Source of the DNA: Podarcis liolepis
Lineage: Eukaryota
Length of the DNA stretch: 64,000 bases
Direction: 5' to 3' (one strand)
Assembly (NCBI GenBank): GCA_965112155.1
Contig: OZ218099.1
The position numbers and the translations under genes are program-made. Below the pieces are notes generated by a model. That model saw nothing but the letters and a program-made list of their open reading frames with translations, made no database searches and was not told where the DNA came from. This document shows positions 1-64,000 of the stretch, in pieces (within the stretch, counting starts at the first letter, position 1; every line of letters begins with the position of its first letter).

Positions 1-2774
1 TCTAGATAATTTGTCTTGAATGACAAAAGTATTGACAGCTTGTTAGAAATTCATTTGAGTTACTGTGCAAAAGTGAAATGTACCAAGAGCCTCATTGTTC
101 TGTTGGTTGAAATTAGTGTCCTTAACATCCACAACAGCAGTGTGCTGTGCAATACGTGTAATGCAGAGAAGCACAGCAATTGCCCCACAGTTATTAAATT
201 CCTTTCCTGGAGTCTTGCCAAATACTAACGGAGCCTCTTTCAGACACACTATGAGACCTCTTCATTTTGGCTGGCTTTTGGCTTCAAGATTTAAGCTCTC
301 AATTGGGCTGAGGCTTTATGTCTTATTTGGCCTGACATTATCAGGATTTTTCTGTGTACTTTTATTATTTTAACCGTTCCCTATTTCTGTGGATGGGGAA
401 GGCTTGTGCTTTAAATATAATCCATAAATAAAAGAATGAATGCATGAACATAAGTAATTTCAGCAGCTGGAACCATGAGGAAGAAGAAATTTATCAACAT
501 AAATATAATGAAAAAAGACATGTACTTTCAAAGCACATGGTTATGTCTTCTGCTTTTAGTTCTGCAGAACAATTAGCACAGGTCTTAATGTTTAAACGCA
601 AAACAGATTAAGGATTTTACCTTTTCGTGACATTTGTAAACAGCCATATGCCTATCTCCCCTTTCATTCTTCTTCTTATTATTATTAACATTTATATCCC
701 ACTTTTCTTCCACTGAAAAGGCAGTCTCCCATCAAGGCATGGATAAAACCCAGATTTGTTTCACTTTAGCAAGACTACTGACTGCATTATGTTTCATCAG
801 ACCATGCCCTGGAACCACTTCTTACAATTCCCCAAATTTCTGAAGCCCCAAAATATGTGAGAGGCAGCACAACGGCACTAATGTCAGAAGTACCCAAATT
901 CAAAGATTGCTTTATCACTGACGATTTTTGTGGTCTTAGACCCTAATCTGCAACATGAGAAGAACTAGAGGCCTACAGCAAATGTTTAGACTGTCCATTT
1001 CCAACATATACAATTCTTCCATTCCAGCTACCTAATCAGTACCCTAATGGAGAATGTCTCTGTGGGCTACTTTGGATATAATTATTTTGGCTTCAAAAAC
1101 TTTATGCATCCTCTCAATTTCACTAGGATCTCTCTCCCCAACAACAAGACTTTTACCCCGTCTTGCCTACTTCAAAAGTGCTAAAACGAGCTAATAATAT
1201 CAAAAATAGTTTTAAAACAAGTCACTAAAATAAATGTATATAGCTAACAAAAATTAAACAGGGAAAGGGTGACAGATAAAAAAAGAAGCTATGCGTTCGT
1301 GCTCTTAAGCATAAAGGGATAGTGTCCCTGCAGTCCTCATCTTACAAGAGAGAGTCAACATTTTCTGAGGTTTAATCAAGGCTGCCAAATAATCTGTTCT
1401 TGGGGCTGAAATTATTTGCTTGTTTATGCCATTGTATATACAATTGCTGTTTATGTATGAACAACATAATTCAAGTGAATAACCTGTTCCTCTTTCTTTT
1501 TTCTTTTTTTAAAAAAGTCAAAGAATTTTAAAAATAATTTTCATTATGGCAGTTGAAGATTAATTGAAAGCCCTGGCCTGAACTATCTGTATTTCTGCAC
1601 ACAATTAATATGACAAATTATGTTCCGATGTACTTCCCTGAGTGAGAAAGGCTGTAATTATGTTATGAGAGCCTATAACTGAAATGTATGTTTAAATAAT
1701 AAATACGTGTTTCCAAAATCATTTTAAATCTACATATTTAACATGCATCTCAATCCTCAAAGTGCTGTGCTAGCAAAAGTCCTATTTTCTTCAATGGCAC
1801 ATACACCAGTGCAGAGTCTCAATAAAGGGCTTGATAATCAGTTTCCATTTCATGCCTATAAATACTGCAATTACAAAGCTTGAATACATGCAAAATACAT
1901 TAAAATTACAATATTTGCACTGCAAATTGCTTATGGTGTGTGCCTTACAGCAGCAAGACTATTTCACAATGAACACTTGAGAGCTCATGTCCTTTGTTTC
2001 TCAAATGCACATGTAAAATATTAATTTAGATCTAAAGGGGGAGGTCTAAATAAAGGTGCTTTTAAAATTTATCCCCTGCAGTTAACTGTATTGGATCAAT
2101 TCATTTCGGAGTGTAATGTAAACTGGATGAAACTGATTCTTAGCCCTTAAAAATGTTGTACCCCAATGCCAATATTTTCAATAGAGTTAGAAATATGGAA
2201 GGGAAGTATAAAAGAAATTAATCTTTTAAATGAAAGTTCCATACCTCTGAAGAAAGAAACAGATTACTTGTTTTGTTTGTGGGGGGAGCTCCCTGAATGG
2301 CCACATTTAAAGGAAAAGATGCAGTATGGTTCAACTTTGCACAGGGGACAAGGTACCTAAGATGGGGCTCACATTGAAATATGTGCATTCCACGCCTCAC
2401 AGTACAGCAATGGCACCTTGGGAGAATCTTGTTTATTTAAGCATCATGGTGTAGCATCTCTTGCAGCCAATGGCACAGCTGCCAGTGCCTTATTGGTCAA
2501 CCACATTTCCATGAAGAAAATAAAGATGAAGTTCACATCTTTATTGGTACCTACTGTAAAATGATCCCTCATACTTTTCAAGAACCAAAGACCAAACTGC
2601 AAAACTGCTGTGGCAACCATAAAAATCAAAGAAATGTTGTCTTCTTGGCTAGACCTTATGTAACATATGATCAAATGCTTATTCATTTGAGAGCCGGCTC
2701 AAACATACAGGCACTCACATGTTGCAATCATCACTTGGAATGATACAACTTCAGAATGGGACATATGAATATAA

Positions 2775-2968
2775 GAGGCCTTATATACTGAGCTGCATCA
2801 CTGGTTCATCTAGCCCAATGCTATCTACTGTGACTGGAAATGGCGCCCAATGTCTTAAGCATAAATCATTCCCTGCACTAATACCTGAGACACTTCAACA
2901 GCAGATTCTGGGGAATTAGCCTAGGATGCTTTTCATGCAAAGGATATGCTCTACCACAGAGGTATGGC
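2775..2968 (-). mobile_element. Degenerate tRNA-derived SINE with CR1-like 3' tail
   Basis: Colinear with the better-preserved copy at 24466-24621 (ccttat..ggttcatctagc..actg..catgcaaa..atgctct..c..gag.ta). Confidence 0.6.
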
Positions 2969-2994
2969 TTCTCCCCTAAGTGCATGTCATACAT

Positions 2995-3112
2995 TTCATT
3001 GTGATTTTATATATGCTGGAAGCCACCCAGAATGACTGGGGAAACCCAGCCAGATGGACAGGGTTTAAATAATAAAGTTGGTTTTGTTGTTGTTGTTGTT
3101 GTTGTTGTTGTT
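2995..3112 (+). mobile_element. LINE (L2-like) 3' end followed by a (GTT)n tail
   Basis: ggaagccacccagaatgactggggaaacccagccagatggacagggtttaaataataaa resembles a common lizard L2-type 3' terminus; a microsatellite follows. Confidence 0.55.
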
Positions 3113-3616
3113 AAACCTTCTTCTCATCTTGGCATAGTTTCCCCGTTCACATTGAATTCTCCTTTGTCACAGCAAACGGGTGAATCCATCAATTACACTT
3201 TCAATTTCTTACTTTTCCAATCTTAAATCCAGTACTCCACATTTCCACATCATTTTGCAATATATATATATATTTTAAAAAAATGCATCATGAACATTCC
3301 TCAGCATTTTTGTGAATTTCTCCTAATATTCACATTTGTGTGCAGTTTTGCAACAGATATACATTTCAGCAAAGGAATGCCCCCCCAAATAATGCATTTT
3401 TGTTATGTTATCTTAACTGACAAATGCATTTTAATGCACACTCTACCCCAATGTACCGTATTTTTCGCTCCATTGGACGCACTTTTTTACTCTTAAAAAG
3501 TAAGGGGAAATGTCTGTGTGTCCTATGGAGCGAATGTGTGGTCCCTGGAGCCAAATTGCCGGAGTGTGGCACACTCTTGGACTGCTCTTTGGTGGTGGTG
3601 GTGGAGCCGTGCTCCC

Positions 3617-4030
3617 CTGCTGGCAGCCTCGGCTCCCCCCTGCAGCCCCGGGAAGATTTGGAGCAAGGGGAGGGCTGTGCGCCCATGCCCCACACTCCTG
3701 GGCTGCTGAATGGGGGTGGAAGCCGCGCTCGTCTGCCAGCAGCCTCGGCTTCCCTCTGCAGCCCCAGGAAGCTTTGGAGCAACGGGAGGGCTGTGCGCCC
3801 ATCCCCCACGCTTCTGGGCTGCTGAATGGGGTGGGGGGTGCTGCTCTGCCAGCAGCCTGCCCTTCCCCTCAAGGTTTGGAGCAGTGGGCAGGCTGTGCGC
3901 TCATGCCCCACACTCTTGGGCTGCTGAAAGGGGTGGGGGTGTTGCTCTGCCAGCAGCCTGCCCTTCCCCTCAAGGTTTGGAGCAGCGGGCAGGCTGTTCA
4001 CTGAGAGAGGGGAGGAAGAGGACGGAGAGG
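3617..4030. repeat. GC-rich tandem repeat (about 101-116 bp units) inside the Tc2-like element
   Basis: Units begin CTGC(C/T)(A/G)GCAGCCT at 3617, 3733, 3846 and 3947. Confidence 0.8.
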
Positions 4031-4367
4031 AGGGGGACCAAGAAGCTGGGTGAAGAGAGAGGAGGTACCATAGCTTGCCGTGGGTGGAGAGTCATGGTAG
4101 AGGGCAAAGGAAAGGGAGCAGTGATGGGGAGAAATTGCAGACGTCACCTGAGGAGTTTGGGTGAAAGGGATGAAGAGGAGGAGGCTGGAAAAGGGGACTG
4201 TTCTGCTTGGGGGTGGGGGAGAAAAAAGTGGGGGAAAGGAAAGCCTCCCAAGCCTGCCGCTGGGAGGCTCTGCTCAGCTGTTTCTTGACTGTAATTCAAG
4301 TAAAGTGAATGTTTGCGAGCAGCGGGCAGGCTGTTCGCTGAGAGAGGGGAGGAAGAGGACTGAGAGG

Positions 4368-4520
4368 AAAAAATGTGGCATTAGCAATGCTTTGGATGGA
4401 AACGAAGATGGTATTTTACATGAAGATAGCGAAGAAAGTGATGTCAGTGATTGTGAGCAACTGAGCTTCATAAATTCTGACTTTAGCAGTGATGAGTTCT
4501 TGGGGTTCACAGAAGACTAG
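4368..4520 (+). pseudogene. Remnant C-terminus of a pogo/Tc2-type DDE transposase (KKCGISNALDGNED plus acidic tail)
   Basis: KKCGISNALDGxED followed by a D/E/S-rich tail and a stop is the typical end of pogo-family transposases; it lies just inside the right TIR region. Confidence 0.75.
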
Positions 4521-6095
4521 AAGAGTACTCAAACCTTAAAGTCTCTCTTCATTTGTTAATGACAGTGATGATGGTTCTTAATGCCATTGTTGACTGCTGT
4601 TCACTTTACATGGCTGTAATATGATTCTGATATACCGGTTGTTTATTAAATACAGTAGTTTATACAACATTTGATTCAGAATATTTTTTTCTTGTTTTCC
4701 TTCTCTAAAAACTAGATGCGCCCTATGATCGGGTGCATCCAATGGAGCGAAAAATACGGTATACACTTTTTATACATCACTTGGCTGAAGAACTGCATTG
4801 CAAAATTCAAAGAAGTGCGAATTTTGGAAGATGGTTGTTTTGATTCTCAGATTGTTTTGTTTTTTTAAAAAAATGCTAATTAGTTACGTTCTCCTTTAAA
4901 TCCAAACTGAATCTTCCTCATTCCTAGAACAGCTTCACTACACTCTCCTGCCATTTGAAGTCTCAATGTGTGTGTATGCTGGGGATGTTCTTCTAATAAT
5001 TTGTTGGCACATGAAGATCTCCCACATCAGAGATGATTGCAGATTGACAGTAAGCCTTTTCCTTACTAGTTCTCCAGATGTGGAAGATCTTGACATAAGA
5101 GGCACTCAAACAAATGATCTCTTATATCACATGAGCACCTACACATTTCAATTGCCTCTAAAGCTGCCATTTTCAAATCACTTTTTGTGAAGTAGTCCCA
5201 TTATAGTCCAACAACTGCTATTGGATTAAGTAATTTCAACAGCCATGTCACCACTGACATGGCCACAAATTTGTGGCATAAATTGATGGGAAATAGAAAA
5301 GGAAGGAAAATGTCAACAAATGAGTAGAGAAAATGATTAACTAAGGTATGGATATTGCAGCACAAAGAATATAAAGTCAGTGGCCCCATTCACACACCAT
5401 GCTAAGCTCAACCATGTTTTAGCACCAACATACAGGATCTTGAAGAGGAGGTCACAACTACCTTGCTCCTCCCCAGTTGTTCAGCTGCCGCGTTGAACTT
5501 AGCCATAGTTTAATAAGTCATTTGGATGGCTTAGTAAGTCATCTGGAATATGGTTTGGTTCTCTTGGACAAAGAACAAGCAATAAATCATAGGACCAACT
5601 TTGGCTATAGTTCATGGCTAGTCTGGAGAGCGCTAAACCATAAGCCAGGGTTTAGATGACACACTAAATCAAGCTATGGCATAGCATAGCACAATGCAAC
5701 AGAGGAATGACCAGGGAGCAGCAAAACAGTTTTGAGTTCCTCTCTTGGGGCCTACATACTTGCACGTTCACACTAAATCATGGTTTGCCAAAACGAGTTG
5801 TGCCTGGTTAAAAAAAATAAGAATTATAATTAAGGGCTGGATTATTTTATTCATGTTCAGGCAAATTAGGGTAACTGAGACTACCAGTGGTTGTTCCCCC
5901 CCCCACCAGGCGGACGGTGACATAGATTATTATATTTTAGAATGTCAATAGACTGACTAGAACTGATAATGTGAACTATATTTGTGCCAAGGGTTGCTCC
6001 AGTGATTTTATATAAAATGGGAGGAATAAGAAAATCTTTCTCATTGTTACTGCAATAGAACAGGGCCTAAAAGAAAGAAAGCTGGCTATAAACTA

Positions 6096-6392
<297 letters not shown>

Positions 6393-7819
6393 CTAGAGAG
6401 AGAGATCTCTCTACTTTGTGTGCGAGAGATCCCAAACCAGATCTTTGAAAAGGGAATGTTTGCCATTAAAATTTTATTTTGTTTCCATTGTTTCTCTTGA
6501 GAAGATAATTGTGTTTGGCAGGCCATAGAAAGAAAATAGCAGCATTGCTGGCTGAAGCCTGACTAGAGAATAGAGCACATTTTTGTAACACTGAATTCAG
6601 GTCTCCACAAAACATGATCCTGGGCTGTCTTTGAGTTCCATTATAACAAAGATCAAATTTTATTTGGAGAACTTACTGTGTCTAGAGTGTTCCTTGTGTT
6701 GTGGAACCATTTCATCCAATTAATAAGTTTTATAAAATCGTTTTTGAATTTTGTTAGCATGATATTGCACAACCAGTATGGTGTCATGTATTAGCAGTCG
6801 ACTGCAAAATTCACATTTGTGAAAGAATTAGATGCTTTAAAATGTTCCATTATTTTAATACCATGAAAGAAAGCAGCAGCGCTACACTTATCATAGGTTA
6901 CCTATACCTGTATTTCTCCCCATTGTTATAAAAACAACATGCCCAGTGAGTCCATAGTTGTATGTAGTTGATCAATCTTTTAAAGGAAGTAATTCTATGA
7001 GGAATTTTTTTTTAATGGGCACAAGAGTCCATTGCAAATTCCACCTAAGTTTTCTAGCCTTAACACAATGGACTTGCCCAATCCTTGCTCCAATGGTCAA
7101 ACTGACTAGCAGGACCAGCCTCCCATGATATATCCTCTATAATTCTTTGTACCAAGCTATGAGGCTGTGGGTGGGTCCACAGGTGGAGGCTGGAAGTAGA
7201 CCATCACTTTTCTAAAGGGCTTGCAAAAAGGCTTGAAAGAATGCATCTAAAGAGAGATGGGCCCAGAGGCTACTGACAAATTAGAGAGTTTCCCTCAGTT
7301 TGGCCTTTCTAATCTTGTTCACTGACTGAGCAGATTCCATTGCTTTCCTTGAATCCCAAATTGGGGGAGATTCACAAGACTTGGTCCTTTGGTGGTGGGC
7401 TAACTCAGTGACTGCACAGTTTTGATGTGCCAAGACTCGGAAAAGATTCATGGATTTGATCCTTTTGCGGTGGATTTAGAACTATGCAGCTCCTGTGTGA
7501 AACAGCGGTTTTTTGTTTGTTTTTTAATGGATTTTGAACAATTTGGCTATTGAATTGAGTTGACAAAAGTATTTGCCGGGTTGGAAGTTCCTATCACAAA
7601 GTGAAAACTGAAGGCTGTGAAAATCTGGCACATTCCTAATTATCAAACCCTTCACCTCATGCATGAACCTCAGAATAAGAAAATAATAAGAAAATATCGG
7701 GGGGGGGATAATTGTGTAAATTTATTTCAAGGGGACTTTGCACACACACTTTTTTGTGTAATGCAAGCAAGAAGGGACACTTTCTATTCCCACTCACCTT
7801 TTCTGTGTATCTATGCTGT

Positions 7820-7945
7820 GCTTCCTCAACTTGGTACCATCTGGAAGTTATGGACTACAACTCCAATCAGATCCAGTCAGTATGGCTGTGCTGGCTGGGG
7901 CTGATGGGATTTGTACTCCAAAGTCATCAGTTTGGCAAAGATTGT
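7820..7945. mobile_element. Degenerate hAT-type MITE
   Basis: ggactacaactcc...gggatttgtactcca internal inverted motif, shared with the MITEs at 11303 and 29443. Confidence 0.5.
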
Positions 7946-8534
7946 TCTATGAAATTCCTGAATTTGTATGTAAAAACCTGGTGCAAAAGGAGCATTCAAA
8001 CTCTCTGCCTTGCATGCAATTAATTTGTGCAAGTTCAACTAGCCAGCTCTGAATGAATGGCAGATGGTTGAAATCGCACAAGCTAACTGTGCGTAGGGTG
8101 TGGTCATATTGGATCCTCCTTGGAATCTTTCCCCAGCCATTGTAAGGCAGGGTGGAACTTCCCAATCCTTACACTTCAGATCAGGGTGGAGAAAACCACC
8201 CTTGTTTCCAAGGCTCAGGCGCTTCCCTCAGTGGTTCCTATGCACCACCTGTCTGAACATCTCTCCAAATATCAGTCCTTTGAAGCTTTTACCAGACACA
8301 TTCTGAGCAGCAGTTAGCACCAGGAGTCAGATAAGAACCAAAAGAAATGCTTTTGATTTCTGACTAATTTTCCAAGTAGTTTAAAGGAAGAGTTTACCGG
8401 TATCTTTTCCAATATGAAAATTTCAACAGGAATATGAAGATTCTCAACAATTTACCTCACCCTTAGTTTGATGCATGCATAATTAACATGGCATGTATGA
8501 ATTTTATCCAAATAAAAATGGTCTCAAGAGAAAC

Positions 8535-8685
8535 ATGCCAGAGGGTCCTGGATTCAAATTCAGGCCATCTTGGGTAACCTTGAGCAAGTTTCTCCCTCCC
8601 AGCCAAAGCCCCTTGCTAGAAAAATTAAATAATACAGATCCACTACACAGGACTGTCCAGAAGATAGATTTGACACACTTTGTAA
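8535..8685 (+). mobile_element. Degenerate MIR/CORE-SINE-like fragment
   Basis: B-box-like ggattcaaattc followed by the CORE-like gggtaaccttgagcaagtt. Confidence 0.45.
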
Positions 8686-11302
8686 TGCACATGGGAAAAA
8701 GTAATAAAACTGTGTGTGTGGAATCACTTTGATTTCAATGCACTTGAGCACACTCAACTTTGGGTTGGATGTGTTCAACTCTGTGTTCACCATCTAAGCT
8801 TCTGCATTGTTCAGCAACAGAGGCAACTGGTTGAAAGTCATTTGCAGTTCTCCATCAATATTTTGGGGAGCAGGATGAAATATATTCAGAATTTGAATTT
8901 GTAGAGTTTGGTAGCATGACAAGGCAGCTAAAACACATTTGTTTAAAAACAGTGAAAAACATTTTTACCAGTAATGCCATCTGCTAAAATATAGGAGGAC
9001 CTTAGATGTATACTGTACAAATGCTACTGTTGTTTCTATTTACGTATTAAGATTATTGCTTTGGCTAAGATTTCATACAAGATTTTGAGGTTTCTAAAAA
9101 TGTCTGCCTAGTCCCTAGTCTGCCTTCTGGGAAATCTGGTCCTACTGCCTTCTCAAAAAGGGGAGTGAAGAATGGAAAGAAGCCCTTTCCATCCATTACA
9201 CAGCATCAAGCTTTGCACCTCAAAAAATAAGATAACGAAAGGAATCTTACAACACTACAAGGAATTGCTACATACACACTCAACTAACTTTGATATGTCT
9301 ACGTTGGACTTGCATTTCACTCATAAAGCCATGCATGCATTAAAAACTCCAGAAAGCTTCTCACTTTTTTTTTTAATAGCTCAACTCATGGTGCTGGGCT
9401 TACAGCTAATAAAAGCAGTTTAAAAATATCGTCCCACGCCCTCCAAGGAATCAAATGCTCTGATTAAATCAGAGCATGGATAAAATTAAAATTGCTTCTC
9501 AATTACACACTTCCTGATGGTACATGCACACACCCCACCACATAAGCAAACTTTAACCAATATTCCACATGTCTCGGTGGGAGGGGGATATTTTCTAGAA
9601 ATTTACAAATAATTCATAGTTCAATGAGCACAATGAAACCTGCCATTCTCTCCCTTTCTCCTTGGAAAGGAGATTATTGGCAGCGGGAGGAAAGGAGGTA
9701 TGTTGACTGTTTTCCTCCTTTTTAACAAAAGGGAAGGCATGGATGTAAAAATAAGGTTAACAGGTTCCAGGGTTTTAACTGGAAGTTTCAGGATTTTAGT
9801 CCCTTCTTACATCTGCAGGAGAAATGAAATCTCAGGATGAGTTCTGGCTTAACCTCCATTGCATGTCCATTAGTCTCCATGCCAGGCACAGCCAGGCCTT
9901 CTCCTGACCCACCAAGTACCATCATCACCCCCCCACCCACACTTTTATTAGCTCCTCATTAAAGCCATTACTAAAGCACCAATTCAGCACTTTCAACTCC
10001 ATGTCTCTGGAGGAATAAAGCCTTCCAGTTGCCTCCATCTTTTTGTTGAGAGTGAAGAACTCCAAATGCTATTGTAGCATTATCAAAAAAAAGATAATCT
10101 ATCCATTCACTCTTCACCCCATGGTGGGTATCTTAAGGGGTAGTTTTCAATTTTAAGTATCACCCTGAAATTTTATCCCCCCGTATCCAAAACAAAACAG
10201 TGTCTTCCTTCTTCAATGCAAGCAGGGAACTGATGGAGGGGGGGGCGCGGAATTCAGTATTAAAACGGAGACGTCTCCTTCCTACCCTCTCTCAGAGCCA
10301 CTTATTAACAAGATTGATGCTGACCAATAAGACAATGCATTAAATAAATGGAGGCAGGAAGAAGCTAGGAATCATTGAAATCAAAATTTGGTACAAAAGA
10401 CATGGTTTTTAACAATGGGTATGAAAATTATATATTTGGTACTGAACTGGGAAAACAGCGAATTCTGTAGTAAAATAGTAGAATAGGAAGCCCAGATGTC
10501 TCAATCTGGAAGAAGCTGCAGGGTTTCTTGGAAATCAGGATGACGACAGACAAACTCTCCTCTTTTGCATCCCAACTATGAGCCAATTCACATGGCCATT
10601 TAGGGCAAAACCAGACATGCAGCTATATTTTGTAATAAAATCTAATCTAATCTGCATCTCAGTGAAGTTGGATAATATGTGATGTAATAACATAAAGCTG
10701 TGTTTGTAGAGGACAGCCTTTCAACAAAAGCAAAAATGTTTAGTGAAAGGACTTCTTATCAGCCACTGCTGCAAAAGAGGAATTGTTTGGACATATTGTC
10801 CACAGAAGATTGTTTAGGAAACCTTTCCCAAGGGCTTGGTGTTAATTGGGACATCTTTGAAAAAGACCTGATGGTCAAAATGGATCTATACAAGTTGTTT
10901 GGTAGTTTTATGATTCATTGTCCTATTCTTTGAAGGACTCTTTGAAGCATTTGTGGGTCTTATTCTTGACTGCGTCTAACGGAGACTTTAAGCCTTTCCT
11001 CTTCACCTTTGCAGTGGCCCCAACTAAAATGACCTCCCAGCTGCTACTCACATAACCAAATGAAGGCTTTCCTTCTTTTGCTTATTGCAGCTTCAGGAAG
11101 GGCAGGGCAGGGTGGAGGGCACAGCAAGAGGGAAACCTACAATCCCACTGAGGGCCCTCCTGCAGCTGCTATTCAATGTGTAAATTACTTGCATTCAGAT
11201 AATTAACCCCATGTCTAATTTGACCCTAGTTACCATTTTTGACATGGTTATTGGTCTTGGGATAGCAGCTCAAAGCATCCTGATCCTACACACCATCTAG
11301 AG

Positions 11303-11824
11303 CAGTGATGGCCAAACTCGGCCCTCCAGCTGTTTTGGGCCTACAATTCCCACCATCCCTGACCACTGGTCCTGTTAGCTAGTGAAGGAATGGGTTTCCC
11401 ATTCTAAAATCTGACTGTGTAGTCAGTCTGAAACGGGCCCCAAAATCCCATTTTTCCTTCTCCAAGGGTGCATTTTATGGTTAAGAGTACAGGAGCAGGA
11501 ACATCTGTGATGTCAACTTACGTGTATAAGCTTACGTGGCTGGATTCCTGGGGAAAGGGGGAGAGGGTGCCTGGAGGTTATATATACTGCATGGAATTTC
11601 TCATTTCTTTGGACTTGCTGTGAACTGACCACGCAAGTGCCTTCTGCTATCCGGAGAACAGAATAAACTCTTTCTCTGAATCAACCTCGGTATCATTTGA
11701 CTTTCTTTCTCTCTCCCGGGAGCAACGCAGACCCCACCAATCAGTAGAGTCTAATAAGGCTGCACTAGGGATGATGGGAGCTGTAGTCCAACAACAGGTG
11801 GAGGGCCGAGTTTGGGCATTGCTG
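11303..11824. mobile_element. hAT (Charlie-like) MITE interrupted by a solo LTR
   Basis: TIRs CAGTGATGGCCAAACTCGGCCCTCCA / TGGAGGGCCGAGTTTGGGCATTGCTG; 8-bp TSD ATCTAGAG at 11295-11302 and 11825-11832. Confidence 0.88.
11383..11764 (+). mobile_element. Solo LTR (ERV or Gypsy type), 382 bp
   Basis: TG...CA termini, 4-bp TSD CTAG (11379-11382 and 11765-11768), TATA-like TATATATA at 11579-11586, AATAAA at 11662-11667. Confidence 0.85.
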
Positions 11825-11832
11825 ATCTAGAG

Positions 11833-12074
11833 CAGTGGTTCCTAACCCCTACCGTATGCAACCCATGGGTCCACATTTACTTGGCATGGTGACTTATCAG
11901 TTTATTTTCACATGATTTTTGGACCCTAGGTCCTTGGTGGCCATTGGTTTTGTGCATTTTAGCTGCAAGTTTGTCTATTTTATAACCGTTACTTGAGACA
12001 TTCAAGCAAAAATGAAAAAGCTTTTGATACCCACCCCGCTTGTGGGCCATGAACGACAAGTTGGGGAAATGCTG
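11833..12074. mobile_element. Second hAT-type MITE, in tandem at the same target site
   Basis: Ends CAGTGGTTCCTAAC / GTTGGGGAAATGCTG; flanked by ATCTAGAG (11825-11832) and CTCTAGAG (12075-12082). Confidence 0.7.
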
Positions 12075-13779
12075 CTCTAGAGGAGACCGTAGAGGACTCT
12101 CTCTTCTCAGAAGCATGTCCACATCACATCACATCAAAATTTATTTTATTTATTATATTTATCGGCAGCTCTGCAACACAATGTTCTTTGAGCGGTGAAC
12201 AAATAAGGCAACAGCTTAACAAGATCATAGGATTCAATCAAATAAACACTAAAAGCCAATAACCTAGGCAGTGCAGAGCAACTCTAAACTTTCACGCTGA
12301 CAAAAAATCCAAGAGCAATCTCTTAAGCAGAGATGGTTCTACTGTCTGGCAGAATAAGGCAGGCAGCTCAGTCAGTAGGTGCTGGGGGCAGCTGAGGCAG
12401 CCCCTGCACCCAGCTGCTCTTCCTGAGCTCCCAGCTATTCCCTCCTGCTGGAAATCAGAGCTGTGTGCCACAAGGCCTATTATACAACTCCTATACAGTC
12501 CAATGTTACCAGTGGCTGAATCTCCATTGGTGCTAGTCAGCAAAAACTCTTAAAGCAGGGTATTTGGGGAGGGGGTAAGATGGGGACAAAGCTGAGCTAT
12601 CCAAGGATCCACTGGGTTTTTAAGTCAGTCTAGCTACTGGCAAGTTGTCTGTTTGTTTGTTTGTTTGCTATTGCTGCTGCTACTGCTACCATACTGGTTG
12701 CATCGCTATCTGTGCACCTCCCTGCAGAGTCTGCGAGCGGAGCAGGGAAGCGCCCTGTGCAATCCTGGCACCGAGCGAGGATGGCACAGACGGCAAGCCA
12801 CCTGATCTGCTTGCTGGCCCTCTTGTGGCGCAGACCTCCCTGGATGGAGGCAGGTAAGGGGCTCCGGGCTTCACGGGAGGCCATCTGGGCTGCGATCTGG
12901 GTGCCTCTTACTTACGTGCAACGGCGAGCGCGCATTGGACCATGCGATGTAAACAATCTGGACCAAAGCCCCCCCCCCTTAAAAAAGGTCAACAACTCTG
13001 GGAAATGAGGGAGGGGGCGCCAGAGAGATATGTGCACCACGCCGGATATGCTTAAGATTGCCCTGAAGTTGTGTGTGTGCAGGGGTGGGGTAGTGCTGAG
13101 CCAGTTATGTTTGCTGCACCAGCCTTGAATTGGCACAGCAAAAACTGCAGACTTTTAACATCCCCCTCTCTCACTGGCAACAGTGTTGGGGCTCCAGACA
13201 CAGCAGTTTTGCAGCAGCTGTTCTAAGTCTTGTTGCTGCCTGCTTGGGATTAGGACTGCACCATTACTCCCAGTTCACAAATCAACCAATGACGTAAAAT
13301 AGCATCTGTAAGAATGAAACTATTCGTCACACACGACATCAGCAGAAGCATAAGCATAAGCAAATAACATATTTTTTCCTATAGAATGCCAACTAGGTTT
13401 CCCCTATGCTTCTGAATGCAGAGCATTCTATACCATATAAAGTATGTGAAGAGACAAAATGTTGTTTTTATTGTTGTTATTATTATTATTATTATTACTA
13501 TTACTACCACTACTACAGTGCTGTGTTTGTGGTTTGGTTTTCTCTCATTTCTCCAGCCACTAAAGGTAGAGGGGAATTTCCTCCCTTCAAATGGTGACAA
13601 TAAAATGATTACCCGGGCCTCAGTTTAGCATAATGGTTCAGAACTGCTCATAGCATATTGCAGACTTAAAGTGGAAATTATTAGGTAGCTGTTCTTTGTT
13701 ATAATAATGATCACTCCACAAATAAAAGCTCTTCTCCCAAAGGTACTGCAAGGCACAAAATGCTAATTCTGAAGATTAT

Positions 13780-14620
13780 GTGCTCGCTTTTATTAAATAT
13801 TACTATGCCCTGTTCTGTTTGAGGGCTTCGCTGCTCTGATTGTTTTATGAGTGCCATGTTAATGTCATCCCCATCTCGCTAGCAGCAGGCACACATTTTA
13901 GCTTTTGCAGGAGAATTGATCAAAGGCCACGTGCTGTGGGAATTGCTGAGAAAACACGGACAAGCGGTAAAAATCTAACTGATTAATTGGTTTAAATTTC
14001 ATTTCAGGGTGTTGAACTTTGGCTTGGGACTCTAATACTACACTAAGAGTCAGGGCCTAATTACCAGATTTCCAATTTGCCTCAGCACAATGGCACAGAC
14101 AGAGGAAAATGAATACTAAAAATAATTATAATGGGGAGGGGGGAACCTTTTCTGCTCTGTACTTATTTAACCGCTAATGCTCTGTGTGGGCAAACAGTTT
14201 TACTGGGGAAGCCTCCAGCAGCGCCTGCTGGGCCACCAGGGTATCTAATGACACAAATAAATTAAGAAGCTAGTGGCAGCGTCAAAGATTCTGATTTGCC
14301 AGATCGAAGGGACAGTGATGCACATGCCCACCAACACGCAGTGGCCCCATCACCCCCATTCATTAGTAGCTAGAATTCATATAAGCAACGTGCCTGGCTT
14401 CCACTCTCAAAGAGAAACAATCTATTACATTGATAAAACACACATACACACAGGGAGCGGAAAACTGTGCTTACTTTGGAGTTTATGGGTGGGCCTTGAG
14501 AATAAGGGTTAATTGAACTCAGAAGTTCAGGCTTACTGAGGCGAATTAGTGCCATGTACAGCTATCAGCAAGGTCCTGCCGTTGGTCTTGTAATCTATTT
14601 GTGCTGTGATTAATACACAG
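13780..14620. promoter_or_regulatory. Candidate conserved intronic enhancer
   Basis: Repeat-free and rich in TAAT/ATTA. Adjacent TCF/LEF (ATCAAAG 13919-13925), E-box (CACGTG 13928-13933) and RBPJ-like (TGTGGGAA 13935-13942) motifs. Conservation not tested. Confidence 0.45.
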
Positions 14621-15513
14621 TCCGTGCTGGTCTCAGGAAGAAAGACCCAACCCCTAGCCCTCTTCTCTAATATTCATCATGAAACTTCCATATTCCATAA
14701 GAGGAGGCTCCAGCAACGATGGACGTCGTCAGAATTGAGCTATGAGCAAATATGCATTTGATAACGTCTGAAAAGGGCAAATGCAATCTAACTGCACAGA
14801 ATCAGTTCAAAGAATTAATGCAAGACGCAGCCGAAAAGCAGCATCTTTAAAATGTAAAGCAACAATTACAGGAGAGACAAACAATTCTGATTAAATAAAT
14901 TTGGACTGGGTTTAAAATGGTCCTAGGGGAAAATATTTGTCCAAAGATCTTCAAGCAAACCAATTAACAGACTACATCAAACAGTCCTGAGAGCGATGGA
15001 AATGGAAATTCACAATCAGGTTAACTCTCTGTACAACTGGGCCTCGGAACTTAATACAGCCTATAGTCAATATAGTATTGAGTCTACAGTGATTATCCTT
15101 GAGAAGGGTGGCTAGATACTATGGCAGTAGAACCAAGGGCTCACTCACACCGTTTTGAAGATCAAGTTCTGCAATTTGCATATGCAGCTAACAACGTTGC
15201 ATAGGAATTCTGCTTTCATGTTCCCAGAGACATAAGAAACACTATCTCTTGTTGCCTACCCACCCGCCCATTCCTACTGCACTCACAAAATCTCTTTAAA
15301 ATAAAGTTCATGCGACTAGGTTCCTGTTCACTGTGCAAGAACAACGGTTCACATCCCACAGAAACAAAAAGACAGCATATTCCAGTAATGCTAAATAAGC
15401 ATGAGGGCTGCACTTTCAGCAAAACACTAAACACTTTGAGAGGTCAAAACAAATACATAAAACAAAGCTGTTTTAAATCAAATCAAGTCATTGGTCCATC
15501 AAGATTAATACTA

Positions 15514-15747
15514 TAGTGGTACCTCGGTTTATGAACTTAATCTGTTCTGGAAGTCCGTTCTTAAACCAAATCCGTTCTTAAACCAAGGTGCACTTTCCCT
15601 AATGAGGCCTCCCACCGTCGGTGCCCTTCCACCGTTTGGCTTCCGTTCATAGACTGAGGTAAAGTTCTCAAACCGGGGCACTACTTCTGGTTTTGTGGAG
15701 TTTGTAAAATTCATAAACAGGACTGTTCTTAAACCAAGGTACCACTG
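15514..15747. mobile_element. Tc1/mariner (Tigger-like) MITE
   Basis: TIRs (C>T)AGTGGTACCTCGGTTTA / TAAACCAAGGTACCACTG with TA on both sides; same family as 26595-26836. Confidence 0.85.
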
Positions 15748-15889
15748 TATATATCCTAACTGTCTGCAACTTTCTAGGACTCCTGGTATTGCCTAGTTGT
15801 AGCCCTGGGATTCTTCCTCTAAATCTCCCAGAATGTGCAGCTCTCCTTGAAAATAATTGTGATTTATATATACATCATCATCATCATTA

Positions 15890-16480
15890 GAGGAGAAATT
15901 TGATTTAATTTAAATCAAATTTAAATCTGAGTCTATCACATTCCAAAACAATATGTGAATCACAACACAGCTATCCTTTTAAATTCATACTTCTCCAAAT
16001 TTAGCAATGTAGTTCTCCAACAAAACAATGTTTACAAAAATCCATATAAAACAATTCCTTCCAGTAGCACATTAGAGACCAATGAAGTTAGTTATTGGTA
16101 TGAGCTTTCATGTGCATGCACACTTGTATCTGAAGAAGTGTGCATGCACATGAAAGTTCATACCAATAACTAACTTAGTTGGTCTCTAAGGTGATACTGG
16201 AAGGAATATTTTTATGTTATTTTGACTATGGCAGACCAACACAGCTACCTACCTGTAACTAAAAATCCATATATTAGGGCAAATCACTTGCAAAAGTGTG
16301 TACATTAGTCAAAATGGCATATAAAAATGTGTTTATTAGGAGAAATTTGTACTAAAATGCTGGTGAATTTTTGTGAGAAAAAAAAGAAAAATCAATCAAT
16401 CATTAATTGCTGCAAAATGTGGAGAATGGAAATTAAGATTGGAAAAATTAGAAACAAAGAGAACTGAAGTTGACAGTTCT
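15890..16480. repeat. Second, inverted copy of the old repeat at 3180-4920, split by a Penelope-like insertion
   Basis: The reverse complement shares blocks such as ccaatcttaa..ctccacattt, aatttctcctaata and gcaatg.agttct with 3180-3455 and 4760-4920. Confidence 0.6.
16049..16260 (+). mobile_element. Short Penelope-like element (inverted pseudo-LTR hairpin) with a decayed minimal hammerhead motif
   Basis: 72-nt inverted arms at 16054-16125 and 16136-16207 (5 mismatches); 13-bp TSD AAAAATCCATATA at 16036-16048 and 16261-16273; CTGAAGA...GAAA core. Confidence 0.8.
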
Positions 16481-18412
16481 TTTTAACCCTCATAATAGCA
16501 ATAATAGTGGGGTGGTTCCCCCAGGTGGTTCACTGAGGTCACCTTTATCTCCGCTTCATTTTCTAGTTGCCACTGCAATATTGCTAATATTATATTCATT
16601 TGAAAACCCACTCCTAATGAATCAAGTAGAATGCTGTGAAATATGACCTTTTAGAGAAACGTACCTCAAAGTGGTAACTTTTTTTTTCTAAATAGTGTGA
16701 AAATAAATTATATGGCTTTACTATAGAATTTTATTTGTCCATTTATGGTCGTCAATTTAACTGCCAAATAATTTTTTTTTAAGTTCTGTATTTGTAAACA
16801 GCGCAAGGGGGGGAAACTGTTTTGTGTCATCCCCTAGTTAAGTGCTTAAATAAATACTTATTGATTTTGTTTTCATCTTCAGCCAGTCACTATGCCTAGA
16901 AGAAACAAGGGCAGAGATTTTGTTACACTGCTTTTGCTTGACACTTACGGAGGCACAGAGTATCATTTGCTGTATTTTGAAGAGGGTATGCTATGTGCAG
17001 ATACCATGGGAGCCTAAAATGGTAACTGTGTAGGGCTGGCTGTTGATTGATGCTGGAGACCACGTGTCCTTGCAGACAAACAGGGGTGTGCTGCTGCCCT
17101 TATGTCCTGCAAGAGATGTTGCACTAAATGGGCCTGATCCAGCAGGAATTTTCTTATGCTCTGGTGGTGAACTTCCAACTGGCTGGCCAGGAGTTCAGCT
17201 GGCTGCTTGCTTTCATTTGGTCTAGCAAAATAACCTTCAATAATTCTGAAACATTTTTTGGGGTGGGGGAAGAAGAGGTAGCAAACTCAAATTCATTTCA
17301 CCCTGAAGTCACAGGCTGTGGAAGAGCTTGGGCTCAGCTCCCCTCTTAACCCAGTTCCAACACAAATTATCCTTTTGGGGCAAACAGGGATGGGAATCTG
17401 GTATTCTTGTTGTTGCTGAGCTACAGTTCCCCTCCTGGTGGATACAGAAGTCCACCTATATCTGGAGGGCCACAAGCTTTCTATCTCTTCCTTAAAGGAA
17501 TGTGAGGAGGGAACTGGGTTCAGAGGAGGCACATCTTTGAAGCACAGTTCTTTCCTTTCCCTCGTTCTGAGGGTTCCAAAATAGGAATTCTTTCCTATCA
17601 CCCACACAGCTAAAAGTTGGTTACATATATACTCCAAGTAACCCCAATTACTAGACTTCTGAAAATGGGAAAGTTGTGTACTTCTCCCTCTTAAAAGAAA
17701 AAGCAAACTGAAAGGGTTGCATTCAACACATCAGTGTAGAGTTCCACTTCTTCTCCACCCACAAAAAAGTCTGCTTTAGAAGACACCCGCCTCAATCTTC
17801 TGGAGCGGATTTTGAGGGGACAGGGGAGGGAGTTCTGTTGTGCACGCAGAAGTCTATTACATGAGCAGAGCCAGTGAGCCAGAGTATCCTCAAATAATTA
17901 AGGCCTATCTGCATTTTCCACAAAGTTGACACTTGGTATACATGTAGTATGAGACATCCCTATTTCTACAGGAATGTGAGAACATGTTTTTACTAGAGGT
18001 TTGCCAAAATGGGATTTTAAACTTTATTTTTTAAACTTTCATATGTGGTTGAAAAGCACCTCCATTTTTCAGGATGCCTTCACGTGCCTCTTCAACAATT
18101 TGTCCTTTCCACTCCACCCCACAAAGCCCAGGGCATTAAAAGGAACTGTGAAAAAGACCTCACTGTGTTGAAGACCCCCAGGAGCCTGTCCCTGAGGCAC
18201 AGATCAGGGAAACTCATCACACTGGAAAGCAAAACAGCTTGTGTAATGCAGGAGGTGCCGAAGTTCCCCAACCTGCTTGAACTGAAATGTAAGCAGAGAC
18301 CCTTACATACTCTCTATAAGCTTAGAGAAGCCCAGGGAGCATATGAAGATTTAATGCCCAAACCTTTGTTTGTTTTGATTGCAGAATACACTCACTTCAC
18401 ACACACACACAT

Positions 18413-18696
18413 TTTGTTGTTGTTGTTTAGTCATCTTAGTCATGTTCGACTCTCCGTGACCCCATGAACCAGAGCATGCCTTGGAAACTCTCACTTTCTT
18501 CTCAAAGCTTCTCCTTTTTAATGCCCATGGAGTTTTCTTGGCAAAATACTGGAGTGGTTTGCCAGTTCCTTCTCCAGGTGGATCACATTTAGTCTAAACT
18601 CTTGGCTATGACCTGCCTGTCTTGGGTGGCTCTTCACGGCATAGCTCAGAGTTTCTTGGAGTTATTCAAGCCCCTTTGCCACGACAGCAGTGATCC
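18413..18696 (-). mobile_element. Short bipartite RTE/BovB derivative (5' UTR joined to 3' tail)
   Basis: The minus strand starts GGATCACTGCTGTCGTGGCAAAGGGGCTTG, contains GGAGAAGGAACTGGCAAACCACTCCAGTAT, and ends with the BovB tail CATGGGGTCACGGAGAGTCGAACATGACTAAGATGACTAAACAACAAC. Possible TSD ACACAT. Confidence 0.75.
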
Positions 18697-19825
18697 ACAC
18701 ATGTCTCTTAGCATTTTTCCATTGGGTTAGCCTCCTAATATGCAATACAGCACTATGTAGTGCTCTTCTTCTAATGAAAAAAGGTGCCGGTACTGCGTAC
18801 TCTTGAGTACCTGCAGAAAAACAACAACACTGGTCCTATTGCATGTATTCAGAAGTTCCACTGAAATTGGTTATATTTACTCCCAGGTATTACAGTCTAA
18901 CTGATCTAAATACTAATGTGGTGTTAATATATACTCCACTTATCTTCTTGAGAAATACTGCTGTTTGATGCATTTCCCCTCAAACCAGCTTCCATCTGAT
19001 TTGAAAATGCAAGCCACATTCACTTCAGTTAAGCTGAGGTGTGTCCATTTGAGATGGCTGTTGTGCACATACAGATGGCAGCTTCCAGGAATAGGGGAGG
19101 AGGGAGAGTTGCAGCCATGGGGAATCAAAATAGGTGATGTGCATTGGACAAAGACATTCCCAGCCCCACTCCCTCTGGTGTGCACAGCAACGTGCAAATG
19201 AGACTGGAAACGCTGTAGGGAAAAACGAACTCACTGCGCTTTCAGCTGCTAATATGTACATGGCCCAATATGGACTATAATTCTGCAGAGCAATTAAAAG
19301 GCGAACTCTGCGCTACTTATTTCCTACCAGTTCTACTAGAGTCAATGGAACCACTGCAGAAGAGGAAAACTTTTAATGGATTTCCTATTATTATGCTAGT
19401 AATTATGCTTAAATTACTGTTTTAAATTATGTCCATTACTTATAAAGACAAGACCTAGGGAGAAATCCTCACAGGGGGTCTAGGTTATGGGGAGAGGGGG
19501 ACTGTGAACTGTTGGTGAAAGGGAGGAAGAAAAGCAAGAGAAGTAGAAGGCAAGAGAGGCAAAAGGAAATACAGTTTAAAAACCCAATAAAGCATTTTGC
19601 TGCAAGTCTGTAATTTAATTGTTTAATTGTTTACTGAGCTGGGACAAAGACAGCGAGTGCTTAAGCACTATGGGGATCCAAAGCCTTTGTCTGTAGACAG
19701 ATGATTACTGGGATCAGAGATGTGGAGACCACTTGGTTCCACTGTAGAATAGCCTCAGTGGAATCTGCCAGAATGTCTGGACAGGATCCAGAATGCAGGA
19801 GGTCTTTCCTGGACTGTGAAACAGA

Positions 19826-20025
19826 GGCTGCAACAGCTATTTGCCCCCATTGTCAGAGGCAGAAATGCTTCTGAATACCTGGTGCTAGAAACCACCGGAG
19901 GAAAGTGCTCTTGTGCCCAGGTTCTGCTTGTGGGTTTACCACAGTGATCTGGTTGGCCACTGTTAGTCCAACAGGATGCTGGACTAGATGGGCCATTGGC
20001 AAGACCCAACAGGCTCTCCTTATGG
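19826..20025 (+). mobile_element. CR1 LINE 3' fragment
   Basis: caggatgctggactagatgggccattggc...caggctctccttatg resembles the squamate CR1 3' end. Confidence 0.65.
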
Positions 20026-22261
20026 ACATCAGGATGGGATTTATTGACCTGCACAATGTGCACAAACACTCTCAGCATCTGTAGTGTTAGTGATGGAGAC
20101 ATGCACTTGGTCACATTACTTCAGTGGTCAAAGTGGGATGCTTTAATAAAATCTATTGGATGGGGTGGGTGGGATGCTTTTGAAGAGGACTTAAAACCAG
20201 TCTACTTATTTTAAATCAGGAATGAGGAAACCTGGCCGTTCAGATGTTGTTGGACTAAAGCTCTGACCATCTGGGACTGGTGGGATTTTGAATTCAACAG
20301 CATCTGGATGGCCAAATGTACCCAGTTCCCTTTATTAAATGGATTTTAAACTCTTCTGGGATGCTACATAGATAAAAAGTCACTTGACCCAAGAGCTCTT
20401 TGTGGAACTGAGGCAGGCAGACAGCTGCCACGGCAACTTCCTACCACAACTGAAGATCCAAACCTGGGAGAAGCCCTGGAAGAAGAGAAAACCCTAAGCA
20501 CTGGAAAAGCCATGGGGAAATAGAAAATTGTCTATCCAGATGCCTGCTTCTGCCATATCTGCTTGTTGCCTCTCCCAGCTTCACAAACACATCTGGCCTG
20601 GCCAAGGCTGGAAGATGGAAATGGTGCCTATTCCACTGAAAATAAATGGCATCCCAGCCTACCCTACCCTGAGAACCCCAGGTTTTGACCTCATTTACAG
20701 TAACTCTATTCATTCCATGGTAATGATTGATAACAGATTGTAATTATTTAAAGTATGAATGTACTAATTCAAGCTTGTTAGTAAATTGTTTACGCAGTTA
20801 TAAATATGGTGAATAGACCGCAGGCTAAATTGAATGTGGCCTAATTTCAAATGAAACTATCCCACTTCCTCCCTCGCCCCACACTGTGTGTTGTGTTAGG
20901 CATATTTTCAAAATCATGCTAATGAAATTACATCAGCTGCACAGAGGTTTTGCATCAGCACTGCAGGAAGAACTGAAACGGAAGTCTATAGGTTAGAACT
21001 CCCAACCTTAGACAAGTGTAAAATGGCCAATAAATAAAATGGTTATAAATAAGGAATCATTAATTATTTACTAATTCAGTTGATTGCCACGCTTGTTGTA
21101 ATCAAGAAATCTACTTGCTCTCATACCGTGGCAACATTTATCAATTCTCCTACTTTTGGATAAATTCTGCTTTTTTGGACACTGCAGGAAGACAGTAGTC
21201 AAATTAAATAAACCCTTAAAAAATGAGGAAATTGTTGGGGAACAACAGACTGTAATTTGGTTTCTACAAATAAAAACTCACAACGTCCTTGTGCTCTTAT
21301 TCTTGTTTTGATTTCTTTTCTAAAAAAAGAGGATATCATTTAATGCAATTTTCCAGAGCCTGGGAATCATAAAATCAAACATGAACAAGTCTACTGGAAA
21401 ATCTGTGACGTTAATCTTGGCCTACGTTGTATTTTTAACAAGCACTAAATTTGTGTGTTGGATAATCCAGATGCCCATAGAGGAATCATCTTGATAGGAT
21501 TAAACCTTTGTGGTGAACTCTGCTCCATCTGTTCTCAGAGGTTTGCCTCTGCCTGTCGGAATATAAATTTGCAGCCTCTGTGTGTCTTGCAGCATAAGTA
21601 ACAGTGGCGCTTTGCAAATACACACACACATGCATGCGCGCACGCACACACACACACACAAACCCTTGAGCACTTATTAGTAATGTGCAATAAAGGTAGC
21701 TTGGAGTTTACTGCCAAAGAAACATATTGGATTTATTATTCATCTGAAGAACAAAGTGTGCAGTACCTAAATTTGAACAAAAAAGGATGTTTGTTGTTGT
21801 TCAGGGACTTGTTCAATTCATTAAACCATAATACTACTATAAATTCACAGATGAAGGTATGACTGCACATGAAGCAGGGAGACGCTTAATCTCTGAAAAC
21901 TATTATACGTTGCTAGAATGCAGGATACAGTTTTGCTTTGACACGCTGACTGTTAAATATTCCAAATCTGTAAAACCCAAACAGCAATGGTTGCAGTTAT
22001 TTCTGTCTCAACCCAGCTACAGATTGGGGTGGGGAAAGATGATTGGAATAACACAGAAAAGGAACCTGGGTCTGTACTTTCTGGTTCTGTCATGAGCTAT
22101 CTATTGACACCACTGGCTTCTTGCACCGATGGCTGCTGCCTTCCATATGCAGCAAGGATAGATGTTCTAGTGCTGTGCCAAAATCTGTCCTCCAATGCAA
22201 AATAAAGCTTCCATTTCTCCTGGCTCTTCCACAGGGCACTCTGGAGTTTCTTAAGAATTCT

Positions 22262-22464
22262 GGTGTGATTTCCAGTGAAGTCATCCTGTTAGCACAAGGG
22301 CTTCCACCTGCGCAATGTGACTTTGTCTTTGCCCCTACATCCCCAAATCTGTTTTTGAGACTGGGGCAGACTCAGGGTGGGCACAGGAAGAGGAGAGGGA
22401 GAGGAAGTCCCATTGCACAGGCAGAAGTCCCTGCGCTAATGGGATGACTCCATTGGATACAACC
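22262..22464. mobile_element. Degenerate palindromic MITE
   Basis: About 60-bp imperfect inverted arms (agtcatcc..ttagc.ca.gg.ctt..cctg.gcaatg.gactt). Confidence 0.55.
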
Positions 22465-22530
22465 CTAGGCATAGAGAAAGTCGAGCTTTCTGTATTGCTT
22501 TTATGGTTGTGGGTGGCTACTCTTTCCATT

Positions 22531-22946
22531 GGAAGTGAGAGCTGGACCATAAAAAAGGCTGATCGCCGAAGAATTGATGCTTTTGAATTATGGTGCTGGA
22601 GGAGACTCTTGAGAGTCCCATGAACTGCAAGAAGATCAAACGCATCCATTCTTAAGGAAATCAGGCCTGAGTGCTCACTGGAAGGACAGATCCTGAAGCT
22701 GAGGCTCCAATACTTTGGCCACCTCATGAGAAGAGAAGACTCCCTGGAAAAGACCCTGATGTTGAGGAAGATGGAGGGCACAAGGAGAAGGGGACGACAG
22801 AGGACAAGATGGTTGGATAGTGTTCTCAAAGCTACCAGCATGAGTTTGACCAAACTGTGGGAAGCAGTGGAAGACAGGAGTGCCTGGTGTGCTCTGGTCC
22901 ATGGGGTCATGAAGAGTCGGACACGACTAAACGACTGAACAACAAC
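22531..22946 (+). mobile_element. 5'-truncated BovB/RTE LINE 3' end
   Basis: Encodes RTE C-terminal motifs (SWTIKKADRRRIDAFELWCWRRLLRVP; LQYFGHLMRREDSLEKTLML; RGRQRTRWLD), ends in a (CAA)n tail, 12-bp TSD ACTCTTT(C/T)CATT at 22519-22530 and 22947-22958. Confidence 0.93.
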
Positions 22947-24099
22947 ACTCTTTTCATTAAACATTTTTTCCATCACTCTGCAGCCTCCCTGGTTGCTTGC
23001 ACTTCCTAATTTAGAAAAAAATAAGGTAAGAGTTACCCCATGATGTCTTGCCCTGAGCTATGTGAAGTAAAGGAAGACAGGGAGGCTGCCTACCAAACAC
23101 CAGAGATCTGGGCACTCACTTATTTTGGTTTTAAAGGAAGCATTCTCTGCATTCATTTCTTTTAAAGTAAGAAAAACTCTTCACTTTTTTTTAAAAAAAG
23201 AAAAGAAATAAAGCTGTGAGGTCCACAGCAAGACCCCTTCTCATGCTTACAGAAAAGCCCAGCTGATGACATGAGGATATGGGCACTGAGAAAGTCTGCA
23301 GAATTACTGGAATTATAAAATGAATTATAAAATGAAAGAAAAGGGAACCCACAAACACAGCTTGACCACCCTGAAAGGAAGGCAGCTGCAACAAAAACCA
23401 TGTACCTTACCTATGAGAATTTTAATACACAAACACAAAACTTCCCTTTGATAATTTTCAAATAAAATGTATTTTCCAAGTAAGTGATGGTTAATAGTGT
23501 GCAGGAGGAAATGCGGGGAAAATTTTCATCACAGTAGTAATATATTCAGCATCCACAATGATTTAAACAAAGCCAATGCAGAGACATACTATGGTGGAAT
23601 GTAACATAATTCCAGAATCTGTTCCCAAAGACGTATGTAGGAGATCTGACTATTCTTTAAAATAACAGTCCTGGTTTGCAATTTCAGTGCAGCCTTGATA
23701 TTATAGGTCATATGTCTGAAAGTTTATACAGTAGAGTCACAACTTACGCACATTCAGCTTTATGGGCTGGGCTGCTTAAACAAAATAACAATGGGGGTGG
23801 AAAGGGGGGGGGGCTTTGGCAATCCCACCTGCCATTGCAACCAACTTTGGCTTCATGTACTATCCCTGGAGCATCATCCCCACCTTATCTGCAGGTCTGG
23901 TGTAAAAGGTTTAAGGCAAATGAATCATTATTTCATAGCCTGTTCTAATACTTAGTATCTATTTCAGAGTCTATTCCAGAACTTAGTGAATACAGGAAAT
24001 GTTAATGCACAAGTCCAAAGAGAGGATAACTTTTGCTGCTGCTGGTAATCCTCCTCTGCCTCCTAGCCATAGCATTAGTTCATTAAAAAATGGTGTATT

Positions 24100-24328
24100 G
24101 GAACCAGCGTGGTACAGCAGATAGAGCGCTGGATGAGGACCTGGAAGACCAGTGGTCAAATCGCCACTCAGTCATGAAGCGCACTTGGTAACCTTGGGCC
24201 AGCTGCTCACGCTCAGCCTCACAAACCTCACAGGGTTGTTGTATGAATAAAATGGGGGAAACAAGATCTATGTATGCCACCCTGAGCTCACTGGAGGAAA
24301 GGTGCAATATAAATGTAATAAACAAATA
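24100..24328 (+). mobile_element. CORE-type (MIR-like) SINE with L2-like 3' tail
   Basis: tRNA-like head, CORE segment ggtaaccttgggccag..ctcagcctcac..cctcacagggttgttgt, tail gccaccctgagctc..ggaggaaagg..tataaatgtaataaa. Confidence 0.75.
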
Positions 24329-24465
24329 TTGTAAATAGGTTCTGTGTGAAACTTAACTGATAAAATAAATATATATGGCTTCAACGCATCATATACCATA
24401 ACTGAACCAAATACCCAATAGTCAGATGTATCCTTGATCCTATTTTGGTCAGACCCTGGGAATTA

Positions 24466-24621
24466 CATAGGAACATGCCTTATCAGACCATAGGTTCATC
24501 TAGCACAGTACTTTCGACACTGAATGGCAGCAGATCTCCAGGGTTTCAGAAAGAGATCTCTCCAAGCCCTATTGAACCTGGAACCTTCTGCATGCAAATC
24601 AGATGCTCTGCCGCTGAGCTA
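24466..24621 (-). mobile_element. tRNA-derived SINE with CR1-like tail
   Basis: Minus-strand head TAGCTCAGCGGCAGAGCATCTGATTTGCATGCAGAAGGTTCCAGGTTCAAT contains A and B boxes. Confidence 0.7.
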
Positions 24622-24982
24622 GAGCTTAGGAACAGGAAAAATGTTCAAAAGTTGCAGTATTTAAAATGGACCAATAGAATGGCCCAGGGCGGATCTACTA
24701 TGAAACTAATGAAGAGGCTCCAGAAGTGATTTTAGTCCACATTTTTTTAAAAAAATTGGGTCTATTAGACCCAATTTGAGTCACACAAATAAAAACCAAT
24801 AAGGCATAGGAAATCTTTATTCACACCGGCGACATTGACATATGAGATAATCCAGCACAGCAATTTAAATCAAAATCTGAGATGTATTTTTTTAAAAAAA
24901 TATGGTGATCTGTCATGGAGCAATCCCACTGAAGAAGATAACAGACCTCATTATTGGTTGCAAAGGGGTCCTCATAAGAGTC

Positions 24983-25030
<48 letters not shown>

Positions 25031-25037
25031 TATTATT
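24983..25037. repeat. (TTA)n microsatellite
   Basis: Read directly. Confidence 0.95.
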
Positions 25038-25359
25038 TATTGAATTTATATACTGCCCTATACCCAGAGGCTTCAAGCTTCAGGGCCCCCAAAATGTAGT
25101 TCCACCACTGGAATGACCCATTAATTTGCCATACCTGTAAGATGTGTACTTTTACCATATGAAAAATGTACACAGGCCGGCTTGGCTATCCCACCACCCA
25201 CCACTCCACTGCCTTTTTGGCTTCTGCTATTTGTTGAGACTGATATAGAATCAAAGCAGTTGCCAAAGAGATCCAGTAATTGCACAGGGTAGAGGGGGAA
25301 AGTGAGAAGGAAAAAAGCACAGCCCTGGCCCTTAAAAAAAAAAAAAAAAAAGGAAGAGA

Positions 25360-25760
25360 GAGCCATTTAAACTGCTTGTCAGTTGTCAGCTTGACAAGGC
25401 CACTTGAATATATTCGGGAGTATTTGCATAAATGCTCACGGTGAGTTCACCATGGCTGCTAGCGCTAATGGTACATAAAGTAATTTAGTCACTTCTCTTA
25501 GGCATCCTGTCAGAGTGATGAGCACCTCCTCTTTGCCTTGTTGCATATTAGATCATTAGATAATAAAGTGTTAGAGCATGCGAGCCGACAGGGTCCCTAG
25601 CACTATAATTTTGAGGCTACTGCATTATGCCGTGGAGGGGGAGAAAAAGAGACAAACCAATTGTGCAATTGGCTTTAAATTCAAATAAATACAACCTGCA
25701 GGCTGGGAAATTACTTTGAAGCGAGGCTATTGAGCGTGCTGATAAAACTTTGCACACATC
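25360..25760. promoter_or_regulatory. Candidate conserved intronic enhancer
   Basis: Repeat-free with some retained CpGs. TALE/MEIS sites TGTCA (25377, 25384) and TGACA (25392), NK2-type CACTTGA (25401), octamer ATTTGCAT (25422-25429). Confidence 0.45.
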
Positions 25761-26594
25761 TATGGTGAAACCTGGTCCCCCACTGAACGAAGCAGGATTT
25801 CACCTGAACGTCACTGCTTTGTTATCTGGTGGAAATGCAAGATTTGAGCTATCTTCTCAACATGTGCCGGAGCAGCACTAACATCTTTATTTTACACTAA
25901 GGGAACTGTGGGCTCACTTATTTTGTGCTTCCTATTGCCACCTTGCCTGCTTTTGCAAATCTGATGCATGGCCCATTTCCATGTTCTTTCCTTGCCTGAC
26001 AACTTCCCCCCAGCTTACTTAGGGCTGATACACGTGTCACGGCCCCAACATAGAGAATGCTTCAAAAGAGCCTCTCGGTGACTATAATATTTGTAGTGTG
26101 CTCAGCAGCTGTGGATTGCTTTCTTAGCCACTAGAAAGCTTGCCACAAGTCATTGGGCCAGGCTGTAGGAGGTGGTCTGTGATATCTGTCGCCTCTGATA
26201 ACACAGGGCCAGTACCACCACTCCTTTGCAATGAGGGATGTTGGGGGATTCCAATGAAAACAGAAGCAGGAGTGGAAATTGTCAGTGTTCAGTTATTTGT
26301 CCCCTGTTCAAAATGGAAATCAATCCAGTGAGTTCTATCCATGTTTCCTGTTGGTGTTCCTTTCCATCCGCAAATGATACAGAATGGATTACCCCCCCCC
26401 CCCAATTTGAACTGCATTTTCTTTGCATGGAGTGGAATAATATAATGGAGTCGAAGAATATAGTGACAATGTAATTACCTAATTTACATAATTAATTGCA
26501 CAAACTACATCGGCTGCATAATTTGACCACAGCAGACAGCAAGGCAGAAGGCGAACTGCAAAGGATCAGAAACAGAGCTGCAAGTGACCAAATA

Positions 26595-26836
26595 CAGTGG
26601 TACCTCGGGTTAAGTACTTAATTCGTTCTGGAGGTCTGTACTTAACCTGAAACTGTTCTTAACCTGAAGCACCACTTTAGCTAATGGGGCCTCCTGCTGC
26701 TGCCATGCCATCGGAGCACAATATCTGTTCTCATCCTTAAGCAAAGTTCTTAACCTGAAGCACTATTTTTGGGTTAGCAGAGTCTGTAACCTGAAGCGTA
26801 TGTAACCTGAAGCGTATGTAACCCGAGGTACCACTG
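26595..26836. mobile_element. Tc1/mariner (Tigger-like) MITE, 242 bp
   Basis: Perfect 18-bp TIR CAGTGGTACCTCGGGTTA, TA TSD, internal repeated TAACCTGAAG motif. Confidence 0.92.
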
Positions 26837-27365
26837 TACAAGGTGAAATGGAAAACAATGTCTGCTTACATCTTGCAGCCATTTGACAATCCAGGGCGCT
26901 GCTTGCCTGGTAGCACTGGGGTCTACTATGGGGTCATGAGCTACAGATAATTATCCTTGCTGTGGTTACAGATGCCACATGGCAAGCTTTTTAGCGGTGA
27001 TAACCAGCGGTAGCAAGTGCCCATTGAAACTGACAGGGAGAAAGGTAGGAAGACCAACAGGAGGTGAAGCCGCAGCCAATGACTGGCAGAGCAGCTCTCT
27101 GGACTGGTTGTGAGAAAGAAGGCAGGAAGATGAAGGCTGCCTGAGGGCAGACTAAGGCTGCTGGGACAGTGCCCTCACCGGACAAGCCTCCACTGGCTAC
27201 AACAGTGTTCCTTAAAGAAACAGATTTATAGTCCTCAAAAAAACCGAGGTATGGAACCAAATATTATGATATGTGTTAACACACTTTAGAATGTATATAA
27301 TTTATTATATTTATGATTTGTGGCATTGAAGCACCTTGATCTACCTTGACATATTATTTGATATT

Positions 27366-27410
27366 ACCAGCTGAAGAAGGCATTACTCCGAAACAGGGCC
27401 CTGTCCTGGT
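27366..27410 (+). ncRNA. Type I hammerhead ribozyme motif, probably part of a Penelope-like element or retrozyme relic
   Basis: Stem I ACCAG/CTGGT; core CTGAAGA plus one extra A; stem II GG-CATTACT-CC; GAAA; palindromic stem III ACAGGGCCCTGT; GTC cleavage triplet at 27403-27405. Confidence 0.78.
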
Positions 27411-29442
27411 CACCACTACTGGGTCGTACATCTGATTCACACTCCGGATACTCCGTTTTGGCCCTATTTGATCCTTTATTCTTTATCTTGATTTTATATA
27501 TATGGACTCTTTTTGACTGCCATTGAGACTTGTATAAAACAATTGTTGTGCACTGGTATTTCATGTACCTTTGTACCATATCACTGCATATTTGAAACTA
27601 CATTATTTCTGTACTTAAACGTTGTATCCAAACTTACTATTACTTTAAAACCATCGTACTTACATGTTATATTTAAATTTACTACTAGCTACAAACTGTT
27701 ATTCTTAGCAGAATATACACGTTTTTCATCTCAACTCTTGAGTAGGAATTATTCCTTAAATTGAAAGTTGTGGCCAGAGTTCTTCGTATATTCTTTTCAG
27801 TACAACAGTGTTACTAGTTGTCTTAATTCCACCCAGATGTTTATATTCATCTATATCCTCTTCTAGTCAGTGCTTAATTTATATAAAAAGAGAGAGTTAA
27901 TCAGGCTCACGTTTTGCTAAGACATTGCAACCTCATCCCCCTAGTTACAGACGACTGAACTGTGGTTATCAGAGAATTCAGACCCAGGGGTGAGATAGTG
28001 GCTACAACACTGACACCAGCGAAGAGGTTGCAGCTCATTCTTTTCCGGAATTCCTCTGAAGTGTCGCATCATTTTACTGCTGAGGTCCCTCTAGTTCAGG
28101 AGAAGATAAGCCATGATCGCGCCTATACTATGTAGTAGTCTATAGCATGTCAGGAGATACGCACACATTTTACGACTGTCAAAACGCAGCCCATGGTGGT
28201 TTTACAACCTCGTTCACTGCCTTGGCTGTTTGAAGTCAACCTCAGCAATGAGGAAATGAAATTCTGCCTGAACAGATTACGAAGTGAGGATACCCACAGA
28301 AGAATTTCTGGGAGCTGTGAATAGAGCAGCCTAGAGGGATACAGTCAAAGGACAAACTGCATTCTAGCAAGTAATCACTGTAGGTAATAACTGCTTTGGT
28401 GCATAGTTGTCAAAATATTACTCAAAGGAGGTAATAGCACCAGGCTTAACAAAGCAACTCCTAACACCACTTCACAGTGCAGCCTTAATATAAAACTGTC
28501 AAATACAAGAGTGGTGGTGCAGCATAAGTGCATTTAAAAAGTTGTTTTATGCATTTTAACTTATCTCATTAATAAGATTTTATTGTAAGCTGGTATATAA
28601 ATTTGATAGATAGATTAATACAAGTGTGTGTGTGTGTACACACACTTGAAAAGAATCCACCCTAGAAAGCAAAAAGATCACTCTAGTTAAACTCATATAC
28701 TTATGGAATTTATTTACAACTGATATGATCTCTTTCACCCTTAAAGAAAAAAAAGGTGCTACAGTGACTTGTTAATATGGCACACAAAACTTCTGTGGCA
28801 GGACAGAAGAGAGTCAGGCCTAAGTCTCTACACATTTCACACCCAGCTCTGTTGGGGCTGGGTGGGTAGGGTGCTAAAGACATTATTTCATCTGGCAAAT
28901 TCTGCACCGTAACCACTTTCCTTCAAATGTCTTTTGGTCTGGGGTTTTTGGGGGGGTTTTGGGGGGGGGGAGTTTTCCTTATAAAGCTACAACCCTGGAG
29001 GTCAATATTGATTTTGGGTACATTGGTTTCTCTGTAAACATCTTAATGTATCTAAATAAGCTTTGAAATAATCAAGCAGAATTTCTTCCTCTCTCTCTAA
29101 AAAAGAAAAAGAAACTATTAACTGAGTAACCCATAATAACAATGGCAAGCCACTGATTACTGTGGTTTACCCTGCCTGTACCACACAATGCTGTATTACT
29201 TTTTAAATATTGAAACATTTAGCTAAGTAACGTATTTATTTATTTATGTATCAAGAACTTGGTGGATGTAAAAGCATGATTTTGATTACACTGAGATAAA
29301 CCACTGAGAGTAACTTTCCTTTTTACTGACTGACAAGTGGACTGTAAATGGGAAAAAGGCTGGATAACCCTAAAGCATACCATATTTCTGACACATGAAA
29401 TCCTTGGAACTAAACTGGGAGGGCAAAAAGAGTCCTTTAGGA

Positions 29443-29568
29443 CAGCTTTGGGTCTCCAGATGTTGTTGGACTACAACTCCAATCATCCCTGACTACTGGT
29501 CCTGTTAGCTAGGGATTATGGAAGTTGCAGTCCAACAATATCTAGGAACCAAAGGTTGAGAAAGGCTG
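29443..29568. mobile_element. hAT-type MITE related to 11303-11824, without the LTR
   Basis: Shares ctacaa.tcc.a.catccctgac.actggtcctgttagctagggat.atgg.ag.tg.agtccaacaa; followed by CTCTAGAA. Confidence 0.75.
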
Positions 29569-29673
29569 CTCTAGAAGGTGACACCTTGTATGATTGGCTC
29601 AGTACTATATAGGCAACAGTAACAAAAATAGGCCTAATTGTAAAATATGTAAGTCTGCTTACTCTTCAGCTAT

Positions 29674-29674
<1 letters not shown>

Positions 29675-29721
<47 letters not shown>

Positions 29722-29730
29722 TAATAATAA
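29675..29730. repeat. (TAA)n microsatellite
   Basis: Read directly. Confidence 0.95.
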
Positions 29731-31689
29731 ACTAATAACACACATTGCACCAGAAACACTCTTCAACACAAGACTATATTTGGAAAGAGATCCACAATAT
29801 CCTGTGGTTATGAGAACAGGATTCCCTGTCCTGAATCTTAAATCTGTGGACCATTTCTGGATATTAGATTTCGTTGGTCACCTCTCATCATCCATGACCA
29901 CTGGCCATGCTGGTAATGGGGCTAACAACATATGGAGAGACAAAGGCTTCCCACTGCTGGCATAAAGGCTCTGGGTGAATGGCCAGAGGGGCTGCCACCA
30001 CCCTCCACAACATCTGGTGTCTAGGGCAACCAGCTCACTTTGCTTAATTGTTGAGCCAACCCTGAAGTAAGCTACTTCTCCAGCACAATGGTCTCTTAAA
30101 AAGGTGAGCATTCCCCAAGGACTTCCAAACTGTTTCAACTAAGTAAATGGGAAACATTTGGAGAGTGGCTATAGAAACATTAATTCCAGTTTTAGAAGAT
30201 AATAGTAGAACTACAGAATTTGGTGTTGACTGTCATGAGCTGAACTGTCAAGAAAACCGCTATAATAAAGTATGATTTCCTTTGCTTTCCCCAAAACATT
30301 ACCTCATCTCATGGGGTGGAAGTATGGGAAATATTTAGAGCAGATAGTTGTGCTCTAAGTGTGAGAACAGGAATATTTCCAAGCTTGAAGGAATCTAGCG
30401 CTGTCTTAGTAACTGGCAGGTATTCATGTGGCCTCCTTGTAGGGGGAAAATATCTCCTTAAAAAATAAAAAGCAGGCTTTGAAGGACTATGGTTTATGTT
30501 AGGACACTTCAAGGATGAATGAATAAATATCCTTTGTATAGCTTTGCGTCTTGCTAATTAATAAAATAACAGTTTGCACATTCCTTAGTAAAATCAGGCA
30601 AAAATTATGACAGTGGTTTGTTTATTAAATTAGGTTGTTGGCAGGGAAGGAAAAAATCTATAGTATGAGTTATAGCCTAAAAAGTTAAAGCTAAATAAAT
30701 ACAGATGTAAGTTATGTTTACATAATAAGAAACACTGCAGAGCTAAGAATTTTAGGTTAGAAAGTGCAAACTTGTGGACCTGATTCATTATGCAACTCAC
30801 GTAAGTTGTTCCAGTAATTCTGAATGTATGCAAAGAAAAATGGTAGGGTGTGATGATATCACACTCAAATATTGAGGTGAGAGAATTTCTGTTGAGTATT
30901 GATTTATCTAATGATGGGAAAGCCCATTTTCACTTTGCAGCTTTTTCCATGGTATTTAGCTTCCTTGACCGTCCATGAAAACTGGATTAGATATCAGGCA
31001 TGAGAAGACTTCCCCCCCCCACACACACAAACACTGAATGGGAATTGTGAGGAATCAGCACCCTAGACACATACCAAAATCTGGCTGAACCTTCCCCTGT
31101 GGCTTCACTAACACCACAATCCTATGCACGTTTTGTCAGAATGAAGCCAACTATATACAGTGGGGTTTACCCCAAGGTACACAGGATCACAGCCTACCTG
31201 TGTGAAGTTAGGAATAAGATAGTGAAGCAAGCCACACACAAGTAGGCAGATTCTGATATACCTTGTTTGTGCCCACTACCAGCTCTTATAATTACAGTTT
31301 ACACACTCTATTTTATGACTAAGGTGGCAACAACTCACAGTGATTAATTAATTTGCAATGATTAATATATATAGCAGGGATGGGGATGTTGAAGCATGTC
31401 CAGATGTTGACATGCTGCAACACCTGAAGGACGACAGTTTCCCCAGCCATCAAACATTGTATAGTTGCCTTTTAGTTTTTCGGTACAATTTTCAAATGAT
31501 CATTTTTTTCATTGCTTATTTTATTTATTCTCAGCAGCCCAGGGAAGTTAGTTAACTACCAGCAACAGACATCCCTAGACCTTCAGTGACTGGAAGAACA
31601 GCTTGCTCCCATAAGAGCCTGCATGTCTCATCATTTGAGCCTCCTGCTAGCATCCCACTTCTGTCAGAGACTAGGGCTTTTGTTTTGTT

Positions 31690-31694
<5 letters not shown>

Positions 31695-31720
<26 letters not shown>
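31695..31720. repeat. (TG)n microsatellite
   Basis: Read directly. Confidence 0.9.
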
Positions 31721-31724
<4 letters not shown>

Positions 31725-33340
31725 AAAAAAAGGTTTATTATATATTTCAAAATGAAATAAAAAACCAAGAACAGTTGCAAAGGACTGCATTTGCGTTATT
31801 CATCCATACGAGCATTCAGGATATTATGAATGAAAGGAAAATACATTGTCACGCCATACATACAAATAGCATACAAGAATATACCCTAATCAAGGAGCTT
31901 TCTCCAAAGACCACCATGAGAATGTCGGGGAATCCTTGCCTGCTGCTCCTGTCTCATGTAAGATATAAACAGTGGCCATGCCATGCTAAAAATAGAGGGG
32001 CTTGTCCTTCCTTTAGCCATGTAGATTTGGCATGTTAGCTTTTCTGCCAGTGCCACTGACCAAACCCAAACACTTCAATTATTAGGCCTTTTGTAGCATC
32101 TGGCATCTTCCAGGTGAGCCACTACAAGCAGAGACTAGATTCGCAGTCACTATGGACAGGTGGCCCAAGGCTCTGGATTGGCTCCCCAGTAAACAGCATC
32201 TGCCACACCCACCCACATCTTTTTCAAGGGACAGGTATAACATTTCTGTTTCAGAGCTCTTGAGGGAAGTGTGTGCAGGTGATGAGTACTGTATGTTTAT
32301 TGACTTAGGTGGTTTTGATACGCTGGTAAGAATTTATTGGCCATGTTTTGCATTTTTTGAAGGTTTTGCATTATGGATTGTTAGCTATGTTGGTTTCCTT
32401 TTAAGGAAGAATGACAGGACAGATGTGTTTCAAATAAATAAATAAATAAAATTTTATTTTCTCATTTTATAGATGCCAGAATCAGGGTGATAAATGGTCA
32501 TTTGACCAAGGCTATGATGAAAGTCTGAATTTTTAGATTCAGTTTTAAATGAATATCCAGGTAGCTACAAGAAAGTACTCTATGTCCTAATCTGGCTCTC
32601 AGTTATAGGAGGGACGTGTAAATATATTAACATATGATTTTGTTCTGAAGATTGGTTTACTGAAACCTGACCTTGGCTCTTTTTTGAGTCTGGCAACATA
32701 ATCCTCAAACGAAGCAAGTGAGGGCTTCTGTGGATGTCTGGAAATAACCTAAGACTCTGTCCATGGGACAAAGAGGAGAAAACTACCCCATCCCTTAATC
32801 TTGCCCTAAATCACAGTATGTAAAATATAATGCAAGGAAACCAATTTTGGATTATGCCCCATTTTTTTATTTTAAAAAGCAGATCATTTTGTTCAGTTCT
32901 GCTTCTTGAAACACAAGACCCAATTCATACAACCATGTGACCATTGCAACTGTCATGTGATAGCTACAATGTGCCACAGTAAGCGAATCAGTTATTTAAG
33001 AATTTGCAAAGAGTGCACCGGTCTCCCATGTGCCTCACAGCTGGGAAACTCCAAGAACCTAAAGTGCTTCCTCTGCATCATAGAAGAGAATTGGGCTTTC
33101 TTGGGCATATAGAACACTCTGTGCACAATTTAATTCTCTACATATCCTGCCCATGGCCTTTTCAAATGCACTAACAATATCCATACATTTGATGGGAAGA
33201 GCTTGCCCACAGTATGCATTTGAGCCAAAACTCAATGCATGAACTGATTTTGCTGGAATTACCCAAATGTTTAAAAACTATGCGCCAGTACTGAGCAAAG
33301 TACTCCTTGGGGAAAAAGAGAGAAGACACTGACCCTCTCA

Positions 33341-33634
<294 letters not shown>

Positions 33635-35029
33635 TTAAAATGAGATGAGCGCAGAGTATAATAAACCCAGAATCTTAAATAACAGCTGGGAGCTGCAGAA
33701 AATTGCAGAGCTATTTCACATAATAACTAGTGCTTAGACTGTACGACTCTAACAAGAGGTGCTATTGATGAGTGGGTCTTTGGCATCACAGGCTTTTGAT
33801 GTCGCTTTAAGTCAAATTGCACAGCTTGTAGCTGTATGGCGAAATGTACACTGTTAACCATCATTCTAACAAGAGCACTTTATTAACTTTTTTTTTTAAG
33901 AGCTGACTGAATTTTACCCTACACCAGTCTTCAGCATATATGCCAGAAGAGATAAAGCTGCTGTCATTGCAAATGAAAATGTATTTTAAAAAAGAAAAGC
34001 AAGTGTGGTCTGCAAAAGTTGGGATGAGAGCAACTGTATTCATTATGCTATTACAGTTGTAGCTGCCAGGGGTGTTTCCACTCCAAAATTCTCCGAAACA
34101 GGGTATGTGTGTCAAAGGCATTTCAGAGCTGAAATGAATAGTGCTTTTCAAATCCAAGTAAACCTTTTCCTTAGCAAATAATCAAGTTTGAATTCACACA
34201 CTTGGCAAACTTTGACTTGTCTCAATTCACTTAAACAACTAAAAATGGAGATACCACGTTGCTGTAATGTGCAGGGCACATGGGACTACTAAGTCACAGA
34301 TTCTAGTGAATTCAAAAGGATGGCTTGCAAGCACACAGCTGCTCAAATGACATATTTCTCAACAAATTTAAAAACACGTTTCCAGTTTTCATCAGAACCT
34401 ATTAAACAATGCAAGTAAGTGAGATTCTTTATGGAGACTCATTATGAAGGTTCAGTCTCTTATCAAAATGACCTCAGCTTACCCAATAAGAAGTTCAGAT
34501 AAAGAATGCTACGTTCTAATGAGATGACTACTGCTGCAAGGGATTGCTGAGATTTTGGTTAGTGATGACGACAAAATTTGTTGCCTGGGATGCTGATTTC
34601 TATCCTTGGTTGTACCTGAGCTCTGGTGACATCTTGTATATTAAGGTAAAACTGGACCATTCTGCCTTTGCTGAAACCTAAAAGTATGGGGAAGCCTCAT
34701 GGTCAGCCCCAGGATGTGCTAGCATTAGGCTCGGAAGGACAGCATGGTGCCCTTTAATATGAGAGCGCCTCTTCTTTGATAATGATACACTGCACATCAG
34801 CAGCAGCTCCAGGATTAATTTCTTGAGCTTGGTTGCCCTGATTACCTCTTAGCCTATATTAATCACCCATACAAACAAAATGGCAACGTCCCTCTCTCCG
34901 CTACCGCTTACCAAGTGTTCTACCCAAGAACATGTGCTGCCTTCCAGAACTTTGGCTAAAACAATAAGAAGAAATGACCTACACTTCTCCTTATATTAAA
35001 CAAGGAAGGGGGATTAAAAATTGAAACCC

Positions 35030-35330
35030 ACTGAGATATGTTTATTCATGCGACCTCTTACAACCAAATATAATAATTGTCTGTTAATTGCAGTTTCAGC
35101 TCCCACCTCATGCTTCAACATGTGAAACAGCAATCAGCCGGCTCCTGTTTAATCCACCTATTATGTTGACTAATTAACTTTGCTCGACAGTTTATTTCTT
35201 CCTCCATTATCAGGCCCTGTCAGCCGCAAGCACACTGCCGCAAAGGGGGACCTCGGCCCCTTTGATTGATCACCGATAGATTGACATGCAGATTAATTTA
35301 ATTAGAATCACCTCACTTGAGAAATGAAAG
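35030..35330. promoter_or_regulatory. Candidate conserved intronic enhancer
   Basis: Repeat-free with retained CpGs. TCF/LEF CCTTTGAT (35259-35266) overlaps PBX-type TGATTGAT (35263-35270); TGACA at 35282; homeodomain-type TAATTTAATTA. Confidence 0.5.
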
Positions 35331-36208
35331 ACAATGGCAAGGGGGCTAATAGATCTGCTCTTATAATGAGGCAACCCTCCAGAGCCAAGGCAGAGGATTT
35401 CTGATTTATTTTGCTGAATTCCCCAGTCGTTCCAAAAGGCTCTTGCTTTAATTGTTCTTGGTATTGAGAGGCTTTAGCCTCTGAAGAGGTGAAATGCTTT
35501 ACAAGGATTGGCAAACATTGCTTCAACTCTCCAAGGAAGCTGCTACCCTCTCAAAGTTGCCTGAGCAGGGAGATTTGCTTGCAAAGAATTGCCTTACATT
35601 GCTTGAACTGGGTAGAAAGGGGAAGGCAATCGAAACAAAACTCTCCAAATAACACTTTATTAACTCTAATAAAATTCTTAAAAACATGTTTTGTCAGATC
35701 TTGACCTACAACATTGCTTAGTCGAGCAGTTCCAGCAAAGCAATCCCTCCCCACCCCCATCAAACTTAATAAGGCCTTTAAGATTGTGAACATAAAATGA
35801 TTTGTGCCCCAAAATAGTCTGTCGGAATCTTGTTAGCTCATTTCACAGTGTGGTTTAAAAAGGAAAAACCCATTGGGTTAAAACAGGGTCAAAATTATTT
35901 GACAAGTTTTGGGAACTTGAATTCTGAAGGAAAAGCCCTAGACACGTGAGAAGGACTTTTGATATTCCTATGTTATATTCCATTTCACTGTTTAAGTCAG
36001 TTTCAATCTTCCCTACAACCACAATCCATAGAAACAGTTTTCCAGTGTGAGAAAAATTACATGGGCAAGATTACATGCATACTCCAAAAGGGCATTTGTC
36101 CATAACTTGTTTTGCATAACAATAGCTGGTGAACATTTAATGGTGTGTGTATAATACTGAATTGCTTTAATAGGGTAGCTTTAAATGATAGCTCCTACAT
36201 AATGTATC

Positions 36209-36600
36209 ACATGCCCATTGTTGGCACCTGTCTGTCTTGGGAAACAATGGAGGAGTGTACCTTTTGGGGGTGAAGTAAAATTGTTTGAAGGTTACAGTTC
36301 TTGCTGTGGCCATAGAGACCAATATGGGAGAGACATGTTTTGTTGCAGCTGGGGCAGATGAAGGCGTCAGGTTGTGCTGCTGCAGAAGTAGGCACTGCGG
36401 TTGCCTACAAGGAATTCCCAAACGGTGGGGTTGATGATACTTGCCTTCATGTCATGTTAGCAGACATCTTTGGTCTGCCAATGGGCTGAATGCCTGAAAC
36501 CAGTTCCCCATAGTGCACATCCTTGGGGATCCTGCCATCTTCCATTCTGTGGACATGACCAAGCCAGCGCAGACAACGCTGAGACAGGAATGCAAACATA
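36209..36600 (-). mobile_element. RTE-clade LINE 3' fragments
   Basis: The minus strand encodes LRWLGHVHRMEDGRIPKDVHYGEL..GRPK (about 36590-36465) and a terminal Cys/His finger FICPSCNKTCLSHIGLYGHSKNC. Confidence 0.8.
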
Positions 36601-36724
36601 GTGGGGATGGGGGCTTGGGAGAGGGCATCTTTGTTTGAAAGAAGTGGTGTCCAACATCTTCCTGACGCAGCACATATGGAAGGTGTGAAGGCATTGCTCC
36701 TAATGGCTGCAAGTTGCTCACAAC

Positions 36725-37326
36725 TGTCATGGACTGGTTGGATGCAGAGGAGTGGGAGGGGGGCACCAGTTGGAGAACCAACAAGGGAACCCTCAGCAGA
36801 AGGCGGCTCAGAGCCAGGGGACTGGTGGTGGGATGATGATGATGATGATGATGAGTGGTCAGAGGGAAGCAGACTGGGATGAGGTGTCGGAAGCTGAAGA
36901 GGTAACAGGGTTTAGTGAGTGGGAAGAGTCTGTAGCATAGAGCAGTCCAGAATCTGAGGCAGAAGCAGAGTGTGGTCAAGAAGCAGAGTGGAGGTAGGCA
37001 ACTGAAAAAGCAGGGAATCTCCCGCTCCTGCTCCAGCTTCCCCTCTGCCCAGTCTCCCAGAACACATAGAGAAATGAAGAGGGTAGAGGAAAGAGAGACA
37101 AGGCGAAGGAGCCTTTGGCTGCTGGGGAAGGAACTGGGGGAGGAGCCTTAAAGAGCAATGGGAAGATGGGCATCTTCAGTCTTTGCAACTGCCTCAATGA
37201 GGCAAGACCTGCTGGGAAGAGTTGCTGTGATCACTAGGCCTGCACCGTTTTAGTTTGAATAAAGAGTTAACTTCACTGACACTGGATGTTTTATTGCTGA
37301 CCTGCCTCTGACTCCGGCTTCTGATA
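36725..37326 (+). mobile_element. Probable solo LTR (Gypsy-like), about 600 bp
   Basis: Starts TGTCA, ends TGATA (probably a mutated TGACA), purine-rich body, AATAAA at 37258-37263. No clear TSD. Confidence 0.55.
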
Positions 37327-39072
37327 ATGACTCACTTCCATAAAGCAGACTGCTCAGCACATGGCAGTCCTTTCTAACCTTTTCTCCCCACCTCTATTCC
37401 ATGCCTTACAAGTGCAAAAAGGAAGGTAGGGATGGGGAAAATGTGTTATTTCATTTGTTACCAAACAATCCTTATCCCTGACCCTGTTGCTGGAAGGGGT
37501 TAGGATGAGGCAGAGGTGTCCCTCCAGTGGGCTCTGCCAGCAGCAGAGCTGCACTACCACAAAGGCTACTGCTGCATGCTCTGAAAGCACAAGAATAGCC
37601 ATTGTAAATCTCCAAAGCAGGGAAACAGAGAGGTGGAGCAGGAGCAGAACTGGGCCAACACTAGATTGGCTGTCTCCAAAGCTGACCTGTTTCCCATTGA
37701 GGGACCCAATTTGGCCATCTAAACTGCATCAGCCTGGAGCTAGCACAGGAAAAAAGTTACACAACTGCTTTCTCCTAATACTCTAGCCGACATGAGTGGC
37801 AGGGCTTCAGATGCAGTGGTGCATCCACTGATTCATTACATCCCAATGGCCTAAATCAGAGCTTCAAATTGCTCTGCCCAGCTCACTTATGTGCTCATGG
37901 AGACTATTTTGAGAACTAACCAAACAGAAATGAAGTGCTTTGCTTCAGAGAGCCCAGTTTCTCATGTAGCAATCCAGTGATCCCTTTTACCAATACCAGG
38001 GAGAGCGAAGAAGTCACTTTCATTCCCACAGACAGAGGCCAGCAACATTTCCAGCTAGCTGAAGCAAGAACAGCAACATGTACATATTGCTACGCTGCCA
38101 TAATCCCCACAGCACTGTGAGATTCCAGGGGTTCCAGGCGCTTATCCAGGGTTTGGAAATGAAGCACAGTGGAGACTGTGGTGTCTTTATAATATATACT
38201 GTATAGTTTATTTCCACATATATACAACCTGAGCCTAGGATGGTGGAGCTCTCAAGATTACACTCCAAGAGGGCCCTGTTTCTCACAAGGCTGCCACCTT
38301 GGATTCAAACTGCCAGCCCACACTGCTGCGACCCTCCCGTTCTGCAGCCTGCAAGCTGCTTGCCAAATGCAACTATTTCTCCTCTTGCTTATATCAGGCA
38401 AACTGCAATCCTGAAACTCTACTAATGGCCTTTGTTCTTCTACCCAACTCAGACCTCAGGGAGGGGCTTCACCCATTTCCCAGCTGGCACAGTCTTAGCT
38501 TTGCTGATGGCTTTCTTAATAGGTCTTCACCCTTCACCTTCTGCTCTTTTGATGGCCCATCTCTCCAGGCGATTGCTTCATCAGTGAGCCAGCCTGGCTT
38601 ATATTTTAACAAGCTAAATTCAACATCCGGCACTGGGGCTGGGGTTCCAGATATTAGAAGGGGAGACCAGGCACCCTAAAACTTTGTAACAATACTTTTA
38701 ATAACAGCTGCCAAGTTAGAATGTGATGCCTAGGAAAGCACTTAGTCAACTTTTCTTTTTAAAAATATTATAGACATATCAAGCAGAAACACCAAGAAAA
38801 ACATATAACTGTGTACCAAAAAAAGGTCCATAAACTACAACAACTGTGCTAGCCGAATATTATTCTCATTATAGGTCAACTTTTTGCATATTGAGCTGGA
38901 AGTATCCCATCCTTCCAATACTGAGCTATACAGAATCCTATTCCCCACATCTTTATAGTAGAAGCCCGCATAAGGAACTTATTGCAAGGACCATGGCAAC
39001 CAGAAAGTAGTCACATGCTGTTATGAGGATAGGTAGTGATTTCCTGTCCTAGTGCCTTTATCTTTCTTGACA

Positions 39073-39192
39073 CATAGAATCAAAGAATTGTAGAGTTGGA
39101 AGGGATCCTGAAGGTCATCTAGTCCAACCCCCTGCAATGCAGGAATCTCAAGTAAAGTATCCATGACAGATGCCCATCCAGCCTCTGCTAAA
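39073..39192 (-). mobile_element. CR1 LINE 3' end
   Basis: catagaatc..agagttggaagggatcc..aggtcatctagtccaaccccctgc is the reverse complement of the CR1 3' terminus with its ATTCTATG tail. Confidence 0.85.
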
Positions 39193-39204
39193 GAGTCAAG
39201 CACA

Positions 39205-39588
39205 GGGACGCAGGTGGTGCTGTGGCCTAAACCACTGAGCCTCTTGGGCTTGCTGATTGTAAGGTCAGCACTGAATCCCTATGATGGGGTAAGTTCGCAT
39301 TGCTCTGTCCCAGCTCCTGCTAACCTAGCAGTTTGAAAGCATGCCAGTACAAGTAGATAAATAGGTACCGCTGTGGCAGGAAGGTAAACGGCATTTCCAC
39401 GCACTCTGGCTTCCGTCACAGTGTTCCGTTGTACCAGAAGCGGTTTAGTCATGCTGGCCACACAACCCAGAAAGCTGTCTGTGGACAAACGCCAGCTCCC
39501 TCGGCCTGATGTGAGATGAGCGCTGCACCCCATAGTTGCCTTTGACTGGACTTAACCATCCAGGGGTCCTTTACCTTTTACCTTACTT
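39205..39588 (+). mobile_element. Full-length Sauria SINE
   Basis: Head GGGACGCAGGTGGTGCTGTGG, core GTAGATAAATAGGTACC, tail CCTTTACCTTTTACCTT; near-TSD TAAA(G/T)AGTCAAGC at 39189-39201 and 39589-39601. Confidence 0.88.
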
Positions 39589-39724
39589 TAAATAGTCAAG
39601 CTAAAGACACAAGCTTAAAGAATCTCACGGGCTATGACACTGTCCTACTGCTGTCCCAGAGCATAGGGCTATTAGAGAGGAATACCCTCAGGACATTTTC
39701 TCCAGTGTCTAGCCTACCTTTTAT

Positions 39725-39905
39725 TTTTATTACTAAAATTACTAACTTTATTCATAGATCTCAGGGAGGTTCACAACATAAAATTACAACATAAAATATA
39801 CAATAAAATTAAGAACAAAAACAAGCCAATAATCCCCCCTCCCATAACATCAGATGTCCATCGGCCAAAGGCCTGGTTGAAGCACAGCGTTTTCGCCTGG
39901 CACCT
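39725..39905 (-). mobile_element. L2-like LINE 3' fragment
   Basis: gatctcagggaggttcacaa ... aaaggcctggttgaag..cgttttcgcctggcacct pattern of L2 3' ends. Confidence 0.5.
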
Positions 39906-42900
39906 ACCTCAGGGATGGAGGCCACAGCAAGCTACAGGATTTCTCAGATGGGGAAAACTTCCACTGAAAAAAGCAAACACAAAAAGGCAGCTTCAAGGAT
40001 TGTTAAGTTCCCAGCACATTTTGAGTATGGCTTCATCAAAGGAAAATTATCATTTTTGCTCCTTCGTAAGAAAAACTGCTCCATAAAAGCTACATGCTAC
40101 CACTGCTTTAAGAAGGCTGATTAAGGAACAAATATGAGCATTTTGCCCCCGATAAAAGACATACTCAAAATGCATTGAGAATTCACCAAACTTTCAGCTG
40201 TCCTTTTATATTTCCTTTTTCCCCCTGTGGATTTTTAAAGCCACTTTCAATAACCCTTCTTCTTGTTAAGACCTTAACCACCTGAAAATGGTATCTAATA
40301 CAAAGTATAAGAGACAGAAAAAAAGGAACAGAAAAGTGTGTTTTGGGGACCCAAGTCCAAGAAAGGTTTTAAAAACATAACCACTTAAGAAATATTTTGT
40401 TTAAAATAAATAAAATACAATGTCAAACAATTCTATGGCAAGGCCCCCGGACCTTCAGTGCAAACTATTTTGTTCATAGGAGCGCATGAACAGTGAGCAA
40501 CTTTAGTTACCAGCGTAATCTCACTGAGATCAGTTACTTAACTTTCCCTGCCCACAACATCCGCAACATCAGGCACTCAACCTAAGCTATTCATCTTTAA
40601 AATATGTTTTGAATTGCAGTAACAGACTGTTGCTACCTAGTTCCCTTGAATAGAATTTGATTTACTACAAAGATGCCATGCTGGGGGTGGGCTGGGCTCT
40701 TTTGGAGTCATTAAGAGAAAATACTATAAAAGGAATCCCCTAGAGAAACTGTTTCTAGGGTCAGGAAATGTGAAAAAAATAAAAGTGGTTAAGTGGTGGT
40801 CTACTTTAAGAAGTGATTATTCACAGTGCACCTGTAGGAAAAGAAGAAACTCTCTACTGATTCTTTTTAGAGAGACAGACAGAGAGAGGGAGAGAATTCA
40901 AAAGTTTGATTACTATAAAGGAAAAAGAAATATTTGGCCTACGTGTTATTTAAATATTAATGTCCTCTGCCTAAGCAAAAAGTAATATCTAATATGCACT
41001 GAATACTTTCCAAACAGCCTTCACAAGTTTATGGCTAAAATCCTCAAATCCATTTACTTTAGAATAATCTTACTAAAGTCAACAGGACTTCTCGGGAGCA
41101 AGTGTGTTCCAAATATGGTTTGCGTGTATTTCTTGAAAAGGAAACAATTTATTTTATTTTTTTAATGAGTGGGATGCGTTTCAATCAAAGCACATGCAAA
41201 ACTAATTTGTAAAGGAAACAACTTTTGTTTCAGCTTTAAAAAAAAAAATGAGAGCAGGAGGTGTAGAGCAGGCAGTGAAGCAACTTTGAAAAAACAACAA
41301 CAGGCCAACACATGAGGGGGGAAGCATATTGCAGTTTAAAAATTGATTAATGAGGTGCTGACAAACTCATATAAACACGGGGACAGGCAGGCCTGCCAAA
41401 TCTCAAACCTATCAAAATGTTGTGAAGAAAATGCAGTTTTTAATTTGGGACAGGCAAACGTAGAGGGGAAGAAAATCAGCTTTAGCATCAAATCTTCATA
41501 GATTGTTAGTTTTCAAATGTATGTGCAGCACTGCAGGTTAGCAGACTGCTAATAAAAATATCAGATTGTGTGTGGGGGGGTGTTAGTTAAATTTGTGTAT
41601 CCTAAATTAACTGTTATTTGCATTCCTCTGTGTACATCCTTCTTTTGCATTATTAAATAGCTCAGTTGCAAATGTTCTGGAAGCTAAAAAATCTTCTGGA
41701 AATGAAAACTAGAGGTTAAGAAATCAATCTGTTTATCTGAGTTGGTTAACGGAGCCTATTTATTTGTTAGGGTGCACCGCACCACCCAATATTTCAAGAT
41801 TAGGAATCACATTACTCCTCATTTTTAACCACAGCCCATTAGGTTTCGCTAGCCAATTAGTTTATGCACATTCCTGGTATTTTCAGTAATCTCCATTTTT
41901 ACTGGAAGCAAATTTATACTTTTGTTTACACTTCTAAACACTGTGTGGAAGAGGCTGGAATGACTTTTGGGCAGACTACTCCTCGCAGTACACATCTATT
42001 ATTATTTTGACTCAAGTCCCAGCTTTAGCAGGATATTAAAGGCCCAGCCTAAATTTAAGTAGATGCTTTGAGACTACTAACATGCAGTCTCCTCTTGCTG
42101 TTCTTTAAAATTAGATATATAAAAAGCCATTTGCGTATCTTGTAAAGCAGTGAAACAGCAACAAACGCTACTCAAATCAGAGGAATAGAAGTATCTGAGG
42201 CTCTCTCTGGGTTTGGAGGTACCATTCAGGAAAATCCACCTTTTGTTTCTCAGAACTAAGATACAGGCACAAGCTTGTGGAGCAAGGAGGCAGTTCTGCA
42301 ATGTAACAGCAGAAGCTGGCTGAGCACAGTGCTGACTGGCTGGTGCCTGTGCAGTAATGAACCTCCCCCCACAACTCTGAAACTCTATCAAAATTGGCCA
42401 TTGTTTTTAAAAAGAGTCTTCAGGCATTTTTAGAAGATGTTCAGAAAACTGAGCTCATTCTGAACCAGCCCATTAGTACTTTTAATTACACAGTTCAGCA
42501 TACTCTTAGAAATTCACAGAAAACACAGGTGCCTGTTTTTCCAGCAATATCATTCCTGTATTGTCAGCTGTCTGCCTGACTGATAGGCAAAATTCTAACC
42601 ATACATTTGCCAATAATGAATTGTAGCAAACCCAGGGAAGGAGCAAACCAATAATCTTTTCAGTTGTCGTTTTGTGATGATGCAACAGGTACTTCCCCCC
42701 AGTAACGACATAATTCACCCAGTAATTTATTCCTGAGAATCCAAGGTGTTGTTTTAAAATTTTTAGCACGATATCACCAACAGTAGTGCAGTTATTTCCT
42801 GTGTGAACAGACACAGTGCTATGGTCTCACCTACTTTGGATGGAGTGGTTTTTGATAGGGTTGATGACCTCAGCTGCCTTCGTTACCTGGCTAGCAACAC

Positions 42901-44871
42901 TATGCAACCCCACCTTTCTTCATTATCTCTCCAAAGTTATATTGGTCCCTAATTAACAACTTAAGATGGGCTACATACCCATCTCCCGGTAAGCCCAGGA
43001 TGTAATACATCATCCTGCTGTATGACAGAGGATATATGCCATCTAATTCCATTTGGCACCCTGGTTCTTTCTACTTCCTCACCTCTGCAACCAACTCTTT
43101 AATTAGAACTGCTGAGTCATGCTGGAGTTTACTTGAAAGGAGCTGTTTGCTAAATGCTTGCTTCTAAATCTGGACTGAGGTGAACGAAGTTAACCTGAAA
43201 TGTCCAAAGTGGGGAGGGCAAGCAGGTGCTGAGATGGAAGACAGGAGGAACTTGATGCGTCACAAAAAGGAAGCCATGACATAGCCAGGTGGGAGCAGCT
43301 AATCCCATGCAAGGAGCCTCCAATACGAAAAGAAGCGCCTACCCTATTACATTGGTTGTATTTGGTGTGAGATGTAGGAGGGACTCTGTGGGACACTGTG
43401 AGGGACTTCAGCAAGCTTATCCTCCCCGCCCAAACCCATTTTTTTCCAGGTGCACTTCTTGCTAGACCAAAATAAATATACAGCATCAACAGGCATCCTT
43501 ATTTTGTTTGCTGTAATGTTCAAGCAACAAGTCCAAAGACTTAGGGTGGGACCAACGATTAAACTGAACCATTATTCATAAAAATAGGGATGCTCTGTCA
43601 CTTAATGCATTTCTGCACACTTTACCGCCACGCTGAATATTAAAGTATGAGGAGTGATTTGCTCTGCCGAAAGTGATTAATTTCTTTAAAATGTGAAGGT
43701 CACGCTAATTGACATGACCTGTGTAATTAAGCAGTCTCTGTTTACACACGGAAAGCTCGACTGCTGTGAGGCTGGGCTTGCCTGACAGAATGTCTTTACG
43801 AGTCAAGAGATCAACAACCCCTCTTATGTCCTACCTAGTCACCTACACAAGCTCCTGATTGCTCTTCTGACAGAACATGCAAGAGCATTACCATATGAAA
43901 ATCAGCTCACATCTTGGGGGAGTTGCAAACTGGCAGCACGTAGGTAAGCACAAACTGTTGCTTTGACAGACTGCGGTCCTGGCTGTTCACGCTAGATTGC
44001 CCTGTTTGCGAGAGCATGTCTGACTGGAGGATATTCTTACAGAATAACCGATGTTTAATAAATACAAGGCAACAGTGGCAGAGACGGAAGGGAAACAGAT
44101 GGAAGGCCCTTAAGAATGCTGTGTAGAAATCTGCAAATTCCATGTGGAAATAGCAGAAATTATATGGCCTGGAAAACAAAAGCTAGTCAAACAAAACTGT
44201 TCCGCTTCCAGGTAACATGACATTAACTGTGAGGGAAATACAAACTTACGGTCATAAATATAGCCTTCACTTTATTTATTTATTGCACATTCCTCCAAGG
44301 AGCTCAGGAAAGTGTAAGATCTTACCCAAGCTGAGGTAAGTTAATCTAGCCCTAGATATTCCAGTCTGCACTGAAGTTCAACACTGCATCCACTACAAAA
44401 ACTGCTGGACCACCAGGTCTTCTCCTCAATGCTCCTCCTCTAAGCACGCAGCAGTGCAGGGTGGGTCAGGAGATGCTGCTTATCAGGCAGTAAGACAGAC
44501 CACCCTGGGGCTTTGCTGGAGCAATTATCTTATCAGCCGCTCCCTGCTCCAGGTGGTTCCACTGCTGACTCCCCCTGCTGGTCCTCTGGGGCTCTTCTGG
44601 AAGACCCAACAATTCTCCCTCATCCTGGAGCCAATCCCCATGCCAGAAGTTGGGAACTCTGGAAACAGGTCAGAAATGATCAACTGCTGCAACAACATAT
44701 CTTTCTCATCTACCCTCACACACCTGAGTATGTCCCAGCTATTGGGACCAGAGTGTTCCCAACACTATTTGCTTTACTTGTTTTTGTTTTTGCAAACTGC
44801 CTTGAAATCATTGATATAAGGTGGCATATAAAGGTTTTAAATTAATAAACAGAAAAATATACAGGGGGTAA

Positions 44872-45290
44872 AGCATGTTGTGCAGATGCCTGATTATCAT
44901 CTTCCAAAGAAACTACTCTATTCTGAACTTAAAAATGGAAAGTGTAACACTGGTGGTCAGCAAAAGAGGTTGAAAGACTGTCTCAAGGCAAATTTTTAAA
45001 AATGGAGTATAAGCACCAACAATAGGGAAACACTTGTCTGCGAGTGCTCCAATTGGAGAACAGCTTTTACCAAAGGTGTCAAAGGTGCTCTGAAGACACT
45101 CAAATTCAGAACACAAGGTAGAAACGTGCAATCCACACCGTGATCAACTCCCACCCAGAAACCAATGTCGCCACTGTGGAAGGACTTGTGGGTCCAGAAT
45201 TGGCCCCCACAGTCACTTACGGACTCATCGTTAAAACCGTGTTTATGGAAGAAAATCTTACTTGGCTACGAGTGATCACCAAGGAAGAAG
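44872..45290 (+). mobile_element. RTE-clade LINE 3' fragment
   Basis: Encodes HVVQMPDYHLPKKLLYSELKNG..GGQQKRLKDCLK and a terminal finger CRHCGRTCGSRIGPHSHLRTH; ends in a GAAGAAG tail. Confidence 0.82.
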
Positions 45291-45950
45291 GACTACTCTA
45301 TCCAACCTATGGGCAGTTAGGAAATGACCTATGAATAGTTTCCTAATGACTCTCTTTCATATTACAGAAATTGAATATGGGTAAAAGCTTAGCAAAGATT
45401 TTGTTCCAACCATACACTGTAAGAGTTCTATCAAGCATTTTTTCCAACTTAGCTTCAAATTAAGTCCAGAGTGGTAATTAACGGAACAATTGACAATAAA
45501 TTTTGGATAATAGTCCTTTAAGAATTTAATGATTATTTACTAGCTTTTCAAAGTCAGTTAAAGCTGTTCTGAATGTTCCATCTTTTACTCCATGTTTAAG
45601 TAATCTTCAAACTGAAAATATTGAAACAATTGGGCTTTTTTTGCTATTTACATTTTTCTTAATTATATGGCACACTGATAGTCAAAAAGTGCATAATGAA
45701 CAGGGCTGTCCTATGCATGTTTACGCAAAAGTGAGACCCACTGTGTTCAGTGAGGCTTTCTACTTGTGTGTTTAGAATTATAAACCTTATGTAAGCCCCA
45801 TTTAACTATGTGAGATGTACTTTTGAGTAGGTATGCATAGGGTGCTTATTAGCCTAATAATTCCATTATCTCATATGGAAGATCTAAATATTAAAAATAA
45901 GGGAAATCAACACAAATACACAAACACTTATGGCTTAAAATAATCCTAGC

Positions 45951-46097
45951 CAGTGCTTTTTTCTTTTAAAAAATGTTTAGGGGTACTCTCATTTTCCTAC
46001 TTATATTGAAATACTTTCCCTCAATGAGGCCAAACTTAGATTCACAAAATGTTTAGGGGTATGCATACCCCTGCGTCCCCCCAGAAAAAAAGCACTG
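45951..46097. mobile_element. hAT-type MITE, 147 bp
   Basis: TIRs CAGTGCTTTTTT / AAAAAAGCACTG; 8-bp TSD AT(C/T)CTAGC at 45943-45950 and 46098-46105. Confidence 0.85.
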
Positions 46098-46729
46098 ATT
46101 CTAGCCTACTCCTGCTTTTCTAACACTGAAGGTATAAAATCCACATCTTGCTACTATCTAGTTCTCTGTTTTAATGTAGCATATTTCCCATATATTTTAT
46201 GACCTAGCAGTATAGAAATACTTTATATATAAATTATACCATAAAGGTTGCCCATCAAAATCAACCACATTTTTTTGTATTTAAGTAATTTATTGTTTTT
46301 GATCTTGCGGTGTTACAGTAATAATAATAATAAATTGTGCCAGGCTGTTCCACCACTGTCATTTGGGCAAAAAAAAAAAAATATAGAAGTATGGCCAACT
46401 CTATGGACAATTGATATAAAAGATCTGAGCAGTTTACTGCAGCAGAAGAGGCTTATGTCTCTTCTGGTGGGGAAACCTACATATGGGCAGATTAGGGTAC
46501 TTTTGTTTGTTTCAGAATTGTTTGTGAACTTCACCTTGTACATTTAGAACAATACCTCCAGTCCATACCTGTTTGGGGAGGTAAAAACGTCAGCACACAG
46601 TGTGATAGGAGGATCATAACAAAATGGATTATTATTAAGGTCTTTTCTGTTGTTCCCCCTTATCACTCTGTCTTCTTTGCCTTATATGGTGTGACACTGT
46701 GAGATAGGATAGGCTACCAATCCCAAGAG

Positions 46730-47076
46730 GGGACGCGGGTGGCGCTGTGGTCTAAACCATTGAGCCTAGGGCTTGCCGATCAGAAGGTCAGTGGTTCGAA
46801 TCCCCGCAACGGGGTGAGCTCCCGTTGCTCGGTCCCAGTTCCTGCCAACCTAGCAGTTCGAAAGCATGTCGAAGTGCAAGTAGATAAATAGGTACCACTC
46901 CGGCAGTAAATGGCATTTTCGTGCGCTGCTCTGGTTCACCAGAAACGGCTTAGTCATGCTGGCCACATGTCTGTGGACAAACGCCAGCTCCCTCAGCCTA
47001 TAGAGCGAGATGAGCGCGCAACACCAGAGTTGTCCATGACTGGATCTAACAGTCAAGGGTACGTTTACCTTTACTT
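46730..47076 (+). mobile_element. Full-length Sauria SINE (younger copy)
   Basis: Head GGGACGCGGGTGGCGCTGTGG, B-box GGTTCGAATCCC, tail TTTACCTTTACTT; TSD TACCAATCCCAA(G/A)AGG at 46715-46730 and 47077-47092. Confidence 0.92.
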
Positions 47077-48105
47077 TACCAATCCCAAAAGGCAAAGCCT
47101 AAATAACGTTTGTCTTATCAAGCTAAACAGATTCCACTAGCAGTCATGTAGGCATTCTACAGTAGCTCAGTAATAGAGAAATCCAAATCCTGGCCACCAA
47201 GGGGTAGAGAGAGAATCAGTGGATCCACCAGTGGTGTCCAAAACCCTCTCTCCCAGCTGACCTGGGCAGAAGATGAGGGTGATTCTTTTACATTTTTTTG
47301 GGGGGGGGTGGACCAAATCCAGACTGGCACAACGTGGGGGATTAGTAGGGGATTGGATCTTGTGGATCCAAAGCCTCTGGCACACCACACTGCCCCATTG
47401 GGGGGGGGTTACTACTGGCTTCTATCGGTGGGAGAACTGGCAGTTGCAAATATCCACAAATTACGGTGAAACACAGCAGCAGAGGCTGCCTCACTTCTCC
47501 TCATCTCCACCAATAGAAGCCAGTAGGAAACAACATCTGCCTCCCATCCTAAATAATCCAATACCCCATCAACATGCAAAGGAATGGTGCTAGTGTTGAA
47601 GGCAGAATTGTACTGGGCCACTAAGAGGCAGTTTTGTCAAACAGCTAGTGTGTTCACATTGGCAGGTCACAGCTTGCACAGACTTGAGAGAATGAATAAA
47701 ATACTATTTTTTTTCAATTTGGGTTTTAGAACTAGAAAGAGGCAACATTTGTTTAGCTTGTTGATTTACGGAATTAAAATCAGTTGAGAACTAGCATCTG
47801 TATTCCTTCAGGTAATTTTACAGTCCAGAGTTTCCCATCCTGTGAGCTGTGACCTGCAAGTGGGGTGTAATTCCTGTGGAAGTGGCCATATTACTTATTA
47901 CAAATTAATTATCGCTTGTAATCCTTCACTGGTATGATGTTACAACTCTTACAGCTTTTTGTTTTGTTGGCACATCATATTGCTATGTTCACACTTGTAA
48001 CCAAATGTCAGAAAGGCTACTCTTGTATTCCCATAAACAAAACTGTGAATACTGTCGGTACCATAAATATTTCAATGAATTCCACATTAATATGGGTGCT
48101 AAGTA

Positions 48106-48171
48106 AATGGTTATAAAATAGGCAAACTTACAGCTGCCAATGGTTATAAAATAGGCAAACAGACAGCTGCC
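48106..48171. repeat. 33-bp tandem duplication
   Basis: AATGGTTATAAAATAGGCAAAC(TT/AG)ACAGCTGCC occurs twice. Confidence 0.9.
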
Positions 48172-48384
48172 AATGACCTAAGGTCCAAAATTCATATGAC
48201 AATATTTCAGTGGGTTACCATATCAAGCAAATTTGGATTTCTGAGCCACCATACCAAAAAGGCTGGGAACCACTGCTAAAATCTAGCATCATCTTCCAAC
48301 TTACCTAGTGACTTTCATGACTCATCATGTATTAAATTGTGTTGTTGTTTTTAATGGTAATTCTCTGTTGTCATTGGCTGCATC

Positions 48385-48662
48385 CCCATGGCAATTGAAT
48401 CTGCTTTCACGACTGCCAAGCTCCACATTATATTTGAGCTTTCACACAATGTAAAAGCCACTTATGGAACAATAGTGGAATATGGAGCAGGTTTAGGGCT
48501 CATTCCTGTTTTACTTGTTTCCAGAAAAACGCCTGTTTGCAAATAATATGAAAATGAGTGCTAAACGAGCTATATTCCACTATAGTTCCGAAAGTGGCTT
48601 TAACATTGTATGAAATTTTTAAAAAGATGGAAATTAACTGTTGGGGATAGAACTGCCATGCG
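48385..48662. mobile_element. Degenerate palindromic MITE
   Basis: Inverted arms at about 48443-48496 and 48561-48614 (acaatgt.aaagccactt..ggaac.atagtggaatat). Confidence 0.55.
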
Positions 48663-48998
48663 AATGCAGTCATTGTTAATACCTGGGGCGTCAAACCCTT
48701 GCTCCCATGTCTTGTGAGGAGGGGTTAAAAATATTTAAAAGCCAAAGAGCAATAATAGTGGAGTGTTCAGATCAGGGCCAACCCACTTGCGAGGCAAGCA
48801 CCTCGAGCAGCAGAGGCCCACAAGGTGTGGCACCACAGCCAGCGGAGGGGAGCCAGTTTCCAGAGAGATGTGATCTCAGTGCTGCTCACTTCTCTGGCGG
48901 CTTTGGACCACTGCCACCACTTCTCTGGTGACGGCACAGGCGCCTCCACCCCTGTAGCCATCAGAGAAGCCGCTGCCTCGCAACCTGGGGGGGGGGGA

Positions 48999-49424
48999 CT
49001 GGGCTGGATTTAGGTTTTATGAGGCCCTAAGCTATTGAAGATAATGGGGCCCTTTATATGTCCAGCTGTCCTTTGTCAACAACAAATTGTCACTGCTTCT
49101 TGTGTTGAATATATGCTACATGGTAATTTATGGATGTAATAGGTATCCAAAACCATTTGCAATGCAGAATGTAGGCACCCTATATATAGAAATGAGCAAA
49201 CCAGTGATATTTTAGGGAGCAGGCTAGCAGGCATGGCCCATTACTTACATTATAGGAGCCTACACAACACAAAACAAAACAAAACACTGCTGCTGTATGA
49301 AGGTTATATTTTATTTGTTTTTTATCTTATACTTTGGAAATGTACATCCTGGATTTTTTTTCCTTTAAAATTTTTTGGGGGCCCAAGCTATAGCTTGTTT
49401 AGCTTATAGATAAATCCAGAACTG
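48999..49424. mobile_element. hAT-type non-autonomous DNA transposon, apparently nested in an older element (about 48772-49495)
   Basis: Ends CTGGGCTGGATTTA / TAAATCCAGAACTG form an imperfect TIR; TSD unclear. Confidence 0.6.
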
Positions 49425-49824
49425 GTGTGGGGTGGGAGCAGGAAGTGGCATCTTGCCATTTGGCCTCAGGTGCTGAAAGGGGAAGGGCCAACCCTAGTTC
49501 AGATTCGTTGTTTTCGAGCTGGCATTCTGACACTTCTGATCACAGAGCAAAGCCTGGTGACTTAACAAAATGCAAATCCTCGCCATTTCCCCCCATATCC
49601 CAACTCTTATTTATTTTTTATAATTTATATCACACCTTTCCCCATTCAAAGGGTGAACCAAAGTGACTCACAGAAAATACATCAAAATACAATGCCAAGA
49701 ACAACGATAAAATGCAAAACGTAACTTTCCAAAAGAACTATGTAATCATTTTACATAGGTTGACAATCTTCCCAGCCCACATCATTTAAACATTATTTAT
49801 CTTAAGGGGGGGAGTGACACTGAC

Positions 49825-49906
49825 CTGAAATCTTCGCATGTCTCGAGGGTTTCCTGCATTTTTTAGGCAGTTCTGGTTACATTTAAGAAAAAATTTCAAG
49901 AAGAAC
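49825..49906 (-). CDS. EBF1: EBF1 coding exon (mammalian exon 7 equivalent), 82 nt; (R)[27 protein letters not shown], part of the COE DNA-binding domain
   Basis: Minus-strand translation matches the COE/EBF DBD motif. Acceptor CCCTTTTCCAACAG (AG at 49908-49907), donor CAG|GTCAGT (GT at 49824-49823). 1 nt + 27 codons; ends in phase 0 and joins the next exon in frame. Confidence 0.97.
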
Positions 49907-51704
49907 CTGTTGGAAAAGGGATATCGTGTTGAGTATACCAGTTGTTGACAAGTTGCCCCAATACACCCCTTGCTCACCCAGCAAACAATTTATATAAAAT
50001 TGTCTGTCCACATGTACCACATGGATAAAGATGGTCTTCTCACAGTTCTAACACACCAAACCAATGAGCCAAAAAAATAGGCATAAACTTAACACAAAAT
50101 TATTCCTCCAAAAAAGCAAAGTCATTATCCGTCTTCTAAAACATGCCGCTTGAAACTTTCATCACACAACAAGGGTACAGAGGAGAAAATGAAGCCGCCA
50201 TTTCCATGGAGTTGACGGCTGGCAGTCACAACTACAGAATTCCGGAAATGATCATATTTCCCTACTACTTGAAACAGTTATGCATTTGGGGACGACAAAT
50301 TGGCATATTTTTCACTGTCACAATTCTGGCTCCCACATACTATAATTTACAGAATTCCAAAATGTGTTTATGATGAAAAACATTCGTGCATGTAATACTG
50401 TACAGGGAGTGCGTGTGATTTCAGCTAAGGCGTTAAACACTAAATGTTCTCTCAAGGTAAGCTTGCAGCTTCATTGCTTCTCTCACCTGTGGCCCTGCAT
50501 TTTGGGTTGCAAAACTGCTGCTTCTACCATCATTATGCATTTTACTTAATAGAAAAATGGCCCTAGTAATGATACTAGTGTTGTTAGTATTATTCAGTCG
50601 TAATATCCTTTCAGAGCATTTTAAAAGTATGAGGAATATGGAGATGAGATGGCAGTCACTGGCAATAACAATGAAAGATGTCAACTTCCAGGCTTTAACA
50701 ACTCCTAAGCACTAAATCCTAAACCCCCAACTCCTATCAGAATTTCTGCCTCCCATTTTGTCTCCTTACTAGTTATCCTGGCTTTATAAACTGTTTTCCT
50801 CCCCTCTGTGATATGAAGAAGTTGCTGTTGTTCTTGGTTTACTTGTTTTTTCTTGTCGTATGTCTTAGGGGAGATGTTCTCACCCCTGCACTGAAACTAT
50901 CTGAAAACAGACTGGTAGGCAGCTGCAACACACCCGCACAAGTGGGGGGGGGGGGGACACACACACAAAAGTCAGAAAGTACTGTCACTAGAACAATAGC
51001 TGTGTTGATCTGTTGTATTTCTTCTTCTTTTTTAAAGCCTCTGTATATTTGAGAGTAACCTCATCAAACCCAGTAGGCTCCACTTCTGGGGACACATGCA
51101 AAAATTGGGTATTCTAATATGTGGTAGCCATTGTGAAAATTGAAGCCGGTGACCTATATTTATTTTAGTTATTCCAGTATACTTCTGTCTTTGGCTCTGC
51201 CTATAGTCATCACTAGCTCCACCCACTCTCACCCTGCCATGACCTGTGATGGAATGAGCCCACAGCAGAAACAAGATTGTTCACTCACCCTACCTCCATA
51301 CTACAGTAATGAATGGAAATTAATACACAACAGGAAAACATACTTAAATAAATGGGGGAGATACCATTATATAGATGCAGTTGGGTGGTCTTTGATGCCT
51401 TAAATAGGCGTTCTTACTATGGACGCTTGTCAAACAAAAGAAAAAATGTGCTAGCTAGGATGAAGTCCTCTTTCACTAAATTTGCCAGCAATTAGAGCGG
51501 TCAACTTATTAAAGGTTGTAGTCAATCAGCAGCCTTGCATTTAACTGATAAATCAATTGATTCACCATTTAAAAATTATTTCAGTATCTCAGTACAGGTT
51601 ACATTCTAAGGGTCATTACTGAAGTTTTTCCCAAACTAGCAGAAAATTATAAAGCATATCAAAAATATTTCAAAAGATCTACTAAGTGTTGCTTGTTTGT
51701 ATTT

Positions 51705-51772
<68 letters not shown>
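51705..51772. repeat. Compound (GTT)n/(AC)n microsatellite
   Basis: Read directly. Confidence 0.95.
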
Positions 51773-51776
<4 letters not shown>

Positions 51777-51950
51777 GGTACCTCCGGTTGCGGATGGGAT
51801 CCGTTCCGGAGCTCCGGCCGGATCCCGAGGTTTCCACAACTGGAGGGACCGCTTCTGCGCATGCACAAGCGGCAAAACACTTCCGGGTTTGCGGCTTTCG
51901 CAACCCAATGTTTATGTTACCCGAGGGTAACGTAAGCTGAGGTGCTACTG
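51773..51950. mobile_element. Tc1/mariner (Tigger-like) MITE
   Basis: Ends CAGTGGTACCTC / GAGGTGCTACTG followed by TA; CpG-rich body. Confidence 0.8.
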
Positions 51951-54900
51951 TATACTGTATATATATATCGCTATATAAAAAGTACCGAAGTGGTTTACAA
52001 CAATATCTATATACAGTACAAACCACATACATATTTCAAATCAGAGGCCATCAACAAACTTTGATGGTTACTTTATACAGCAATATAATGCTTTGCTCAC
52101 AGAGCACTCTTTTCAACATCATGCTGCTTTAAAAGCTAAACTTTAATCTGTAATTAATTCTAACAAAAGAATACAACATGTTGCATAATTCAGTTTATAT
52201 TTTTGTCTGGGGAGGGAAAGGGATGCTACAAACACATATTAAAAAGGTGATTCGGTGAGCTCCAGCCACAAACATTCATGGGTAATTATAAATACCAGCA
52301 TGGACACAAATATCCCTTTCCTATTACTCCCATGAAACATCCTTTTGGCTGAGGCCTATAGAATAACACAGAGGGAGAAGCTAGCTGCCACTCAAAGCAA
52401 AGTGGAGGGGGGGGCCCCACATACTTTCCTACACTACCTGCCTCAAGTGGGAGGCCCCTCATCTACTTAGTGCCATCTGTAGGGATGAAGCAGTGCCCTA
52501 GGAACAACTAAGCCAAACGTATATGGCCTATAGAGGATCAGCTCAAGGGCTGGGGAAATGAGAGAGGCACTTGATTTTGTATGGAGACATGCTTGTTCTG
52601 TAATAGAAACTCACTACTTTGGGTATGGCTCCCTCCATAGCTCAGTGGAAACTAGCTGTAGCCTGCCTTACCTATGTAGCAGCTCTTAGCTGCTATGCTG
52701 AGTTGTTCACAAATAAGTTCAGCTTCCGAAGCTCTCCTGACACTCCTGCTGCTTCCTGGTATTAGGACAAACCTGTTGCAAGGTTTCTTCCCAAACCCAC
52801 AGGATGCCACAGATTTGCCCAGCAACTTCAGTGTCCTAACTCCTTCCCGTAAACAAATGAGATATACCCTGAAGACTCTGGTGCTAATAATGCACACCTC
52901 CAATCACTCTGTAAATTGCTGTCAGCTGAATCCAATTTCTGATTACAGCTTGGGTGTTGATTAATACACAGTTAGGCAAATTACCTACACCCAGAATGGA
53001 AAAGTGAAGAAGAAATTTAGCTTTGCTTACAGAAATAGCAGTACATAGAATGCTTAAATGCAGGATACTTTGAGTTCCCCACTATGCGCAAATCAGTGGA
53101 GCTGTCTCATGTCCCTGGCACAGTTTGCCCAGAAACAATGCTGTGTTTTATAAAGCAAAAAGACAGAAACCGGACGAAAAAATATTTCCCTGTTTTTCAC
53201 TGTTAGAGATTGAGGAACAGCTGGCCACAGATTATGGGCTACTTTCTTAATAGTGTCTGTGGGGGGGGGGGGGGACACCTCAACTTAAAAAAATAAACCA
53301 GAAGGAGGTCTCGACCAAAACACAACCATAAATACATGAAATTCCAGCATAACTAGGGAAGACCATGAAATATTTGGGGTAGTTGTTAAATCTTCACGTA
53401 TGGGTTAATTAGTTTAATGATGAGAATATAGCCAATATATTTTGAAAATGAGAGAAAGATATATATATATATACACCATACATGTAAATGTGTCTACTCC
53501 AGATTGTGTGTTATAAACACATGCAAAGAAGCCTCAGCATAGATGAAAGGAGGGCTGGAAGGGCTCTGTTTGTTTACACTAAATTAAAGATAAGTTACTG
53601 CATTGTCCCGTCAAGTGCAGCCTGATATCCAATATCAGTAAACTGGCACTAGCTGGTGTTTGCAGACCGGGGGAGGTGGGGGGGGGGAGAGAAGGGCTTT
53701 CTAAGCCTCTAATGGCCAGCTGTGACTTTGAATGTGCAGAAAGAACTGTCAGCACAAATAATGGCATCTCAAATCCAGACAACTGCTTGCCACCAAGAGG
53801 TGGTTTGTATTTGTGCCAAAATGGATTCTGAGAGGCCAGCAAAGAGGACTTTAATTCTACCAAAGAAAAATGAAATGCAGCCGGGGCTGGGGGGGAGAGA
53901 GAGAAGTTCGGGATCTTACATTTTGTGGATGAGCACTCGATGGCTCTCCTGTCAGCAGCTCATCGTTTAGCTCGCCAGCTATGAAGGGCATGGACATTAA
54001 ATCCCTCTTGCCCTAAGCTGGCCCTGCCGCGTGGAATGCTGGCAGAATCCTGAGCTCGGTCTCCTGCCTGCTGAAATGAAAAGCCTGGCCATCTGTTGGG
54101 AGGCAAAGATTTCCCTGTCAACTGATGCCTGCTCAGAGCTTCCAACAGGCCCTTATGTGGCAAAGTCTCTCAGAAGCCCTTATTCTTTGGGGAAAAGTTT
54201 GCTTTGCCCCAGAGGCTTGCTGGAGAATTCTTCGGAGTTTTCCAGAATGTAGGAGCCAAGCAGCTGACCAGTTTGGCCTGTCCTTCCCTAAAGGAATAGA
54301 TTACCAAGAAGGGGAGGTGGATGTAATAGTTAAAAATATCTTTACTCACAGTCAAGTGTGTGCTTTCAACAAGCTCCGCAAATGGAGGAAAAGATTGATC
54401 ATGTTAGCTAGTACAAGGCATGCATGAATGTTAGGGGCAAACGTGTTGGCTAATTGGCCAAGGAGGCTATTTGCAAAAAAATAAATTTAAAAAATGGATA
54501 CCATTTCATTTCATTTTGCAAAATTCCAGGCTTCTTCTGCTTTACAAAAAAAACCTACTGCAAGTAGTTTGACTAGAAAAGTGGTATTAAATAGAACAAG
54601 TGAAAAGCAACATCTCCAGCGTAGGCTGTATGTGTGGAAACAGACTAGATTTAGAGATAAGAGTGTGGACTGGAGAACAGGAATTGGTATAGTTCATAGA
54701 ACAGATGTGTCTGCTTATCTGTCTTTCCCTTGGCCAGTGCTATTTCTCTAGAAAAAGAGGTGCTGGAACACACCATGAACACCTCCCTCGCTCTCTTAGA
54801 AGGGCAATGGCGCCCACCTGAGAGGTGCCAGAACTGAGTTCTGGCTGAAAAAGGCCCCACCCTTTGCTAATTACAAATAGATAATTTTTTTACTTGTGTG

Positions 54901-56649
54901 GTAGAGGCTGGGGATAATCGTTAATAGCAATTGTGGCAGGGATGCCTGATGAATTTGTTCTCTGAAAATTCCCACTCCTCCAGGAACCCCTTTTCCCCAT
55001 CGCAGATCTACAATTCCCTGAGTTCCGTAGGAAGAGGGGTTGACAGTTAAACCACACTGTAGCTCTGTGAGAGGGAATGGGAGACACCTAACAACTCACA
55101 GCACACTTAACTACATTTCTCGGGATTCTTTGTGGGAAGCCATGAGTGCTTAAAGTGGTATGATACACTTTTCAATGTATAATGCAGATGGGGCCTAAAG
55201 TGTGGCTCAGAACTTGGTTTATCTATTGGCTTTCACACTTCCCATGTACTCTAATGTATTTTTTGGCTCAAAGACAACATAGCAGAATATGCTTTTATAT
55301 GCATATTAGGGGAGGAAAATACTTTACCTATTTAAATGTGAATTTTCTTGCACTTTTATTTTTACAAGCAGTTTGGGAAAAGGATAATTTTTTTAACATA
55401 AACTTGATTAAAATTATATTTAGGGGGCAAAGAAATGAGTTTTTGCATATGGGTTAGGTGCCTGTTTAATTTTAGAGCAATTCTGGAAAAGGCTTGCAAA
55501 TGGACCTGAACATCTCTGATTTATTCCTTTTTTTAAAAAAAATCCAAACAACAGAAACAGAGTTTTATCTCTCTTGTAACACATTTATTTTTGTTTGTTA
55601 TTGAATGGACAAATCATATCTTCAATGAAATTTTCAACTACAGGTGGATGCAGAATGTGAATCTTAGAATTGTAAACTAACACACTATTCTAAAGTGAAA
55701 ATTACATTGATGTATAACAGAATAAAGTAATTAGCAGGCGTGTGTATTGGGTCTGGACAGATTCCGAAACCTGAAATGAATCAGGCAGCTTCACAGAGAT
55801 CTGGGACTCTTCCAAGGTAAAACGGTGTTTTCCTGAGGAAAAGTGAATCAGGCTGCTCCTGAAACCCTGGAGCCACATCAGATTCAGACTGTTTGTCTCT
55901 TTAAAACTGTTATTCCCAGGCTCTCTATTTCCAATCAAGGATAACTTCACCAAGGCTTTCCTTTTTTATTTCCAATAAAGGTGCTTTGTGATGGATGCTG
56001 AAGGAGCCTTAATGTCAACTGAGCAGGAAGCAAACAAACAAAACCTCTCAAACTCTTTCATTCATCATAACTCCTTAGCTACTGTACCAATGCTTAAATG
56101 TTGCAGCTTTCTTATCTAGGGTACACTCTGTGACGTGTGTTGTTATACAAATTCCCTCCAAAGTCACGGTGGAGGATAAATGAACTCCACCCGCCCACCC
56201 AAAGAAAGCTGTTGTTCAAAGACTTCTGTCATTTTCCTTCTGATTTCCCCCCAAGATTATTTAACCAGAGACACCTCGATCATATATGCCATTTTCATAT
56301 AAATTCTACACACACCCAAACCATAGACAGGTAAATGGATCTCTCCTTAAAGAAAGTCCCATTGCACACAAAAACTTGCATATATCTATCTAGATTGTAG
56401 CAGTACTTATCTGCTAAAATTTGGCAGCATTCATCACCTGAGAAAGGTCTACCATGTCTACAAATTTCATCTTATTCTACCAAAAATATCAAAGTTAAAG
56501 GCAGTTTCCTTAAAAAAAAAAACACCTTAAAAAATGTAAAGGCTACTTGCATAATATCCATTTACCTGGGAATGAGACCCATTGATTGTAGTAGGACTTC
56601 TGAGTATATATGTTTAAATTCATTGTAAATGGGAGTTACAGTTGTAATA

Positions 56650-56878
56650 CAGTCGTACCTTGGATCCCGAACGCCCTGAAACTCGGACGTTTTGGCTCCT
56701 GAATGCCGCAAACCCGGAAGTGATTGTTCTGGTTTGCAAACATTTTTTTGGAACCCGAACATCTGAAGGGGCTTCTGCGGCTTCTGACTGGCTGCAGGAG
56801 CTATCTGCAGCCAATCAGAAGCCACAATTTGGTTTTTGAATGTTTTGGAAGTCAAACGGACTTCCGGAACGGATTCCG
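56650..56878. mobile_element. Truncated Tigger-like MITE
   Basis: TA followed by a CAGTCGTACCTTGG left end; shares ccgcaaacccggaagtg with the reverse complement of 51773-51950; no right TIR. Confidence 0.65.
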
Positions 56879-59508
56879 TAGTAAGATTAGTTTCTCTCAG
56901 TGACATTTTTTCAAAAGGCTAGCAAAGTATTTCTGTATCATGTGCAGAAGGAAGGAAGCCCAAACATTCTGCAACCTACTTCTAAACAAAGGCACCACAT
57001 CGCCAGCACTTTTGTCTTTAAAGATGCCTCTGTTTATGAGTAGGGTGCTCAGGGTATAGTGTTCCTTCCATTTCTTTAATCATACAAAATACTAACATGT
57101 AAACCACACACATCCAGGGGGTAAACAGCCACAGACAATGGTAATATTGAAATACAAAATTCCCTAGGCAGAAAAGTAACATGTAAATAAACAATGGGTA
57201 GCGATTCAGAATTGCCTCCTGGGATCAGGACTCAGAAAACAGGATGAACTGGGAGGAGCAGGACTTTGTCCACTTGTGAACTATGGTAGAAAACCAGCAG
57301 TTGTTTTCAGTGCTAGACTGAATATAATGTCCCCTAAACAAGTAGAAAGTGTATTTCCGTCACTAAACAGAGTTGTTATTATTAGGGTGAAGGCCTTCCA
57401 ATATGAAGGTGGTATTGCAGACTGGAAACTAGAAATTTTGCACTAGTGAGAAGAAACCAAACCAGTGGACCTTGAAAAGGTCTCAGTACTCTATCCAGGA
57501 ACTGGCCCCATCAAAGAGAAGGAAGCAGGGAATAGGTGAAGGCAGAAACTGGTCCTCCCATAAGCTTTGGCCCTCCCAGTCTGGGGTGCGATATGGTAGT
57601 GCTGTGTCCTACTCTGCTGAGAACCATTCCCTATTTTGAAAACTGTCTGGTCCAAGTCCAGTTCAGAATTAAATAACTATAAGGAAGAGGTGGGTCTTTG
57701 AAATTGCCTGTTATAATTAATACCTGGACAGAAGACTGAGCAGACTTGCAGATCACCTAGTTATAGTCTTGCCCAATGTGATGAGATCTATCACATTTTA
57801 AAGATATATACACCACACACACACACGTTCAAATTTCCATCTATTTATATGAATTAGCATATACAAATATTATGTAAATCTGTGTCCTTCCCCCACCCCC
57901 GGTGATACATTTTCCTCTTTTTTAGTGATGCAGAAGTGGCCACCCTAGGGGATACACCATTTGGTGTTATGCTTCAGACAGCAAAATGTCCTGAGCCAGC
58001 ACTGATCGTATCACAGATAATCAGTTTTGCTATACTCAGTCCTGGGAAGGATCCCATCAGAGTAAACCATTTCATCACAATCAGCTTCTCCTTGAAATGT
58101 GGCACAGCCCAGCCAGGTATGTGGAATGCTGGGAATTCAGAATGTGCTGGAGCCAAGGAATGGCTCTTGCTTCCTCCAACTTGGGCCACTGATAATGCCC
58201 TGGTCTTGTCACTGCTCTGATGCAGAACTCAAAGGGACTCAAAAATGAAGCAGGATTTCATTTGCCACTGCCACAATCTTTGGGAGGAAAGGGGGATAGC
58301 CAGGAAGGCAAAACCTACATTCCTGGTACTGAAGAAAAGCATGTTTGTTCTAATACATTGGAGAAACTGTTTGAGAACGGTTCATCCATGCAAATATATG
58401 ACAGCAGTAAGGCTGCCAGAGTCAGTGAAACATGTGGTGATTCCACAGTACAAGTGTCAACTGCATACTTAAACCTGTCTAGAATAAAAGGGAAGCTGCA
58501 AGCTACCTATTTCAAGTTTTATGAACATGTTAGTGAAGAAAGCGAGTCTGGATTCCGAGGAATTCTCTCGCAGAGGGTATGTGCCTGCAACACTGGCTGC
58601 TTTGCATCTTTCTCACCCTAAAGGACTTCTGACTCTTTAAGGCCAGAAGAAGAAGAAAACAGCTTTGTGTATAACAACAGGGGTGTGCTGTGTTTTCAGG
58701 CAGAAAGCTGCATCTTACATTCCAGTTATGGGTTCAAACAGCCAAGATGGATGCTTCAAAGAGCACAGTGGCCAATGGGGAGCAGAAAGTAGGGAGGAAA
58801 TCTCAGACAAAAGCAGCATGCAGTAAGCAACCATTCCCACAATTACTACTTGCAAGGGTGTCCTATGGCACATTCACTCTTTTCTAAGTTACGGGGGGGG
58901 GGGGAGCAGGAATTCACAACAGCATATGAATGCCATCCGTGTAACAACACAGTAGTATTGTCACTAGATCAACAGCATACGTAAGGTATCGTAACAAAAA
59001 GAACTAGGGACAATAACTTGATTCTGGGTAAATAAATGATCTGTTAGTTAGAGCTCTTAATGATAACTTCCATAAAAAGAGAATATGAACACAGTCTGGC
59101 CTGGGCTACAAAGCCTGAAACACCAATAGAGACAGAAGTGACAGAAGCACCGGGTTAGAAACTGCACCATCTCTCCCCACCCCCTGCCGTCAGCAGTGTC
59201 AGTGACTCAAAGAGAAAACTCTCTGCCATTGAGCCAATGAATGGCTTGGACTTTTTCCTGACCTAACCCAGAAGCTGTAATGGGTAGCTGCATACCTCTC
59301 AACAGTCCCACGTTAATCGGGATGTCCTGGAATTACAGAAGCCCTCCTGGCTTCCAGTTGGACCCTGGGATGTCCCAAAAGATGTGCATCCCTCTTTCCC
59401 CCTGCAGCATATTGGGGGGCATGCTGCTGGAGATAGACATCCCATGAAGTAGTCCCATAGGCATGAAATTTGCTCGTGGCACACCAAAGTTTTTATTGAT
59501 AAGAAATA

Positions 59509-59924
59509 CAGTGGTGCCCCGCAAGACAAATGCCTCGCAAGACAAAAAACTCGCTAGACGAAAGGTTTTTCCGTTCGCGATTTGCCTCGCAAGACGAATT
59601 TCCCCTATGGGCTTGCTTCGCAAGACGAAAACGTCTCGCGACTTTTTTTTCTTTGACTAAAAACAAAGACATGTTTTGTTTATAAAGTTAATTTATTTTC
59701 CCTTAAATTTTTGAACTGCTCTTTACAGTATGTGTGACTTTAAAGAGCAGTTAATAAACTGTTGTTGTACCAAATTTGGCTTTGTTTGGACTTTTTTTGA
59801 CCATAGGAACGCATTAATTGATTTTCAATGCATTCCTATGGGATTTCGTGATTCGCAAGACGAAAAATTCGCTAGACAACAAAAATTGCGGAACGAATTA
59901 ATTTCGTCTTGCGGGGCACCACTG
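59509..59924. mobile_element. Tc1/mariner (Tigger-like) MITE, 416 bp
   Basis: Perfect 19-bp TIR CAGTGGTGCCCCGCAAGAC, TA TSD, several internal CGCAAGACGAA-like repeats. Confidence 0.92.
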
Positions 59925-62900
59925 TACATTGGAAAACAAAAAAGAAACATCTCCTAGCAATGCTTGATTTCCATGCAATGTTTTTGGCATTAGAATGCCA
60001 GCCTGTATTTCCCCCTCCCCATTTAATCCAGTTTTACTCTTATTGGGGTGGTGGGGGGGAGATAGTTAAAAATGCCCTACTGACAATGATCCATTTGTGA
60101 CATCACAGTGACACATTTCCAAATTCAGCTGCTGTCTGAAAGCTCCCTGGGTTGGGAGCAGGGGGCACTGCTGTGCAGCACTTTTCCACCATGAGATCTA
60201 AGAAGGTGGTTCTGTGAGATTGCTCTCCTTGCCTCTGGAAGATCTCTTGGGGATTCTGTGGGAATCTACCCTGTCTCCATTGCATGAAACTGCTGGAAGC
60301 ATAATCCAAAATCTGAGCAAATTCTCATCACCCAGCCCTCTTTCTTGTTTCATCCGAACTAGGCCTAGCTGTTTCATTCAATAATGATTGCTCCCCTGGT
60401 GCTAAGACAATGCTTCAGCTATTTTCCTTATTATTATATGGTTTGCTATGTGATTTTGATTTTTACTTTCTAATACTGTTCTCCATTTACAGGACTCCTG
60501 AGTATGAATTGAATATTGGATTTTAAACCAAGAAAAAAAAGAATGGTGAGGACATTATGGTGTTTTCCACTGATGCAGTGTATCCTGGCCATCAGATGTA
60601 GTGCTGAATTATTCAAGCTGAAGGCATCCAATGCATCTTTTTCATGTAGACTATGCATGTGTTTTATGTTCATTGATCATTGGTTAAAGTAATTTAGATC
60701 AATGCCCATTCTGAAAATAAATTCTACCAAGTACTCAAGAAATATAGTTGAAAACACAGCAACTTGAAATTAAAACTACCTTTCATTTCCTCGTAAGCCC
60801 TCCCAGTATTACAACTATTTTATATTGGAACATTTTGCATACAAGTGTGGGGTTATGTGATGGCCACTGGTTATCAAAGATCTACAGAAGGCTTACATAT
60901 ATTTATCAGCATGAAATTGAACATGAAAATCAAATACAGAAACAGGAAAAGCCACTTTTTTACCCACAGGTTCACAGCTGGCTTGTGCATGTCTCTTAAA
61001 TCAATAATCAGCATTAGCTATCCTTTGCGACACACTCACAACAGGAAAATAATTCTTCAGAGCATAAGTTACGCATCACAATGCCTACAAATTGCTTGTT
61101 GACTTTAGCAGAAGCAATTAGAGCTATCTCTGTCTTACAGCCCAATCCTATGCATGTTTAGTGAGGTCAGTGAGATTTGGGCCTGGTTCAGACATAAAAA
61201 TCTCAACTGTGGTTATTCACCCAAGAATAGAACTTTCCCTCTGGTCCTCAGTGGACCCAGCTTGTTTAAGCCAGTTTCACATTACCTCTGGACAAGAAAA
61301 CTGTACTGGAATTTCAGTTTCCTAATCAGGAAGTGAAAGCAGGTTGCTAAGGAGGCATTAAATCACGGTTTCCCAGTTCTGATATAATTGGAAACTGTGG
61401 TTTAAACAAGACACGATCTCAGTGCTAACACCTGGCCTTGGATAATAGGAGAACGAGAAACAGAACAGACTAGGTTATTTTTATGAACTTTCTAACAAAG
61501 ACTATGACTTGTTACAGTGAATATAAACGATATTTGTTTCAGTGCTGGAAACGGTTGGAAAGAACCCACCTAATCACTGAAGCAGAAGCTACTCTTGCCC
61601 AGAGGCAGCCTTCAACTACTCACAGCTTGTTTCACCAAAGTTTTCAAGTTGCTTTTCTATAGGCCTCATCGTGCTCTGTGCACTGGAGCACAGCACATCA
61701 ATTTTTTAAACTTCCAGCCACTCTTCTACCTTCTTCAGTTCCCTATTTTCAGAATTTACAACACTCCACAGAAATCCAGACCATTTCAGAGAATTACATC
61801 GTCATTCCCTTCCAAGCAGACAACATTCCCACAAAAATGCTTAGGTTTTTCAGAGGAATCTAAAGAGATCTCACACAACATGTTAATGTTGCGCACAAAG
61901 ATAGAGCATTACCACAGAAGACACAACAAAATAAGTAAGGTAAGATTTATGCCCTGCTTTCCCCTAATTTGATCTTGCTTCCCAGGGTCTCATTTTACAA
62001 TGATTCTCTCTCTCTCTCTGAAGGGCTAACTTTTTATTTCATGTGGCAGGCAGTGGGCTGGGACAGTAGAAAAGAAGGTAATTTTTCTTCCTCTTGCAGA
62101 GCAATTCCAGTAGCCCTGTGTGTGACTAGAAATTATTTTAAGGGGTAGAGTAGTGGAGGGAGAGACCTTTGGAACCGACTTTGGGGAGAAGCTGAGGGCT
62201 GTAGTGGGAAGGACTGGACAATTCTCTGAATCAGAGCCAAAATTGTGTGTTTTTTTAATGCTGCTACACACTCCCAGGGTTTAGCAACAGGGCAGGATGG
62301 ATCAATAAATAAACAATGGGTGGTATCCAATGCTAGTCATACTCAAGAGTAAGCTCACTGAAATCCATGAAGTTAAGTCAATTATGTTTAAAGGACAGAG
62401 TACTCTATGATTCGATTGACCATCACCCAAAATATTATGCAAAATATTGATTCATACACCGTACTTCTACAAATGGTAGCTTGTTCCCAGGCAGTCTTTT
62501 ACTGGCTAGTTTTTTTGGCAGGAATGAGCACCAAAAACACATACATGTTGAGCAGATGGGACACAATCAATAATAATAATAATAACAACTACTACATAGG
62601 AGAAAGGAATTTTGCATAACCAAGGGGTGTATCTACCAACACTATTCACTTTAAACAAGTCCTAATCCAGAGGACTGAGACCCAGAACTAAGTACAATGT
62701 AGATTCATTGTTTAGTTCTACAGTGACACAGGGAGGCAAGTTGACTATGTTATCCCCATACACATGAGCAGTGCAAGCATTCAAGCTGTGCTTTCCTCTT
62801 TCTTCATGGTTCATAGTCACTGTCTGCTATGTAGCAGCCAAGGAAGTATTGCTTTAGCAGAGATGGTGACAGGCCTCTCCAGAATTAGAGTACTTTATTA

Positions 62901-63592
62901 TCACATTAGTATGGGGGAAAGACACATAATTAACGGAATTTATCCTCATTTATTCAGTAAAAGCACTAATATTCAATCAATCTGCCTCTGTTTAATTACT
63001 TTCCCTTACACTATTTTTTTTTTCTTCCTTGACCCCTCAAGTAGTAGAGTACAGAAATGTGTGAAGTCTTCTTCTTTTTTAATTCCACTTAGGATGCTAG
63101 ACACTATTCATCGAAATAAGCGTTAAAAAACGGAACTGGGGTCTGTCACAGTTCACAAGCTGCCACAGAGTTAGCAGCCATGCCAGTATTATACTTTTGC
63201 TAGAAGAAATGCTATTAAGTGATGGCATTTAACAGAATTACCGTTAATTGTAATATGACACTATTGTCCAAGCGCCTGTTATGGGGGGGGGGGGAGAGAC
63301 TATTGTTCAAGTGGCATGAGTTCCTAACAGGAAAACTATGCACATGTCTACTTAATGGGACTTAATCCCAAGTAACTGTGTATAGGATTTTATCCTAGGA
63401 ACATTGGGATCAATTAACACTGGCTTTAAACTCGCAGCAGAATTAGGTGAGTATGGGGGGGGGGGGTCAGGTACTAGAATGGACTGCTCAACTTCTATGT
63501 TTTTGTTGTTTATTTAAAGTCCCTGGAAAAAACAAAGCTTGCATTGGAGGCAAAGGGGAAGGATTTCCACCTGAAGTGCTAGTTCTCTAGTT

Positions 63593-64000
63593 CAGTGTTT
63601 CCCAACCGGTGTTCCGCGGCACACTACTGTGCCGTGAGACATTGGCTGGTGTGCCGTGGGAGGGAGGCGGGTGAGAGGCGGCGGCGGCGAGGATCCGCGT
63701 CGAGCCGGGGACGGCTCCGCGGTGGTGGTGCCGAGCGGCGGGACAGCGCGTGCAAAAGGGAGGAGCGCGAGACAGCGGAGGAGGAGGAGGCCGGCATGTC
63801 CGGGCAGCAGCAGCAACAACAGCAGCAGCAACTCCCGGCGACGGCTCCTCAAGCCCCGCCGCCGCCCCCTCCTCCGCTCGCTATCGCCGCCACCACCACA
63901 ACAGCCGCCGCCGCCTCAGTTGCCGCCGTCCCTCAGTCCCTCGCTCTGCTGCCTCCTCCCACCCCCAAAGCTTGGAGGTTCCCCGGCAAGGGGGAGGGAA
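63593..64000 (+). mobile_element. Left end of a young CpG-rich hAT-like element carrying gene-like cargo; runs off the window
   Basis: Abrupt switch from AT-rich to very GC/CpG-rich sequence at CAGTGTTTCCCAACC, preceded by CTCTAGTT (hAT-Charlie-like target); subterminal GCGGCACAC..GTGCCG motifs. Confidence 0.7.

Follow-up and report, generated by a model that had tools for sequence, protein, structure and literature searches.

A hammerhead motif in an intron of EBF1

The DNA analyzed here, a stretch of 64 kb referred to below as the window, carries coding exons of EBF1 on its minus strand. The 27-kb intron between two of these exons (33592-33475 and 6265-6135) contains an insertion of 588 bp, and within the insertion lies a type I hammerhead motif with a complete core (27366-27410, + strand), antisense to the pre-mRNA. 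When both strands of the 64-kb window were scanned, this was the one locus at which the motif occurred. The features considered in this work are listed below.

33592-33475 (-): EBF1 coding exon upstream of the host intron (COE1 match, E 6.6e-21, PDB)
27198-27212 (+): left copy of the target-site duplication, 15 bp (14/15 identical to 27801-27815)
27213-27800 (+): multi-copy insertion, 588 bp (from depth in contig runs and the empty site; putative sense strand, taken from the hammerhead)
27366-27370 (+): hammerhead stem I, 5' strand (sequence, descriptor)
27371-27378 (+): core CUGAAGA (C3-A9, 27371-27377) and an extra A (27378) between A9 and G10.1
27379-27389 (+): stem II (27379-27380 with 27388-27389, two G-C pairs) and the 7-nt loop II
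27390-27393 (+): core GAAA (G12-A15.1; sequence)
27393-27404 (+): perfect 12-nt palindrome forming stem III (sequence, folding)
27405 (+): C17, with the predicted cut 3' of this base; GUC triplet at 27403-27405 (sequence, hammerhead numbering)
27406-27410 (+): hammerhead stem I, 3' strand (sequence, descriptor)
27801-27815 (+): right copy of the target-site duplication, 15 bp (14/15 identical to 27198-27212)
6265-6135 (-): EBF1 coding exon downstream of the host intron (43/43 identical to COE1, 42/43 to COE3)

The host exons were identified by a splice-site scan, which yielded 261 candidates, and by comparison of the exon translations with PDB chains. The minus-strand exons match COE1 (EBF1) and the motif lies on the + strand between them, as the initial annotation, which had placed it in an EBF1 intron in antisense orientation, had claimed. 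Since the gene is read from the minus strand, EBF1 pre-mRNA could not be cut by this motif. The EBF1 exon carries two candidate splice donors, at 33451 and 33475 (-), located 24 nt apart and differing by eight additional codons in frame.

When the sequence was re-read, the letters and coordinates of the motif matched those of the initial annotation, and CUGAAGA, GAAA and GUC were all found at the places given there for a complete catalytic core. Three helices of 5 bp, 2 bp and 4 bp (12 bp as a dimer) are arranged around this core, and the ends of helix I are open. Stem I, described previously as perfect over 5 bp, is composed of five Watson-Crick pairs, and the next pair outward is a mismatch; stem II likewise has the claimed length of 2 bp, both of them G-C pairs. 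The 12-nt palindrome reported at stem III is perfect, and it may fold as 4 bp plus a loop or pair over 12 bp between two molecules. An extra base between A9 and G10.1, which the initial annotation had regarded as tolerated, is a listed trait of the minimal hammerheads of Penelope-like elements (PLEs) as described in PMC4209133. The 5' flank of the motif is U-rich, and the motif itself constitutes a G+C island (56%, compared to 27-33% in the background).

A search with Rfam hammerhead models had also been proposed. None of the models matched, either over 26900-28200 at E<=10, where the search returned two weak unrelated matches, or over the whole 64-kb window at the gathering thresholds. A second intact hammerhead core was not found in the 64-kb window. 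A type I descriptor matched one locus of the real window in both its strict and its loose form, while 300 dinucleotide-preserving shuffles of the window gave 1 match with the strict form and 18 with the loose one; the descriptor was composed after the motif had been seen, and this control alone is moderate evidence. The related copies of the insertion, described below, are a stronger argument for the motif than the shuffle control. Judged from its sequence, the hammerhead motif is real and was correctly read by the initial annotation.

A multi-copy insertion with an empty allele in a related organism

Four of 24 listed public runs were compared with the region 26950-28149 at 80% likeness, namely three contig sets, X1 (organism A), X2 (organism B) and X5 (organism D), and one RNA run, X23 (organism D). 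In 14 bins inside the insertion, depth relative to the single-copy right flank was 73-1,120x (X1), 25-313x (X2) and 36-97x (X5); owing to the method such depth is no copy number and was taken only to mean many copies; in addition, the bins depend on one another, and the three organisms are related. The AT-rich block, placed by the initial annotation at about 27260-27850, actually has its limits at 27213 and 27800. Its G+C content is 33%, and that of the flanks is 54% and 44%. No second copy of the insertion is present in the 64-kb window, and pattern scans of metagenome and viral contigs for relatives gave 0 matches. One 20-base pattern match (L001) was considered as a relative and rejected as a chance match, since it is not preceded by CUGANGA and shows no further similarity.

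In organism D the orthologous site is empty. Contig 17 of X5, which is 3,574 nt long and has a flank depth of 11.4, links 27212 with 27835, and the whole insertion is missing. The nine letters at the join match 27816-27824 at 7/9, and a single copy of the 15-mer is kept, which identifies the 15-bp repeat as a target-site duplication and indicates that the locus is not conserved. In the whole window, direct repeats of this kind spaced by 300-999 nt amount to 54 overlapping pairs in 8 runs and are thus rare. The flanks of the organism D contig differ from the window at 9/573 letters, and the insertion is therefore recent or polymorphic. Ten flank bases (27825-27834) are missing in the empty allele of organism D and present in the contig of organism B, which represents a separate small deletion.

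In X2, two contigs end at 27212 and one begins at 27801 with 15 letters unaligned. The resulting 30-letter overlap is what a 31-mer graph would give at an empty site, and the site of organism B is thus probably also empty. The single-copy contig 1 of X1 spans the left junction as far as 27253, and organism A therefore carries the insertion. Since both filled and empty alleles occur, presence or absence of the insertion can serve as a marker among related species. The initial annotation had suspected a mobile-element relic, and this is borne out by the multi-copy nature of the element, its empty orthologous site and its target-site duplication, with related copies that carry the motif region.

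Several other repeats were observed in the window. Just left of the insertion lies a second, older multi-copy repeat (27030-27190), whose depth is raised in 3/3 contig runs; it is covered by ∼17 RNA reads and is also present at the empty site. The element at 26593-26838 is bounded by TA on either side and by terminal inverted repeats of 25 nt with 92% complementarity; it contains internal repeats of 16-17 nt, and a related piece of it is found at 15512-15612. It looks like a Tc1/mariner-type MITE, and it presumably resembles lacertid repeats. Two copies of a ∼380-nt repeat, 73.5% identical, are located at 39205-39586 and 46730-47079. The stretches 22338-23057 and 36450-36911 (-) are stop-free over 240 and 154 codons, respectively, and in our assumption resemble LINE (RTE-type) fragments; Pfam gave no match for their frames (0/8 in total, together with the frames of the insertion).

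Related copies, folding and predicted activity of the motif

Among the differences from related copies that were listed (40/79 substitutions and 12/20 indels), all those within 27366-27410 fall in loop II; the remaining differences could include core changes. Loop II of the related copies is one base longer in all three contig runs, and some copies, as well as loose ends of X1, X2 and X5, have G in place of A27382. This pattern would fit CpG decay combined with a one-base loss in the window copy. With G at 27382, a third stem II pair could form past a C-U mismatch, closing a 4-nt loop. Helix II looks short in the family as well, because the related copies reach at most this third pair beyond the mismatch. 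No compensatory stem changes were present among the same listed differences (40/79 substitutions, 12/20 indels), and the copies are very alike.

In the folding of the monomer, the hammerhead fold has a predicted energy of -5.0 kcal/mol compared to a minimum of -10.2 kcal/mol, in which the 5' half of the palindrome is paired with the cleavage site. The probability of stem III in the monomer is 0.014, and longer contexts are no better. The palindrome yields -1.8 kcal/mol as a hairpin and -24.3 kcal/mol as a 12-bp duplex of two copies. When two copies were folded together, the palindromes paired at a probability of 0.94-1.0; however, the double-hammerhead state (-30.7 kcal/mol) remained 5.2 kcal/mol above the minimum (-35.9 kcal/mol), with probabilities of 0.14-0.24 for stem I and 0.02 for stem II. 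In the folding model, therefore, dimerization is predicted to remove the main misfold, yet the active fold is not dominant. Engineered hammerheads with one G-C pair in helix II are reported in PMC544870 to cleave well in vitro, so that a short helix II is compatible with activity.

RNA run X23 was derived from organism D, which lacks this insertion. In the 12% of the run that was read there were 30 reads, none of them 95% alike. Depth was 0-6 over the element, with 2-3 reads over the motif, no pile-up of ends, and no back-joint among the results listed. The first mate lies on the + strand in all 30 reads, a number too small to be given weight; if the usual stranded protocol was followed, these reads would be RNAs antisense to the motif, transcribed from other loci. 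The window copy is alone, slightly decayed and located on the strand that EBF1 does not transcribe, and for these reasons it is predicted to be probably inert.

Nature of the element

We infer that the insertion is likely to represent a terminal, non-coding part (pseudo-LTR) of a Penelope-like retrotransposon, inserted in antisense orientation in the EBF1 intron. The motif agrees with the consensus given for PLE minimal hammerheads in PMC4209133 (Fig. S3), with its U-rich flank and short helix I, CUGANGAH, G..C of helix II, GAAAN, palindrome and NUH. The traits it has in common with these motifs include the extra base after A9, the G10.1-C11.1 pair, palindromic positions 15-16 and loop 3, and the short helix I. 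The dispersed multi-copy insertion with a target-site duplication is a further PLE trait. Depth rises from left to right in 3/3 contig runs (Spearman 0.79, 0.64 and 0.60 in X1, X2 and X5, from interdependent bins and related organisms), as is expected from 5' truncation of a + strand retroelement, depth being a rough measure.

Other PLE traits were not found at this locus. Helix II is ∼6 bp in the PLE minimal hammerheads described in PMC4209133 (range 3-8), compared to 2 bp here and at most 3 bp with a mismatch in related copies. Pfam detected 0 families in 6/6 stop-free frames over the insertion, and thus no sign in this copy of the RT/GIY-YIG ORF that defines PLEs; truncation would explain this. 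The short frames of the insertion look non-coding, although its leftmost 50 nt, where the frames are shorter than 20 residues, might belong to the terminal part of an ORF. PLEs can have partial tandem or inverted pseudo-LTRs and an optional tail of 30-40 bp; at this locus neither such a partner was found nor a tail identified. The target-site duplication of 15 bp exceeds the 8-10 bp given for rotifer PLEs in PMC3846280.

The following route of insertion would be consistent with these observations. A PLE RT/GIY-YIG protein would copy a + strand transcript by target-primed reverse transcription at staggered cuts 15 bp apart, leaving a 5'-truncated copy in which the + strand is presumably the sense strand of the element. 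In tandem transcripts of the parent element, two palindromes would join to form a stem III of 12 bp, and a cut after C17 is predicted for both molecules, either slow or assisted by the protein of the element. The lone copy in the window, with one base of loop II apparently lost and without a partner in cis, would be expected to misfold as a monomer.

Three further observations were made at the right end of the insertion. It terminates in a pyrimidine run followed by CAG (27789-27800), resembling a + strand splice acceptor; PLE terminal repeats can hold introns. One X1 contig, with a depth of 863, runs for 31 other letters past 27801, which could be a tail or an onward part of the element. Finally, 27695-27718 and 27786-27809 form an imperfect inverted repeat of 24 nt (79%); its right arm extends into the right copy of the target-site duplication, and it may be due to chance.

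A tentative extension of the Penelope-like reading, possible but in our view doubtful, is that the copies belong to a young reptile family whose hammerhead lies at one extreme of the known range and acts as an obligate-dimer or protein-assisted ribozyme. In such a family helix II would consist family-wide of two pairs plus a mismatch, the 12-nt palindrome would offset this weakness, and nearly all of the stability would come from stem III. It might be a PLE derivative without an ORF, propagated as solo 3' pieces.

The alternative that survives best, though we regard it as considerably less probable, is that the insertion is an ORF-free non-autonomous element, either a non-LTR retrozyme monomer or a similar PLE derivative, cut from tandem transcripts by its hammerhead and reinserted by a PLE protein acting in trans. 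The lack of a coding frame in the Pfam analysis of six frames agrees with this, as does the length of the duplication, since those of animal retrozymes are described in PMC7229834 as exceeding 4 bp, and vertebrate families of 51-972 bp that occur as dispersed monomers derived from pseudo-LTRs are described in bioRxiv 10.64898/2026.07.22.740005. However, the locus holds a single unit and no tandem, the ends of the insertion do not form a repeated unit (8/30), and one contig among those listed that continues past 27801 shows 31 letters unlike the left end. Moreover, the motif belongs to the minimal hammerheads and lacks the helices of 6 bp (I) and 4 bp (II) given for canonical retrozyme hammerheads in PMC4209133 and PMC7229834, and 588 bp is longer than the RNAs of 170-400 nt described in the latter. 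The line between this alternative and a PLE piece is thin, because retrozymes are themselves reported to be derived from pseudo-LTRs and to leave dispersed monomers.

A hammerhead-bearing SINE-like element, moved by a LINE, appears improbable. Such elements exist in schistosomes (the alpha elements), and a 15-bp duplication suits LINE-type insertion; the stretches of the window that presumably resemble LINE fragments would also agree with this origin. Neither a Pol III head nor a LINE-type tail was found in the insertion, however: there is no tRNA gene or Rfam head and no A box on either strand, the lone B-box-like match (one mismatch) lies on the minus strand, and neither end has a poly(A) or repeat tail. 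A DNA transposon was rejected since there are no terminal inverted repeats (12/30), and a solo LTR because of the 15-bp duplication and the lack of TG..CA ends.

It is very improbable that the motif is a domesticated intronic ribozyme acting in EBF1 expression in the manner of the conserved amniote RECK, CTCL and DTNB hammerheads. Its core is complete and it is located in an intron of a developmental gene, but the orthologous site is empty in a relative whose flanks differ at only 9/573 letters, and loop II is shorter here than in the related copies. The RECK, CTCL and DTNB motifs, by comparison, are described in PMC6155905 as conserved across reptiles, birds and mammals. The domesticated ribozyme was therefore rejected on the empty orthologous site of organism D (probably also of B). 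A role in the control of EBF1 is unlikely, given that this copy is only one of many, is oriented antisense to the pre-mRNA and is missing in a close relative. The literature search found no paper joining a hammerhead ribozyme with EBF1, nor one on this locus.

A chance arrangement of bases within an unrelated repeat is hardly credible: the absence of an Rfam match, the weight of 0.0001 of the hammerhead fold in the monomer ensemble and the 18 loose matches in 300 shuffled windows would suit it, but the strict descriptor gave only 1 match in 300, the motif has traits beyond the bare core (the G10.1-C11.1 pair, the extra base after A9, the perfect 12-nt palindrome, the U-rich 5' flank and a G+C of 56% in a 27-33% background), and the changes listed in related copies spare the core.

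Comparison with known hammerhead systems

The closest resemblance of the insertion, read as a piece of a Penelope-like element, is to the PLE minimal hammerheads of Cervera and de la Pena (2014, PMC4209133). Like these, the motif is of type I, with CUGANGAH, the extra base and the G10.1-C11.1 pair; it also shares a 5-bp helix I, a palindromic helix III, a U-rich 5' flank and the fact that it is dispersed singly within a repeat family. A palindromic helix III centered on GGCC is found both here and in the Aedes aegypti family of the same paper. The PLE minimal hammerheads are described there as mostly single motifs, probably from truncated PLEs, turtle and snakes included, whose monomers did not cleave and whose dimers cleaved weakly. 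Small dimeric PLE hammerheads were also reported by Lunse et al., as reviewed in PMC6765202. The window motif differs from the set of Fig. S3 in PMC4209133, as read by eye, in having a helix II of 2 bp compared to 3-8 bp in 56/56 motifs, and a palindrome of 12 nt compared to at most 10 nt in the 56 motifs. In addition, no ORF is linked to this insertion.

The Poseidon element PAc of Anolis carolinensis (Frangieh et al. 2024, PMC11167929) is a squamate PLE with a hammerhead at its pseudo-LTR. According to that account, the hammerhead cleaved only when the protein of the element was added and was dispensable for insertion in vitro, and it thus serves as a model of possible activity in a motif that folds poorly. 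In PAc the hammerhead overlaps the start codon, with the ORF beginning from stem II, whereas the window motif has A9-A-G and no ATG at the corresponding position. The insertions of PAc are described as ending ∼111-118 nt into the ORF or further by the length of the tail, compared to 390 nt after the motif in the window. The insertion therefore probably belongs to a family other than PAc, the two being set apart by the published description of PAc and not by direct sequence comparison. PLEs are reported as not found in birds and mammals in the account of bioRxiv 10.64898/2026.07.22.740005. The putative lizard origin of the family is based on this account and on the presumed likeness of the element at 26593-26838 to lacertid repeats.

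The insertion shares with the non-LTR retrozymes described in PMC7229834 and bioRxiv 10.64898/2026.07.22.740005 its non-coding, AT-rich sequence, type I hammerhead, long duplication and dispersed monomers. Cleavage of the vertebrate retrozymes is described as dimer-dependent. Retrozymes are characterized there by tandem units, mostly canonical hammerheads and circular RNAs, whereas here the unit is single, the motif is minimal and no tandem or circle was seen. With the amniote RECK, CTCL and DTNB hammerheads (PMC6155905) the motif has in common its type I topology and its location in a vertebrate intron. In contrast to these, which are described as conserved across amniote classes, it is lineage-limited, multi-copy, antisense and minimal.

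The palindrome did not occur in the supplement of PMC8557442, and the literature search found no paper on this motif. Hammerheads in PLE terminal repeats have already been published for many animals, among them reptiles and including a lizard; the proportions of the present motif are slightly unusual. The family provides a test case for the question of whether weakly folding minimal PLE hammerheads cut as dimers or need the protein of their element, a question to which it is suited by having a helix II below, and a palindrome above, the lengths of the published set.

Follow-up and report, generated by a model that had tools for sequence, protein, structure and literature searches.

The DNA analysed here, called the window throughout, is a stretch of 64,000 nucleotides from Podarcis liolepis (contig OZ218099.1), and at its last positions it runs into the left part of a DNA transposon (Table 1). 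The sequence CTCTAGTT is followed by the end sequence CAGTGTTTCCCAACC and then by GC-rich DNA, in which an ATG with a G at position -3 opens a frame of 68 codons running to the window edge. From 63663 to 64000 the GC content is 0.73 and the observed/expected ratio of CpG 0.87, whereas over all 64,000 nucleotides these values are 0.42 and 0.25. An earlier note, made from the letters alone, had described a hAT-type end, CpG-island-like DNA, this start codon and an open frame with its translation, and all of them are present. An intron of a minus-strand EBF/COE gene, to which the ATG frame is antisense, harbours the element; further exons of this gene, which we take to be EBF1, are found at 33451-33592 and near 6250.

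The window also holds other transposons. A complete hAT-type element at ~11303-11824 (window 11295-11850) carries a presumably LTR-like filler, with ATCTAGAG duplicated exactly, and directly after it a second hAT left end at 11833 indicates tandem use of one target site. The element at 3430-4520, whose end type we take to be Tc1/mariner-like, contains a GC-rich filler of 100-116-base repeats.

Table 1. Features of the transposon at the right edge of the window and the nearest host exon.
Feature	Position	Strand	Remarks
Nearest EBF/COE exon (approximate ends)	49825..49908	-	element upstream of it, in intron
Candidate left copy of 8-bp duplication, target CTCTAGTT	63585..63592	.	5/6 fixed letters of NTCTAGAN
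Left terminal inverted repeat, Charlie/Buster-type hAT (CAGTGTTTCCCAACC)	63593..63607	+	12/14 letters as in hAT-HT3_AC end; depth jump
Subterminal region with three GTGTGCCG-like repeats (63609, 63627, 63649)	63608..63659	+	
GC-rich leader, likely donor 5' untranslated region (inferred)	63660..63795	+	adjoins RANBP9-like start
Start codon and codons 1-21 (MSG, Q9, L...), likely RANBP9 N-terminus	63796..63858	+	
GCCCCG direct-repeat scar, internal deletion	63853..63858	+	6 raw reads, 10 contigs, P0004
Poly-Pro, Thr, Ala block, likely same donor exon	63859..63919	+	continues longer version past first scar
Second deletion scar: 8 bases replace a longer, in-frame-looking stretch of other copies	63920..63927	+	run X5
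High-copy segment, source not matched; element runs past 64000	63928..64000	+	

The transposon end and the open frame

Judged by its letters and its target, the end at 63593 fits a Charlie/Buster-type hAT. It shares 12 of 14 letters with the end of hAT-HT3_AC and has a short terminal repeat of the CAGTG..TCCCAA type (PMC3014272, Table 1), and both the window site and the loose ends before 63593 follow the target preference NTCTAGAN with its central TA. In excerpts of Novick et al. (2011, PMC3014272) hAT-HT3_AC of Anolis is described as Charlie-related, with the end CAGTGRTTCCCAAA, the target NTCTAGAN in its derivatives and non-autonomous families of hundreds of copies; the window element differs from it in two of the 14 end letters and is likened to it by end and target only. 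Other copies of the window family, as seen in the loose ends before 63593, mostly have A at 63591 and G at 63592.

The same end pattern was found at 62 metagenome loci (L001-L062), all short non-autonomous elements of ~200-385 bases with unequal ends, and had 0 matches in prokaryote genomes. Among 34 distinct flanks of these elements, 16 carry an 8-base duplication with at most one mismatch (7 exact), and some insertions had been assembled twice. Over its first 64 bases, the three subterminal repeats included, the window element is 77-81% identical to the metagenome elements; past this point the latter are AT-rich and unrelated, whereas the window element is GC-rich from ~63660. Because the likeness to related hAT ends stops there, ~63660 would be the left edge of a foreign piece, which is thus flanked by transposon sequence on its left side, while its right side lies beyond 64000. 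A complete copy is expected to have, beyond 64000, a right end like GGTTGGGAAACACTG followed by CTCTAGTT. In run X23, at the loose end before 63585, 26 RNA reads join right-end-like sequence, ~8 bases and the family left end, which reads as another tandem arrangement or an end-to-end junction.

The open frame and the mixing of synonymous codons in its homopolymer runs had been put forward in the earlier note as evidence of a real protein N-terminus. Both features exist, but they are statistically weak. With 3000 dinucleotide shuffles as the chance test for frame and interior, 68% of shuffles keep the frame from 63796 open, 23% keep all three frames open, and 14% of shuffled interiors yield an ATG with a purine at -3 and 60 open codons; in the actual sequence, all three plus-strand frames from 63796 to 64000 are without a stop. 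Neighbouring codon pairs one letter apart are synonymous in 8 of 17 cases against 4.8 expected (p 0.079), and in 10 of 17 cases in the mirror antisense frame. For these reasons, the open frame and the codon mixing alone fall short of proving a coding origin of the interior. An antisense Leu-rich reading (63595-63915) was set aside, as a start codon is absent after its stop. Rfam gave 0 matches over 58000-64000, and the interior pattern had 0 matches in the metagenome contigs searched.

Abundance and deleted forms of the family

Part of 63480-64000 is present in 20 of the 24 runs listed (10 studies, 8 organism labels). Contig depth was examined in four of these runs, X1, X5, X15 and X23, of which X1 and X5 are DNA-type, with 3632 and 2706 contigs placed, respectively. 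In X1 the summed contig depth, which does not equal copy number, is 60-150 on the flank (63410-63564), 1.8-2.7 million at the end and 275,000-1,056,000 in the interior bins, a range that leaves out one bin where depth dips to 17,700 at the CAG run because reads get cut there by the method. X5 has the same profile, with an interior depth of 54,000-347,000. In both DNA-type runs the interior is thousands of times deeper than the flank, and it is therefore the body of an abundant family and no one-off cargo. After division of the depth by the largest possible overlap factor, 31, ~90-570 copies remain, and the true copy number may lie in the thousands. The step in depth at 63593 and the mixed loose ends before it (agreement 0.44-0.52) indicate dispersed copies with differing flanks.

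Across the junction of end and interior, depth in X1 is continuous (767,000 at 63658-63688), and two contigs, 63597-63675 (depth 569) and 63606-63671, span it. None of the contigs among the matches listed bridges the junction with 31 letters on each side, and the contigs are too short to link the cargo to several flanks. Furthermore, depth over the end region is 2-3 times that of the interior; many ends therefore carry other interiors. The GC-rich piece, which resembles the start of RANBP9 (see below), might accordingly be a separate high-copy repeat, a retrocopy fragment or a nested insertion that abuts a short hAT end, or the product of an assembly join. The surplus of ends and the missing 31-letter bridge speak for such a separate origin, as does the fact that no right end lies within the window, but the continuous depth, the two spanning contigs and the coincidence between the start of the GC-rich DNA and the end of the likeness to related hAT ends make it very improbable. 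In X15 and X23, many reads leave the element within 63626-63675 for other GC-rich interiors, and more than one kind of captured piece may thus travel with this hAT end.

Longer versions of the interior occur in other copies. A protein from a 1751-base contig, P0004, is identical to window codons 1-21 in 21 of 21 residues, then has 25 extra codons between two Ala-Pro pairs and rejoins the window for five residues, staying in a single frame across the deletion site. Six raw reads jump from 63858 back to 63853, with other bases standing between the two, and 10 contigs join 63853 from elsewhere. Based on these reads and the extra codons of P0004, the first scar is a deletion between GCCCCG repeats; the block behind it (63859-63919) is as deep as the remaining interior. 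A second stretch is missing at 63920-63927, since nine X5 contigs part from the window sequence after 63919 and 10 join it at 63928. The window copy is an internally deleted form of the longer version, and the short form itself has spread, given that contigs from organism label D (records 13 and 14) contain its junctions as well. Additionally, variants without 63966-63984 (a 19-base deletion at a CCCC repeat) continue into AT-rich sequence, and a further variant skips 63694-63895. Thus, where the earlier note had seen captured cargo, a host piece is still likely, but not as one-off cargo: the members of an abundant family have the interior in common as their body, of which the window holds an internally deleted copy.

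The likely donor and known captures

The donor of the interior is likely exon 1 of RANBP9 (RanBPM), as suggested by three anchors in the sequence. RANBP9 was already the candidate when the sequences were compared, and the MSGQ match was therefore not blind. Firstly, the 12 bases from the ATG are those of a human RanBPM start primer in all 12 positions (a text search of open-access papers gave two that match; PMC3874158). Secondly, human RanBPM begins, in the excerpted residues 1-25, with MSGQ, six Pro, eight Gln and Leu (PMC4319831), compared with MSG, nine Gln and Leu in the window. Thirdly, by-eye translation of X5 loose ends in the ATG frame gives AGPMPAGSGG and then PTLVVGG, which resemble human residues 113-126, GPAGGAPTPALVAG in the same excerpt (PMC4319831). 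The three anchors, that is the 12-base start, the polyQ-L start and the downstream motif, stand in the same order as in RanBPM. The longer form of the family presumably resembles the RanBPM N-terminus, and the P0004 block (ALLLH, poly-Pro, AT.A, poly-Pro) matches what we take to be the central block of the human protein; a human counterpart of the ALLLH-poly-Pro block was not found in the RanBPM literature text and supplements searched.

Compared with RanBPM as excerpted in PMC4319831 and PMC3874158, the window frame is alike in start codon context, MSGQ, polyQ followed by Leu and Pro/Ala runs, and the longer form has the P-x-L-V-x-G motif in common with it. In contrast to those excerpts, the window copy lacks poly-Pro before polyQ, has two deletions, and no SPRY or later domains were seen. 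The last 24 codons of the window do not match human residues 127-134. The earlier note's claim that a first coding exon was captured needs one correction: as judged from the RanBPM sequences compared, none of which matches the last 70 bases, the exon was taken up only in part. P0004 leaves the window sequence after residue 49, and its tail fits no window frame (best p 0.03 of 6 tests). Since the last 24 codons misfit human 127-134 and the P0004 tail fits neither, more than one piece may have been captured.

Past the shared 49 residues, P0004 reads like another CpG island, with a possible splice donor close to its end. Either a family variant that captured a second gene start or a family copy lying within a promoter may account for it. 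That P0004 is the parent locus itself is unlikely, as its tail is without a RanBPM domain and departs from the window after that residue; in viral contigs it had 0 matches. A single RNA-type contig reaches 63663 out of GC-rich sequence that is not transposon, and it may represent the parent's leader.

Protein searches for the parent gave no match at E 0.01 among 1937 candidates and none at E 10 among 331, and a search among 8000 gave a single match, P0004, at E 1.7. In Pfam, five frames and P0004 all stayed below the cut-off, PDB gave 0 matches, and the ESM Atlas gave no usable match; RANBP9 or a vertebrate parent was returned by no protein or structure search. Low complexity could explain these blanks. 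Three matches to cluster representatives (two RCC1-like, one nematode protein) were discarded as chance, being repeat proteins with summed weak stretches.

Two other origins of the interior have to be weighed against these results. If slippage within the element had produced this GC-rich, low-complexity DNA as its own filler, both the likeness to RANBP9 and the ATG frame would be due to chance. The weak frame statistics, the searches without a parent, the amino-acid changes among the frame differences of the family and the GC-rich repeat filler of another DNA transposon in the window (3430-4520) are in keeping with this; however, the 12 of 12 start bases, the polyQ-L start and the downstream motif point to one gene in the right order, and the longer form keeps a single frame across the deletion in P0004, for which reasons we consider filler quite improbable. 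Capture from another host gene whose start is similarly rich in Pro and Gln appears very improbable: low-complexity N-termini do look alike, no parent was returned, and neither the P0004 tail nor the last 70 bases fit RanBPM, but the three ordered anchors fit RanBPM, and a second captured piece or a junction explains the mismatch of the tail.

With good confidence, we therefore read the end of the window as the left part of a Charlie/Buster-type hAT whose GC-rich interior, very deep in related genomes, is likely the RANBP9 5' leader and the first part of exon 1. The proposal of the earlier note, a hAT with a host 5' leader and first coding exon, thereby gains support from the type of the end and from the likely donor, and the family is likely a high-copy Pack-hAT.

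Capture of gene pieces by vertebrate cut-and-paste transposons is thought to be almost always single-copy, according to excerpts of Tan et al. (2021, PMC8277862), which give four cases (1.4%) of multicopy vertebrate Pack-TIRs, with none in the one lizard surveyed. In the same excerpts, multicopy Pack-TIRs favour GC-rich cargo and distant donors, and template switching is modelled. One of them, Pack-hAT-N8_XT, carries the CAPSL 5' UTR in three copies (PMC8277862) and is like the window element in having hAT ends around a captured 5' gene piece. Compared with the Pack-TIRs in these excerpts, the window family includes coding sequence, has deletion subfamilies and would, by its depth, number a hundred copies or more; RANBP9 had 0 matches in the 12 supplementary files searched of that paper. 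Bat Helitrons such as HelibatN3/NUBPL, as excerpted from Thomas et al. (2014, PMC4224331), carry captured promoters and first exons in about a thousand copies. They resemble the window family in the amplification of a 5' UTR with first exon, Helitron 5' pieces reaching the highest copy numbers (PMC4224331), but, as described there, they move by a rolling circle and lack both terminal inverted repeats and 8-bp duplications, unlike the cut-and-paste hAT of the window. In Anolis, hobo_AC takes up foreign DNA, and the filler reported in the excerpts of PMC3014272 consists of transposon fragments, with no host coding exon among them. We found no published report of RANBP9 capture in the open-access literature. 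Pack-TIR capture and Helitron amplification are thus known, and what is likely new is a hAT doing so at a hundred copies or more. If true, a hAT family built around a RANBP9 exon shows that cut-and-paste elements, too, mass-amplify captured first exons, and that such captures can hide inside repeat consensus sequences.

Host locus, age and transcription

In at least three interior letters (63711, 63743, 63878), about 1%, the window copy departs from almost every other copy. The flank in X1 has two haplotypes (depth 29 and 31), which join in a contig that stops exactly at 63592, a fork expected of a filled and an empty allele, the alternative in this one sample being a chance variant there. Together with the intact CpGs (observed/expected 0.87), which are in keeping with the young age proposed in the earlier note, the private letters and the contig stop lead us to infer that the window copy inserted recently and is possibly still polymorphic. 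The X1 flank haplotypes differ over 63383-63528 by 8 letters and 2 gaps in 146 bases, which is unusually high for one individual.

The history of the family may be pictured as follows. The RANBP9 piece would have entered a non-autonomous founder hAT in a single event, for which template switching in gap repair or replication is the probable route, with G/A-rich microhomology at ~63660. Transposase supplied in trans, none being seen in the window, would have spread this founder, and microhomology deletions would have given rise to shorter subfamilies that still moved. One doubly deleted copy would then have landed recently in the EBF intron, where it may still be polymorphic.

Among the frame differences between family copies are amino-acid changes, and the frame is most likely a relic of the donor that yields no functional protein. 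The window copy is expected to be a neutral passenger that brings in CpG-island-like sequence; the promoter antisense to EBF1 that the earlier note proposed is putative. In human RanBPM, the Pro/Gln N-terminus is a nuclear-targeting motif, according to the excerpted text of PMC4319831. A more far-reaching possibility, which we hold to be unlikely, is that the hAT is still mobile and has spread the CpG-island first exon of RANBP9, with its start codon, over lizard genomes in hundreds to thousands of copies, that some of these act as portable promoters or donate Pro/Gln N-termini to new transcripts, and that the window copy works within EBF1 as an antisense promoter that still segregates. Many near-identical CpG-island copies at different sites, some of them likely polymorphic, would serve as a natural experiment, showing whether CpG-island sequence is by itself enough to resist methylation and to initiate transcription.

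Raw RNA reads of X23 cover the interior thinly and in both orientations, and no start site stood out, a pattern as passive transcription of many copies would give. In the run listing no RNA holder is on record, from which nothing follows about expression. This run carries another organism label and may lack the insertion, and it has almost no RNA depth on the flank. For the variant that skips 202 bases (63693-63896), X15 and X23 hold 15 RNA reads with a single orientation and 12 starts, which may mean that one such copy is transcribed within a stable RNA.
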